Positions 1 to 64,000 of a DNA stretch of 64,000 bases are shown here, in pieces. How positions within the stretch are numbered: position 1 is the stretch's first letter; every line of letters begins with the position of its first letter. The translations under genes were made by a program, and so were the position numbers. Below the pieces are notes generated by a model. That model saw only the letters and a list, made by a program, of their open reading frames with translations, had not been told where the DNA came from and did no database searches. The DNA is from Promethearchaeota archaeon (GTDB taxonomy: Archaea; Asgardarchaeota; Lokiarchaeia; Sigyniarchaeales; SOKP01). The DNA is taken from the NCBI GenBank assembly GCA_019058445.1, contig JAHPZA010000009.1:416001-480000 (forward strand), given 5' to 3'.

Positions 1-486
1 GAGATTTCCTCAAAAAAGGGGAATGAGAATGCTGATCAAGCGATATTAAAAGACAAAAATGAAAAAATTGAGTTATTTTTAAATAAATACCTTGAATTTT
101 TATCTGTAAATCTCCAGGCGGAATTTAATCGAATTTCTTATTCATCATTAGGAAAGTTCAAAACCAATGAAATCGGAACAAAGATTAAAGACATCATTGA
201 AGAACACATCGCCAGAGTAATTTTTTTAGTAGAAAGAGAAAGTGAATCTCTTCCCTTTGTAAAAGATTATTTTTCTCTTAATTTGAGAAAGTTATATGAA
301 AAAATTACTTCAGAATATAAAGCTGAAAAGGAACTTCAAGAGATGTTTGAACTAAATTTGATACATGATTTTGGACAAATCGTTGATCGCTTATGCCAGT
401 TTGAACTTCAAACTATTGACCTTTTTTTAAAATATTTAATTTTAATAAATCTTCACAGAAGATTACAACGGAGAAATCTTTTATAG
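1..486 (+). CDS. Hypothetical protein, 5'-truncated by the window edge
   Basis: Frame 1 is open from base 1 (EISSKKGNENADQAILKDKNEKIELFLNKYLEF...) through the listed 283..486 ORF to TAG at 484-486. No recognisable motif. Confidence 0.75.
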   Translation, partial: EISSKKGNENADQAILKDKNEKIELFLNKYLEFLSVNLQAEFNRISYSSLGKFKTNEIGTKIKDIIEEHIARVIFLVERESESLPFVKDYFSLNLRKLYEKITSEYKAEKELQEMFELNLIHDFGQIVDRLCQFELQTIDLFLKYLILINLHRRLQRRNLL

Positions 487-506
487 AGAATAAGTAAAAT
501 ACTTTG

Positions 507-1640
507 TTAAAAATAAACTTTAAAATTTTTCTCAATAATTTCCTTTGTATCTTTAAAATCTGTAATATCTATTATTTTATTTAAATCTTGAATATCATTT
601 AATTCACTTTCATATTGCTCTTTAAAATCTTCAGTGAAATTATTCAAGAACTTTTGAAGAATGTCATTTTTTTGATTAGTTATAACTAAAACAGCAAATC
701 CAAAATCGATATTATAATTAACTACAATATCTAAATTTTCAGTTTTCATAACGTCGATTTTATCTTTCTTATCAATAAATTCAGAAAGGATGTGGTTTAA
801 TCCAATTAAAATATTACCCCATATCACCGAATCAGAAATAGATTTCACATGCTCGAATTTATATGAGTATAATAATATTCCAGATTTATGATAGATATTG
901 ATGTTATAAATTTTATTAGTTAGTACTAAAAACATTTCAGGTTTTTTTATCAACATGAAAGTCACGCTAAAATAATTTACCCAAAGAAAAAAAATATATA
1001 ATTCCCTAAATATAGGAAAGCTAAAACGGACATATGAAATAAACATAAAGATTGGTAAACAAAATACGAGCGTGTTTATTATAAACAATTTCGTTATTTG
1101 CTTATTTCTCGAATTAAGGTATATTTTTAAAGAAAAATATAAAAAATAGATCACCATAAAAAATAGAAAGAAGATTATAATTAATCCAACTCTCTCATCA
1201 AAAACATAATTAACATTGGAAATGTCAATAATTAGATACATAAATGACCTTGAAGAATTATTAATCAATTGAATCGAATCAAAAAAAAATAGAGATCCTA
1301 TAATAAGTCCTAAAAACGTGGTATAACAAAGAAAAGAAATAACAGGAATTTTTTTGTACTCCAGTAGAAAGGCATAGATGAGCCCTGTATTTCCTAGAGC
1401 TAAAAATCCGATTACAATAGTTACTTTCCACAATAGTTCTGAAGGATAAAGAACAATGGAAAAGAAAAACAATGTTGAATATATAAATCCGGTAAATAGT
1501 ATGGTAAGTAGATTTAAAAAAGTCATTAACTTTGTTCCATATGAAGCAAAATGAATTGATATAGAATATATACTAAACGAGCTCATCATCAAGGTGAAAA
1601 TGTAGCCGATGACTAAAAGAATAAAGAATAAATCATCCAT
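507..1640 (-). CDS. 7TM membrane protein fused to a C-terminal longin-like domain
   Basis: About 7 hydrophobic segments in aa 1-232. The C-terminal NKIYNINIYHKSGILLYSYKF...GNILIGLNHILSEF...FAVLVIT...FTEDFKEQY follows the beta-beta-alpha-beta-beta-beta-alpha-alpha longin pattern common in Asgard proteins. Paralog of 1845..2948. Confidence 0.75.
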   Translation of the reverse strand: MDDLFFILLVIGYIFTLMMSSFSIYSISIHFASYGTKLMTFLNLLTILFTGFIYSTLFFFSIVLYPSELLWKVTIVIGFLALGNTGLIYAFLLEYKKIPVISFLCYTTFLGLIIGSLFFFDSIQLINNSSRSFMYLIIDISNVNYVFDERVGLIIIFFLFFMVIYFLYFSLKIYLNSRNKQITKLFIINTLVFCLPIFMFISYVRFSFPIFRELYIFFLWVNYFSVTFMLIKKPEMFLVLTNKIYNINIYHKSGILLYSYKFEHVKSISDSVIWGNILIGLNHILSEFIDKKDKIDVMKTENLDIVVNYNIDFGFAVLVITNQKNDILQKFLNNFTEDFKEQYESELNDIQDLNKIIDITDFKDTKEIIEKNFKVYF

Positions 1641-1844
1641 TTTTCATTCGATCTACCATAAGTAACTAATATAATAAAATTTCATTGATTAAAAGATTTC
1701 TATTCTCTTAAAATATTAAATTAAAATACCTATAGAATAAAAGAAAGATATTATTATATAAGATTTTTGCTCACTAAAAGATGAGAAATTTGATTTTTTT
1801 AAATATAACCTTTAAATTTAATTGTTATTGAAAAAATAATATAC

Positions 1845-2948
1845 TCATTTAGTATAAGGTCTAAAATATTCATATATCAGTTTTCCAGCATTCTTAAAAT
1901 GGGAAGTATCAATTAGACCGTTTAGACTGCTCAATTCTTCTTTATTTAATTCCACAAATTTTTTCATAAACCGCTGGATGGACCTATCAATGAATTCATT
2001 TTTTTTATTAGTTATCAATAAAATTGCATAACCGTATTTATCATTGTATTCTAAAACGATATCCCGATTTTCCATTTTAATTATACCTAATTTATCTTTT
2101 TGATTTGTTAAATTAGCAAGGATATGATTTATCCCTATCAAAATACTCCCCTTTAGTAGAGAATCTTCGGTTTCTTTTCCCGTTTCAAAATTGTAAGCCC
2201 ACAACAAAATACCACTTTTATGGAATATAATGAAATCATAAATTCTATTGGTTAGCTCTATAAATAAATCTGGCTTTTTAATAATTTCATAAAGAAAAAC
2301 TATAGAGGTGAATAAAAAAGAGATTAAATGAAGATACTTAAATAAGATAAGCGGAATTACCAGAAATAACCCATATGTGAAAATAACAATCGTAAAGTTT
2401 AAGGTGTTAATAAATAATAATTTTGCTAATGTTTTTCGACGTATATTTGCATAGTTTATCACTAATATTGACCACATCAAAATTATCAATGAACTTCCTA
2501 GCAACAACATAAAATAAAATAATAAATAATCTTGAAAGAAAAAATAATAGTTCAGCCCGAGGGTTTCTACTTTAAAATTGTTAAAAAAAAGCACTAAATA
2601 TATGACAATTCCCCCTAAAAATGAAAATATAAATGCAGTGGATATTTCTGTCTTTCGATATCCTATCATAAAATTATGGAGAGAACTCAAAAATCCTAAG
2701 GCAAAAAGGCTAATAATTATTGAAGCATTCCATAATTTTATGGCTATCGCCTTGTCAAAGAAAACCATTGTTGCCATGGAGATAAAGGTAAAATATAAAA
2801 TTCCAACAAAGAAATAAAGTAAGATAATAAGAATTGAATTTTTTTGAGGGCCGTAATTCTCAGAGTGTTTAAAAACATAAATAATTGCTGAGATTGATAT
2901 TGTTATCGATATAAATATAAGAATACAATCAAGAATCATATGTATCAA
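1845..2948 (-). CDS. 7TM membrane protein fused to a C-terminal longin-like domain (paralog of 507..1640)
   Basis: Same architecture. Motifs KKPDLFIELTNRIYDFIIFHKSGILLWAYNF, GSILIGINHIL and YGYAILLITNKKN match the neighbour. The true start may be the ATG three codons in (MILDC). Confidence 0.75.
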   Translation of the reverse strand: MIHMILDCILIFISITISISAIIYVFKHSENYGPQKNSILIILLYFFVGILYFTFISMATMVFFDKAIAIKLWNASIIISLFALGFLSSLHNFMIGYRKTEISTAFIFSFLGGIVIYLVLFFNNFKVETLGLNYYFFFQDYLLFYFMLLLGSSLIILMWSILVINYANIRRKTLAKLLFINTLNFTIVIFTYGLFLVIPLILFKYLHLISFLFTSIVFLYEIIKKPDLFIELTNRIYDFIIFHKSGILLWAYNFETGKETEDSLLKGSILIGINHILANLTNQKDKLGIIKMENRDIVLEYNDKYGYAILLITNKKNEFIDRSIQRFMKKFVELNKEELSSLNGLIDTSHFKNAGKLIYEYFRPYTK

Positions 2949-3042
2949 TACTTTAAAATTTAAAACAAAGTGATTTCTCTTTTCTTAACTTATCATATAT
3001 ATTGTCATCATATAAAACTATTTTTTTTTTAAAATTTGAAGA

Positions 3043-3549
3043 TTAACTCTTCATTTTTCTAATTCTTCCCTCTATCCAACCATGCTTAAACGAGATAAGT
3101 GAATCAAATTTACTTATATACGGTTTAATATCTAAAATTGGTGTTTGATCCACCATATCAACATTTTTAACCTTGATTTTGAACTCATTAATTTCTAAAA
3201 TTTCTAAAACAGATATCCCTAAAGGGTTCGGTCTGAAAGGTGTACGCATTGAGAAAACTCCAACTTTTTTATTATATAAAAAAGGTTTAGATTGCAATGG
3301 CACTGGGAGTTTAATTAAATCAAAATAATAAATGCAGTATATATGGGAGAATCCCTCTAAATCTTTTAAACCATCTTGATATTGTGAATAAATTTCAATC
3401 ACACCTATAGAATCAGACATGGAAAATTGGATCGGGACACCTATTATTGATTTAAACTCGGTATGGATAATCCCAATAGGTGTGAAGCATATTTTGTCCA
3501 GAGGTTTCCGATTTTTAATGGATTTTAGATCTTTTTTTATGATTTCCAT
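3043..3549 (-). CDS. trmO: tRNA (N6-threonylcarbamoyladenosine-37-N6)-methyltransferase TrmO/TsaA (YaeB family)
   Basis: PIGIIHT, GLKDLEGFSHI, GVFSMRTPFRPNPLGIS and DQTPILDIKPY are the YaeB/TrmO signature motifs. Confidence 0.92.
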   Translation of the reverse strand: MEIIKKDLKSIKNRKPLDKICFTPIGIIHTEFKSIIGVPIQFSMSDSIGVIEIYSQYQDGLKDLEGFSHIYCIYYFDLIKLPVPLQSKPFLYNKKVGVFSMRTPFRPNPLGISVLEILEINEFKIKVKNVDMVDQTPILDIKPYISKFDSLISFKHGWIEGRIRKMKS

Positions 3550-3611
3550 ATTTATTATTAAACTACAAATAATAAAAAAGAATTTAGGTATCAGAAATAC
3601 ATAATTCTTAG

Positions 3612-5492
3612 ATGACTAGCTTTTTAGAATACTTGAAAAAGGAAAATATCATTGAAAAGATAATTAAATTATACAATTTCAGCATACAAGAGGATAGTGA
3701 AAAAGACCTTCTTAACAGGATTAAAATTTACTTACTTAAAACTGCGAAACTCAAAAAAGATGATGATCTTGATGTTTTAAGTAATGTTCATCAAAAAATT
3801 TTAAATTATGACCAGAAAAAAGTATTAGGTGAATTTTATACTCCATTTGAAGTTGTAAATTATATTTTGGATCGTACTGGGTATATTAATTCTAATGATA
3901 TTGAAAATAAGAAGTTTATTGATATTAGTTGTGGCTCAGGAAGTTTTATTATTCAAGCAATAAAAAGATTAATTCATCGCTTTTTGAAGATATTAAAATA
4001 TGACGATCCTTCTGATTTAAATCCCGAAGAATTAGAAAACATTATTTTAAGCGTTAGAAAAAATATTTTCGGCGTTGATATTAATCCAATTGCGTGTTTT
4101 TTATGCCAGCTAAACATTCAATATGTACTATTTGAAATTTTAAAGAATATTAGAAAATTCAATGAAAAGTATAGGCTCCCGATATTCAATATAAGAAATA
4201 TTAATTCTTTAGAATTAGAAGAATACGAAAAATACGATTTTGTTGTCGGAAATCCTCCCTATTTGTTTATTAGAAACATTCCAAAGGAGCATAGGAAACT
4301 AATTGAGTTTAGAGATCTAAACACTAATATAGGTCAATATGATTATTACCAGATTTTCCTTGAATTAGGGCTAAGGTTTCTAAAAAACGGAGGAAATCTT
4401 GGCTATATTATCCCGGATTCTCTTTTAGCTTTGTCTCATCGTTCAATCGCCAGAAAATATATTTATAATGCTGCAAAAATCAAAGAAATATATTATACTG
4501 GCCCGAAATTCGATGAACTTGTTGTGTCCAATATTATAATTATTTTACAAAAGGAGAAAGATGAAAAGAGGAGGGAGGAAAATTTAATAAATATAAAATT
4601 GTCAAATAACTGGACTAAACAATTTCGCCAAAATTTAATAAAGAAATGGGACTACAAGTTCCTAATACATCTAAATGATTTAGATATATCCATTCTTGAG
4701 TATATAAATAAATATTTCCCCAAACTGAAAGATTTAAGTAATGATCAGAATTATAAGATTCTTTTAAGTAGAGGCGTAGAGCTAGGGAAAGGGGGAAATA
4801 TTATATATTGTAAGAAATGTAATAAGTTTTATCCTCTTCCAAAAAAACACTTAATTTGTCCAAATTGTAAATCTCAGTTAAGCCATGAGCATATCAAAAG
4901 TATTATATATTCTAAAATACCCGAGGATGAAGAAGGAGTTTTTAAAAAGTTTTTATACTCTATAAACCGATATGAGATAAAAGATAATAAATACATCGAT
5001 GTGAGCAAAAAAGGAATTAGTTATAAGGATCCCAAAATCTATAAGAATCGAATTATCATTAGACAACTTAGCCAAAATAACTTGATATGCGCTACTTATG
5101 ACCAAGAATTCTCACTCACCTCTCAATCGGTTTATAATCTGAAAATTTTAGAATCTCCGATACAAGAATTTAATCATTTTTATCTCCTTGGCACTATTAA
5201 TTCTCAACTATTATCTTATTATTTTATCAAATCATTTGGATCTTACAAAAAACTTTTTCCGAGAATTTTAATTGAAAAAATTAATCAACTACCAATCAAA
5301 ATTCCTAAAACCGAAAGAGAGAGGAATGATGCTAAGATACTTATAACTAAAATAAAAAAATTACTTATTCATTATGAGGAAAAGATTCAAAATGAAGTCG
5401 ATTCCCTGGTTTTTGATTTATATGGTATTAGCATGGAGCAAAGAAAATATATACGAAATGTACTCAAAAATCCTATTTTTGATAAAGCCTAA
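3612..5492 (+). CDS. N6-adenine DNA methyltransferase, gamma class (Eco57I/TaqI-like) with C-terminal TRD; no adjacent endonuclease
   Basis: GEFYTP (motif X), DISCGSGSF (motif I), GVDINPIA, VVGNPPY (motif IV), YIIPDS, and a TaqI_C-like tail (IIIRQL...LGTINSQLLSYYF...QLPIKIP). Confidence 0.9.
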   Translation: MTSFLEYLKKENIIEKIIKLYNFSIQEDSEKDLLNRIKIYLLKTAKLKKDDDLDVLSNVHQKILNYDQKKVLGEFYTPFEVVNYILDRTGYINSNDIENKKFIDISCGSGSFIIQAIKRLIHRFLKILKYDDPSDLNPEELENIILSVRKNIFGVDINPIACFLCQLNIQYVLFEILKNIRKFNEKYRLPIFNIRNINSLELEEYEKYDFVVGNPPYLFIRNIPKEHRKLIEFRDLNTNIGQYDYYQIFLELGLRFLKNGGNLGYIIPDSLLALSHRSIARKYIYNAAKIKEIYYTGPKFDELVVSNIIIILQKEKDEKRREENLINIKLSNNWTKQFRQNLIKKWDYKFLIHLNDLDISILEYINKYFPKLKDLSNDQNYKILLSRGVELGKGGNIIYCKKCNKFYPLPKKHLICPNCKSQLSHEHIKSIIYSKIPEDEEGVFKKFLYSINRYEIKDNKYIDVSKKGISYKDPKIYKNRIIIRQLSQNNLICATYDQEFSLTSQSVYNLKILESPIQEFNHFYLLGTINSQLLSYYFIKSFGSYKKLFPRILIEKINQLPIKIPKTERERNDAKILITKIKKLLIHYEEKIQNEVDSLVFDLYGISMEQRKYIRNVLKNPIFDKA

Positions 5493-5591
5493 ATAATATA
5501 CAATTTTAAAGCATGATATCATTTTTATTAAAATGTAAATTAAATTGATCATTTAATCTAGTACAGATTAAAAATAAATTAGTATTGTGAA

Positions 5592-6179
5592 GTGAATATA
5601 AGTTTGGAAAGAATAGCAAAAATGACCCGAAAAACAACGGAAACAGAGATATTAGTTGAATTAAATTTAGATGGTACAGGGAAATTTGAAATTAACACTG
5701 GTCTTAAATTTATGGATCATATGTTAATATTATTGTCAAGACACTCGGGTATTGACCTAAAAGTTAAAGCTTCAGGCGATTTAACGCATCATATAATTGA
5801 GGATATCGGAATCTTAATTGGTGAATGCTTTATTAATGCTTTAGGAGATAAAAAAGGGATTAATAGATATGGATCAGCATTTATCCCAATGGATGACTCG
5901 CTCGCCAGATGTGTAATAGATTTTTCTGGTCGTAAAGCATTAATTTTAGAATTAAAGTTAAATGAGGAGTGTGATATAGAAGATGTCGCGATTGAGGATA
6001 TCAGACATTTTTTTAATTCTTTTGCTGAAAATGCTAAGATAAATCTCCATCTCCATCTTTTATATGGAGAAGATCAACACCACAAGGTTGAAGCGGCTTT
6101 TAAAGCATTAGCAAAGGCTATAAAAAAGGCAGTGAAAATAACTTCAAATGAAATTCCATCAACTAAAGGAGTCCTTTAA
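5592..6179 (+). CDS. hisB: Imidazoleglycerol-phosphate dehydratase
   Basis: RKTTETEI, TGLKFMDHML, HHIIEDIGI, PMDDSL, HHKVEAAFKA and C-terminal IPSTKGVL. Confidence 0.97.
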   Translation: MNISLERIAKMTRKTTETEILVELNLDGTGKFEINTGLKFMDHMLILLSRHSGIDLKVKASGDLTHHIIEDIGILIGECFINALGDKKGINRYGSAFIPMDDSLARCVIDFSGRKALILELKLNEECDIEDVAIEDIRHFFNSFAENAKINLHLHLLYGEDQHHKVEAAFKALAKAIKKAVKITSNEIPSTKGVL

Positions 6180-6288
6180 TCCTTTAGCAAATTTTAATTA
6201 ATACACCAATTTTACTTTTAATGCAACATTTTTATTTAAAGTCATCTAATATTTTTTTATTCAGATAATATTTTTCTAGTGACATTTT

Positions 6289-7518
6289 ATGGGATTTAAA
6301 GATTTAAAAAGACTTTTACAAAAAGAAAATTACTTCTTCTTGATATTAATTATTTGGCTCTTAGTTGGTTATACCTTTCTTCATTTTAATATTGAATTTC
6401 AAATTCTTGGTTTTATCATTAATGGAATTGTTATATATCTTCCATTGTTAATTATTTGTATAGTTTTATTCTTGATTGCTTTCTTTTTACAGGCAGATAT
6501 TAAAAAATTAAAGCGCAATACAATACTAAAGGGTATTGGAGTTTTGATTATCGTCGCCATTATTTTTTTCTTTTTAGGAGAAGATATTCTATATCTTATT
6601 GGGGTTACGACTTTTATCGTCTCCTTTATCTTTTATATATTTATTACTTCAATCTTCAGTATGTATTACTGTTATAAGTATGGAATTTCTTTAGATGATA
6701 CGTTCTATAAATTGCCAACACCTGTAGCTTTTACGTGGAGATGGCTTATCTTTTTAGTTGGGACTGCAGCAGCAATTGCATTAATATTATTTATCGGGGC
6801 TGTATCTGTGGGTACAACAAAAATTATTGTGATCGTAGTTATTGGAGGTCAAGAATTTTATATTCATCGATTCGTTGAAATCATTCCATATATCATAGTT
6901 GGAATAATAATCGGTTTGGTAGCGATTTCTTTATTAGCTTTGCTTTTGCAAAAAAATCATCCATTTAACGCATGGTTAGGACTTTTCGTCTTATTTTCCT
7001 CTCTATATGGCGCTGTTTTAATGGTTAATGCTTTTTTAGGTGGTGAAGTAGCTAATGTAAGTCCCATTTTAGACAATCCATTTACTTATGTCATACTTTT
7101 TATTTTTGATGTGTTTCTGATTTTATATACAATTAGCTGCCTAATTGGAAGCAAAGCAGAGATAATTTTGGATTTAAAAATATTTAAACCTATCAAACCA
7201 GATGGTATTTTGATATTTTTAATCCTATGTAAAGTTGCTTATGAATTCGGTACATATTTCCTTGCTGACAATGAAGTTATTGGAGTGAATGCGGTTTTGT
7301 TAAAGAATGTAGCCGTGTTCTTTTTATTTTTACCTCTTATGATAATCATGGGACTTGTTGGTATATTCCAATACGATAAGATAAAAAAGGAAAGAAAAGA
7401 CGAAAAATTTGCTAAAAAAGCGCGAAAATCGAGAGATAAAGAAAGAAAGAAAAGAATTAAGGAGAGAGAAAAAGAAAAGAGAGCACTTGAAAAGCAAAGA
7501 AAGAAAGAAAAAAAATAA
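6289..7518 (+). CDS. Multi-pass membrane protein (about 10 TM) with a highly charged Lys/Glu/Arg C-terminal tail
   Basis: 409-aa ORF with repeated hydrophobic segments; ends KKERKDEKFAKKARKSRDKERKKRIKEREKEKRALEKQRKKEKK. Confidence 0.8.
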   Translation: MGFKDLKRLLQKENYFFLILIIWLLVGYTFLHFNIEFQILGFIINGIVIYLPLLIICIVLFLIAFFLQADIKKLKRNTILKGIGVLIIVAIIFFFLGEDILYLIGVTTFIVSFIFYIFITSIFSMYYCYKYGISLDDTFYKLPTPVAFTWRWLIFLVGTAAAIALILFIGAVSVGTTKIIVIVVIGGQEFYIHRFVEIIPYIIVGIIIGLVAISLLALLLQKNHPFNAWLGLFVLFSSLYGAVLMVNAFLGGEVANVSPILDNPFTYVILFIFDVFLILYTISCLIGSKAEIILDLKIFKPIKPDGILIFLILCKVAYEFGTYFLADNEVIGVNAVLLKNVAVFFLFLPLMIIMGLVGIFQYDKIKKERKDEKFAKKARKSRDKERKKRIKEREKEKRALEKQRKKEKK

Positions 7519-7668
7519 AAAATAATTTCATGAAAATACAATTCCCGAAATATTAACGATTAATTGATAGAATATCAAATAAATTAAGGCAAAATAACGA
7601 TCATCAACAAATAATAAGAATAGCAATCTAATATCGCGTTATTCTGAAGATTTAACTTTTAAACGAGA

Positions 7669-10600
7669 ATGAATAAGTTGCTAGATTTGTGTTTTATTCC
7701 CTCAGAATATTGGAATGAGCCTTCGAGTGAATTTAGATTAATTAATAATGAAAAACCACTTCCGCAAAACGTAAATTTTTTCTTTTTATGGTCGTCTTCA
7801 AAGAGTTCTGAAAAGGATTTAGTTAAAAATATTAACCATATTTTTCCTGAAATCCCTGTTAATAAATTAAGAAGTTGTAAGATTAATCTTGCATTGCCTT
7901 CAGATGGAAATTTTTTCGAAATCAAATGTATACTTGGGAAAATTTTACCCATTCCTCCTGCAATTAATTTACTATATCAATTAAATATCAGAGAGGGTAT
8001 TGAAAAGATTAAAAATCATTATAACAATTCCATTAAGACTTATGCCTTTTTGACGAAGCTTATATTTGAACTTTTATCAAGAGGAGCTTTTGTACCGGTT
8101 TTGGAACCATATAATGAACAGAAATTTATTGGGAAGTGGCGAGTATTATTAAAAACTCAAGAAGATAATGAGCGATTTAAAACAATATTAGCTAATTGCC
8201 ACTGGAAAGCGCATAATTTACCGATTGATTTCAAAATAGAGAGAACAGGTAAAAATCAGAAGAAAATTTATAAAACTAATGGACTGTGGCATCCATCTTA
8301 TATATTTTTCAAATTTTTAGATATAGTAGGGGATTCTCTTATTAGGATTACATTAAATAAAACTAACTTTCTAACTTTTAAACAATTCTATAGCTCTGAG
8401 TTCAAAAAAGAAAAAGATACCGATTATGATTTGCTTTGGGATTTTAAATTTCTTAGATCTTTAATAGAAAAAGATCCTAGTTTTCAAATAACACGGTTTC
8501 ATGAAACAATTTTACCTAAAATTATAAAAAATTGGGTCCAGATTACCCAAGGATTCGCTTATAAGGAGGGAATTTCATTTACGCTTAAACTAGACTACCC
8601 TAAGGAGTCAAATAAGGAATGGCCATTAAGATTTTTCATAAATATTCGAGATAATGTTCCTATCTCCTTAAAAGAGTTCTGGGAGGGAAATTTCGAAAAC
8701 ACATCTGAAATAGATAAGATATTTAATAGTAAAGAAAAACTCATTGAAATAATCTTAAGAGCCTTAGGAACAGCTTCCAAATTATTTCCACCAATAAAAA
8801 CTGTATTAGAAACACGATTTCCAAACCAAATTATGCTCTCTTCTTCAGAAGTTATAGATTTTTTAAAATATCCAAAAGATCTATTAATTCAGAGCGGATT
8901 TAATATCAAATTACCTGAAGTTTTTACCATAGGTGGAAAACAACGATTATCTGCGAGGTTAATTATTCGTTCAAAAGAACAAAAAAAATCAAAAGTTAGT
9001 ACCACTAAATTACCTTCTTTATTTGATATTAACTCAATGTTGGAATATAAATGGGAAGCCCAAATTAAAGGAAAGACACTTACCAATGAAGAGTTTAAAA
9101 ATTTAATAGAAAATAAAGAACCACTCATAAATTGGCAGGGAGAATGGATAGTTATTGACCAGCATGATATAAATGAATTGAGTAATGTATTTGATAAAAA
9201 TTTGGATAGTGGAATCAAAAATTATATGGAGGCATTAAAATTAGGATTAACAGGTAATATACAACTTGAAGAAAATGGAATAGATTACGAAGTTGTTGTA
9301 GAAGGGGAATTTAAAGAACTCATAGAAAGAATTAGTTCAATTGAGAATTTTACAACAATAGCTAGTCCCCAATCATTTAACGGGACATTAAGACCATATC
9401 AGCAAACCGCGCTTACGTGGATGGGGAATATGAGTATGTTTAATTTTGGTCTTTGTTTAGCTGATGATATGGGGTTGGGAAAAACGATCCAAGTAATTGC
9501 ATTTCTTTTACATCTCAAAGAAACCTATCCGAAGGAACCTGGGAGTGTTTTAATTATATGTCCTACTTCTGTATTATTTAATTGGTCTCGGGAATTAAAA
9601 AGATTCGCGCCAGATTTAGAAGTATTGTTTCATCATGGACCTGAACGGCATAATGATGCATCAGATATCCCTGAATTTTTAGTACCTCATAGGATTTTTT
9701 TGACTACATTTGGCACTCTTAGAAATGACATTGACTTTTTAGAAACAATTAATTTCAGTGGAATTATTGTAGATGAGATTCAAAATATTAAGAATTTTAG
9801 TTCAAAACAGACAAAAGCAGTATATAAATTGCAAGGGAAGTATAAACTAGGCTTAAGCGGGACTCCAATAGAAAATCGATTGATGGAACTATGGACATTA
9901 TTTGAATTTTTGAATCCAGGTTTGTTAGGAAATAGAAATAAATTTCAAGAAAATTTTATCATTCCTATTGAACGATATCAGGATCAAGATACTATTGAAA
10001 AGCTTAAAAAACTAATTTCACCTTTTTTATTACGCCGATTAAAAACAGACAAGTCTATAATAAAGGATTTACCTGAAAAAAATGAAATTAAGATTTATGT
10101 TGAACTTAGTGAAATCCAAGCAAAGTTGTATAAAGAAATTATCGATAAAACCTTAAAAGATTTAGAAAGTATCATTTCTGACAAAATGAACGTCCTAACT
10201 TTATTAGTTAAATTAAAACAGTTATGTAACCATCCATACCAATATCTAAAAAAATCACTTCCATCCTTTGATAATGGTATAAAAATGAAAGATTTTATAG
10301 AAGAGTCTTATAAATTGGAAAGATTAATGGAAATGGTTGAGATAGTAATCTCTAATGGTGAGAAAGCCCTAATTTTTACTCAATTCAAGCAAATGGGAGA
10401 TCTTATTTATGGAATTCTAAAGAGAAAGTATGAATCCAATATTCTATTCTTTCATGGGGGGGTTCCTGAAAAAAAAAGAAGAGAACTTGTAGATGAGTTT
10501 CAATCTAATAAGAGTGAAAGTGCTCCAATTATGATTCTCTCCTTAAAAGCAGGAGGGACAGGATTAAATTTAACACAAGCTACCACAGTTTTTCATTTTG

Positions 10601-10839
10601 ATCGTTGGTGGAATCCAGCAGTTGAAGATCAGGCGACAGATCGAGCTTATCGTATTGGACAGAAATCTCCTGTCAATGTTTATAAATTTATCACAAATGG
10701 GACGATAGAAGAAAAAATCGATGCATTATTGGAAGAAAAAAGAGACCTTGCTGATAAAATTGTCTCATCCTCAGGAGAATCCTGGATATCAGACTTAGAT
10801 CTTGAAAAAATTAAAGATTTATTCACATTAGATTATTAA
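7669..10839 (+). CDS. SNF2/SWI2-family helicase-like ATPase (prokaryotic type, DUF3670-like N-terminal region)
   Basis: LRPYQ, LADDMGLGKTIQ (Walker A), DEIQNIKN (DEAQ-like Walker B), LSGTPIENRLMELW, LKQLCNHP, SLKAGGTGLNLT, WWNPAVEDQATDRAYRIGQ. Confidence 0.95.
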   Translation: MNKLLDLCFIPSEYWNEPSSEFRLINNEKPLPQNVNFFFLWSSSKSSEKDLVKNINHIFPEIPVNKLRSCKINLALPSDGNFFEIKCILGKILPIPPAINLLYQLNIREGIEKIKNHYNNSIKTYAFLTKLIFELLSRGAFVPVLEPYNEQKFIGKWRVLLKTQEDNERFKTILANCHWKAHNLPIDFKIERTGKNQKKIYKTNGLWHPSYIFFKFLDIVGDSLIRITLNKTNFLTFKQFYSSEFKKEKDTDYDLLWDFKFLRSLIEKDPSFQITRFHETILPKIIKNWVQITQGFAYKEGISFTLKLDYPKESNKEWPLRFFINIRDNVPISLKEFWEGNFENTSEIDKIFNSKEKLIEIILRALGTASKLFPPIKTVLETRFPNQIMLSSSEVIDFLKYPKDLLIQSGFNIKLPEVFTIGGKQRLSARLIIRSKEQKKSKVSTTKLPSLFDINSMLEYKWEAQIKGKTLTNEEFKNLIENKEPLINWQGEWIVIDQHDINELSNVFDKNLDSGIKNYMEALKLGLTGNIQLEENGIDYEVVVEGEFKELIERISSIENFTTIASPQSFNGTLRPYQQTALTWMGNMSMFNFGLCLADDMGLGKTIQVIAFLLHLKETYPKEPGSVLIICPTSVLFNWSRELKRFAPDLEVLFHHGPERHNDASDIPEFLVPHRIFLTTFGTLRNDIDFLETINFSGIIVDEIQNIKNFSSKQTKAVYKLQGKYKLGLSGTPIENRLMELWTLFEFLNPGLLGNRNKFQENFIIPIERYQDQDTIEKLKKLISPFLLRRLKTDKSIIKDLPEKNEIKIYVELSEIQAKLYKEIIDKTLKDLESIISDKMNVLTLLVKLKQLCNHPYQYLKKSLPSFDNGIKMKDFIEESYKLERLMEMVEIVISNGEKALIFTQFKQMGDLIYGILKRKYESNILFFHGGVPEKKRRELVDEFQSNKSESAPIMILSLKAGGTGLNLTQATTVFHFDRWWNPAVEDQATDRAYRIGQKSPVNVYKFITNGTIEEKIDALLEEKRDLADKIVSSSGESWISDLDLEKIKDLFTLDY

Positions 10840-10853
10840 GGAGCTAATTAATT

Positions 10854-11801
10854 ATGGATAATAAGAATTTTAATCGGAATAGAAAAAAAAAAGGAGCTCA
10901 ACGTGGTCGCAAAAGTGAATATGATAAAAGACGTACTCATCAAGAAGTTCAACAAATTAAACATGAATTAATTAATTTTGCTAAAACATCATGGGGCCAG
11001 CAATGGATTAAATCAATTTTAAAATTTGGACGCCCATTTAGAATGCAGCGTGGAATTGAATATGCCAAAGACGATAGGAGAATAGAAAATCTTAGGATAA
11101 ATAAAGGTCAGATTTTTGCCACAGTACAAGGAACTGCTCCCACTCCATATCGGGTTAAGATAAATTTCGAAATCATTCCGGACAAGATTTGGAAAACTAT
11201 ATTGGATTCTCTGGCAGAAAAAATAATTAATCTAACAATGCTTTTGGATGGTATATTGCCAGAGGAAATTGTAAATATCTTCAAGAAAAATAATTTTCCT
11301 TTATTCCCTGATGCATCTAAAGATATAAAAGCAGAATGTTCTTGTCCCGATAAAGCGGTACCATGCAAACATATAGCTGCTGTAATATTATATATTTCAA
11401 AAGTTCTTGATTATGACCCTTTTATTTTATTAAAAATCAGAGGGAAATCCAAAAAGGATGTTTTAATTGCCTTAAGTTTAGCTCAAAAGTCTGAAAGCGA
11501 TTCAATGACTATTAGATCTAATGAATCTGTTGAAAAAGAGGATAACATTAAATTTTCCTTTAATGTACCAAAAATTTCAGTTCCAGAACTATTATCAGAT
11601 AAAACTACTTCAAAGAAGAAGGGTTTTGAAGAAATAAGTTTTAAATTCAAAAAACCTGGAAAGTTAATAGAAACCTTTGAGAATTTAGGAATACCTCAAA
11701 GTATCGATGATCCAAAAGCTTTTGAAATTGTGCTAAAAAATATTTATCAGACTATTAGTTTAGAATTTTATAAAAAATCTATGAAAAAAGAAAAGAAATG
11801 A
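10854..11801 (+). CDS. SWIM zinc-finger protein, partner of the SNF2 ATPase
   Basis: CSCPDKAVPCKH (CxCx5CxH), RMQRGIEYA, ATVQGT..PYRV and DPFILL..RG. Starts 14 nt after the SNF2 stop with an AAGGAG ribosome-binding site. Confidence 0.92.
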   Translation: MDNKNFNRNRKKKGAQRGRKSEYDKRRTHQEVQQIKHELINFAKTSWGQQWIKSILKFGRPFRMQRGIEYAKDDRRIENLRINKGQIFATVQGTAPTPYRVKINFEIIPDKIWKTILDSLAEKIINLTMLLDGILPEEIVNIFKKNNFPLFPDASKDIKAECSCPDKAVPCKHIAAVILYISKVLDYDPFILLKIRGKSKKDVLIALSLAQKSESDSMTIRSNESVEKEDNIKFSFNVPKISVPELLSDKTTSKKKGFEEISFKFKKPGKLIETFENLGIPQSIDDPKAFEIVLKNIYQTISLEFYKKSMKKEKK

Positions 11802-11817
11802 AAAAGTGTGGATAAGG

Positions 11818-11970
11818 CTATTGAAATGCTCTTTTCCTATAATAATTCTTGAGTATTTTTTCCCATTTTTCACCTAATTCTGGTAAATCAGTGTCATAGA
11901 AGAGATTTACCGCTCGTTCTAATATCTTTGCAATATTATTTTCATATTTTTTAATATCATTGTCAACCAT
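11818..11970 (-). CDS. Small 50-aa hypothetical protein, below the ORF-track cutoff
   Basis: ATG (cat at 11968-11970) to TAG (cta at 11818-11820) gives MVDNDIKKYENNIAKILERAVNLFYDTDLPELGEKWEKILKNYYRKRAFQ. It fills the gap convergent with SWIM and has amphipathic-helix composition. Confidence 0.6.
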   Translation of the reverse strand: MVDNDIKKYENNIAKILERAVNLFYDTDLPELGEKWEKILKNYYRKRAFQ

Positions 11971-12011
11971 AATAAATCTAAATGATTTATTGAAAGTATT
12001 AAACCAATGTA

Positions 12012-12079
12012 ATATAGTGATGTCTGGAGCGTGTATTCGAAAAAGATATTTACAAAATATCTAGAAAATATCTGAATAT
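12012..12079 (+). ncRNA. Possible box C/D-like small RNA
   Basis: Box C-like GTGATGT at 12017-12023, box D CTGA at 12072-12075, a 4-bp ATAT/ATAT terminal stem, and a GC-rich 13-nt guide-like stretch followed by D'-like TCGA (12037-12040). The C' box is poor. Confidence 0.25.
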
Positions 12080-12184
12080 ATTTTCTACAGAACATATATC
12101 TTTTTTAAAAAACTAAATTTAAATTAATTAAAGATATAATTTATTTTAATAAAATAAGCAAATAAGAAGGGTTGCTGCCTAGGC

Positions 12185-13141
12185 TTGGAAAATCTCTTTC
12201 GTACTCTATTAAAAAATTACATGAATGATGTGGATGGGGTAATTGCTATTGCCATATGTGATAGAGATGGATTCATTATCGCTTCTGAGGATAGAGCGGA
12301 ATTTAACAATGAACCTGTAATTGGAGTATTATCGGCAGTATTAGATACTTACATAGATAGAATTAAGGACGAATTTGGAACAACCAGTAATTTTATGAAT
12401 ATCACAACTACTGGAGATAAAAAATTTGCTTATTGCTCTATGGGACCAAACTCAATTTTAACTAGTATTGCAACACAAACTACTACCGATATTGAATTAA
12501 GAGTTTATTCAGAACATATTGCAAGTAAAATAGAGTTAATTATATCTGGAAACGATAAAGTATCCCTTGAAATACCAGAAATTATTAGAACGCTTTCGAA
12601 AGTAAAAGGGGGAAAATTGCCAACAGGAGATTATTCTACTAAACTAATTCTCTGTGGAGATTATATGGTTGGAAAAACTTCTCTCATTAAAAGATTTGTT
12701 GAGGATAAGTTTCAAGAGAGTTATCTCGCTACTTTAGGAGTAGAAATCTCTAAAAAATCGTTAGAATTAGCAGAAACCACAGATATTAATTTTATAATCT
12801 GGGATATCGCAGGACAAAGAACTCAGATGGAAGCATATAAAAGACGTTTTTATAGCGGAGCAAACTCCGCATTTATAGTATTAGATAGAACAAGAGAAGG
12901 TAATTTAAAGAGTATTGAATATTGGTATAAAGATATCAAACAAGCAGTGAGAGGCAATATCCCTATTGTAATTGTCGGAAATAAGTCGGATTTAGAAGAT
13001 AAAATTGTTATTTCTGAGAAAGAGATTAAAGAGATAACTGACAAGTTTGGATTTCACTACATACTGACATCTGCAAAAACAGGTGATAATGTAAATGATG
13101 CCTTTCTTTATATTGCTTACCGTTTTTTAGAAATGGTGTGA
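12185..13141 (+). CDS. Roadblock/LC7 domain-Rab-like small GTPase fusion
   Basis: N-terminal roadblock pattern (DGVIAIAICDRDGFIIAS...GVLSAVL). GTPase motifs: G1 GDYMVGKT, G2 YLATLGVE, G3 WDIAGQ, G4 NKSD, G5 TSAKTG. TTG start. Confidence 0.9.
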   Translation: MENLFRTLLKNYMNDVDGVIAIAICDRDGFIIASEDRAEFNNEPVIGVLSAVLDTYIDRIKDEFGTTSNFMNITTTGDKKFAYCSMGPNSILTSIATQTTTDIELRVYSEHIASKIELIISGNDKVSLEIPEIIRTLSKVKGGKLPTGDYSTKLILCGDYMVGKTSLIKRFVEDKFQESYLATLGVEISKKSLELAETTDINFIIWDIAGQRTQMEAYKRRFYSGANSAFIVLDRTREGNLKSIEYWYKDIKQAVRGNIPIVIVGNKSDLEDKIVISEKEIKEITDKFGFHYILTSAKTGDNVNDAFLYIAYRFLEMV

Positions 13142-13260
13142 TTTTTGATTATGGTTTTAAATTAGAACACACTTCTTTATTAAATTTGTTTTATTAATTA
13201 AACTCAAATTGTTCAAAAAATTGGATTTAAAAATTAAAAAATTACAAGAGGTGGGAGTAA

Positions 13261-14193
13261 ATAGTCTTAACGGTTGCTTTCAATGATATACACGCTCAGT
13301 GAGACACTAGAGGCTATTTAATGGGATTTTCGATAAAAGAGATTACGTTCAAACAAAAATATCTTTTATACTTAACAGAACCAGAGCTGGCAGGTCCGTG
13401 GTTTAGTTTTAAATTAAAGGGAAAAAGGATAGGAACAATACCAGTTGTACTTAAAAATATTGAACCTACCCCGATATATCAGTTAGTAAATAGCAGAAAA
13501 GGTACAAAAATAGATCGTATTACATTAGATTTCGATATTAGGGAATATCTCAAAAAATTGATACGTGAAAATAAATTAAACCCCTTAAAATTTAAAGATG
13601 AAGAACATCTAATCCGATTATACATTGATGTTTTCTTGCGTAGAGGTCAAGCACCATACATGAATACATATTTTACCTTAAAAAATAATTCTGATTTTGA
13701 TTTAATTGACTTTTCTATGATTTTCATATTTGACTTTGATATCAACGGTCTAGAAGGTTTTGACAATGATTTATCTGGATATGATGAAGAGAATAACATA
13801 ATATATCAATATGATAAAACCGGTATTCATGCGGGTTTTTCTACAATTTCTAAACCAACTGGCTTTGAAACAAGCTTAACAAAAGATTTCCATTTAGGAA
13901 AGGGGAGATTAAATTTATCAAATACATTAAATGAAAGTGAAGGTGAAATTCTGTCAGCACTCCAAATTGAATTTAAAACTCTCGAACCAGAACATTCCTT
14001 TCAAACAGCCTTAACGATATCTGGGGGGTATAGTAGAGAAGAATTATTCGAAAATATCATTGAGGGACGGAGAGATGCTATGAAATATCTAAATCAAGTT
14101 TATAGATCTATCAGATCAGAACAGAGGAATAAACAAGAAGTAGCATTTATAAAATTGAACCTCCAAGAAGCTGAAGGGTGTAAAGATTGATAA
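13261..14193 (+). CDS. Candidate selenoprotein of unknown function (beta-rich). The core ORF is 13321..14190; the extended form reads through UGA at 13300 and/or 14188
   Basis: The core 289-aa ORF is solid. The in-frame upstream extension reads ATA GTC TTA ACG GTT GCT TTC AAT GAT ATA CAC GCT CAG TGA GAC ACT AGA GGC TAT TTA ATG, with GAGGTG 7 nt before the ATA. The 3' end is TGT AAA GAT TGA TAA (CKDU*), followed by a SECIS-like hairpin. Confidence refers to the Sec call. Confidence 0.65.
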
Positions 14194-14273
14194 ATCCATT
14201 TTAATGATTCAAATAAAAAAGCCGTTAATGGAAAGTTATTTGAGGAGAGCCTTGTGTTGGTTAGGATTTATTA
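14188..14273 (+). promoter_or_regulatory. Eukaryote-type SECIS element in the 3' UTR
   Basis: Helix I: TGATAAATCC 14188-14197 with GGATTTATTA 14264-14273. Core: ATGAT 14204-14208 opposite GGAG 14244-14247, giving tandem G.A/A.G pairs. Helix II: TCAAATAA 14209-14216 with TTATTTGA 14236-14243. Apical unpaired AAAA at 14217-14220 plus a mini-hairpin CCG-TTAA-TGG. Confidence 0.72.
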
Positions 14274-14336
14274 TAAAAACTATTATATGAGTATAGTAAT
14301 AAAAAATAAAATTAAGAAATTAAAAAAATATTTAAA

Positions 14337-17300
14337 TTATTCTTCTGAATTTTGTTTTGCTTTTAAGGTAAGATAGGTATCTTCAAGGATATTCAGATAT
14401 TCAATTAAAACATTATCGCTTTTAGATTTTTGGTCATATCCATTCTTAATAATTTTCAAAAGGTACTTCGGGAATATGAGATCCAAGTTAAAATCTGAAA
14501 GGAGAGCATAATATTCTGTACTGTTTTTATCTTGAAGGACGGAGATCAAATTCGCTTGCCATAGCTGTTTTAATACTAAGTTAATATCTGTAACACCTTT
14601 CTTTTTAAGCTTCTCTAGTTCGTTTCTAGTGACAATCGCGGTTCTTAATAATCGGAGTGTTTCATAAACTTGGGGATTACCTATAGTCTCAATTACTTTA
14701 ATATTATCTTCTTTAGATGGATGATAAGTTTGGAAGAATTTACTGATCTCATTAGAATATGCCTTTGCAAGCTGTGGTGGTAAACCATGAGCTTCAGGCT
14801 TTTTTAGTAATTCTATTGGAGGAACTCTGATCATATAAATATCATTGATTAAAAAGACCAATTCTGAAGGGAGTCCTTTAATCGAACTTTCTTTGACAAT
14901 CTCCATTTTTACGAGCTCTGCCAGAATATTTGCTAAATCAAAAAACCCTTCTTTGTATTTATCTTTAAGCCAGACCATTAGTTCTGATTTGGAAATAACG
15001 CCTTCTTCTCTAAGCCGATTTATAATCATCCGTTTGATTTCATCTTGATAAATATATGCAATTCGTCCTTCGGCGGTTAGGTTTGGGAACATAGCCAATC
15101 TCTGAAAGAGCGAAGAAATAATATGTAAATAAGAATCATCCTCTAAATTCTGTAAGATAATTCGTAAAATATCTGCCATTGCATCCTCATAAAGATCAGG
15201 ATCATCATCTAAATTTAACACTAAGACAAGGTAATAACCTTTTTCAGCTCCAGTATAGTATGATAAGATATTTGAATTGCCAGCCATTAAATTTACTGCC
15301 CCTGATTCTCCTGTATATTCATGAGTCCCATAGATTTGCATTAATGTCTTTTTAGTAATTTCAATTCCTTCTGGGTATTGAACTACAATTTCAGTACCAA
15401 CTCTTTCATTCCATCTCATAAGAATTAATCCCTTTGGTATAAGATCACTGCTTCTTTTTGTAGCAATGAGTTTTTGCTTTACTTTTAGTACTTCTTCAAC
15501 TTTTTGGATTTTTGTCCCCAGCATAGCTTCCAAAGAAACTCCAATTGTCTGCCATTTATCTTTTACTAAATGGGCCATATACATCTCTTTCGAAGGATAT
15601 AATAGCGAGGTATTGATATCGTCATTATTTTTAATTAATTTTTTCATCGATCTAAGTTTTTTAACAAATTCCGGGATCTTCATCAATTGAATATATTTAT
15701 AGGTCCCAAGACTACCTACGATTGCACCAATAGCCGCAATGAGCAATAGAAGATAAAAAATGGGTATGCTTACTACTCCAGGAATTACTTCGATCTCTTC
15801 CATTTCGATTACAATTGTAATATCAGTGTCTTCTGAAGTGTAATTCGCTTTTGAGATTTTAATAGTTCCAGTAATGGTGTTTGAGGTAAAGAACGCTTCA
15901 TAATCATCAGTTTCAAATTCCACTTCATACACTCCATCCTCAACCTCTTCAAACTCAAGCTCATCATCACCAATCTCTAAAATAACCGTTGCGTCCTTTA
16001 ATGGAATATCTCCCTTGGTTGGATCGGTTAATTCTATTGAAAGTGTAATTGTTTCTCCTTTCACTACACTGGTTTGTTTATCTTCAAACATATCTCCAAG
16101 ATCATACTCGATCTCTCTCTCATTAATAGTTAGAAATATGATTGCCTGTTTCGACTCGTAATTCTGTTTATCTAAAGTAACCCATACCGTATATCTTCCA
16201 ACTGCCATTAATTCAGTATTAATATCTAAAACATATTCACTGTCAGAATTAACATATAAATCTCCAGTTCCATATAAAACTGATTGACCTGCTCTTATTT
16301 CTGTCATTGAATAACTTTGTGTTTCCAAATCGATTATATTGGTAAGATATTGTTCATCAATATAGGAAAAAGTAAAATTTAATTCATCTTGGACATATAT
16401 AACTGGATATAAATCAACATTAATTGATGAATCGCTAATTAATGTCAATCGTTCTTGCACCTCTATCTCCAAATCTTTTGAAATATCCGAGATATAATGT
16501 TCTTTAATTACCTCAAACCGAATGGTATAATCACCGGCATTAATTAAGGAAGTATTTATAGTTTGCTGATAAAATCCTAAATTCTCATAATATTGAACGG
16601 TTCCGGATATATCAGGGGCTTCTCTTATAACATAAGTAACTAATCCAGTAGTTTCATAGAAAACAGTTCTTGAATAACTTATCCTAAAAGAAAGTGTAAA
16701 ATTTACGAGTTGGTTCGTTTCTATAGAAGCTGAATATATTAAATTCTTGTAAATCTTTGCTAGCGAAAATGTCCCTTCTCCTTGAAGAGTATCTGAAATG
16801 CTATACGTTTGCCCTCCAATTGTGATATTCATTGCTAACTCTGATGGAAAAAAATAGTGACTTCCATTGTTTATTTTACTAATCAATAATTCTGTACCTT
16901 GATCGTCAAAATTACTGGTGAAAACAATATTGAATTCTCCTCCATTAGGCAAATCTTGCTTGGATATAGTTGTACTAATATTTTCTAAATGTTGATTCCA
17001 GTAAAATCCTTGATAATATTCAACTGTAATATTGACATCAAACATGATATCTGAAATATTAATAATATCAAAAAAGAATTTATCATCAATTGGATATATC
17101 GTTATATTGTCAATAGTTAAGCCTGCATTTCCATTACCAAGGTATTCTAATGTAAAATTATAACCCTCATTAGTAGTAATTTTTGATATTGCTATAGTTG
17201 GATTAGATATAGGACTCCAATCTGAAGTATTAAAGCAATTATAAATTTCAAAAGTTATGTTTTTAATTATCCAGCCATTAACACATGATAAAATGTTTAT

Positions 17301-20300
17301 TTCATCTGTCACATTGAATTGGTAGTATTTTAAATTAATTTTATCTCTAAATAAATAGGTATCAGCAATAATATCTACACTACCGTCAAATGAACCCCCA
17401 ATTGTAAAATTAAAAATGTTATCTCCCGTAGAACTGCTTATGTCTAAGTCAAGAGTTATCCCTTTCCACCAGCCTTGAGGATAATTGTATTCACTGCCTA
17501 AATCAGTAGCATTAGTTTTATGCCACATCCAAAAATTATTATTTGGATCTATAATAGTAATATTTATCTCGTCCTCAGCTACATTCCAAGAGATATTATA
17601 AATATCGAATGTTATTCGCGATAAATTCCAATCCATAGAGATATCGGGCATTGAAAAGGTAAAAGAATGATCAACATCTTGAAAAATATCATCCTCGATA
17701 ACAATCTCTTCAGAAATTTCCCCATAAGGTTTTACTGACAGGTCAATGTTTTCTAGCCAGAAATCCTCTTGAATAGAATCATCGTTTTCCGATTGATTTA
17801 ATATTAATCCATTTTCTTCCAAATCCAATGAGAGCGCTAAGTCTGAAGGTAGAATATATCCAGATTTTAGAGCTTCTATTTTAATTATATATACTACGTT
17901 GCTTTCTAATCCGTCAGTTTCAATTTCACATAGATGTCTTCCTATGTAATCTTCTTCTATGGGTATTGTTCCTGATTTAACGAGTGTTGATCCAATAAGT
18001 ATTTGATATGACATTATATCTGCGTACGTTGGTCCTAATAAATGGTTAAATTTTGCTTCACTTACTTTAGTAACATTGAATAAAGCCCTTAATTTTAATT
18101 TTGAGCCCCATTTAATTTTAATATTATCGGTGGGATTTAAGGAAACAATAGTTGTTTCAAATTGTTCTAGTTCTCCTTGAGAAAGCTTAATCCTGAGAAT
18201 ATAAGCGAATTCAGCCGTTAGAGAAAAATTGGCAGCATATACCATATCCGCTGTGACATCTGTCATATTAAATTCCCAATCTACTCCATAAAATTTGATT
18301 CTTAAAGAATAATTGTAAAAAGTATTGGTGATTAACCATCTAAAAGTTACCTTTCCATCTAAACTCGTAGTTAAATTTACTACGCTATCCCCGGAGGTAT
18401 GATTACTTACTAGTAATTTAACTCCACTCACTGGCTCAGATCCGTCCTCTATATAAACGGTAAAATTTGCTGTTGTTAAATTTACTTTTACATCAATTGT
18501 AATATTTGGATTAGATATATCTCCTGATGCCAAAATAAGTTTTTGTGGTTTATAGGTATTATCTAAATAATATAAGGTATAATTGTATTCATATGGTGTA
18601 ATATTTACCCACCAAAATCTTGCTTTTCCAGTATCATCAATTGTGCAATTCTGAAGATTGTGTGAATAATTACCAACTATTATCCACCCAGAATCAACAG
18701 GACTTCCATCGACATCTGTTATATTAAAGAAATTTGTGCTAACATTGCAAATTAAATTAATAGTTTGATAAGTATCATTTATTAGAATTGCCTCTGAGGT
18801 AATATTTATAATTTCAAAATGTTTTCCAATGTCTGATGTCATAGTAGCGGTAAAATTATATTTACTTAAATATACATTTGTGAATGAAACGCACCCTTCA
18901 GTATCAGTAATATCGCTACTAATTAACTCAGAAAGCTGATACATAGAAATATTAACATTAGCTATTGAATTGCCATATAAATCATTCGCTTTAACTTGAA
19001 GATTTTTGCAAATTGTCTTGTTTACAACAAGCTCCGCTCCTATAGAATAAAAATTGTTTGGATCATACTGATTGTTATATTCTGTTATAAGCCAATTATT
19101 AGAATACATAATGTCTGATATTCTAACCTCGTCTATTAATCCATCGAAATAATAATCTGGTAAAAAGGAGAATTGAAGATCTTTAACACTACTCACACTA
19201 GCCATAGGATAAATGTCTGTTCCTGATCCTATTTCAAATCCATCTTTATAAATCCGAATTCTATCGTTAGATCTATCAAGTACCCCAACGATATATATCC
19301 ACTCATCAAATGTAACGCTAGCACTATAACTTCCGACATTCCTTGCTCCATCAGTTACGTGAAAAGCAAGACTCGTTCCACTGGCATCTATAGAAAAACA
19401 ATAACCTGAATCCGATATGGTTGATGCTCCTTTATAGAAAGGAATTTGGGTATCTTCAGTACTATCATCAACTTTTAGCCAAAAGCTAACTGTAAAACTT
19501 TGTAGACCAAAATCAAGATGTCCATCAGTAGGATCCCCTATATCAACCGTTCCATCTGTGCCAAACTCATAAGCACTATCAATTTGTCCATTTGAGGGTC
19601 GAACTACAGAAGAAGAGACCGTTCCATCTTCTCCATAAAAAGTAGAGTCTTGAGCTTCACCACCTGATTCTGAGAGATGCCATACTCCCTGATAATTAGC
19701 ATTCCATACCCCTGTAGGATTTTCCCTCGAACCCATAGTGATATTTCCATAATACATTCGAATAATAGTATTTATTGAAGTTGACAGGACTGGAATACGA
19801 ACCCATGCTACTAATTGAGCATGAGTACCGTTATAAGTTTGGTTAAATAGCTCTAACTCGTGATCCAACCATGTAGATCCCAAAGCAAAAGCTATGTCAT
19901 TACCATTTGATTGAACATCGTCATGTAAGTCTACATCTTCAAGAGAAATAAGCACTGTAAAATTAGTAAGACTACCCGATCCAGGGATCTTCGAACTGTC
20001 AATTATTATTAGTTTATAGAAATTAAAATTATCCGCATCAGAGGGAGTATCTTCATCAACTTTGATGGCATTACTAATAGAATAAAAACTATCAGGATTA
20101 TATTGGTTATTGTATTCGGTTGCTACCCACCCAGAAGATCGAGCTAGATTTGAAATTCTAAGTTCATCTATTTGCCCATGATATTGTCCGCCATATGAAT
20201 AATCAGGACGTTTACCAAAGTATATGACTTCTCCAATACTTAAAATATCTCCAGAAGCATCATTACTCGATACTAACGCTCCATTTACATAAGCAAAAAA

Positions 20301-22328
20301 TCGAGGATTTGATGCTAAACTTCCATCATAGACGGCACAAATATGGGTCCATACACCTTGAGTAATACTACCTTCATCATATCGATAATGTCCAGTAGAA
20401 GTCGTAACTCTATGATTTAACCTTGCAGGACTAACTTCTCCATCAATTCCTAACATATATCTTTCATTATTTGTGGCATCAGTTTTTACCATTATAGCAG
20501 TATCACATGGGGCTGGAACAACACTTAGATTCACCCAAGCTTCTAGTGTTATTTGGTTATCAGTAATATCTAGACTTGGACTATGGGGTACATATATATA
20601 GTCATCAGAACCATTAAGGTCTATACCACCACCAATCTTGGCTCCAATTAGATCTTCTGAAGTTAAAGTATTATTTGGATTTCCATCATTTCTGTTGGAA
20701 GTACTGTCATAAATAGGATTAGTTCCAGTTGGATCTTCATTTAGGTGCCATACAGCTTGATAATTAGAATCCCAAACATTATGAGGATTCTCCTGAGGGC
20801 CCATTGCTGGATTTCCATAATACATGTAAATAACAGTATCAGTAGAGGGAGATAACGATGGAATTCGAACCCATGCGATGAGTTGAGCGTGAGTAGAATT
20901 ATAGGTTTGGTTAAATAACTCTATTTCGTGATCTAACCATGTAATTCCATCGGTAAATGCGATGTCATTGCCATTTAGCTGAACTTTGTCATATAAATCT
21001 GAATCAAAAATAGAAATGAGCATTGGGAAATTACTATGACTGCTTGATCCTAAGACCTCAGTATGGTCAACTGTAAATATTTTATAATACTCAAAATCAT
21101 TGAAAGAGGGAACACTCACTTTTTTAGAACTGCCTATAGAATAAAAATTGAGAGTATCATTTTGGTTGTCAAATTCTGTTCGAATCCAATCAGCAGAACG
21201 AGCAATATCTGAAAGGCGGACCTCATCGAAAAGTCCTTTAAAGCGGATGTCGCTCGACCAATCTTCACTTAGTTTGAGTGTTCTATCACTATCAATATTC
21301 CCACTAGTGATTGAATAATCTGTTGCTATTTTCTGGCCATCTTTATATATATAAGCCTCTCCTTCACTCCTATCAAGAACACCTACAAGATGTATCCAAG
21401 TATCATCGGTTAATGTAGAAGACTGATATATATTGAATACACTAGCGGAACCATCTCCTCCAGAAAATCTAACCATATTATCTCCTTTGAATCGAAATAA
21501 CCACCCTTCTGCATCATCTACATCACCATTTCCTTTAAAAATACCACCATAATCACCTACATCCATTGTTCCATCTTTATTGATCCAAGTCTCTACTGTA
21601 AAACTGCCCGTCCCGAAATCAAGATGTCCATCAGTAGGGTCTCCCATATTGACTTCATCATCATCTCCATCAAAATAATAAGCACCATCTAATTGACCAG
21701 ATGTTCCTTGAATAACTCCTCCTGACGGGGAGCCATCAGTATCATAATTCGTTGAATCCTGAGCATCACCACTCGATTCTGAAAGATGCCAAATTCCTAC
21801 ATAGTCATCATTCCATACATTCTTTGGATTCTCCTGAGAATTCATAAAGGGGCATCCATAATACATACGTATAATCGTATCTATATCATGAAACAGCCTT
21901 GGAACACGAACCCATGCGATCAATTGAGCATTAACAGTCGAATATGTCTGATTAAATAATTCTATTTCGTAATCTAACCAGGTATTATTTGTGGAGAAGG
22001 CAATATCATCGCCATCTGGTTGAGTATAGTCATGTAAATCCGGATCAATAATAGAGATTAGCACGGGGAAATCAATAAGATCACTAGAACCAGAGACTTT
22101 GGTATGGTCAATTGTTATCTCTTTATAGTAAGCAAAATCATCTGCATATGGAGGATGGTTTAAAGATGAATAAGGAGAATTATTTGAGTCATCATTTTTC
22201 TCTTCATGTATTCTATCGATAGTACTATAAGAATTAAAATTCGAAAGATAATATACGTATACGATAGTTGAAAAGAGTGTTAAAAACAATATTATTATAG
22301 ATATAGTTTTTCTCTTATTGAATTTCAT
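14337..22328 (-). CDS. Giant surface receptor/adhesin, copy 1 (2663 aa): 3x(DUF2341+LamG), beta-sandwich stalk, TM, cytoplasmic longin/uDENN-like + 2 wHTH
   Basis: N-terminal signal/TM. Three repeats of YKxITIDH..FPVLIS..DIAF..LDHEIELF..AWVRIP..MYYGN followed by VWHL...WxHxxxxYD...IDEVRIS..RSADWIxTEYxNQ. TM IFYLLLLIAAIGAIVGSLG at about 15700-15770. Tail begins PKGLILMRWNERVGTEIVVQYP. Confidence 0.9.
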   Translation of the reverse strand: MKFNKRKTISIIILFLTLFSTIVYVYYLSNFNSYSTIDRIHEEKNDDSNNSPYSSLNHPPYADDFAYYKEITIDHTKVSGSSDLIDFPVLISIIDPDLHDYTQPDGDDIAFSTNNTWLDYEIELFNQTYSTVNAQLIAWVRVPRLFHDIDTIIRMYYGCPFMNSQENPKNVWNDDYVGIWHLSESSGDAQDSTNYDTDGSPSGGVIQGTSGQLDGAYYFDGDDDEVNMGDPTDGHLDFGTGSFTVETWINKDGTMDVGDYGGIFKGNGDVDDAEGWLFRFKGDNMVRFSGGDGSASVFNIYQSSTLTDDTWIHLVGVLDRSEGEAYIYKDGQKIATDYSITSGNIDSDRTLKLSEDWSSDIRFKGLFDEVRLSDIARSADWIRTEFDNQNDTLNFYSIGSSKKVSVPSFNDFEYYKIFTVDHTEVLGSSSHSNFPMLISIFDSDLYDKVQLNGNDIAFTDGITWLDHEIELFNQTYNSTHAQLIAWVRIPSLSPSTDTVIYMYYGNPAMGPQENPHNVWDSNYQAVWHLNEDPTGTNPIYDSTSNRNDGNPNNTLTSEDLIGAKIGGGIDLNGSDDYIYVPHSPSLDITDNQITLEAWVNLSVVPAPCDTAIMVKTDATNNERYMLGIDGEVSPARLNHRVTTSTGHYRYDEGSITQGVWTHICAVYDGSLASNPRFFAYVNGALVSSNDASGDILSIGEVIYFGKRPDYSYGGQYHGQIDELRISNLARSSGWVATEYNNQYNPDSFYSISNAIKVDEDTPSDADNFNFYKLIIIDSSKIPGSGSLTNFTVLISLEDVDLHDDVQSNGNDIAFALGSTWLDHELELFNQTYNGTHAQLVAWVRIPVLSTSINTIIRMYYGNITMGSRENPTGVWNANYQGVWHLSESGGEAQDSTFYGEDGTVSSSVVRPSNGQIDSAYEFGTDGTVDIGDPTDGHLDFGLQSFTVSFWLKVDDSTEDTQIPFYKGASTISDSGYCFSIDASGTSLAFHVTDGARNVGSYSASVTFDEWIYIVGVLDRSNDRIRIYKDGFEIGSGTDIYPMASVSSVKDLQFSFLPDYYFDGLIDEVRISDIMYSNNWLITEYNNQYDPNNFYSIGAELVVNKTICKNLQVKANDLYGNSIANVNISMYQLSELISSDITDTEGCVSFTNVYLSKYNFTATMTSDIGKHFEIINITSEAILINDTYQTINLICNVSTNFFNITDVDGSPVDSGWIIVGNYSHNLQNCTIDDTGKARFWWVNITPYEYNYTLYYLDNTYKPQKLILASGDISNPNITIDVKVNLTTANFTVYIEDGSEPVSGVKLLVSNHTSGDSVVNLTTSLDGKVTFRWLITNTFYNYSLRIKFYGVDWEFNMTDVTADMVYAANFSLTAEFAYILRIKLSQGELEQFETTIVSLNPTDNIKIKWGSKLKLRALFNVTKVSEAKFNHLLGPTYADIMSYQILIGSTLVKSGTIPIEEDYIGRHLCEIETDGLESNVVYIIKIEALKSGYILPSDLALSLDLEENGLILNQSENDDSIQEDFWLENIDLSVKPYGEISEEIVIEDDIFQDVDHSFTFSMPDISMDWNLSRITFDIYNISWNVAEDEINITIIDPNNNFWMWHKTNATDLGSEYNYPQGWWKGITLDLDISSSTGDNIFNFTIGGSFDGSVDIIADTYLFRDKINLKYYQFNVTDEINILSCVNGWIIKNITFEIYNCFNTSDWSPISNPTIAISKITTNEGYNFTLEYLGNGNAGLTIDNITIYPIDDKFFFDIINISDIMFDVNITVEYYQGFYWNQHLENISTTISKQDLPNGGEFNIVFTSNFDDQGTELLISKINNGSHYFFPSELAMNITIGGQTYSISDTLQGEGTFSLAKIYKNLIYSASIETNQLVNFTLSFRISYSRTVFYETTGLVTYVIREAPDISGTVQYYENLGFYQQTINTSLINAGDYTIRFEVIKEHYISDISKDLEIEVQERLTLISDSSINVDLYPVIYVQDELNFTFSYIDEQYLTNIIDLETQSYSMTEIRAGQSVLYGTGDLYVNSDSEYVLDINTELMAVGRYTVWVTLDKQNYESKQAIIFLTINEREIEYDLGDMFEDKQTSVVKGETITLSIELTDPTKGDIPLKDATVILEIGDDELEFEEVEDGVYEVEFETDDYEAFFTSNTITGTIKISKANYTSEDTDITIVIEMEEIEVIPGVVSIPIFYLLLLIAAIGAIVGSLGTYKYIQLMKIPEFVKKLRSMKKLIKNNDDINTSLLYPSKEMYMAHLVKDKWQTIGVSLEAMLGTKIQKVEEVLKVKQKLIATKRSSDLIPKGLILMRWNERVGTEIVVQYPEGIEITKKTLMQIYGTHEYTGESGAVNLMAGNSNILSYYTGAEKGYYLVLVLNLDDDPDLYEDAMADILRIILQNLEDDSYLHIISSLFQRLAMFPNLTAEGRIAYIYQDEIKRMIINRLREEGVISKSELMVWLKDKYKEGFFDLANILAELVKMEIVKESSIKGLPSELVFLINDIYMIRVPPIELLKKPEAHGLPPQLAKAYSNEISKFFQTYHPSKEDNIKVIETIGNPQVYETLRLLRTAIVTRNELEKLKKKGVTDINLVLKQLWQANLISVLQDKNSTEYYALLSDFNLDLIFPKYLLKIIKNGYDQKSKSDNVLIEYLNILEDTYLTLKAKQNSEE

Positions 22329-22360
22329 AGAAAAAATGCCTTTTTTTACTTAATATCTTT

Positions 22361-22436
22361 GTTATTAGATAAAAATTGGAAATATTTGTAACATTTTAGA
22401 AAAAATCTACATATTTAAATATTGCATATTTCTCTC
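22361..22436 (-). promoter_or_regulatory. Conserved promoter/leader of array copy 1 (TATA-like ATATTTAAATAT, upstream purine-rich BRE-like tract, leader motif)
   Basis: ATATTTAAATAT at 22411-22422 and GTTATTAGAT..ATTGGAA from 22361 (+ strand text). The same motifs occur at the same spacing before all five copies. Confidence 0.65.
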
Positions 22437-22456
22437 TTTAAAAGAAGAACAATTAT

Positions 22457-22576
22457 ATTTTATCAGATGAATTTCTATAAAAGATATTCCCTCGAGCAAA
22501 GGAGATTTACTAAGTTAAATAGTAGAAAAGTTCATTTTAAAGCTTTTTATAAATTAAAACTTCAACAATCTAAAGG
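22457..22576. repeat. About 120-bp intergenic block duplicated at 30777-30896
   Basis: ATTTTATCAGATGAATTTCTATAAAAGATATTCCCTCGAG...AATCTAAAGG occurs in both spacers with scattered substitutions. Confidence 0.85.
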
Positions 22577-22687
22577 CTCACACAGATAAATATTAATAAG
22601 AAAAAAGAATTAATTATAAAAAAATTCATTACTTTGTTAGAATTCTTTAAAAAACAAGAGATAATAAAAAAAATTTATCAATTTAAA

Positions 22688-25600
22688 TTATTCTTCTGAT
22701 TTTTCCTTTGCTTTTAAGGTTAGATAAGTATCTTCAAGGATATTCAGATATTCAATTAAAACATTATCGCCTTTAGATTTTTGGTCATATCCATTCTTGA
22801 TAATTTGCAAAAGGTACTTCGGGAATATGAGATCTAAATTAAAATCTGAAAGAAGAGCATAATATTCGGTACCGGTTTTATCTTGAAGGACGGAGATCAA
22901 ATTCGCTTGCCATAGCTGTTTTAATACTAAATTAATATCTATAACACCTTTCTTTTTAAGCTTCTCTAATTCGTTTCTGGTGACAATCGCGGTTCTTAAT
23001 AATCGCAGTGTTTCATAAACCTGTGGTTTGCTTATAGTCTCAATTACTTTAATATTATCTTCTTCAGTTGGATGATAATTTTGGAAGAATTTATTGATCT
23101 CATTAGAATATACTTTTGCCAGCTGAGGTGGTAACCCATGAGCTTCAGGTTTTTTTAGTAATTCTATTGGAGGAACTCTGATCATATAAATATCATTAAT
23201 GAAAAAGATCAATTCTGAAGGGAGTCCTTTAATTGAACTTTCTTTGATAATCTCCATTTTTACGAGCTCTGCCACAATATTTTCTAAATCAATAAACCCT
23301 TCTTTATATTTATCTTTAAGCCAGACCATTAGTTCTGATTTAGAAATAACGCCTTCTTCTCTAAGTCGATTTATAACCATCCGCTTAATCTCATCTTGAT
23401 ATACATATGCGATTCGTCCTTCGGCGGTAAGATTTGGGAACATCGCCAGTCTCTGAAAGAGCGAAGGAATAATGTGTAAATAGGCATCGTCTTCTAAATT
23501 TTGGAAAATACTGCGTAAAATATCGGCCATTGCATCCTCATAAAGATCAGGATCATCATCCAAATTTAAAATTAGAACAAGATAATAGCCTTTTTCAGCT
23601 CCAGTATAGTAAGATAAGATATTGGAATTCCCCGCCATTAACGTCACTAAGCCCGATTCTCCGGTATATTCATGGGTGCCATAGATTTGCATTAACGTCT
23701 TTTTAGTGATATCAATGCCTTCTGGATATTGAACTACAATTTCAGTACCGACTCTTTCATTCCATCTCATAAGAATCAATCCCTGCGGGACAAGTTCACT
23801 GCTTCTTTTGGTAGAAATGACTTTTTGCTTTACTTTGAGTACTTCTTCAACCTTTTGGATTTGCATCCCCAGCATAGCTTCCACAGAAACACCGATCATC
23901 TGGCATTGATCTTTTACTAAATGGGCCATATACATCTCTTTCGAAGGGTACAACAATGATTTATCGATATCGTCGTTAGCTTTAATTAATTTTTTCATCG
24001 ATCTAAGTTTTTTAACAAACTCTGGGATCTTCATCAATTGAATATATTTATAGGTCCCAAGACTGCCAACAATAGCACCTATAGCCGCAATGAGCAAGAG
24101 AAGATAGAAGATCGGAATCCCAAGTACACCAGGAATCACTTCTACCTCTTCCATTTCGACCACAATCGTAATATCAGTGTCCTCTGAAGTGTAATTCGCT
24201 TTAGAGATTTTTATAGTTCCAGTAATGGTGTTTGAGGAAAAGAACGCTTCATAATCATCAGTTTCAAATTCCACTTCATACACTCCATCCTCAACCTCTT
24301 CAAACTCAAGCTCATCATCACCAATCTCTAAAATAACTTTTGCGCCCGTCAATAGAATATCTCCCTTGGTAGGATCTGTCAATTCTATGGAAAGCGTGAT
24401 TTTCTCGCCTTTCACTACACTAGTCTGTTTATCTTCAAACATATCTCCAAGATCGTAATCAATTTCTCTATTATTGATTGTTAAAATGATAATTGCTTGC
24501 TTCGATTCATAATTTTGTTTTTCCAATGAAATCCATAGTTCATATCTTCCAACTGACCTCAATTCTGTATTGAAATCCAAAACGTATTCGTTATTCGCGT
24601 TAGTGGTTAAAATTCCTGAACTACTCTCCATTAATTGCCCCTCGGTATTATAATAGTTCCAATCATAACTTTGACAATCTAAATCTTGAAGATTAGTACC
24701 ATATTCATAATCGATATAAGAAAATGTATAAATCGTCGAATCTCCTACATAGATACTTGAAGTAATTATATTAAATCCAGTTTGATTGGCACCTGCATAT
24801 CCGACCAATGTTAAGCGTTCCAATACTCGAAGATCTAAATCTAGAGTAATATCAGATTTATAATTTTCTTTACTACAGGCAAATCTTATAGTATAAGGAT
24901 TATAAATATTTGCATCTATTAAAGATGTATTAATTAATTGAATATAACATCCTAAATCATCGCAATACTGAACTAGTTGGTTCGATATATCGGTACCTAA
25001 AATTGAATAAGTAAGAGTACCTTGAATCTCATATATTGCTATTCTTGAATACATTATTCCGAATGAAAGTGTAAAATTAACGTCTTGATTCGTTCCTATT
25101 TGGGCAGTATATATTTGATCTTTATTAAAACTTAATAAAGAAAACTCACCATTGTTCTTAACATCATAAATATCGGTATATGTTATGCCGTTTATTGTAA
25201 CATTCATCTCCACATTAGATGGAAGGACATAATTGGTACCGTTCCATATTTCATTGATTAAAAGCATCGCACCATTATCCATCCAATTATACTCGACAAT
25301 GCTAATTTGAATTTCAGAGTTGTGATCAATATCATGAAATGTCTCTGATGAATTAATTGTTTCCAAAAATTCGTTCCAATAAAATCCTTGCATAAATTCA
25401 ATTGTAATATTGACATCAAACATTATTTCTGAAGTGTTAATAATATCAAATAAGAATTGGCCCTCTAACGGATAAATTGTTATATTGTCAATAATTATTT
25501 TTCCGGTCCCAAGTTCATGAGAGATAAAAGTATAATTAATACCCTCATTTGTCACTATTTTTTCTATCACAGAGGCAGGATCTATTACACTCCAATCTGA

Positions 25601-28600
25601 TGCATTGCGGCAATTATAAAGGTAAAAGGTTATATTATTAATTACCCATCCATTGCGATCTGATAAAAGGCAAATTGTATCTGTAATATTAAATTGTTTA
25701 TATTCGATATTTATTTTGTCTCTAATAACGTGAATGTCAGTGATAATATCCACTGTTCCAGTAAATGAACCTCCAATTGTAAAATTAAAACTGTTATCCC
25801 CGACAGGACTTGCCTTTCCAAGCGTATAAGCTATCCCAATCCACCTATGCCCATCAATATCCCACCCGCTATGATTACTTCTGGTATATTTCGTAAGATC
25901 TCCATATGGATCTGTTATAGTAATGTTTATATTATTCTCATCGCCAGTCCAAGAAATATTATAAATATTGAATATAATCTCTGTTAAGTTCCAAGAGTTT
26001 GAAATATCAGGAATTGAAAACTTAAACTCGTGATCTACGGTTTGAAAAATACTCTGTTCTACGATATATTCTTCGGTGATTTCACTATAAGGTATAACTG
26101 ACATATTGATATTTTCTAACCAATAAACTGTTTGTTCAGAATCTTCGTTTTCTGACTGATTAAGTATCATTTCATTTTCTAAAAGGTATAATGAAAGAGA
26201 TTCTTCATCGGGTACTACATATTCAAGTTTTGTGGCTTCTATAATTATAGAATAAGAAACTTTTGCTTCCAATCCAGAAGTTTCAAAAGTGCAGAGATGT
26301 CTTCCGATATAAACAGAATCTATTGGAATTGTTCCAGTTTTTATTAAATTATTTTGCTCATCATAAATTTTATATGTCATTGAATCTGCGTATTTAGGTC
26401 CTAATAATTCTTGTTGACCTGCTGCTTTAGTTACATTGAATAAAGCCCTTATTGTAATTTTTGTACCCCAAGGCTCTACAATACTATCTGACATTAATAA
26501 TATGATCTCTGTTTCATATTCTTCTATTTGACCTGAAGACATCTCCATTTCGATATCGTAAGAAGTCGCAATCGCTATATCAAGTTCAAGAGTCGAAAGG
26601 TGAAATGGGTCAGTATCATCGGCGAATCTAATTTGTTTATTATCTCCATAAAATGTAACATTTAAAGAATAATTATAATTACTATTGGTTGTTAACCACC
26701 TAAGAGTTACTTTTCCATTCATATTCGTGGTAAAATTTACTATACTTGCCCCTGAGGATGTATTATAGAACATTAATTTTACTCCGCTCACAACTTGACT
26801 CTGATCAGCGGTCCAAATGGTGACACTAGCCGTTGTTAAATTCACTGTTAAAGGTATTGGAATATTTGGCGACAAGATAACATCTGATTTCAACACAATA
26901 GGATTCGGGTCGTAAACAATATCTTGATACCATACCTTGTAGCTATATCCTGTAGTATTTAACCACCAGAAGGTTGCATGTCCCGTCGCATCAAGCGTAG
27001 AATTTTGAAGTTCTTGTGTGCCTTTGCTTACAATTATCCAGGCTGAATCGAGAGGTACTCCGTCAACGTCTTCTACAGTAAAAATATTTCTGCTTGCATT
27101 ACAAATTAACGTAATATTATGGAAAGGATCTTCTATTTTAATCGCCTCAGATGTACGATTAATTGTTACTGTATGAAGTGGTTCAATATTCGAAGTCATA
27201 TTTACGGTAAAATTGTATCCGTCGATGGCACTTTGAGGTATATTTGTAAATAGTGTGTATCCATCGTTATTTGTAATAGAACTATATTTTATTTCGGTAG
27301 AATTAAGGATCGTTACATTTACATTAGGTATTGGGTTACCATATGAATCAATAGTATTAATTTGAACATTAGAGAAACCAGTTTGTTCTGATCCAACAGA
27401 ATAAAAAGTATTAGGATATTTTTGATTATTAAATTCTGTCTGTATCCATTCTGCTGAACGAACTGTATTTGAGATACGAACCTCATCTATATTTCCCTCA
27501 AAACTTTCTACTATCCAACCTCTATTGAATCCAATATAAAGTGGTCTAGTATTCGTGGCTAAGGTGCCTAGCCCAAAATTTTGACTGTCTTCAAAATCAC
27601 CATTTTTATATGCTGTACAGATCGAAGTGGAACTGTCGTATGTAAATACTATATGTTGCCAAGTTCCGGCTGAAAGATATACATCTGAAGTCCATTCATA
27701 ATATGAACCTGAATTAGCTAATCCTATGAACAACCTTCCGTTATTGTCCACAGCAGAATATAGATCTTCATTAGAAGAAAGTTGACTGTTCCAATCTCCA
27801 TCCATCTTGCTTACAAGTGAAATCCATTCATCTACCTCATTTGGATTTATCCATACTTCAACAGTGAGTTGATCTGAAATATGTAAACTAGTGTCATCTG
27901 CAATTTGAATTCTTTGGGTATAGGCATGATCAAATCCTACTGATTTGGCAACTTGACCATCATTATTAAATGATACTCCATTATAATCAGTTCCATAGTT
28001 AGAATTCGAAGTTGAATCCTCTATTGACAGTGTACCACCACCTTGCTCAGCTAAGTGCCATATGCCTTTATGATTAGCATCCCATACTCCCGTAGGATTT
28101 TCTTGCGAACATAGATTGGAATTACCATAATACATATATATTTTGGTATTAGTAGAGGTTGAAAGAGAAGGAACTCGAACCCATGCAATGAGTTGAGCAC
28201 GAGTACTGTCATAATTTTGTTCAAATACTTCTATTTCGTGATCTATCCATTCCGTACCATTGGAAAAGGCAATATCATCACCATCTAGTTGAACATCATC
28301 ATGCAAATCTTCATCTAAAATAGAAATTAATACTGGAAAATTCATATGACTACCCGTTCCGGATACTTTTGTATGATCAATTGTTATTTCTTTATAGTAC
28401 GCAAAGTCTTCAAAAGAAGGAATATATGTTTTTAGAGCCCCGCTAATAGAATAAAAATTATTCGGATCATTTTGGTTTTCATAAGATGTAGCAATCCATT
28501 CAGCAGAACGGGCAATATTGGAGATGCGAATTTCATCAACCGATCCATCGAAATAGGTAGAACCAGCTTTTCTCGCAAATCGTAAGTCATTAGTAGTTGG

Positions 28601-30634
28601 AACTATTGTCCCTGAATGGGAATCAGTTTTTTCAACAGATCCGTCAATATATATTTTACTGTTGCTCCCATCATAAGTGCCGACAACATATAACCAAGTT
28701 TGTATTGGAAATTCCCATTTCCCCGTGTATCTATCTCCACCAGTAGTACTTACATAAAATGTTATATACCCATCGTGATCACTATCATGATATAACCGAT
28801 ATTCATTAGATTTCCCTACAATAGTGGGCCAATCTGCTTTTGATGCTACTCCTAACCATATCCACGCCTCTATCGTAATCTCGTCTATAATATCCTCCGT
28901 ATCGCCGCAACTAATATAATCATCTGTTCCATCAAAATTTATACTCCCATCTATTTGTCCAGCAATTTGGTTGGTACTTGACATAGAACCGTATGAAGTA
29001 CCATCATTGATAGCCGTGCTATCTTTTATTTCACCACTAGTTCCAGTAGGAACTTCACTCAAGTGCCAAACACCCTTATAATTATTATCCCACACTCCTG
29101 AAGGATCTTGTCGTGAAGTCATGGATGAATTACCGTAATACATATAGATAATTGTATCAACAGAATCCGAGATATAAGGAATGCGAACCCATGCAACCAA
29201 TTTAGCAAAAGTAGGATTATAAGATTGGTTGAAATATTCAATTTCATGTTGTAACCATATTGAACCATTATAAAAGGCAATATCATTGGCATTGGACTGA
29301 ACTTGAACTCTTAAATCTGAATCTAAAATTGAGACTAATAAAGGAAAATCCTTATGACTGCCAGTTACCTTATTATGGTCAATTGTTATTACTTTATAGA
29401 AATTAAAATCTTTTGGTTTTGGAGGATTCACTTCATAACGACCACTAATAGAATAAAATTTGCTCGGATCCTTTTGGTTTTCATAACAAGTCGAAATCCA
29501 ATCTGATGATCGAACAATATTAGAAACGCGAACTTCGTCCATAATACCGTGAATATCATCGTCCCAGTCTCCAGCGTCACCGATAGAAAAAGAAGTGGAA
29601 CTATCTAAATCTGCATCATCAATAGACCCTGTACCAGCTAGGAGCCCATTATGATATAATATTACAGTTCCAGTCGTCCTATTATAAGTGACTGCAACTT
29701 GCTGCCACTCATATGCGATCATAACTGCACTTGAAGTCCAAACCCATTGTTCACTAGGATATGAAGAAAGGTATAAGTAATTATCAAAAGAAAATTGGAT
29801 TTTTTCGGATCCCATAATACAATCAAAGTCTACAAGATTTCTTGGATAAATCCAAGCAACGAACGTAAATTCTCCTGTACTATTCAAATTATCATCAAGA
29901 TTAGGGGAATCAGGAACGGTAATATCATCATCAGATCCATCAAAATCTATACTCCCATCAATTTTTCCCTCCACTTGATCATCCGTAGTCATTGAAGCTT
30001 GAGCTGTCCCATCATTATTATTAGAAGTTGAATCTTTTATTTGGCCTGTATAACCGGGTCCAGGATCTTCACGTAGGTGCCAGATACCCTTATAATTTGA
30101 TTCCCATACGTCAGATGGATTTTGACGCGAACCCATAGTTGAGTTCCCGTAATACATATAAATTATAGTGTCCTTATCATGGAAAAGTATAGGAATTCGA
30201 ACCCAGGCAACTAATTTAGCATACCTATCACCATAATTCTGTTCAAATAATTCTATTTCGTGATCTAACCAATCTGTACCATTGGAAAAAGCAATATCAT
30301 TGCCATTTGATTGTACTTTATCATATAGATCCGAATCTAAAACAGAAATTAATAATGGAAAATTAGTAAAGCTTTCTTCTCCAATGACTTTATCATGGTC
30401 AATTGTTATTATTTTGTAGAATTTGAAGTAATTAGCGTTAGAGGGTGTGTTTGAGGAAATTTGAAGTGAGAAATCGTCGTTCTTATCGTTTTCGAAAAAA
30501 TCTTGATTATCATCACGATTTGTATTATCTATTTTTCCAATGTATAATGAAAGATACGTCACCTGTACAATAGTTGAAGCTATTATAGCAAATAAAATTA
30601 GTATTGATTTAGCTATCCTCTTATTGAATTTCAT
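22688..30634 (-). CDS. Giant surface receptor/adhesin, copy 2 (2648 aa)
   Basis: Same architecture. The ectodomain is the most divergent of the five, but the TM and cytoplasmic tail are nearly identical to copy 1. TM at about 24050-24120. Confidence 0.9.
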   Translation of the reverse strand: MKFNKRIAKSILILFAIIASTIVQVTYLSLYIGKIDNTNRDDNQDFFENDKNDDFSLQISSNTPSNANYFKFYKIITIDHDKVIGEESFTNFPLLISVLDSDLYDKVQSNGNDIAFSNGTDWLDHEIELFEQNYGDRYAKLVAWVRIPILFHDKDTIIYMYYGNSTMGSRQNPSDVWESNYKGIWHLREDPGPGYTGQIKDSTSNNNDGTAQASMTTDDQVEGKIDGSIDFDGSDDDITVPDSPNLDDNLNSTGEFTFVAWIYPRNLVDFDCIMGSEKIQFSFDNYLYLSSYPSEQWVWTSSAVMIAYEWQQVAVTYNRTTGTVILYHNGLLAGTGSIDDADLDSSTSFSIGDAGDWDDDIHGIMDEVRVSNIVRSSDWISTCYENQKDPSKFYSISGRYEVNPPKPKDFNFYKVITIDHNKVTGSHKDFPLLVSILDSDLRVQVQSNANDIAFYNGSIWLQHEIEYFNQSYNPTFAKLVAWVRIPYISDSVDTIIYMYYGNSSMTSRQDPSGVWDNNYKGVWHLSEVPTGTSGEIKDSTAINDGTSYGSMSSTNQIAGQIDGSINFDGTDDYISCGDTEDIIDEITIEAWIWLGVASKADWPTIVGKSNEYRLYHDSDHDGYITFYVSTTGGDRYTGKWEFPIQTWLYVVGTYDGSNSKIYIDGSVEKTDSHSGTIVPTTNDLRFARKAGSTYFDGSVDEIRISNIARSAEWIATSYENQNDPNNFYSISGALKTYIPSFEDFAYYKEITIDHTKVSGTGSHMNFPVLISILDEDLHDDVQLDGDDIAFSNGTEWIDHEIEVFEQNYDSTRAQLIAWVRVPSLSTSTNTKIYMYYGNSNLCSQENPTGVWDANHKGIWHLAEQGGGTLSIEDSTSNSNYGTDYNGVSFNNDGQVAKSVGFDHAYTQRIQIADDTSLHISDQLTVEVWINPNEVDEWISLVSKMDGDWNSQLSSNEDLYSAVDNNGRLFIGLANSGSYYEWTSDVYLSAGTWQHIVFTYDSSTSICTAYKNGDFEDSQNFGLGTLATNTRPLYIGFNRGWIVESFEGNIDEVRISNTVRSAEWIQTEFNNQKYPNTFYSVGSEQTGFSNVQINTIDSYGNPIPNVNVTILNSTEIKYSSITNNDGYTLFTNIPQSAIDGYNFTVNMTSNIEPLHTVTINRTSEAIKIEDPFHNITLICNASRNIFTVEDVDGVPLDSAWIIVSKGTQELQNSTLDATGHATFWWLNTTGYSYKVWYQDIVYDPNPIVLKSDVILSPNIPIPLTVNLTTASVTIWTADQSQVVSGVKLMFYNTSSGASIVNFTTNMNGKVTLRWLTTNSNYNYSLNVTFYGDNKQIRFADDTDPFHLSTLELDIAIATSYDIEMEMSSGQIEEYETEIILLMSDSIVEPWGTKITIRALFNVTKAAGQQELLGPKYADSMTYKIYDEQNNLIKTGTIPIDSVYIGRHLCTFETSGLEAKVSYSIIIEATKLEYVVPDEESLSLYLLENEMILNQSENEDSEQTVYWLENINMSVIPYSEITEEYIVEQSIFQTVDHEFKFSIPDISNSWNLTEIIFNIYNISWTGDENNINITITDPYGDLTKYTRSNHSGWDIDGHRWIGIAYTLGKASPVGDNSFNFTIGGSFTGTVDIITDIHVIRDKINIEYKQFNITDTICLLSDRNGWVINNITFYLYNCRNASDWSVIDPASVIEKIVTNEGINYTFISHELGTGKIIIDNITIYPLEGQFLFDIINTSEIMFDVNITIEFMQGFYWNEFLETINSSETFHDIDHNSEIQISIVEYNWMDNGAMLLINEIWNGTNYVLPSNVEMNVTINGITYTDIYDVKNNGEFSLLSFNKDQIYTAQIGTNQDVNFTLSFGIMYSRIAIYEIQGTLTYSILGTDISNQLVQYCDDLGCYIQLINTSLIDANIYNPYTIRFACSKENYKSDITLDLDLRVLERLTLVGYAGANQTGFNIITSSIYVGDSTIYTFSYIDYEYGTNLQDLDCQSYDWNYYNTEGQLMESSSGILTTNANNEYVLDFNTELRSVGRYELWISLEKQNYESKQAIIILTINNREIDYDLGDMFEDKQTSVVKGEKITLSIELTDPTKGDILLTGAKVILEIGDDELEFEEVEDGVYEVEFETDDYEAFFSSNTITGTIKISKANYTSEDTDITIVVEMEEVEVIPGVLGIPIFYLLLLIAAIGAIVGSLGTYKYIQLMKIPEFVKKLRSMKKLIKANDDIDKSLLYPSKEMYMAHLVKDQCQMIGVSVEAMLGMQIQKVEEVLKVKQKVISTKRSSELVPQGLILMRWNERVGTEIVVQYPEGIDITKKTLMQIYGTHEYTGESGLVTLMAGNSNILSYYTGAEKGYYLVLILNLDDDPDLYEDAMADILRSIFQNLEDDAYLHIIPSLFQRLAMFPNLTAEGRIAYVYQDEIKRMVINRLREEGVISKSELMVWLKDKYKEGFIDLENIVAELVKMEIIKESSIKGLPSELIFFINDIYMIRVPPIELLKKPEAHGLPPQLAKVYSNEINKFFQNYHPTEEDNIKVIETISKPQVYETLRLLRTAIVTRNELEKLKKKGVIDINLVLKQLWQANLISVLQDKTGTEYYALLSDFNLDLIFPKYLLQIIKNGYDQKSKGDNVLIEYLNILEDTYLTLKAKEKSEE

Positions 30635-30665
30635 AGTTAAATTTCCTTTTTTCTTTTATATCTTT

Positions 30666-30727
30666 GTTATTAGATAAATATTGGAAATATTAGTAATATC
30701 TTAGAAAAAATCTATGTATTTAAATAT
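30666..30727 (-). promoter_or_regulatory. Conserved promoter/leader of array copy 2
   Basis: GTTATTAGAT at 30666-30675, ATTGGAA, and TATTTAAATAT at 30717-30727. Confidence 0.62.
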
Positions 30728-30776
30728 GATCGATTTTTTTAAGCCAAAAAAGATTAAGGATGATTTGAAATCCCCA

Positions 30777-30896
30777 TTTTTATCAGATGAATTTCTATAA
30801 AAGATATTCCCTCGAGTAAAAGAGATTTACTAAGTTAAATAGTGGAAGAGTTCATTTTAAAGGTTTTTATCAATTAAAACTTCAAGAATCTAAAGG
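30777..30896. repeat. Second copy of the intergenic block at 22457-22576
   Basis: Direct sequence match visible between the two spacers. Confidence 0.85.
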
Positions 30897-31085
30897 ATAT
30901 AGAGGTTGATAAGTCTTTATTAATAGATTCAAACAAAAAACACATTGAATGAGAGCTATTTAATGAAGTCCTCGTAAGCGTAAGGATTGATGCTAAAAAA
31001 GAATTAATTATAAAAACTTCATTATATTGTAAGAATTCCTTAAAAAATAAAAAATGATAAAAAAAAGAAAAAGTAATGGTTTAAA

Positions 31086-34000
31086 TTATTCTACTAATTT
31101 TTCTCTTGATTTTATGGTAAGAAAGGTATCTTCAAGTATCTCAAGATATTCAATTAGAACTTTATCACTTTGAGATCTTTGTTCATATATATTTTTAATG
31201 GTTCTTAAAAGATATTTTGGAAAGACAATTTCTATATAAAAGTCTGATTGGAGGGCATAATACTCAGTTCCACTCTTGTCTTGAAGAACTTTAATCATAT
31301 TAGCGTCCCACAGTAATTTTAAAACTTTACTTACATCTTCTACTCCCTTCTTTTTAAGTTTTTCAAGATCCTCTTTAGTGACAATAGCATTTCTTAATAA
31401 TTGAAACGTCTGATAAACGTCTGGATATGCTAAAATATTTAGGATTTTTAGATTGTCTAATTCTGTTGGAATGTATTGCTCAAAGTATTTTTTAACCTCA
31501 TTAAGATAATCTTTTGTTAGTTGATTTGGTAATCCACTTTCCTCAGGGTTTTTAAGTAGCTTAAGTGGTGGAACTCGTAGAGATATAAGATCACCGGTAA
31601 GAAAATTTAATTCTGAGGACATCCCTTTAACTGAAACTTGCTTTATTAGCTCTCTTTTTATGAGTTCAGTTAAAACAGCATCTAAGTCGATAAACCCTTC
31701 TTTATATTTGTCTTTGAGCCAAACCATCAATTCCGATTTGGCAATGATCCCTTCATCTCTTAATCTACTTAAAATTAACCTTTTAACTTCATCTTCATAA
31801 GTATTAATAAGATGCTGTTCGTTGTTTAGAGTGGGATAAACCGCTAATCTTCGAAATAGATGAGGAATAATATTTAAATAAGACTCATCTTCTAAATTCT
31901 GTAATAGAATTTGAATAACATCAACCATTCCACCTTCATAAGCATCAGCATCATCCTCAACATTCAAAATTAAAACAAGATAATAACCCTTTTCTTGTCC
32001 AGTATAATAGGATACAATGTTCAATGAACCAACCATTAAATTAATCCTTCCCGATTCTCCTGTATATTCGTGGGCCCCGTATATTTGCATTAGTGTTTTC
32101 CGCGAAATTTCAATATCTTTAGGATATTTAACTAATACTTCTGTACCTATTCTTTCATCCCATTTCATAAGAATTAATCCAGATGGCATGAGATCAAGAT
32201 TTCTCTCTAAATCTTCTTTTTTTGCTTTTATTATTGGCAATGTTTTTGATTTCATAGATTTAATTCCCATAATTTCTTCAATTGAAAGTCCAAGTTTCCG
32301 CCATCTTTCACTTACCATATTTACCATATACGCTTCTTTATCCGCAATTGAGATTGAATCTGAGATTTGTGCTGACTTTTTGATTAAATCTTTAATATTT
32401 CTTATTTTTTTGACAAATTTAGGAATTTTGGCTAATTGGATATATTTATATGTTGCAAGGCTCCCCACAATGGCAATGATAGCTATAAGAAGAATTAACA
32501 GATAAAATGTTGGCATAGAAACTCCTTCTTGGGAGCCTAATCCAGGGATTATGACTAGTTCTTCCATTTCAATGACAATGGTTATATCAGTATCCTCAGA
32601 AGTGTAGTTTGCTTTTGATATTTTGATGGTACCTGTTATCGTATTTGAAGTAAAAAAGGCCTCATACTCATCTGTTTTAAATTCTAATTCATACACCCCA
32701 TCCTCCTCCTCTTCAAATTCAAAATCATCTCCTTCAATCTCTAATATTACCGTTGCTCCTTTTAACGGAATATCTCCTTGAGTTGGATCGGTTAATTCTA
32801 TAGAAAGTGTGATCTTTTCTCCTTTTACTACACTAACTTGCTTATCTTCAAACATATCCCCCAATTCATAATCAATTTCTCTCATATTAACCGATAAGGT
32901 AACTATTACCCGTTTATAAATGTAATTTTGTTTATCTAATTTGATCCATACCGTATAGACTCCAGGATTTAATGTTTCAGTATTAATATCTAAAATATAC
33001 TTATTATTATTGTCATCAAAATCCAGATTTCCAGCACTATAGTCAATAGATTGTTGATTTGAACCCTCAATAGTAATTCTATATTCTTGAGTATCTAAAT
33101 TTATGATATCAGTGGTTAACATCGCATCTGTATATGAAAAAGTAAAATTTACTGCATCATGGACATATATGTTTTGATATAACTGAATGTCAGTGGAGAT
33201 CCCATTAATCAACGTCAAGCGCTTCAATACATTTATATCCAATTCTTTAGTTGCGTTTTCATAGTGATCTTTTGAAACAGTAAATTCCACAGTAAATCCC
33301 CCAGCATTAATTAAAGAAGTATCAATAGATTGTGTAAAATGCATTCCTAATATATCAGAATAATAATCTTGCACGGTACCATGTATATCTGGATCTTCTC
33401 GTATTTTAAATGTCACTGTGCTAGAAATTTCATAATGCACAGTTCTTAAATAATTGATACTAAAAATAATCGTAAAATTAACCGCTTGATTGGTTTCTAT
33501 ACTCGCTAAATAGAGCATATTCTTGCTAAAACCTCCCAAGAAAAATGAACCCTCTCCCTGAAGTGTATTTGAAATGCTATAGGTTTGCCCTCCGATAGTG
33601 ATATTCATTGCTAGCTCTGATGGAAAAAAATAGTCAATGCCATCAGTAATATCTTTAATAATTAAAAAGGTACCCTGATCATCAAAATTATTGTTAAACA
33701 CAATACTGAATTCCTCTCCATTACTGAAATCATGCTCAATTATAGTCACACTAATATTTTCTAAATGGTGATGCCAATAAAATCCCTCATAATATTTCAC
33801 TGTAATATTGACATCAAATATAATATCTGAACTCTTAAAAATATGGAATAAAAATTGATTGTCAATAGGATAAATCGTTATATTGTCAATATTGACTCTT
33901 GCCATTCCATTACCAAGGTTTTCTAACGTGTAATTATACCCCTCATTTGTCATGAATTTTGAAATCACAGTATTCGGATTATCTATTAAACTCCAATCTG

Positions 34001-37000
34001 AAGGATTACGACAATTATAGAGGTTAAAGGTTATGTTTTTAATAACCCAGCCATTTTCATCTGATATAATGCTAATCTCATCCGTCACATTAAATTGGAT
34101 ATATTCTACATTAACTTTATCTCGTAGAAACCAGGAGTATGCAACAATATCTACCGTATCATCAAACGAGCCTCCAATCGTAAATCTAAAACTATTATCT
34201 CCCATAGGACTGCATGTATCTAAGTCGAGAGTGATCCCTTTCCACCATCCTTGAAGATAATTGTATTCACTACCCAAAACAGTCGCATTGGTTTTATGCC
34301 ACATCCAAAACTCATTATGAGGGTCTATAAATGTAATATTTATATCACTTTCAGCAACGTTCCAGGAAATATTATAGATATTGAATGTAATTCGCGATAA
34401 ATTCCAATCACTGGAGATTTCAGGCACTACGAAGCTAAATGTATGGTCAACATCTTGAAAAATAGTATCCTCGACAAGGATCTCTTCAGAAATTTCACCA
34501 TACGGTTTAACTGACAAGTCAATGCTCTCTAACCAATAATCCTCTTGAAGAGAATCATCATTTTCTGTTTGATTTAAGATCAGATCGATCTTTTGGATTT
34601 CTAAGGGAAAATATAAATCGGAAGGGATGCTAAAGCCCGATTTTTGAGCATATATTCGTATAATATAAAATTCACCCCCCGCCAATTTCGTGGTATCAAT
34701 ACTGACGTGATGTCTTCCCGAATTGCCCTCTTCAATAGAGATGGTTCCTGAGTAAAGGGGAGTAACTCCAGATAAGAGCTGATATGTCATTGAATCTGCA
34801 TAAGTGGGACCTAATAACTCAGGATGACCCTTTGCTTTACTTACATTGAATAAGAAACGCAATTTCAATTGTGCCCCCCACACAACCGCAATATTATCTG
34901 TAGGATTTAACGAAATTATCTCTGTACCGTAATCGGCTATATCAATATCATAAATCTTTAGATTAAAAGTAGCTTTAGCAGCCACTATAAAACTCATATT
35001 ATTGATAAATGGAGGAGGCCCGACATTTGTGCTATTGAACTCCAATATCCCTCCAAAAAAACTCAATTGTAATGAATAGTTCCCATGTATTCCAGAAGAG
35101 TTTAACCACCTTAAGGTTGCTTTCCCGGTTATATCTGTGGTTAAATTGGTGATGCTAGCTCCTAAAGTGTCGTTAATTCTTAAGAGTACTTTTACTCCAC
35201 TCATTGCTTTCCCATTTTCGTCCTCAACAAAAAAATCCACGGTCGTTAAATTTACCTTTATTTCAAGGGTAGAATTGGGGGTAAGGAGATCTCCTGATGC
35301 CAAAAGAATTTCGTGCGGATTATACATATTGTCGAAATAATGGATCGTATAGTTGTACTCATACGGGGTGACATTCACCCACCAAAATATCGCTGTACCA
35401 TCATTATCAATCGTACAATTTTGGAGACTGTGTGAACTATTACCTACTATAATCCAACCAGAATCTACAGGAATATCATCAATATCCACTATGTTAAAAA
35501 AATTAGTGCTAACGTTGCAGATTAAATCCACCGTTTGAGACAATTCATTAATTAAAATTGCTTCGGAGGTAATGTTAATGATTTCTAAATAATTCCCTAT
35601 ATCTGAGGTCATGCTTGCTGTAAAATTATACTCTCCCACATCTATATTCGTATGGAAAACACTTCCATTAATGTTAGTGAAAGCACTCCTAATTAATGCC
35701 GAATTTTGATACATAGAAATATTTACATTTGCTATTGAATTGCCATATAAATCAATTGCATTTACTTGAAGATTTTTACATAATTTTGTGCTCAATATTA
35801 CTTCCGCTCCTATAGAATAAAAACTATCTGGAGTATGTTGATTGTTATATTCCGTTAAAATCCAATTATCAGAATAGAGTCCATCTGAAATTCTAATTTC
35901 ATCTAAAATTCCATCAAAATCATTGCTAGTTAAGGAAAATTGAAGATCTTCTGTTCCGTTCAGGTCACCTAGAGTATTAATATTAGTGCCTGAGTTAATC
36001 TCATATCCATCTTTATAAATACGAATTTTATCGTTATCTCTATCAATCACTCCAACAATATACATCCAATCATCTAAAGTTATGCTAGCACTGGAACTTA
36101 CGCTATTTTCATCTCCATCTGCAGCGTGATAAGCGAGGTCATTTCCACCAGGATCAATAGAAAAACAATAACCTTTATCAGAGATACTTGATGCTCCCTT
36201 ATAGAGAGGAAGTTGTGATGTACCCGTACCGCTATCAATATTTATCCAAATACTAACAGTAAAGCTTCCCGTTCCAAAATCAAAATGTCCATCACTAGGA
36301 TCACCAACATTTACCGTGCCATCAGTACCAAACTCATACGCACCATCAATTTGCCCAGTTGAAGGGCGGGTTACTGCTCCTGAAATCACTCCGGCTTCCC
36401 CATAAGATGTAGAATCTTGTGCATTCCCACTTGGTTCAGAAAGATGCCACACTCCCATATAATTAGCATTCCATACTCCTGTGGGATTCTCCTGTGAATT
36501 CATTGTGGAATTTCCGTAATACATGCGAATAGTAGTATCAATAGAGGTTGATAATTGAGGAATGCGAACCCAAGCCGTTAGCTGCGCATGGGTACTGTTA
36601 AATGTTTGATTAAATAGTTCAATTTCGTGGTCTAACCATATAGATCCTAATGCAAAGGCAAGATCATTGCCATTAGCTTGAACTTTATTACTATCATGTA
36701 AGTCTGTATCTTCAAGATAAATTAATACGGGAAAATTAGTCAGACTACCTGATTCAGGAATTTTTGAACTGTCAATTGTTATAGATTTATAGTAGTTAAA
36801 ATATTCAGCATCAGAAGGAACATCTTCATCTACTTTTGTAGCATTACTAATAGAGTAAAAATCATTTGGATCATCTTGATTAGCAAATTCTGTTTTAATC
36901 CAATCAGCGGAACGTGCAATAGTAGATATGCGAATTTCATCTAACTGTCCTTCCCATTCACCACTCCAGGTTACATTCTTAGGCTGATCAGAATGTCCTA

Positions 37001-39095
37001 TCCAAAAATCTTTTTCTGATGTTGAAGCTTCTATATTATTCGTTTTAGAAAGGATATTAATATCTTGTTCCCCATCAATATAAATTCTCATCCAAGAACC
37101 ATCATAGGTTGCTACAACATGATGCCATGAATTAGTTGTAACATCTGTATCACTAATGAGGTGATGGGTCTGTCCTGGTAAGGTAAACGCTAAATTTAGA
37201 GTATAATGTTCGAATCTAAGACTATAGCCATTATACCAACCCTTATGATTCATAATTCCATAATAATGATCTGATGGAGTAATATTATGTTGTATCCATG
37301 CTTCTAAAGTTATTTGATTGCCAGTAATGTCGAACATAGGATCATCCCCACAATCAATTAAATCATAGTACCCATCCAAGTTATTGAAATCTTGTCCATA
37401 ACCTATTTTTCCTTCTACTCTGGTTGGAACAAATAAAGATTCCCCCTCGCCCCCTTGTCCATGATTTTTATATATACTACTATCACTATATTCATCAATA
37501 TTACCATTCCCGCTTTGATTTAGATGCCAAATTCCTAGAAAATCCGAATCCCATATACCATGTAGATTTTCTTGAGATTTCATTGTAGGATTACCATAAT
37601 ACATCCAAAGCTTCGTATCAATAGAGGGTGATAATGAGGGAACACGAACCCAAGCAATTAATTGAGCATGAGTGCCATTATAAGTCTGATTAAATAATTC
37701 AATTTCATGGTATAACCAGGTAGTACCATTAGTAAAAGCAATATCATCCCCATCAGGTTGAACCGCGGTATGTAAATCAGAATCAAAAAGAGAAACCAAT
37801 ACCGGAAAGTTAAGAAGATTACTTGTCCCAGAAATTTTGGTATGATCTATAGTTATCTCTTTATAATAGCTGAAATCGATGAAAGAAGGAACATATACTT
37901 GTTTTGAGCTACTAACAGAATAAAAAGAACTAGGATCATATTGGTTATTATATTCAGTAGCAATCCAATCTTCTGAACGAGCCATACTAGATATGCGAAC
38001 TTCATCAATCTTTCCATCCCACCATTCATCTTGATCTCCATTATTGCCGATAAATAAAGCATTATCTGACTCATCAAGTGGTCCTGTTATACTATCTTGA
38101 ATTTCATAACTATTTGTTTCAAATCCGTTATGGTATAATCTTAATTTATTATCATCAGATAATCCATCCCATGTCAAAACTACATAATGTTTATTGCCAG
38201 TAGATATAATATTATTCTGGCTTTTCGCATGATAAAGAGTACTTCCTTTCATAAGGTATCCATGAAGTTGTCCACTCCAGTCCGTTCTTAGAACGTATAT
38301 TTCACCACCCTTAGTAACGACTCTTCTCTTCTCTCCTATATCATCTTCAATCCAAGCTTCAATAGTAATGGCATCCGTAATATCTAAACTAGAGCTATCT
38401 TCTATAGTAATATTTGTATTAACTCCATTAAAATCATCAGCCCCATCAATTTTACAGCTGGTATTCTGATTTAAATTACCATTGGGAGTCCCATCATTAT
38501 TATTTCTTGTCGAATCATAATGTATACCTGATGTTTCATGTAAATGTTGAACCAGTTTATAATTATTATCCCATACACCTTGAGGATTTTCTTGAGCTCT
38601 CATATATGGATTTCCATAATACATTCGAATGATAGTATCCTCAAATGGTGAAAGAGCGGGGATACGTACCCATGCGATTAATTGAGCATGAGTATTATTA
38701 AAAGTTTGATTAAATAGTTCTATTTCGTGATCTAGCATTTGAAACTCATTAGAAAAAGCAATGTCATCTCCATCTGGTTGAACCTTATCGTTATCGCGGA
38801 GATCAGTATCAAAAAGGGAAATTAAAAGGGGAAAATCGATAAGATTCCCTATTCCTGAAACTTTTGTATGGTCAATTATAATCTCTTTATAATAGGCAAA
38901 ATCATCCGCACCTAGAGTATGATTTGAAGAGACATAGGGATTAGGAGTTGATTTATTATTATAATTATCTTCAGATTTATAATCATCAGTACTATTAAAA
39001 TTAAAATTTGAAAGATAATATACCTGTGCTATAGTTGAAAAGAGGATTAAAAAAAAAATTATTATAGATTTAGTCTCTCTATTATTGAATTTCAT
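31086..39095 (-). CDS. Giant surface receptor/adhesin, copy 3 (2669 aa)
   Basis: Same architecture. TM at about 32450-32510. Tail starts PSGLILMKWDERIGTEVLVKYP and is a third tail type. Confidence 0.9.
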   Translation of the reverse strand: MKFNNRETKSIIIFFLILFSTIAQVYYLSNFNFNSTDDYKSEDNYNNKSTPNPYVSSNHTLGADDFAYYKEIIIDHTKVSGIGNLIDFPLLISLFDTDLRDNDKVQPDGDDIAFSNEFQMLDHEIELFNQTFNNTHAQLIAWVRIPALSPFEDTIIRMYYGNPYMRAQENPQGVWDNNYKLVQHLHETSGIHYDSTRNNNDGTPNGNLNQNTSCKIDGADDFNGVNTNITIEDSSSLDITDAITIEAWIEDDIGEKRRVVTKGGEIYVLRTDWSGQLHGYLMKGSTLYHAKSQNNIISTGNKHYVVLTWDGLSDDNKLRLYHNGFETNSYEIQDSITGPLDESDNALFIGNNGDQDEWWDGKIDEVRISSMARSEDWIATEYNNQYDPSSFYSVSSSKQVYVPSFIDFSYYKEITIDHTKISGTSNLLNFPVLVSLFDSDLHTAVQPDGDDIAFTNGTTWLYHEIELFNQTYNGTHAQLIAWVRVPSLSPSIDTKLWMYYGNPTMKSQENLHGIWDSDFLGIWHLNQSGNGNIDEYSDSSIYKNHGQGGEGESLFVPTRVEGKIGYGQDFNNLDGYYDLIDCGDDPMFDITGNQITLEAWIQHNITPSDHYYGIMNHKGWYNGYSLRFEHYTLNLAFTLPGQTHHLISDTDVTTNSWHHVVATYDGSWMRIYIDGEQDINILSKTNNIEASTSEKDFWIGHSDQPKNVTWSGEWEGQLDEIRISTIARSADWIKTEFANQDDPNDFYSISNATKVDEDVPSDAEYFNYYKSITIDSSKIPESGSLTNFPVLIYLEDTDLHDSNKVQANGNDLAFALGSIWLDHEIELFNQTFNSTHAQLTAWVRIPQLSTSIDTTIRMYYGNSTMNSQENPTGVWNANYMGVWHLSEPSGNAQDSTSYGEAGVISGAVTRPSTGQIDGAYEFGTDGTVNVGDPSDGHFDFGTGSFTVSIWINIDSGTGTSQLPLYKGASSISDKGYCFSIDPGGNDLAYHAADGDENSVSSSASITLDDWMYIVGVIDRDNDKIRIYKDGYEINSGTNINTLGDLNGTEDLQFSLTSNDFDGILDEIRISDGLYSDNWILTEYNNQHTPDSFYSIGAEVILSTKLCKNLQVNAIDLYGNSIANVNISMYQNSALIRSAFTNINGSVFHTNIDVGEYNFTASMTSDIGNYLEIINITSEAILINELSQTVDLICNVSTNFFNIVDIDDIPVDSGWIIVGNSSHSLQNCTIDNDGTAIFWWVNVTPYEYNYTIHYFDNMYNPHEILLASGDLLTPNSTLEIKVNLTTVDFFVEDENGKAMSGVKVLLRINDTLGASITNLTTDITGKATLRWLNSSGIHGNYSLQLSFFGGILEFNSTNVGPPPFINNMSFIVAAKATFNLKIYDIDIADYGTEIISLNPTDNIAVVWGAQLKLRFLFNVSKAKGHPELLGPTYADSMTYQLLSGVTPLYSGTISIEEGNSGRHHVSIDTTKLAGGEFYIIRIYAQKSGFSIPSDLYFPLEIQKIDLILNQTENDDSLQEDYWLESIDLSVKPYGEISEEILVEDTIFQDVDHTFSFVVPEISSDWNLSRITFNIYNISWNVAESDINITFIDPHNEFWMWHKTNATVLGSEYNYLQGWWKGITLDLDTCSPMGDNSFRFTIGGSFDDTVDIVAYSWFLRDKVNVEYIQFNVTDEISIISDENGWVIKNITFNLYNCRNPSDWSLIDNPNTVISKFMTNEGYNYTLENLGNGMARVNIDNITIYPIDNQFLFHIFKSSDIIFDVNITVKYYEGFYWHHHLENISVTIIEHDFSNGEEFSIVFNNNFDDQGTFLIIKDITDGIDYFFPSELAMNITIGGQTYSISNTLQGEGSFFLGGFSKNMLYLASIETNQAVNFTIIFSINYLRTVHYEISSTVTFKIREDPDIHGTVQDYYSDILGMHFTQSIDTSLINAGGFTVEFTVSKDHYENATKELDINVLKRLTLINGISTDIQLYQNIYVHDAVNFTFSYTDAMLTTDIINLDTQEYRITIEGSNQQSIDYSAGNLDFDDNNNKYILDINTETLNPGVYTVWIKLDKQNYIYKRVIVTLSVNMREIDYELGDMFEDKQVSVVKGEKITLSIELTDPTQGDIPLKGATVILEIEGDDFEFEEEEDGVYELEFKTDEYEAFFTSNTITGTIKISKANYTSEDTDITIVIEMEELVIIPGLGSQEGVSMPTFYLLILLIAIIAIVGSLATYKYIQLAKIPKFVKKIRNIKDLIKKSAQISDSISIADKEAYMVNMVSERWRKLGLSIEEIMGIKSMKSKTLPIIKAKKEDLERNLDLMPSGLILMKWDERIGTEVLVKYPKDIEISRKTLMQIYGAHEYTGESGRINLMVGSLNIVSYYTGQEKGYYLVLILNVEDDADAYEGGMVDVIQILLQNLEDESYLNIIPHLFRRLAVYPTLNNEQHLINTYEDEVKRLILSRLRDEGIIAKSELMVWLKDKYKEGFIDLDAVLTELIKRELIKQVSVKGMSSELNFLTGDLISLRVPPLKLLKNPEESGLPNQLTKDYLNEVKKYFEQYIPTELDNLKILNILAYPDVYQTFQLLRNAIVTKEDLEKLKKKGVEDVSKVLKLLWDANMIKVLQDKSGTEYYALQSDFYIEIVFPKYLLRTIKNIYEQRSQSDKVLIEYLEILEDTFLTIKSREKLVE

Positions 39096-39130
39096 TATAA
39101 AAATTCCTTGTTTATTTTTTTTTTAAAACC

Positions 39131-39208
39131 GTTATTAGATAGATATTGGAACTTAAATCAACATAAAAGAAAAAATCTTTATATTTAAATATAGTATATT
39201 TCTCTCTT
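39131..39208 (-). promoter_or_regulatory. Conserved promoter/leader of array copy 3
   Basis: GTTATTAGAT at 39131-39140, ATATTTAAATAT at 39181-39192, then TTTCTCTCTT (reads AAGAGAGAAA on the coding strand). Confidence 0.65.
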
Positions 39209-39372
39209 CAAAAGAAGATTAACGACCAATATAGAAATAAGCTTTTTATTTAATAAATATAGAAAAATTAAAGATTTAGTTTCGAAATTAATAATATTTT
39301 AGCATCTTCAAATTTCATCTAATTATTCAAATAATATTAATAATAAGAAAAAAATAGATAAGATATTATTTT

Positions 39373-42300
39373 TTATTTTTCTTCTGCATTTAAATTGAGA
39401 TAAGTATTTTCAAGAACATTTAGATATTCAATCAATTCTTTGTCACTTTTAGACTTTTGCTCGTATGCTTGCTTGATAACCTCTAATATGTATTTTGGAA
39501 AAACAAGCTCTATATAAAAGTCCGATTGGAGGGCATAATACTCCGTTCCACTCTTGTCTTGAAGAACTTTAATCATATTAGCATCCCACAGTAAATTTAA
39601 CACTTTACTCACATCTTCTACTCCTTTCTTCTTAAGTTTTTCAAGATCATCTTTCGTGACAATAGCACTTCTTAATAATTGAAACGTGTGATAAACCTCT
39701 GGATCAGCTAAAATATTTAAGATTTTTAGGTTGTCTAATTCTGTGGGGGTATATTGCTCAAAGAATGTTTTGACCTCATTAAGATAAACTTTTGTAAGTT
39801 GAGAAGGTAATCCTTTTTTTTCTGGAGTTTTCACTAATTCAACCGAAGGTATACGAAGCATTATAAGATCACCTGTGAGGAAATTTAATTCTGAAGGTAA
39901 ACCCTTAACCGAGACTTGTTTGATAATTTCTCTTTTTACAAGCTCTATAAGAACCACTTCCAAATCAAAAAGCCCTTCTTTATATTGATCTTTGAGCCAA
40001 ACCATTAATTCCGATTTATCTATTATTCCTTCCTCTCTTAGACGATTTATAGTCATCTGTTTTATTTTATCATGATAGATATTCATGAGTTGCTGTTCTC
40101 TATTAAGAGTAGGATAAACAGCTAAACGTCGAAATAGAGAGGGGATCATCGATATATAAGCATCATCTTCTAAGTTTTGGAGTATAATTTGTAAAATATC
40201 GGCCATTCCCCCTTCATAAGCATCCGCATCATCTTCAAGATTTAAAATTAAAACAAGATAATACCCCTTTTCTGGTCCAGCATAATAGGAAGCTAGATTT
40301 AAGTTAGTTACAATTAAATTAACCATACCTGATTCCCCTGTATATTCATGAGCACCGTATATTTGCATTAATGTTTTACGTGAAAGTTCAATATCTTCAG
40401 GATATTTAGCTAATAGTTCTGTACCTATTCGTTCATCCCATTTCATAAGAAGTAATCCAGATGGCATAAGATCAGCACTCCTCTCAGATTTTAATGATTC
40501 TTTCTTAAAGATAGGCAAGATTTTTCCCTTTTTAACAGGAATTTCGAAAATATCTTTTATCGACAGTCCGAGCAGATCCCATTTCTCACTAACCATATTT
40601 ACCAAATATCCTTCCTTATTTGCAATTGAAAGTGTTTCTGGGATCACTTTAGATTTTTTAATTGCAGCCTTCATAGATCGAATTTTTTTGACAAATTTAG
40701 GAATTTTGGCTAATTGAATATATTTATATGTTGCAAGACTCCCTACAACGGCAGTAATAGCTATGAGAAGGATAAGTAGATAAAATATGGGAATAGAAAC
40801 TCCTTCTTGTGAATCTAAACCTGGAATTATTTCTAATTCTTCCATTTCAATGACAATGGTTATATCAGTATCCTCAGAAGTATAGTTTGCTTTTGATATT
40901 TTGATGGTACCTGTTATCGTATTTGAAGTAAAAAAGGCCTCATACTCATCTGTTTCAAATTCAAATTCATACACCCCATCTTCCACTTCCTCAAATTCAA
41001 AATCATCATCATCAATCTCTAATATTACCGTTGCTCCTTTCAACGGAATATCTCCTTGAGTTGGATCGGTTAATTCGATAGAAAGGGTGATCTTTTCTCC
41101 TTTAACTACACTAACTTGCTTATCTTCAAACATATCACCTAGATCATAATCAATTTCTCTTAGATTAACTGTTAAAGTAACTATTACAAATTTAGAAACA
41201 TAGTTTTGTTTATCAAACTCAACCCATACCGTATAGATGCCAGGTTTTAATGTCTCAGTATTGATATCTAAAATATACTCATTATTACTATCATCAAAAT
41301 CTAAATTTCCTGCTCCATAGTCTATAGATTGTTGATTTGACCCCTCAATAGTGATTCTATATTCTTGGATATCTAAATTTGTGATATCAGTGGTTAACAT
41401 CGCATCGGTATATGAAAAAGTATAATTCACTGCATCTTGCACGTAGATGCTTCGATATATCTGAATATCAGTCGAAGCTCCGTTTATCAATGTTAAACGC
41501 TTCAATACTTTAATATCCAATTTTTTAGTTGCAGATTCATAATGATCTTTTGAAACGATAAATTCCACAGTATATTCTCCGGCATTAATTAAAGAAGTAT
41601 CAATAGATTGCACAAAATATATGCCTGATTCATCAGAGTAATAATCTGGTACGATGCCATGCACATCTGGATCTTCTCGTATTTTATACGATACCGTCCC
41701 AGAAGTCTCATAACATACAGTTCTTACATAACTTACACTAAAAATAATCGTAAAATTAACAGCTTGATTGGTTTCTATACTCGCGGAATAGAGGATATCC
41801 TTGCTAAAACCTCCCAAGAAAAATGAACCCTCTCCCTGAAGTGTATTCGAAATACTATAGGTTTGCCCTCCGATGGTAATATTCATGGCTAATTCCGATG
41901 GAAAAAAATAGTCAATACCATCAGTAATATCTTTAATTATTAAAAAACTGCCCTGATCTTCAAAATTATCGGGAAAAACAAGAGAGAATTCTCCTCCATT
42001 ACTGAAATCGTCCTCTATTATTGTCATACTAATATTTTCTAAGCGTTGATGCCAATAAAATCCCTGAAAATATTCCACTGTAATATTGACATCGAACATA
42101 ATAGCTGAAGATTTAATAATATCAAATAAGAATTGATCATCTAAAGGATAAACCGTCATATTATCAATAATTACTCTTGCCATTCCATTACCAAGGTTTT
42201 CTAACGTATAATTATACCCCTCATATGTCGTAAATTTTGAAATTACAGTAGTTGGATCATCTATTAAACTCCAATCTGAAGAATTACGACAATTAGAGAG

Positions 42301-45300
42301 GATAAAGGTTATGTTTTTAATTACCCACCCATTCTCATCTGATATTATGCTAATATCATCTGTCACATTAAATTGGGTATATTGTACATTAACCTTATCT
42401 CGTAGAAACCAGGAGTACGCAACAATATCTACCGTACCATCAAACGAGCCTCCAATCGTAAACTTAAAAAGATTATCTCCCGAAGGACTGCATGTATCTA
42501 AGTTAAGAGTGATCCCTTTCCACCATCCTTGAAGATAATTATATTGACTACCCAATACAGTTGCATTAGTTTTATGCCACATCCAAAACTCATTGTTAGG
42601 ATCTATAAATGTAATATTTATATCGCTCTCAGCGACGTTCCAGGAAATATTATAAATATTGAATGTTATTCGCGATAGATTCCAATCACTTGAAATTTGG
42701 GGTACTTGGAAGCTAAATGAATGGTCAGCATCTTGAAAGATAGTATCCTCGATATCTAATTGTTCAGAAATCTCACCATACGGTTTTACTGACAGGTCAA
42801 TACTCTCTAACCAGAAATCTTCTTGGAGGGAATCATCGTTCTCTGTTTGATTTAAGATCAGATCGATCTTTTGGATTTGTAAGGGAAAATATAGATCGGA
42901 GGGGATACTAAAACCCGATTTTTGAGCATATATTCGTATAATATAAAATTCCCCACTTTCCAACTTAGTGGTATCAATACTGACGTGATATCTTCCCGGA
43001 TTGCCTTCTTCAATAGAAATGGTTCCTGAGTAAATGGGAGTAACTCCAGATAAGAGCTGATATGTCATTGAATCTGCGTAAGCGGGACCTATTAACTCAG
43101 GATGACCCTTTGCTTTACTTACATTGAATAAAAAACGCAATTTCAATAATACCCCCCACTCAACCACAATATTATCTGTAGGATTTAATGAGATCAGTTC
43201 TGTACCATAATCGTTTATATCAATATCATAAATCTTTAGATTAAAAGTAGCTTTCGCAGATACGATAAAACTAATATTATTTGTTGGAGGAGGCCCGCCA
43301 TTTGTGCTATTGAACTCCAATATCCCTCCAAAAAAACTTAATTGTAAGGAATAGTTCCCATGGAGAGCGGAAGAGTTTAACCACCTTAAGGTTGCTTTTC
43401 CGGTTATATCTGTGGTTAAATTCGTGATGCTAGCTCCTATAGTGTCGTTGATTCTTAAGAGTACTTTTACTCCACTCATTGCTTTCCCATTTTCGTCCTC
43501 AACAAAGAAATCCACGGTCGTTAAATTTACTTTTACATCGAGTGTAGAATTGGGAGTAAGGAGATCTCCAGATGCCAATATAATTTCTTGAGGGTTATAG
43601 TTAGTATCGAGATAATGAACGGTATAGTTATATTCATATGGGGTGACATTTACCCACCAAAATTTTGCTGTACCATCGCTATCAATTGTACAATTTTGCA
43701 GATTGTGTGAACTATTCCCTACTATGATCCATCCAGAATCTACAGGAATACCATCAATATCTATTATATTAAAAAAATTGGGGCTAACGTTGCAGATTAA
43801 ATCCACCGTTTGAGATGTTTCATTGATTAAAATTGCTTCAGAAGTGATGTTTATGATCTCAACAAAATTACCAATATCTGAAGTCATGCTTGCCGTAAAG
43901 TTATACTCTTCTACTTCTATGTTAGTATAGGAAACACGTCCATTAATATCAGTGAAAGCACTCCGAATTAATGCCGAATTTTGATACATAGAGATATTTA
44001 CATTAGCTATTGAATTGCCATATACATCAATCGCATTAACTTGAAGATTTTCACAAATTGTAATGTTTCTTTTTATTTCGGGTCCTACTGAATAGAAATT
44101 TTCTGGAGAATGTTGATTGTTATATTCCGTTAATATCCAATTATCAGAATAAGTTCTGTTGGAAATTCTAATTTCGTCTAACATCCCATCAAAACCATAA
44201 CTCGTCCAAGAAAATTTTAACTCTTGGTCACCACTTATACTATCGAGAGTATCAATGTTAGTTCCTGAGCCAATCTCAATTCCATCCTTATAAATTCGAA
44301 TTATATCATTTGTTCTATCAACTAAACCAACAATATACATCCATTCATCTAAAATTATGTTTGCACTAGGACTTCCGATATTTTCCACTCCATCATACAC
44401 ATGAAAAGCAATGGTATTTCCACTAGGAATGATATGATAACAATATCCAGGATCCCAGATTCGGGATGATCCACCTTTATAAACAGGAAGTTGATGATCT
44501 CCAGTGCTAGCATCAACGTTTATCCATAAACTAACTGCGAAACTTTCCAGGCCAAAATCCAGATGTCCATCAGTAGGATCACCAACATTTACCGTTCCAT
44601 CAGAACCAAATTCATACGCACCATCAATTTGACCGTTTGAAGGACGCGTCACCATACCTGAAACAATTCCATCTTCATCATAAAAAGTAGAATCTTGAGT
44701 ATTCCCACTTGGTTCTGAAAGATGCCATATACCCCTATAATTAGCATTCCATACCTCCGTAGGATTTTCCTGTGAATTCATCGTGGAATTTCCATAATAC
44801 ATGCGAATAATGGTATCTATAGAAGTTGATAATTGAGGAATACGGACCCATGCGATTAATTGCGCATGGGTACTGTTAAAAGTCTGATTAAATAGTTCAA
44901 TTTCGTGATCTAACCAGCTAGATCCTAAAGCAAATGCGATATCATCGCCATCTGGTTGAACTTTATCATGGAGGTCTGAGTCTTCAAGATACATTAATAC
45001 AGGAAAATTAGTCAGACTACCTGAACCAGGGATTTTCGAACTATCAATTGTGATCAATTTATAGTAATGAAAATATTTAGCATCAGAGGGAAAGTCGTCA
45101 TCTACTTTTGTTGCATTGCTAATAGAATAAAAATCATTTGGATTATCTTGATTAGTAAATTCCGTTTTAATCCACCCTGCTGAACGATTTGTACTGGAAA
45201 TACGTACTTCATCAATGATTCCTATGAAATCGTCATAATAGTCATTTTCAGTTCCTATATATAAGTAATCATTATTAGTAATTATATCTCCAGAATATGA

Positions 45301-47325
45301 AGACGAATATACATGAACTCCATTTTTATAAAGCCGAACAGCAGAACCATCATATGTTAAAACAATATGCATCCAGTCATTTCGAGATACAGAAATCCCA
45401 GAACTAACAGAACCCGAGGTGACTCCATCCAAGGTGAAACGTACATCATTAGAACCTGTAGAGCGATAATAAAAGAGGGAATATGATCCCGAATTTTCTC
45501 CCCCTTTTGCCATGACTGAAAGGTCCCATTCATATGGGCTAACATTTGTCCATGCTTCCAACGTAATTTGTTCTGTTATATCTAGACTTGTGTCATCAGC
45601 ACAGTATATATAAGATTCTCCATCAAAATTTATAGCATTCCCTATTTTTCCATTCTTTCCAAATTCAGGATTAAGATAATTTGTTCCATGATTTTTATAA
45701 GAAGTAGAATCCTTTATCGCATTAGTTCCACCAGTAGATTCATTAAGATGCCATACTCCTTTATAATAATTATCCCATACACCATGAGGATTTTCTTGAG
45801 AAATCATTGTAGTATTACCATAATACATCCAAATCACAGTATCAGAAATGGGAGATAAAGAAGGAATTCGAACCCATGCCATGAATTGAGCGTGAGTACT
45901 ATTAAAAGTTTGATTAAATAATTCAATTTCATGATATAACCAGGTAGTACCGTTAGTAAAGGCAATATCATCACCATCCTGTTGAACTTCGGTGCGTAGA
46001 TCGGAATCAAAAATAGAAATCAGTACAGGAAAGTCAATAAGATTATTTGTTCCAGAAACTTTGGAATGGTCAATAGTTATCACTTTATAATAATTAAAAT
46101 CGGTAAAGGAAGGAATTATCACATTATTGGGGCTACTTATAGAATAAAAAGAATTAGGATCATCTTGGTTATTATATTCTGTAGTTATCCAGTCAGCTGA
46201 ACGACCAACACTAGAGATACGGATTTCATCAATAATTCCTGTAAAATTATAGCCACCTTGCCCATTTCCATGCCTACCTATCTCTATAGTGTCTCCTAAA
46301 GAATAATCAATTGTATGTGTTGTACTACTATGTTCTTTTTCAACTCCATCAATATTTATAAACATACCAGTTGAATCCTGACCCGCAACAACATAGTGGA
46401 ATTCATTATCGCTTACATTTACACCCAAAGGAGCCATATTGTGCCAAGAAGATCCATCATAGATATAAAAGCAAATTCTATCATCTGGATAAATTCTAAT
46501 AGCATAACTATCTCCTCTACTCACAATCTCTCTATTGTAAATAGAAGGATTTACTTTTATCCAAGCAGAAACTGTCAATAGATCCGATGGATCTGTATTT
46601 GTAGGATTCGGAATAGTAACGTAATCATTTACAATAAAATTATTTGCTCCATCAATTTTTCCAGTTACATTAGTAGAACCTCCTCCACCATCCTCAAAGT
46701 TCTGAGATGTACCATCGTTATTATTTGAAGTAGAGTCTTTATGACCATCTATTGTTCCATCGTTTGGCGCCTCATTTAAATGCCAGACAGCGCCATAATC
46801 ACTGTCCCAGACAGCATTAGGATTCTCCCGAGCTTTCATAATTGGATTTCCATAATACATTCGAATAATAGTATCTTTGGATGGTGAGAGAGCTGGGATT
46901 CGTACCCATGCGATTAATTGAGCATGAGTATTATTAAAGGTCTGATTAAATAATTCAATTTCATGATCTATCCATTGAAACCCATAAGTAAAGGCGATAT
47001 CGTTTCCATTTGGTTGAACCTTATCGTTATCGCGGAGATCTGTATCAAAAATAGAAATTAAAAGAGGAAAATCGATGAGATCACTAGACCCGGAAACTTT
47101 TGTATGGTCAATTGTTATTTCTTTATAGTAGGCAAAATCATCCGCATTAGGAGTATGATTTAAAGAAGTCTGAGGAGTAGTTGAATTATCATTTTTATCT
47201 TCAAATTTATAATCATCAGTACTATTAAAATTAAAATTTGAAAGATAGTAAATTTGAACAACAGTTGAAAAGAGTATGATAAACAAGATAATTATAGATT
47301 TAGTCTCTCTATTATTGAATTTCAT
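39373..47325 (-). CDS. Giant surface receptor/adhesin, copy 4 (2650 aa)
   Basis: Same architecture. TM at about 40730-40795. Tail is close to copy 5. Confidence 0.9.
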   Translation of the reverse strand: MKFNNRETKSIIILFIILFSTVVQIYYLSNFNFNSTDDYKFEDKNDNSTTPQTSLNHTPNADDFAYYKEITIDHTKVSGSSDLIDFPLLISIFDTDLRDNDKVQPNGNDIAFTYGFQWIDHEIELFNQTFNNTHAQLIAWVRIPALSPSKDTIIRMYYGNPIMKARENPNAVWDSDYGAVWHLNEAPNDGTIDGHKDSTSNNNDGTSQNFEDGGGGSTNVTGKIDGANNFIVNDYVTIPNPTNTDPSDLLTVSAWIKVNPSIYNREIVSRGDSYAIRIYPDDRICFYIYDGSSWHNMAPLGVNVSDNEFHYVVAGQDSTGMFINIDGVEKEHSSTTHTIDYSLGDTIEIGRHGNGQGGYNFTGIIDEIRISSVGRSADWITTEYNNQDDPNSFYSISSPNNVIIPSFTDFNYYKVITIDHSKVSGTNNLIDFPVLISIFDSDLRTEVQQDGDDIAFTNGTTWLYHEIELFNQTFNSTHAQFMAWVRIPSLSPISDTVIWMYYGNTTMISQENPHGVWDNYYKGVWHLNESTGGTNAIKDSTSYKNHGTNYLNPEFGKNGKIGNAINFDGESYIYCADDTSLDITEQITLEAWTNVSPYEWDLSVMAKGGENSGSYSLFYYRSTGSNDVRFTLDGVTSGSVSSGISVSRNDWMHIVLTYDGSAVRLYKNGVHVYSSSYSGDIITNNDYLYIGTENDYYDDFIGIIDEVRISSTNRSAGWIKTEFTNQDNPNDFYSISNATKVDDDFPSDAKYFHYYKLITIDSSKIPGSGSLTNFPVLMYLEDSDLHDKVQPDGDDIAFALGSSWLDHEIELFNQTFNSTHAQLIAWVRIPQLSTSIDTIIRMYYGNSTMNSQENPTEVWNANYRGIWHLSEPSGNTQDSTFYDEDGIVSGMVTRPSNGQIDGAYEFGSDGTVNVGDPTDGHLDFGLESFAVSLWINVDASTGDHQLPVYKGGSSRIWDPGYCYHIIPSGNTIAFHVYDGVENIGSPSANIILDEWMYIVGLVDRTNDIIRIYKDGIEIGSGTNIDTLDSISGDQELKFSWTSYGFDGMLDEIRISNRTYSDNWILTEYNNQHSPENFYSVGPEIKRNITICENLQVNAIDVYGNSIANVNISMYQNSALIRSAFTDINGRVSYTNIEVEEYNFTASMTSDIGNFVEIINITSEAILINETSQTVDLICNVSPNFFNIIDIDGIPVDSGWIIVGNSSHNLQNCTIDSDGTAKFWWVNVTPYEYNYTVHYLDTNYNPQEIILASGDLLTPNSTLDVKVNLTTVDFFVEDENGKAMSGVKVLLRINDTIGASITNLTTDITGKATLRWLNSSALHGNYSLQLSFFGGILEFNSTNGGPPPTNNISFIVSAKATFNLKIYDIDINDYGTELISLNPTDNIVVEWGVLLKLRFLFNVSKAKGHPELIGPAYADSMTYQLLSGVTPIYSGTISIEEGNPGRYHVSIDTTKLESGEFYIIRIYAQKSGFSIPSDLYFPLQIQKIDLILNQTENDDSLQEDFWLESIDLSVKPYGEISEQLDIEDTIFQDADHSFSFQVPQISSDWNLSRITFNIYNISWNVAESDINITFIDPNNEFWMWHKTNATVLGSQYNYLQGWWKGITLNLDTCSPSGDNLFKFTIGGSFDGTVDIVAYSWFLRDKVNVQYTQFNVTDDISIISDENGWVIKNITFILSNCRNSSDWSLIDDPTTVISKFTTYEGYNYTLENLGNGMARVIIDNMTVYPLDDQFLFDIIKSSAIMFDVNITVEYFQGFYWHQRLENISMTIIEDDFSNGGEFSLVFPDNFEDQGSFLIIKDITDGIDYFFPSELAMNITIGGQTYSISNTLQGEGSFFLGGFSKDILYSASIETNQAVNFTIIFSVSYVRTVCYETSGTVSYKIREDPDVHGIVPDYYSDESGIYFVQSIDTSLINAGEYTVEFIVSKDHYESATKKLDIKVLKRLTLINGASTDIQIYRSIYVQDAVNYTFSYTDAMLTTDITNLDIQEYRITIEGSNQQSIDYGAGNLDFDDSNNEYILDINTETLKPGIYTVWVEFDKQNYVSKFVIVTLTVNLREIDYDLGDMFEDKQVSVVKGEKITLSIELTDPTQGDIPLKGATVILEIDDDDFEFEEVEDGVYEFEFETDEYEAFFTSNTITGTIKISKANYTSEDTDITIVIEMEELEIIPGLDSQEGVSIPIFYLLILLIAITAVVGSLATYKYIQLAKIPKFVKKIRSMKAAIKKSKVIPETLSIANKEGYLVNMVSEKWDLLGLSIKDIFEIPVKKGKILPIFKKESLKSERSADLMPSGLLLMKWDERIGTELLAKYPEDIELSRKTLMQIYGAHEYTGESGMVNLIVTNLNLASYYAGPEKGYYLVLILNLEDDADAYEGGMADILQIILQNLEDDAYISMIPSLFRRLAVYPTLNREQQLMNIYHDKIKQMTINRLREEGIIDKSELMVWLKDQYKEGLFDLEVVLIELVKREIIKQVSVKGLPSELNFLTGDLIMLRIPSVELVKTPEKKGLPSQLTKVYLNEVKTFFEQYTPTELDNLKILNILADPEVYHTFQLLRSAIVTKDDLEKLKKKGVEDVSKVLNLLWDANMIKVLQDKSGTEYYALQSDFYIELVFPKYILEVIKQAYEQKSKSDKELIEYLNVLENTYLNLNAEEK

Positions 47326-47358
47326 TATAAAATTCCTTGTTTATTTTTTATTAAAACC

Positions 47359-47436
47359 GTTATTAGATAGATATTGGAACTTAAATCAACATAAAAGTAG
47401 AAGTCTTTATATTTAAATATAGTATATTTCTTCCTT
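47359..47436 (-). promoter_or_regulatory. Conserved promoter/leader of array copy 4
   Basis: GTTATTAGAT at 47359-47368 and ATATTTAAATAT at 47409-47420. The spacer is nearly identical to those of copies 3 and 5. Confidence 0.65.
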
Positions 47437-47689
47437 CAAAAGATGATTAACGACTAATATAGACCCGAGCTTTTTATTAAATATATATAAATATTTAAAC
47501 TGTTGTTGAATTAATTGGAGCTAATTCATCACAAAAAATTCAAACCTAATGGAAAATGAAAAGAATATGTATTATTATAAAGATAAATTAAATATTTATT
47601 TTCGAAATTAAAAATATTTAAGCGTCTTCAAATTTCTTCTAATTATTCAAATATTATTAATAATAAGAAAAAAATAGATATGCTACTTT

Positions 47690-50600
47690 TTATTTCTCCT
47701 CTGCTTTTAAATTGAGATAAGTATTTTCAAGAACATTCAGATATTCAATCAATTCTTTGTCACTTTTAGACTTTTGCTCGTATTCTTGCTTGATAACCTC
47801 TAGTATGTATTTTGGAAAAACAAGCTTTATATAAAAATCTGATTGGAGGGCATAATACTCCGTTCCACTCTTATCTTGAAGAACCTTAATCATATTGGCA
47901 TCCCACAGTAATTTTAAGACTTTACTCACATTTTCAACTCCTTTCTTCTTAAGTTTTTCCAGATCATCTTTCGTGACAATAGCACTTCTTAATAATTGAA
48001 ACGTCTGATAAACCTCTGGATCTGTTAAAATATTAAGAATTTTAAGATTATCGAATTCTGTGGGGGTATATTGCTCAAAGAATGTTTTGACCTCATTAAG
48101 ATAAACTTTTGTAAGTTGGGAGGGTAACCCTCTTTTTTCTGGATCCTTCAATAATTCAATTGGAGGTGTACGAAGTGTTATAAGATCACCTGTAAGAAAA
48201 TTTAATTCTGAAGGGAAGCCCTTAACCGAGACTTGTTTGATAATCTCTCTTTTTACAAGTTCTATAAGAACCACTTCCAAATCAAATAGCCCTTCTTTAT
48301 ATTGATCTTTAAGCCAAACCATTAATTCCGATTTTTCTATTATTCCTTCATCTCTTAGACGATTTATAGTCATTTGTTTTATTTTATCATGCAAGATATT
48401 CATAAGTTGCTGTTCATGATTAAAAGTGGGATACACGGCTAAACGTCGAAAAAGTGTGGGGATCATCGAGATGTAGGCATCATCTTCTAGGTTTTGGAGT
48501 ATAATTTGTAAAGTATCGGCCATTCCTCCTTCATAGGCATCCGCATCATCTTCAAGATTTAAAATTAAAACAAGATAATACGCCTTTTCTGGTCCAGCAT
48601 AATAAGAAGCTAGATTTAAATTAGTTATAATTAAATTAACCATACCTGATTCCCCTGTATATTCATGAGCTCCGTATATTTGCATTAATGTTTTACGTGT
48701 AACTTCAATATCTTCAGGATATTTAGCTAATATTTCCGTACCTATTCGTTCATCCCATTTCATAAGAAGTAATCCAGAGGGCATAAGATCAGCATTCCTC
48801 TCAGATTTCAATGATTCTTTCATAAATATAGGTAATATTTTTCTCTTTTTGACAGGAATTTCGAAAATATCTTTTATCGACAGTCCGAGCAGACCCCATT
48901 TCTCACTAACCATATTTACCAAATATCCTTCCTTATTTGTAATTGAAAGCGTTTCTGGGATCATTTTAGATTTTTTAATTGCAGCCTTCATAGATCGAAT
49001 TTTTTTGACATATTTAGGAATTTTGGCTAATTGGATATATTTATATGTTGCTAGGCTCCCTACAACGGCAATGATAGCTATAAGAAGGATTAACAAATAA
49101 AATGTTGGCATAGAGACTCCTTCTTGGGAGTCTAATCCAGGGATTATGACTAGTTCTTCCATTTCAATGACAATGGTTATATCAGTATCCTCAGAAGTGT
49201 AGTTTGCTTTTGATATTTTGATGGTACCTGTTATCGTATTTGAAGTAAAAAAGGCCTCATACTCATCTGTTTTAAATTCTAATTCATACACCCCATCCTC
49301 CTCCTCTTCAAATTCAAAATCATCTCCTTCAATCTCTAATATTACCGTTGCTCCTTTTAACGGAATATCTCCTTGAGTTGGATCGGTTAATTCAATCGAA
49401 AGAGTAATTTTTTTGCCTTTTACTACACTAACTTGCTTATCTTCAAACATATCCCCCAGTTCATAATCAATTTCTCTCATATTAACCGTTAAAGTAACTA
49501 TTACAAATTTAGAAACATAGTTCTGTTTATCGAATTCGACCCATACCGTATAGATTCCAGGTTTTAAGGTCTCAGTATTAATATCTAAAATATACTTATT
49601 ATTATTATCATCAAAATCCAGATTTCCAGCACCATAATCAATTGATTGCTGATTTGGGCCTTTAATTGTAATTCTATATTCTTGGATATCTAAGTTTAGG
49701 ATATCAGTGGTTAAAACAGCATCATTATATGAAAAAGTATAATTCACTGCATCTTGTACATAGATGCTTCGATATAACTGAATATCAGTCGAAACCCCAT
49801 TAATCAACGTCAAACGCTTCATTACTTTTATATCCAATTCTTTTGTGTCAGAATTGTAATGATCTTTTGAAACTGTAAATTCTACAGTATATTCCCCAGC
49901 ATTAATTAAAGATGTATCAATAGTTTGTACAAAATATATGCCTGATGCATCAGTATAATAATCTAGTACAGATCCAAATACATCTGGTTCTTCTCGAATT
50001 TTAAAAGATACCGTCCCAGAAGTCTCATAACATACAGTTCTTACATAACTTACACTAAAAATAATCGTAAAATTAACAGCTTGATTGGTTTCTATACTCG
50101 CTAAATAAAGCATATCCTTGGTAAATCCTCCCAAGAATAACGAACCCTCTCCCTGAAGTGTATTCGAAATACTATAGGTTTGACCTCCGATAGTAATGTT
50201 CATGGCTAACTCCGATGGATAAAAATAGTCAATGCCATCAGTAATTTCTTTAATTAATAAAAAACTGCCCTGATCTTCAAAATTATTGTTAAAAACAATA
50301 CTGAATTCTCCTCCATTACTAACGCCGCGTTCAATTACCCTTATGCTAATATTTTCTAAGCGTTGATACCAATAAAATCCCTGATAATATTCCACTGTAA
50401 TATTGACATCAAACATAATAGCTAAAGATTTAATAATATCAAAAAGGAATTGATTATCTACGGGATAAATTGTTATATTATCAATAATGATTTTTCCCGT
50501 TCCAATTCCATGGGAACTAAAAGTATAATTATAACCATCATTTGTCGAAATCTTTGATATCGCTGTGATGGGATCTATTAAACTCCAATCTGTAATATTA

Positions 50601-53600
50601 CGACAATTATAGAGGGTAAAGGTTATGTTTTTAATTACCCACCCATTCTCATCTGATATTATGCTAATATCATCTGTCACATTAAATTGACTATATTCCA
50701 CATTGACTTTATCTCGCAGAAACCAAGAATATGCGACAATATCTACAGTGCTATCAAATGAGCCTCCAATCGTAAAATTAAAAAGATTATCTCCCGTAGG
50801 ACTGCATGTATCTAAGTCAAGAGTGATCCCTTTCCACCATCCTTGAAGATAATTGTATTGACTGCCCAATACAGTCGCATTGGTTTCATGCCACATCCAA
50901 AACTCATTGTTAGGATCTACTATGGTAATATTTATATCATCCTCAGCGATGTTCCAGGATATATTATAAATATTGAATGTAATTCGCGATAGATTCCAAT
51001 CACTTGAAATTTCGGGCACTACGAAGCTAAATGAATGGTCAACATCTTGAAAAATAGTATCTTCGATAAGGATCTCTTCAGAAATTTCACCATATGGTTT
51101 TACTGACAGATCAATATTCTCTAACCAAAAATCCTCTTGAAGAGAATCATCATTTTCTGTTTGATTTAATATCAAATCGATCTTTTGGATTTGTAAGGGA
51201 AAATATAAATCCGAAGGAATACTAAAACCTGATTTTTGAGCAAAAATTCGTATAAGATAAAATTCCCCACTTTCCAACTTAGTGGTATCAATACTGACTT
51301 GGTGTCTTCCCGGATTGCCCTCTTCTATAGAGATGGTTCCTGAATAGATGGGAGTTATTCCGAATAAGAGCTGATATGTCATTGAATCTGCGTAAGCGGG
51401 ACCTAATAACTCAGGATGACCCTTTGCTTTACTTACATTAAATAAAAACCGCAATTTCAATAGTGCCTCCCATTCCACCGCAATACTATCTTTTGGATTT
51501 AACGAAATTATTTCTGTTCCGTAATCGGCTATATCAATATCATAAATCTTTAGATTAAAAGTAGCTTTCGCAGATACGATAAAACTAATATTATTTGTTG
51601 GAGGAGGCCCGCCATTTGTGCTATTGAACTCCAATATCCCTCCAAAAAAACTTAATTGTAAGGAATAGTTCCCATGGAGAGCGGAAGAGTTTAACCACCT
51701 TAAGGTTGCTTTTCCAGTTATATCAGTGGTTAAGTTGGTGATACTAGCTCCTGAAGTGTCGTTGATTCTTAAGATTACTTTTACTCCACTCATTGCTTTC
51801 CCATTTTCGTCCTCAACAAAGAAATCTACGGTCGTTAAATTTACTTTTACATCGAGTGTAGAATTGGGAGTAAGGAGATCTCCAGATGCCAATATAATTT
51901 CTTGAGGGTTATAGTTAGTATCGAGATAATGAACGGTATAGTTATATTCATATGGGGTGACATTTACCCACCAAAATTTTGCTGTACCATCGCTATCAAT
52001 TGTACAATTTTGCAGATTGTGTGAACTATTCCCTACTATGATCCATCCAGAATCTACAGGAATACCATCAATATCTATTATATTAAAAAAATTAGTGCTA
52101 ACATTGCAGATTAAATCCACCGTTTGAGACGTTTCATTAATTAAAATTGTTTCGGAGGTAGTGTTTATGATTTCTACATGATTCCCTATATCTGAAGTCA
52201 TACTTGCCGTAAAATTATACTCTCCCACATCTATTTTTGTATAGAAAACACTTCCATTAATGTCAGTGAAAGCACTCCTAATTAATTCAGAATTACGATA
52301 CATAGAAATATTTACATTAATAAGTGGATTACCATATAAATCAATCGCATTAACTTGGAGGTCATCACAAATAGTAATATTCAATGATATTTCTGATCCT
52401 ATAGAATAAAAACTACCGGGAGTATGTTGATTGAGATATTCTGTCAAAATCCAATTATCAGAATATAATCTATCTGAAATTCTAATTTCATCTAAAATTC
52501 CATCAAAGTCATTGCTAGTTAAGGAAAATTGAAGATCTTCTGTTCCATTTAGGTCTCCAAGAGTATTAATATTAGTACCTGAGTTTATCTCAGTTCCGTT
52601 TTTATAAATACGAATTTTATCGTTATTTCTATCAATCACTCCAACAATATACATCCATTCATCTAAATCTATACTAGCACTGGAACTTACACTATTTTCA
52701 TCTCCATCTGCTGCATGATATGCAAGATTATTTCCACCAGGATCAATAGAAAAACAATAACCTTTATCAGAGGTACTTGATGCTCCCTTATAGAGAGGGA
52801 GTTGGGTTATACCCGTACTGCTATCAACATTTATCCAAATACTAACAGTAAAACTTCCCGTTCCGAAATCAAAATGCCCATCATTAGGATCACCTAAATT
52901 AACCGTTCCATCAGTACCAAACTCATATGCACCATCAATTTGCCCAGTTGAAGAGCGGGTCACTGCACCTGAAATCGCTCCATCTTCCCCATAAGATGTA
53001 GAATCCAGAGCATTCCCACTTGATTCAGAAAGGTGCCATACTCCCATATAATTGGCATTCCATACTCCTGTGGGATTTTCCTGTGAATCCATCGTGGAAT
53101 TTCCATAATACATGCGAATTGTAGTATCTATAGAGGTTGATAATTGAGGAATGCGAACCCAAGCCGTTAACTGCGCATGGGTACTGTTAAATGTTTGATT
53201 AAATAGTTCAATTTCGTGGTCTAACCACGTAGATCCTAATGCAAAGGCAATATCATCGCCATTAGCTTGAACTTTATTACTATCATGTAAATCTGAATCT
53301 TCAAGATATATTAATACGGGAAAGTTTGAATGACTACCAGATCCGAAAACTCTTGTATGGTCAATATTGATGATTTTATAGTGTCTAAAATACATTGCTT
53401 CTGGTGGAGCATCTTCAATTGTTTTTGTAGCATTAGTAATAGAATAAAACGTGTTTGGATCATTTTGATTGTCATATTCTGTTTTTATCCAATCAGCTGA
53501 ACGAGCTGTATCAGAAATTCGAACTTCATCAATTAATCCATTAAAATCATTATCTCCAGGAGTATATGGTGGTTCTTCCATAGCTGAACCTAGGGAAATA

Positions 53601-61666: not shown

Positions 61667-62257
61667 ATGTGGAAAGAAAAACTGATCAATTTTGCGAAAA
61701 GATTTGAACACACTGCTTGGGGTATGTCCCACTTTACCCGTGTTTACGAGCTAACTTTAAAATTGGCTGACATGAGGAAATTGGAGATAGATCAAGAATC
61801 TTTATTCGCAGCAGCATATTTACACGATATGGGTGCCTTTGATCCTTATCGGAAAAAAGATATTGATCATGCAGAAGCATCTGCTAATTCTTGTGAAGAA
61901 GTACTTAAATCTTTAGGGTTCCCTCCAGAAAAGATTGATAAGGTAAAAGATATAATTAGAACCCATATGTATTATGCGGAACCTTCTGGTCAAATAGAAT
62001 CAGTTTTGTTTCGCGATGCAGATATTTTAGATTTCATGGGAATAATTGGGATAATACGTATACTTTCTATAGTGGGGAAAGACACATGGGCACCTAATTT
62101 AAACTCAGCAATAAATCTAATTAGAAATTTCGATAAAACGCTAATCCATAAGCTATCTAGTGATCAGGCTAAAGAAATAGGTGTAAAAAGAAGAGGTGAA
62201 ATGAAAGCGTTTTTAGAAAATTTATCCGAACAGACAAACAAATTTAAACTGCTATAA
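61667..62257 (+). CDS. HD-domain metal-dependent phosphohydrolase
   Basis: SHFTRV, AAYLHDMG, DHAEASA, IRTH and DADILDFMGIIG. Confidence 0.9.
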   Translation: MWKEKLINFAKRFEHTAWGMSHFTRVYELTLKLADMRKLEIDQESLFAAAYLHDMGAFDPYRKKDIDHAEASANSCEEVLKSLGFPPEKIDKVKDIIRTHMYYAEPSGQIESVLFRDADILDFMGIIGIIRILSIVGKDTWAPNLNSAINLIRNFDKTLIHKLSSDQAKEIGVKRRGEMKAFLENLSEQTNKFKLL

Positions 62258-62291
62258 ACTCCAACTAATTAGAAATGGGTACCCTTGTTAA

Positions 62292-64000
62292 ATGAAGATA
62301 GACAATAAAAATTTAAAGATTAGTAATAAGGAAATTTTAGCACTTGAAAGAATAATTGATCTAGTAAGCACTTTTTCAGAAAAAAATCCAATACTCCAGA
62401 TCAAATTTAATATTAATCGAATTAAGGAGAAAATCGCTAATTTAAAAAATCAAGTAACTAGCGATAGGTACAATAAATTCAAGAAGATTTTAAAAAGAAT
62501 AGAATTATTTGTCTGGAAAGAAATCAGACCTAAAATTTATCATATCTTTGGAGGCCATGGTGGAGTTATAATAAATGATATCGGGTATTGTGAATTTGAT
62601 TCTCCCAAATTTGCCTTGTATCGTATAATAGATAGAATGAAATTATCTATTGAAACAAATATGCCCTATAATATTGAAATAGCAATATGCTGTTTCGAAT
62701 GGTTAAAAAATCATTTTGCTAAAGAATTCGCAGTGTTTTTAGACTTATTTAATAGAGGGCGTTTTGAAATTATTAATCCCTCCTATTCTCAACCTTATAA
62801 TTTAATTATTGGTGAAGAGTCAAATATTAAACAATTTGAAATCGGATTAAAAGAATTAAATCATCTAGGATTAGATTGTAACATTTATTATTGTTCAGAA
62901 GTTTCCCTTCATCCTCAAATTCCTCAAATTTTAAATGGTTTTAACATCGAATTTTGCTCTCTTAGAACAAGATTATTAGGTACATGCCCGTCTACCAATT
63001 CAGGAAAAATTTCCTGGATAGGATTAGATAATTCTAGAATCATTACTATAACGGATCAATCTGGCATCTTTAATGGAGAATTTTGGCATGGCACTTTCTA
63101 TAAAGAGCTCCCTGAGCTATTATTTCAAGCGGTCTCCCGTCCCTTTATGAAACATCTTATCTTCTCATCAATAGAGGATTTTGTCAATCCACTACCATTT
63201 CAAGAAGAAGTGTGGCGAATATCCAAATATTCTGAAATATTTGGTAAATTTGTTTCTTGTTCGGAGCTACTTGATATTATCGAAACAGATGGAGAATTTA
63301 GATACAATAGAGATGATTTTGCATTAGGCGACTATATATTTATTCAGAGCGAATTATTTTTAAATAATAAAAGATGTGAAGTTACGATAATAACATCTGA
63401 GATTTTGAATTGCATTTTAGGTCAATATTATAAGGTTTCTCATGATTCACTATTAGATGAGTTATGGAAACAACTATTACTGACTCAATCTCATGATAAT
63501 TATGCTGTACCTAATGTTCAACCCGGAGATTATTCCGCTCAGCAGTTGAGTAAAGAAGAATATGAAAAATTAAATATACCTGCAGAAAAGATTTCAATCT
63601 CGAATTTAAGTATGAATATTCAAAGACAAATTATAAATAAATGCGATAGCTTTATAAATGAGAGTCTAAAAAAAATAAGTGATATTCTTATTACAACCTC
63701 AAAGACTAGTAAAAATAAATCTAAGGATATATTCGTTTTAAATCCTACCATCTATATCCGGCAAGATATAGTCTCCATCCCAATAAAGATAGAAAATGAA
63801 ACTGAATGGATATTAGTTGACGAAAAAGAGGAGCGCTTGGATTTTATATATCAAAACTCTATTATAAAGTTTATTCCAAATATGCCCTCAATGGGATATA
63901 AAATCTATTCTTTAATTGAAAGAGATCATATAGAGGTTAAATCAGATAATAATTTCCTTTATGACATAAGAATCTTAGAAGATAATCAAACAATTGAAGT
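62292..64000 (+). CDS. Glycoside hydrolase family 38 (alpha-mannosidase)-like protein, 3'-truncated by the window edge (absent from the ORF track)
   Basis: ATG at 62292 (MKIDNKNLKISNKEILALERII...). Motifs read in frame: RGRFEIINPSYSQPYNLIIGEESNIKQF, HPQIPQILNGF, WIGLDNSRI, LWKQLLLTQSHD, VLNPTIYIRQDIVSI and PSMGYKIY. These follow the GH38 N-terminal, middle and beta-domain order. Confidence 0.75.
   Translation, partial: MKIDNKNLKISNKEILALERIIDLVSTFSEKNPILQIKFNINRIKEKIANLKNQVTSDRYNKFKKILKRIELFVWKEIRPKIYHIFGGHGGVIINDIGYCEFDSPKFALYRIIDRMKLSIETNMPYNIEIAICCFEWLKNHFAKEFAVFLDLFNRGRFEIINPSYSQPYNLIIGEESNIKQFEIGLKELNHLGLDCNIYYCSEVSLHPQIPQILNGFNIEFCSLRTRLLGTCPSTNSGKISWIGLDNSRIITITDQSGIFNGEFWHGTFYKELPELLFQAVSRPFMKHLIFSSIEDFVNPLPFQEEVWRISKYSEIFGKFVSCSELLDIIETDGEFRYNRDDFALGDYIFIQSELFLNNKRCEVTIITSEILNCILGQYYKVSHDSLLDELWKQLLLTQSHDNYAVPNVQPGDYSAQQLSKEEYEKLNIPAEKISISNLSMNIQRQIINKCDSFINESLKKISDILITTSKTSKNKSKDIFVLNPTIYIRQDIVSIPIKIENETEWILVDEKEERLDFIYQNSIIKFIPNMPSMGYKIYSLIERDHIEVKSDNNFLYDIRILEDNQTIE

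What the first reader, a model, noticed from the sequence alone, without database searches (positions are those of the whole stretch)
13248..14273. Unannotated candidate selenoprotein with two in-frame UGAs and a eukaryote-type SECIS
Seen in sequence: (1) the 289-aa hypothetical ORF ends TGT-AAA-GAT-TGA-TAA, i.e. Cys-x-x-UGA followed at once by a second stop. (2) An in-frame, coding-like extension IVLTVAFNDIHAQ-UGA-DTRGYL precedes the annotated ATG and sits behind a GAGGTG Shine-Dalgarno. (3) The 3' UTR folds into a SECIS geometry: helix I, AUGA/GA core, 8-bp helix II plus U.G, and an apical A-run about 11 nt from the core with a mini-helix. Established: Lokiarchaeota decode Sec with eukaryote-like 3'-UTR SECIS elements, and CxxU is a typical redox motif. 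The protein does not resemble the families I recognise from them (SelD, HdrA, VhuD, VhuU, Prx-like). Inference: this is a possibly new selenoprotein family with a beta-sandwich-like body and Sec at residue 14 and/or 310. Caveats: the terminal UGA lies inside SECIS helix I, closer than eukaryotic spacing rules allow, so the N-terminal UGA may be the decoded one. That reading needs a non-AUG start.
Basis: partly seen in the sequence, partly recalled or inferred. Interest (0 to 1): 0.92.

Follow-up and report, generated by a model that had tools for sequence, protein, structure and literature searches.

The report
Overlooked Asgard selenoprotein gene with SECIS
A "hypothetical" gene of this Lokiarchaeial genome really starts 60 bases earlier and almost certainly reads one UGA "stop" as selenocysteine with help from a conserved RNA signal at its end; this adds a widespread Asgard protein family that the published selenoprotein lists I could read do not contain.

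Summary
All three observations are in the sequence.

**Upstream UGA (13300-13302) is a selenocysteine codon.**
- It is TGA in 34 of 34 close orthologues and in nearly all of 86 family genomes.
- Codon-periodic conservation runs across it.
- Distant homologues carry Cys there in a CxxC motif, or UGA in CxxU.
- Several lineages lack the annotated Met altogether.

**Translation starts at a conserved AUA (13261)**, 9 nt behind the Shine-Dalgarno site. This gives a 309-residue protein with Sec14.

**The 3' element (14188-14273) meets the published lokiSECIS features.** It has AUGA, a 9-bp stem, an A-run, an AG at the loop end and a GA, plus a ministem and a side hairpin. It covaries in 32 loci and was not detected in the Cys-form loci.

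**The genome has the Sec machinery:** SepSecS, EFSec, a PSTK-like gene, Sec-containing SelD and a tRNA(UCA).

**The terminal UGA is an ordinary stop.** Most orthologues have TAA or TAG there.

The body is a stand-alone supersandwich fold, like the GH94/GH15 N-domain, with no Pfam family. The gene always follows a Roadblock-Ras GTPase gene. Its biochemical function is inferred only.

The scan has noted this family before on other genomes.

The parts
13248..13253 (+). Shine-Dalgarno-like GAGGTG serving the true start
   Evidence: Read. Orthologues have GGAGGT or AGGAGG at the same place. The 9-nt spacing from GAGG to ATA falls in the 8-10 nt peak of GGAGG-to-ATG spacings in this genome.
13261..13263 (+). 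Inferred start codon ATA (AUA), residue 1
   Evidence: ATA at this aligned position, or one codon later in L015, in about 25 of 34 close orthologues. It is ATG in L038 and ATC in L028; GTG one codon later in genus g8. In-frame stops lie just upstream in many loci, including TAA 13258 here. Codon periodicity begins here. Cys-form homologues start with ATG at the same aligned position.
13261..14190 (+). Full coding sequence: 309 codons plus stop, Sec at codon 14
   Evidence: Read-through translation aligns end to end with 36 homologues (A3). AlphaFold2 model has pLDDT 90.3 and pTM 0.89, with the new N-terminal strand (residues 3-7) modelled as a beta-strand; blocks 1-10 and 11-20 have pLDDT 83 and 62.
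13300..13302 (+). Selenocysteine codon UGA (residue 14)
   Evidence: TGA in 34 of 34 orthologues, zero entropy at all three positions. 1 TGA inside the match in nearly all of 86 family-f1 genomes. Aligned with Cys of CxxC in family f2 and with U of CxxU in g8, f4, f12 and f21.
13321..13323 (+). ATG used by public annotation (internal Met21)
   Evidence: Database homologues are called as 286-292-aa proteins from MGFSIK. This codon is TTC (Phe) in g8, Arg in f4 and Phe in f2, so it cannot be the family's start.
14179..14181 (+). Conserved C-terminal Cys307, candidate resolving cysteine
   Evidence: Nearly invariant column C307 in A3. The tail is absent from the shorter f12 and f21 forms.
14188..14193 (+). 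Terminal stop UGA plus back-up UAA (not Sec)
   Evidence: The stop is TAA or TAG in 29 of 34 orthologues. C-x-x-TGA-TAA occurs only in L012-L014. It pairs within helix I of the SECIS.
14188..14273 (+). SECIS element (lokiSECIS-like, type II, with side hairpin). Helix I 14188-97/14264-73; AUGA 14204-07; helix II 14208-16/14236-44; A-run 14217-20; ministem 14222-23/14230-31; GA 14245-46; side hairpin 14248-51/14259-62.
   Evidence: The same architecture is predicted separately in most of the 32 orthologues folded. Alignments A1, A2 and A4; model R1 scores 56-92 bits in all 32 loci, though these are the loci it was built from. It finds nothing in the Cys-form loci. 15 of 20 pairs change on both sides, and 0 of 500 shuffles reach the observed values.
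12185..13141 (+). Upstream neighbour: Roadblock/LC7 plus Ras-family GTPase fusion (conserved synteny partner, not part of the gene)
   Evidence: Pfam Ras 2.3e-38; Robl_LC7 weak. Directly upstream on the same strand in families f1 and f2, with 83-201 nt between the genes in the f1 loci measured.

Best explanation
Window 13261-14190 encodes a 309-residue cytosolic selenoprotein.

How it is made:
- Translation starts at a conserved near-cognate AUA codon, 9 nt behind a Shine-Dalgarno site.
- The UGA at codon 14 is recoded to selenocysteine. The machinery is the archaeal/eukaryal-type set: SepSecS, PSTK, EFSec and a tRNA with anticodon UCA.
- Recoding is directed from about 900 nt away by a lokiSECIS-type kink-turn element that begins at the stop codon.
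- The terminal UGA-UAA is a normal double stop.

What the protein is (shown): a stand-alone supersandwich of the fold seen in the N-terminal domains of GH94, GH15 and GH116 enzymes. Sec14 follows the first beta-strand, in the least confidently modelled stretch of the N-terminus. A short helical C-terminal tail ends in a conserved Cys.

What it does (inferred, not shown): Sec14 is a redox-active nucleophile. It forms a selenenylsulfide with the Cys three residues upstream in the lineages that keep CxxU or CxxC. In this lineage, which has lost that Cys, it would pair with the C-terminal Cys307. The protein probably acts together with the Roadblock-Ras GTPase encoded directly upstream.
For: **Recoding.**
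- TGA is invariant in 34 of 34 orthologues at 44-92% protein identity. The real stop varies between TAA, TAG and TGA.
- Third-position entropy is high and first- and second-position entropy is low from codon -13 to +11. This pattern runs across the TGA and is lost upstream.
- The column is Cys (CxxC) in nine family-f2 homologues. It is U in CxxU in g8, f4, f12 and f21. It is the only invariant Cys/Sec column of alignment A3.
- The annotated Met is Phe or Arg in those lineages, so their ORFs must cross the position.
- 1 TGA lies inside the match in nearly all of 86 f1 genomes.

**SECIS.**
- It matches the lokiSECIS features listed by Mariotti 2016 (PMC4989117): AUGA, 9-bp stem, A-rich loop start, AG at the loop end, GA.
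- It fits the type II model of Huang 2024 (PMC11227280).
- It is conserved with covariation in 32 loci.
- L027 and L029 have the same layout (AUGA_GA core, stem, A-rich loop, GC hairpin) with unrelated stem sequence.
- Neither model R1 nor inspection found it in the Cys-form loci.

**Machinery.**
- SepSecS E 1e-113, a PSTK-like gene, and SelD with in-frame UGA at the canonical site.
- EFSec at 242 bits.
- A tRNA with anticodon UCA, a 9-bp acceptor stem and a long variable arm lies between SepSecS and EFSec.

**Start.**

**Fold.** pLDDT 90.3. VIA-align Z 18-20, rmsd 2.3-3.2 A over 212-237 residues, against GH15, GH94 and GH116 N-domains. Foldseek E 1e-8.

**Synteny.**
Against: - There is no direct evidence: no proteomics, 75Se labelling or RNA data, and no RNA run holds the locus.
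- AUA is a poor initiator in the systems studied (my knowledge, not tested here). The start rests on comparative inference only.
- Rfam finds no SECIS family here at E<=10. Mariotti 2016 reports the same for the accepted lokiSECIS elements.
- The candidate tRNA-Sec scores only 28 bits against Rfam tRNA-Sec, where the cut-off is 47.
- In this genus the CxxU partner Cys is missing (His11), so the redox-pair chemistry is conjecture.
- No model coordinates were available to measure the Sec14-Cys307 distance.
- The biochemical function is unknown.
Confidence: 0.88

Rival explanations
1. The upstream frame is a conserved 13-codon leader ORF that ends at UGA 13300. The main protein starts at ATG 13321, as annotated.
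For: Public annotation calls all homologues from MGFSIK. In this genome an AGAGG lies 7 nt before the ATG. AUA is an unusual start codon.
Against: - The ATG is absent in g8, f4, f2 and f12.
- The six codons between the UGA and the ATG are conserved at the amino-acid level with synonymous variation: Gly, Tyr and Leu codons vary at the third position.
- The stop is never TAA or TAG.
- Cys codons replace it in f2 within one continuous ORF.
- The AGAGG is just the Arg-Gly codons of this species and is not conserved.
- The N-terminal strand (residues 3-7) is modelled as a beta-strand; pLDDT of residues 1-10 is 83.
Confidence: 0.04
2. Both UGAs are selenocysteine codons, and the protein ends Cys-Lys-Asp-Sec (residue 310).
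For: C-x-x-UGA followed by UAA is present here and in the two or three nearest relatives, L012-L014. A SECIS is present in the same mRNA.
Against: - It is not conserved: the stop is TAA or TAG in 29 of 34 orthologues. L024 and L028 use UGA as a stop without the C-x-x spacing.
- The UGA pairs within helix I, 14 nt before the AUGA core. A ribosome decoding it would have unfolded the element (steric argument is inference).
- In family f12 the terminating UGA is itself part of the AUGA core, and the frame beyond it is not conserved as protein.
Confidence: 0.05
3. The UGA is read through by a mechanism that does not insert selenocysteine, for example near-cognate Trp or Cys insertion or a local reassignment. 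The 3' element would have another role, such as a terminator or a stability element.
For: No direct chemical evidence for selenium in the protein. Rfam gives no SECIS match.
Against: - UGA is a normal stop in this genome. The upstream GTPase gene and this gene itself end in TGA.
- The 3' element has the AUGA_GA core and the other lokiSECIS hallmarks.
- It co-occurs with UGA forms and was not detected by R1 or inspection in the Cys forms.
- The genome keeps a full Sec pathway and a Sec-SelD.
- Sec/Cys exchange at a CxxC site is the classic selenoprotein signature.
Confidence: 0.03

Closest known systems
Lokiarchaeial selenoprotein genes with lokiSECIS (SPS/SelD, VhuU, VhuD, HdrA, PrxL; Mariotti et al. 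2016, PMC4989117; Asgard eSECIS-like models, Huang et al. 2024, PMC11227280)
   Same: - An in-frame UGA is decoded from a 3'-UTR element placed right after the stop.
- The element has AUGA before a 9-bp stem, an A-run at the loop start, AG at the loop end and GA after the stem.
- Long-range action is precedented. Mariotti 2016 describes HdrA and VhuD sharing a single element downstream of VhuD.
- The organism group and Sec machinery are the same.
   Different: - The protein family is none of the seven listed. It has no Pfam or NCBIfam hit and a different fold.
- Sec lies 13 codons from the start.
- The start is a conserved AUA.
- The apical region is 19 nt with a covarying ministem, not the fixed 11-nt loop.
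- A covarying side hairpin sits between the core and the 3' arm of helix I. I did not find this described in those papers. The SelD 3' UTR of this genome has a similar hairpin.
SPS/SelD lokiSECIS (type II-like; Mariotti 2016, Fig. 5 text)
   Same: [quoted passage not shown] UGAGAA followed by a small hairpin with a UGCGC loop, like the ...UGAUGAA plus UGCGC-loop hairpin of many orthologues of this gene.
   Different: The published SPS element has a shorter main stem; here the stem is the full 9 pairs. Model R1, built from this family, does not score the SelD element, so the likeness is one of layout, not of sequence.
N-terminal supersandwich domain of GH94 phosphorylases, GH15 glucoamylases/glucodextranase and GH116 beta-glucosidase (galactose-mutarotase-like fold)
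   Same: Same fold over residues 1-280. VIA-align Z 18-20, rmsd 2.3-3.2 A, 212-237 aligned residues, against 8rf9, 1ulv, 1lf6, 8bou and 7w2t. Foldseek E about 1e-8. The language-model search gives a GH94 supersandwich/SOGP_N lead at 0.84.
   Different: - Sequence identity is only 10-15% and there is no Pfam match.
- It stands alone, with no (alpha/alpha)6 catalytic domain.
- It carries a Sec/Cys motif and a Cys-ended tail that those domains are not known to have.
- A shared fold shows no function.
Eukaryotic Rdx-type selenoproteins (SelW, SelT, SelH, SelV) with N-terminal CxxU
   Same: CxxU or CxxC lies a few residues after the first beta-strand, about residues 10-14 (my knowledge of SelW; PMC8508763 abstract gives the CXXU motif). 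Cys homologues exist.
   Different: The fold is not thioredoxin-like, and no sequence relation was found. In this genome's lineage the first Cys of the motif is lost. The resemblance concerns position and probable chemistry only.

Membership tests
Selenoprotein gene (UGA recoded to Sec) | In-frame UGA with protein-level conservation on both sides | tested here: met
   TGA in 34 of 34 orthologues. Codon periodicity runs from codon -13 to +11 across it. 1 TGA inside the match in nearly all of 86 f1 genomes.
Selenoprotein gene (UGA recoded to Sec) | Cys-containing homologues aligned with the UGA | tested here: met
   Nine f2 homologues have CxxC with the second Cys in the UGA column. It is an invariant column of A3.
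Selenoprotein gene (UGA recoded to Sec) | SECIS element in the same transcript unit, lost in Cys forms | tested here: met
   A conserved, covarying element follows the stop in 32 loci. Model R1 and inspection found none in the Cys-form loci.
Selenoprotein gene (UGA recoded to Sec) | Sec machinery in the genome (SepSecS, PSTK, EFSec, SelD, tRNA-Sec) | tested here: met
   SepSecS E 1e-113. PSTK-like at 149 bits, below the curated cut-off. SelD with UGA. EFSec at 242 bits. tRNA(UCA) with a 9-bp acceptor at C6:1059799-1059877, though Rfam scores it only 28 bits.
Selenoprotein gene (UGA recoded to Sec) | Selenium shown in the protein (75Se labelling, mass spectrometry) | not testable with these tools
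   No proteomic data were available, and no RNA run was listed for the locus.
lokiSECIS / Asgard eSECIS-like element | AUGA directly before the main stem and GA directly after it | tested here: met
   AUGA is invariant in 32 of 32 loci. GA after the stem is invariant or nearly so (A1, A2). In the window: 14204-07 and 14245-46.
lokiSECIS / Asgard eSECIS-like element | 9-bp main stem (Mariotti 2016) or 7-15 bp with at most 2 mismatches (Huang 2024) | tested here: met
   8 Watson-Crick pairs plus U.G here, or U.U in most orthologues, next to the core. 88.9% of cells are paired.
lokiSECIS / Asgard eSECIS-like element | A-rich first nucleotides of the apical region; G at its last position, preceded by A | tested here: met
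   AAAA(G) at 14217-21 and AAAG at 14232-35. The consensus is ...TAAAAAA..GGAAAGTTATTTGA. The final G is present in most orthologues, not all.
lokiSECIS / Asgard eSECIS-like element | Fixed 11-nt apical loop (type I lokiSECIS) | tested here: not met
   The apical region is 19 nt with a covarying 2-4-bp ministem. It fits the type II model instead: bulge 4-12 nt, ministem 2-8 bp, loop 2-6 nt.
Eukaryotic/bacterial SECIS families of Rfam | Match to a curated covariance model | tested here: not met
   No SECIS family at E<=10 on 13100-14500. Mariotti 2016 reports that existing tools also miss the accepted lokiSECIS elements.
The seven published Asgard selenoprotein families (SelD, FrhA/VhuU, HdrA, FrhD/VhuD, Prx-like, DsbA-like, AhpF-N homologue) | Sequence or domain homology to one of them | tested here: not met
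   No Pfam or NCBIfam hit for the Sec, Cys or f4 forms at E<=1. The fold is a supersandwich.
GH94/GH15/GH116 N-terminal supersandwich (PF06165 and relatives) | Same three-dimensional fold | tested here: met
   Z 18-20, rmsd 2.3-3.2 A over 212-237 residues.
GH94/GH15/GH116 N-terminal supersandwich (PF06165 and relatives) | Recognisable sequence family membership and an attached catalytic domain | tested here: not met
   No Pfam match. The protein is 309 residues and stands alone.

The most novel reading that the evidence does not exclude
The family is a selenium-dependent redox switch wired to a small GTPase. Sec14, paired with Cys11 or with the C-terminal Cys307, would sense or transmit redox state to the Roadblock-Ras GTPase encoded directly upstream. 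That gene pair is conserved across two Lokiarchaeial families, in both Sec and Cys forms. The conserved weak AUA start would keep initiation slow enough for Sec decoding only 13 codons downstream. This would be an archaeal precursor of redox-regulated small-GTPase signalling, carried on a fold not otherwise used by selenoproteins.
Probability: 0.12. Interest if true: 0.9.

Novelty: new member of a known kind. Interest (0 to 1): 0.8.

Why it matters
**An addition to a short list.** Published surveys list only five to seven selenoprotein families for Asgard archaea (PMC4989117, PMC11227280, PMC13188914). All were found by homology to known families. This gene belongs to a further family:
- It is Asgard-specific.
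- It is present in most genomes of this Lokiarchaeial family (86 of 95 sampled) and, in shorter CxxU forms, in another class (70 of 86 sampled).
- Gene callers cut it at the UGA everywhere.

**Consequences.**
- Asgard selenoproteomes are undercounted.
- Selenocysteine now appears on a supersandwich fold, outside the usual thioredoxin-like and hydrogenase contexts.
- There is a large covarying set of natural SECIS variants for defining what the SBP2-less Asgard decoding system recognises. These include a ministem, a side hairpin, and a stop codon inside the AUGA core.

**Practical and open points.**
- Annotation pipelines should extend these ORFs.

Tried and rejected
- **Rfam.** A scan of 13100-14500 at E<=10 gave only chance snoRNA and sRNA hits and no SECIS.
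- **Model R1 on the own genome.** It found only the element itself. The three weak hits (C10:669391, window 30910-30993, C6:233347) lack an AUGA core and are noise. R1 also missed the SelD and VhuU 3' UTRs and the variant elements of L027 and L029, so it is family-specific.
- **ARAGORN tRNA-SeC call.** The call at C1:27020-27126 was rejected. It is a tRNA-Ser(UGA) with a canonical intron and a 7-bp acceptor stem.
- **FlpD/VhuD and NiFe large-subunit searches.** These were meant to collect further SECIS examples. They gave Cys forms or split genes. Only a VhuU-like small ORF with UGA was seen, and its 3' UTR was not resolved.
- **Descriptor hit at window 32168 (minus strand).** It lies inside a giant coding gene and is chance.
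The 10-nt complementarity of 12027-12036 to 13288-13297 is not kept in L013, which has the identical target. Reverse-complement 10-mers are common in the window.
- **Complex prediction, Roadblock-GTPase with the 289-residue part of the protein.** No verdict: 0.18 against a mark of 0.32.
- **RNA evidence.** No RNA holder is listed for the locus; only sediment and soil DNA runs hold it.
- **Atlas fold search.** It failed three times with a machine error.
- **Sec14-Cys307 distance.** No model coordinates are exposed, so it could not be measured.
Full report
**What is in the window**

The 289-codon ORF 13321-14190 ends TGT AAA GAT TGA and is followed at once by TAA. In the same frame, 13 sense codons (13261-13299) precede a TGA at 13300-13302. 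Six more codons lead to the annotated ATG. TAA at 13258 closes the frame upstream, and GAGGTG lies at 13248-13253. The region has about 31% G+C. The window is contig C9:416001-480000 of a 4.6-Mb genome that is 92.6% complete. The nearest database proteins are labelled Promethearchaeota or Lokiarchaeota and are all called as 286-292-residue hypothetical proteins starting at MGFSIK.

**The upstream UGA is a sense codon**

I fetched orthologous loci from 61 related genomes and read the frames.

- In all 34 loci of the same family (44-92% protein identity), the codon seven positions before the MGFSIK Met is TGA.
- The peptide on both sides is conserved: (I/M)VLKVxFN(D/E)I(F/L)A(T/Q)-UGA-N(T/A)xGYL-MGFSIK.
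- Per-codon entropies show the coding signature from codon -13 to +11. Third positions vary; first and second positions hardly do.
- The TGA has zero entropy, and the periodicity disappears upstream of codon -13.
- The real stop codon of the same genes varies freely: TAA in most, also TAG and TGA.

More distant homologues confirm this reading.

- Nine loci of a second family (f2) have one continuous ORF with ...DYETIC(V/I)NCKEKGYSFGY.... The second Cys of its CxxC lies in the UGA column.
- Genus g8 of the own family and a third family (f4) have CxxU.
- In f2, f4 and g8 the "annotated" Met is Phe or Arg, so translation must come from upstream.
- In alignment A3 (37 sequences) the Sec/Cys column is invariant.

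A phylum-wide search extends the picture.

- A single TGA lies inside the match in nearly all of 86 genomes of the own family.
- Shorter homologues occur in 70 of 86 sampled genomes of another class-level family (f12) and in family f21.
- Reading twelve of those loci showed E-C-x-x-U-G and C-S-K-U motifs at the same place.
- Genomes with the Cys form still have SepSecS. The Cys form is therefore an ordinary Sec/Cys alternative, not a loss of the trait.

**The start**

About 25 of the 34 close orthologues have ATA at the codon 13 positions before the UGA (one codon later in L015). L038 has ATG there and L028 has ATC. Genus g8 has GTG one codon later, and a few have ATG, GTG or TTG two to four codons earlier.

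- Many loci, including this window, have an in-frame stop within three codons upstream of the ATA.
- No ATG, GTG or TTG lies between the ATA and the UGA.
- GGAGGT or AGGAGG precedes the ATA. Here GAGG ends 9 nt before it, within the 8-10 nt peak of GGAGG-to-ATG spacings in this genome.
- The Cys forms start with ATG at the equivalent aligned position.

I therefore place the start at ATA 13261. This gives 309 residues with Sec at 14. The inference is comparative only. AUA is a weak initiator in the systems studied (my knowledge).

**The 3' element**

The window's 3' flank folds alone into the following:

- helix I, 14188-97 with 14264-73;
- an internal loop;
- AUGA, 14204-07;
- a 9-pair helix II;
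- AAAA(G);
- a 2-bp ministem;
- AAAG;
- GA, 14245-46;
- a side hairpin, 14248-62.

Most of the 32 orthologues folded separately give the same architecture. The alignment shows AUGA invariant and ...UAAAAAA...GGAAAG-UUAUUUGA-UGAA nearly so.

On the model-fitted alignment, 15 of 20 pairs change on both sides. 84% of cells pair, against 30-53% when the partners are slid. None of 500 shuffles reaches the observed values. That alignment is fitted to the structure, so the counts lean towards it. However, helix I, the ministem and the side hairpin plainly use different sequences in different loci: CCUG/CAGG, CUC/GAG, CCUCU/AGAGG and ACCA/UGGU.

L027 and L029 carry the same layout (AUGA_GA core, stem, A-rich loop, a GC hairpin) with unrelated stem sequence. 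The Cys-form loci show nothing comparable.

The features match those Mariotti et al. list for lokiSECIS: AUGA, 9-bp stem, five A-rich loop nucleotides, G preceded by A at the loop end, GA, and a position next to the stop. The longer apical region with a ministem fits the type II model of Huang et al.. Rfam has no match, as expected from Mariotti's remark that standard tools miss these elements.

A strict descriptor occurs about once per 140 kb by chance. Even the single-sequence observation is therefore unlikely to be accidental.

**Machinery**

- SepSecS: E 1e-113.
- A PSTK-like gene.
- SelD with UGA at the canonical ...HGU-SCK... site.
- EFSec: 242 bits.
- A tRNA with anticodon UCA, a 9-bp acceptor stem and a long variable arm, lying between SepSecS and EFSec on contig C6.

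The tRNA scores below Rfam's cut-off. ARAGORN's "tRNA-SeC" on C1 is a tRNA-Ser with an intron. UGA is otherwise a normal stop here; for example, the upstream GTPase gene ends in TGA.

**The terminal UGA**

C-x-x-UGA-UAA occurs only in this genome and its two or three nearest relatives. 29 of 34 orthologues end in TAA or TAG. Two others use UGA without the C-x-x spacing.

The codon pairs inside helix I, 14 nt before the AUGA core. In family f12 the terminating UGA together with the preceding A actually forms the AUGA core. A UGA at the SECIS thus serves as a terminator. I read 14188-14193 as a double stop.

**The protein**

- It has no Pfam or NCBIfam family.
- The AlphaFold2 model from A3 has pLDDT 90.3 and pTM 0.89. 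The new N-terminal strand (residues 3-7) is modelled as a beta-strand. The Sec region is less certain, with pLDDT about 62 for residues 11-20. C-terminal helices lead to a floppy tail.
- The body is a supersandwich like the N-terminal domains of GH15, GH94 and GH116 enzymes: Z 18-20, rmsd 2.3-3.2 A, 212-237 residues (Foldseek).
- Besides Sec/Cys14, the invariant residues include Arg86, Thr88, Asp123, Asn142, Asp158, Asp160, Gly163, Asp170, Gln183 and Arg289. Cys307 is nearly invariant in the Lokiarchaeial families but absent from the shorter f12 and f21 forms.
- Most of the own family has lost the first Cys of CxxU (Leu, Phe or His instead). This makes Cys307 the obvious candidate partner for Sec14. 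That is inference.

**Context**

A Roadblock/LC7 plus Ras-family GTPase gene lies directly upstream on the same strand in the Sec family (f1) and the Cys family (f2). In the f1 loci measured the genes are 83-201 nt apart. It was not seen in the short flanks available for f4. The association suggests a functional link, but I could not test it.

**Comparison with the literature**

Mariotti 2016 found five families in Lokiarchaeota. Huang 2024 found seven in more than 400 Asgard genomes, by homology to known selenoproteins. Sun 2021, the wetland Asgard study and the 2026 review add none like this. Within the library I could search, the family is unreported.

Earlier notes of this scan describe the same family on other genomes, both Lokiarchaeial and Thorarchaeial forms. 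They agree with what I found but are not independent evidence.

**Verdict**

This is a real selenoprotein gene of an unlisted family. It uses the known Asgard decoding mechanism, with some unusual details:

- Sec at residue 14;
- an AUA start;
- a type II lokiSECIS with a side hairpin;
- a supersandwich fold;
- fixed GTPase synteny.

Noticed in passing
L079-L086, L089, L090 (family f12 genomes): About 267-residue homologues with E-C-x-x-U-G at the N-terminus and no Cys tail. Their terminating UGA is always preceded by A, so the stop codon is part of the AUGA core of the SECIS. An 8-bp stem, a GUAAAGC..GCA loop, GA and a side hairpin with an AAGCA loop follow directly.
   Followed up: partly
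L042, L047, L053 (family f4): CxxU forms of the protein carry a different conserved hairpin (CCCAAG-UWGC-CCUUGGG) right after the stop. It has no obvious AUGA_GA core and may be another SECIS type. No GTPase gene was seen in the short upstream flank.
   Followed up: no
L027 and L029, 3' UTRs: Orthologues whose SECIS has the same layout (AUGA_GA core, stem, A-rich loop, a GC hairpin) but an unrelated stem sequence, for example AAAGGAUU/AAUCCUUU. This amounts to a natural compensatory replacement of the whole stem.
   Followed up: partly
G000 contig C6:1056455-1065010: Sec machinery cluster within 9 kb: SepSecS (minus strand), a tRNA with anticodon UCA, 9-bp acceptor and long variable arm at 1059799-1059877 (minus strand), and EFSec (plus strand). 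The tRNA reaches only 28 bits against Rfam tRNA-Sec.
   Followed up: partly
G000 C1:27020-27126 (L011 221-326): ARAGORN in intron mode calls this tRNA-SeC(tca). It reads better as tRNA-Ser(UGA) with a canonical intron pairing with the anticodon, a 7-bp acceptor and a long variable arm.
   Followed up: yes
L068 (G000 C3, downstream of the NiFe hydrogenase large subunit at 157482-157718): A roughly 50-codon VhuU-like ORF with ...CFDC-UGA-LSCAAH.... This is the split selenocysteine-bearing C-terminal piece of the hydrogenase large subunit. I did not resolve its SECIS.
   Followed up: partly
whole genome G000: A strict SECIS descriptor (ATGA, 9-nt arm, A-rich loop start, GA) gives 127 hits against 61-74 in shuffles. 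The hits include the SelD 3' UTR. The excess suggests further SECIS elements and uncalled selenoprotein genes.
   Followed up: no
window 12012-12079: A C/D-box-like element (GUGAUG ... CUGA) sits in the spacer before the GTPase gene, and its box region is conserved in L013 and L014. Its 10-nt complementarity to 13288-13297, next to the Sec codon, is not kept in L013 although the target there is identical. The match looks like chance.
   Followed up: partly
window 12185-13141 and orthologous loci: The Roadblock/LC7 plus Ras-family GTPase fusion gene is always immediately upstream of the selenoprotein gene or its Cys form, across two families of the order. Here the GTPase gene starts with TTG.
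   Followed up: partly
whole genome G000: Only about 7% of ORFs of 200 or more codons have a GGAGG-like motif within 22 nt of their first ATG. Shine-Dalgarno-led starts therefore seem to be a minority, and this gene is one of them. This is a rough count with first-ATG starts.
   Followed up: no
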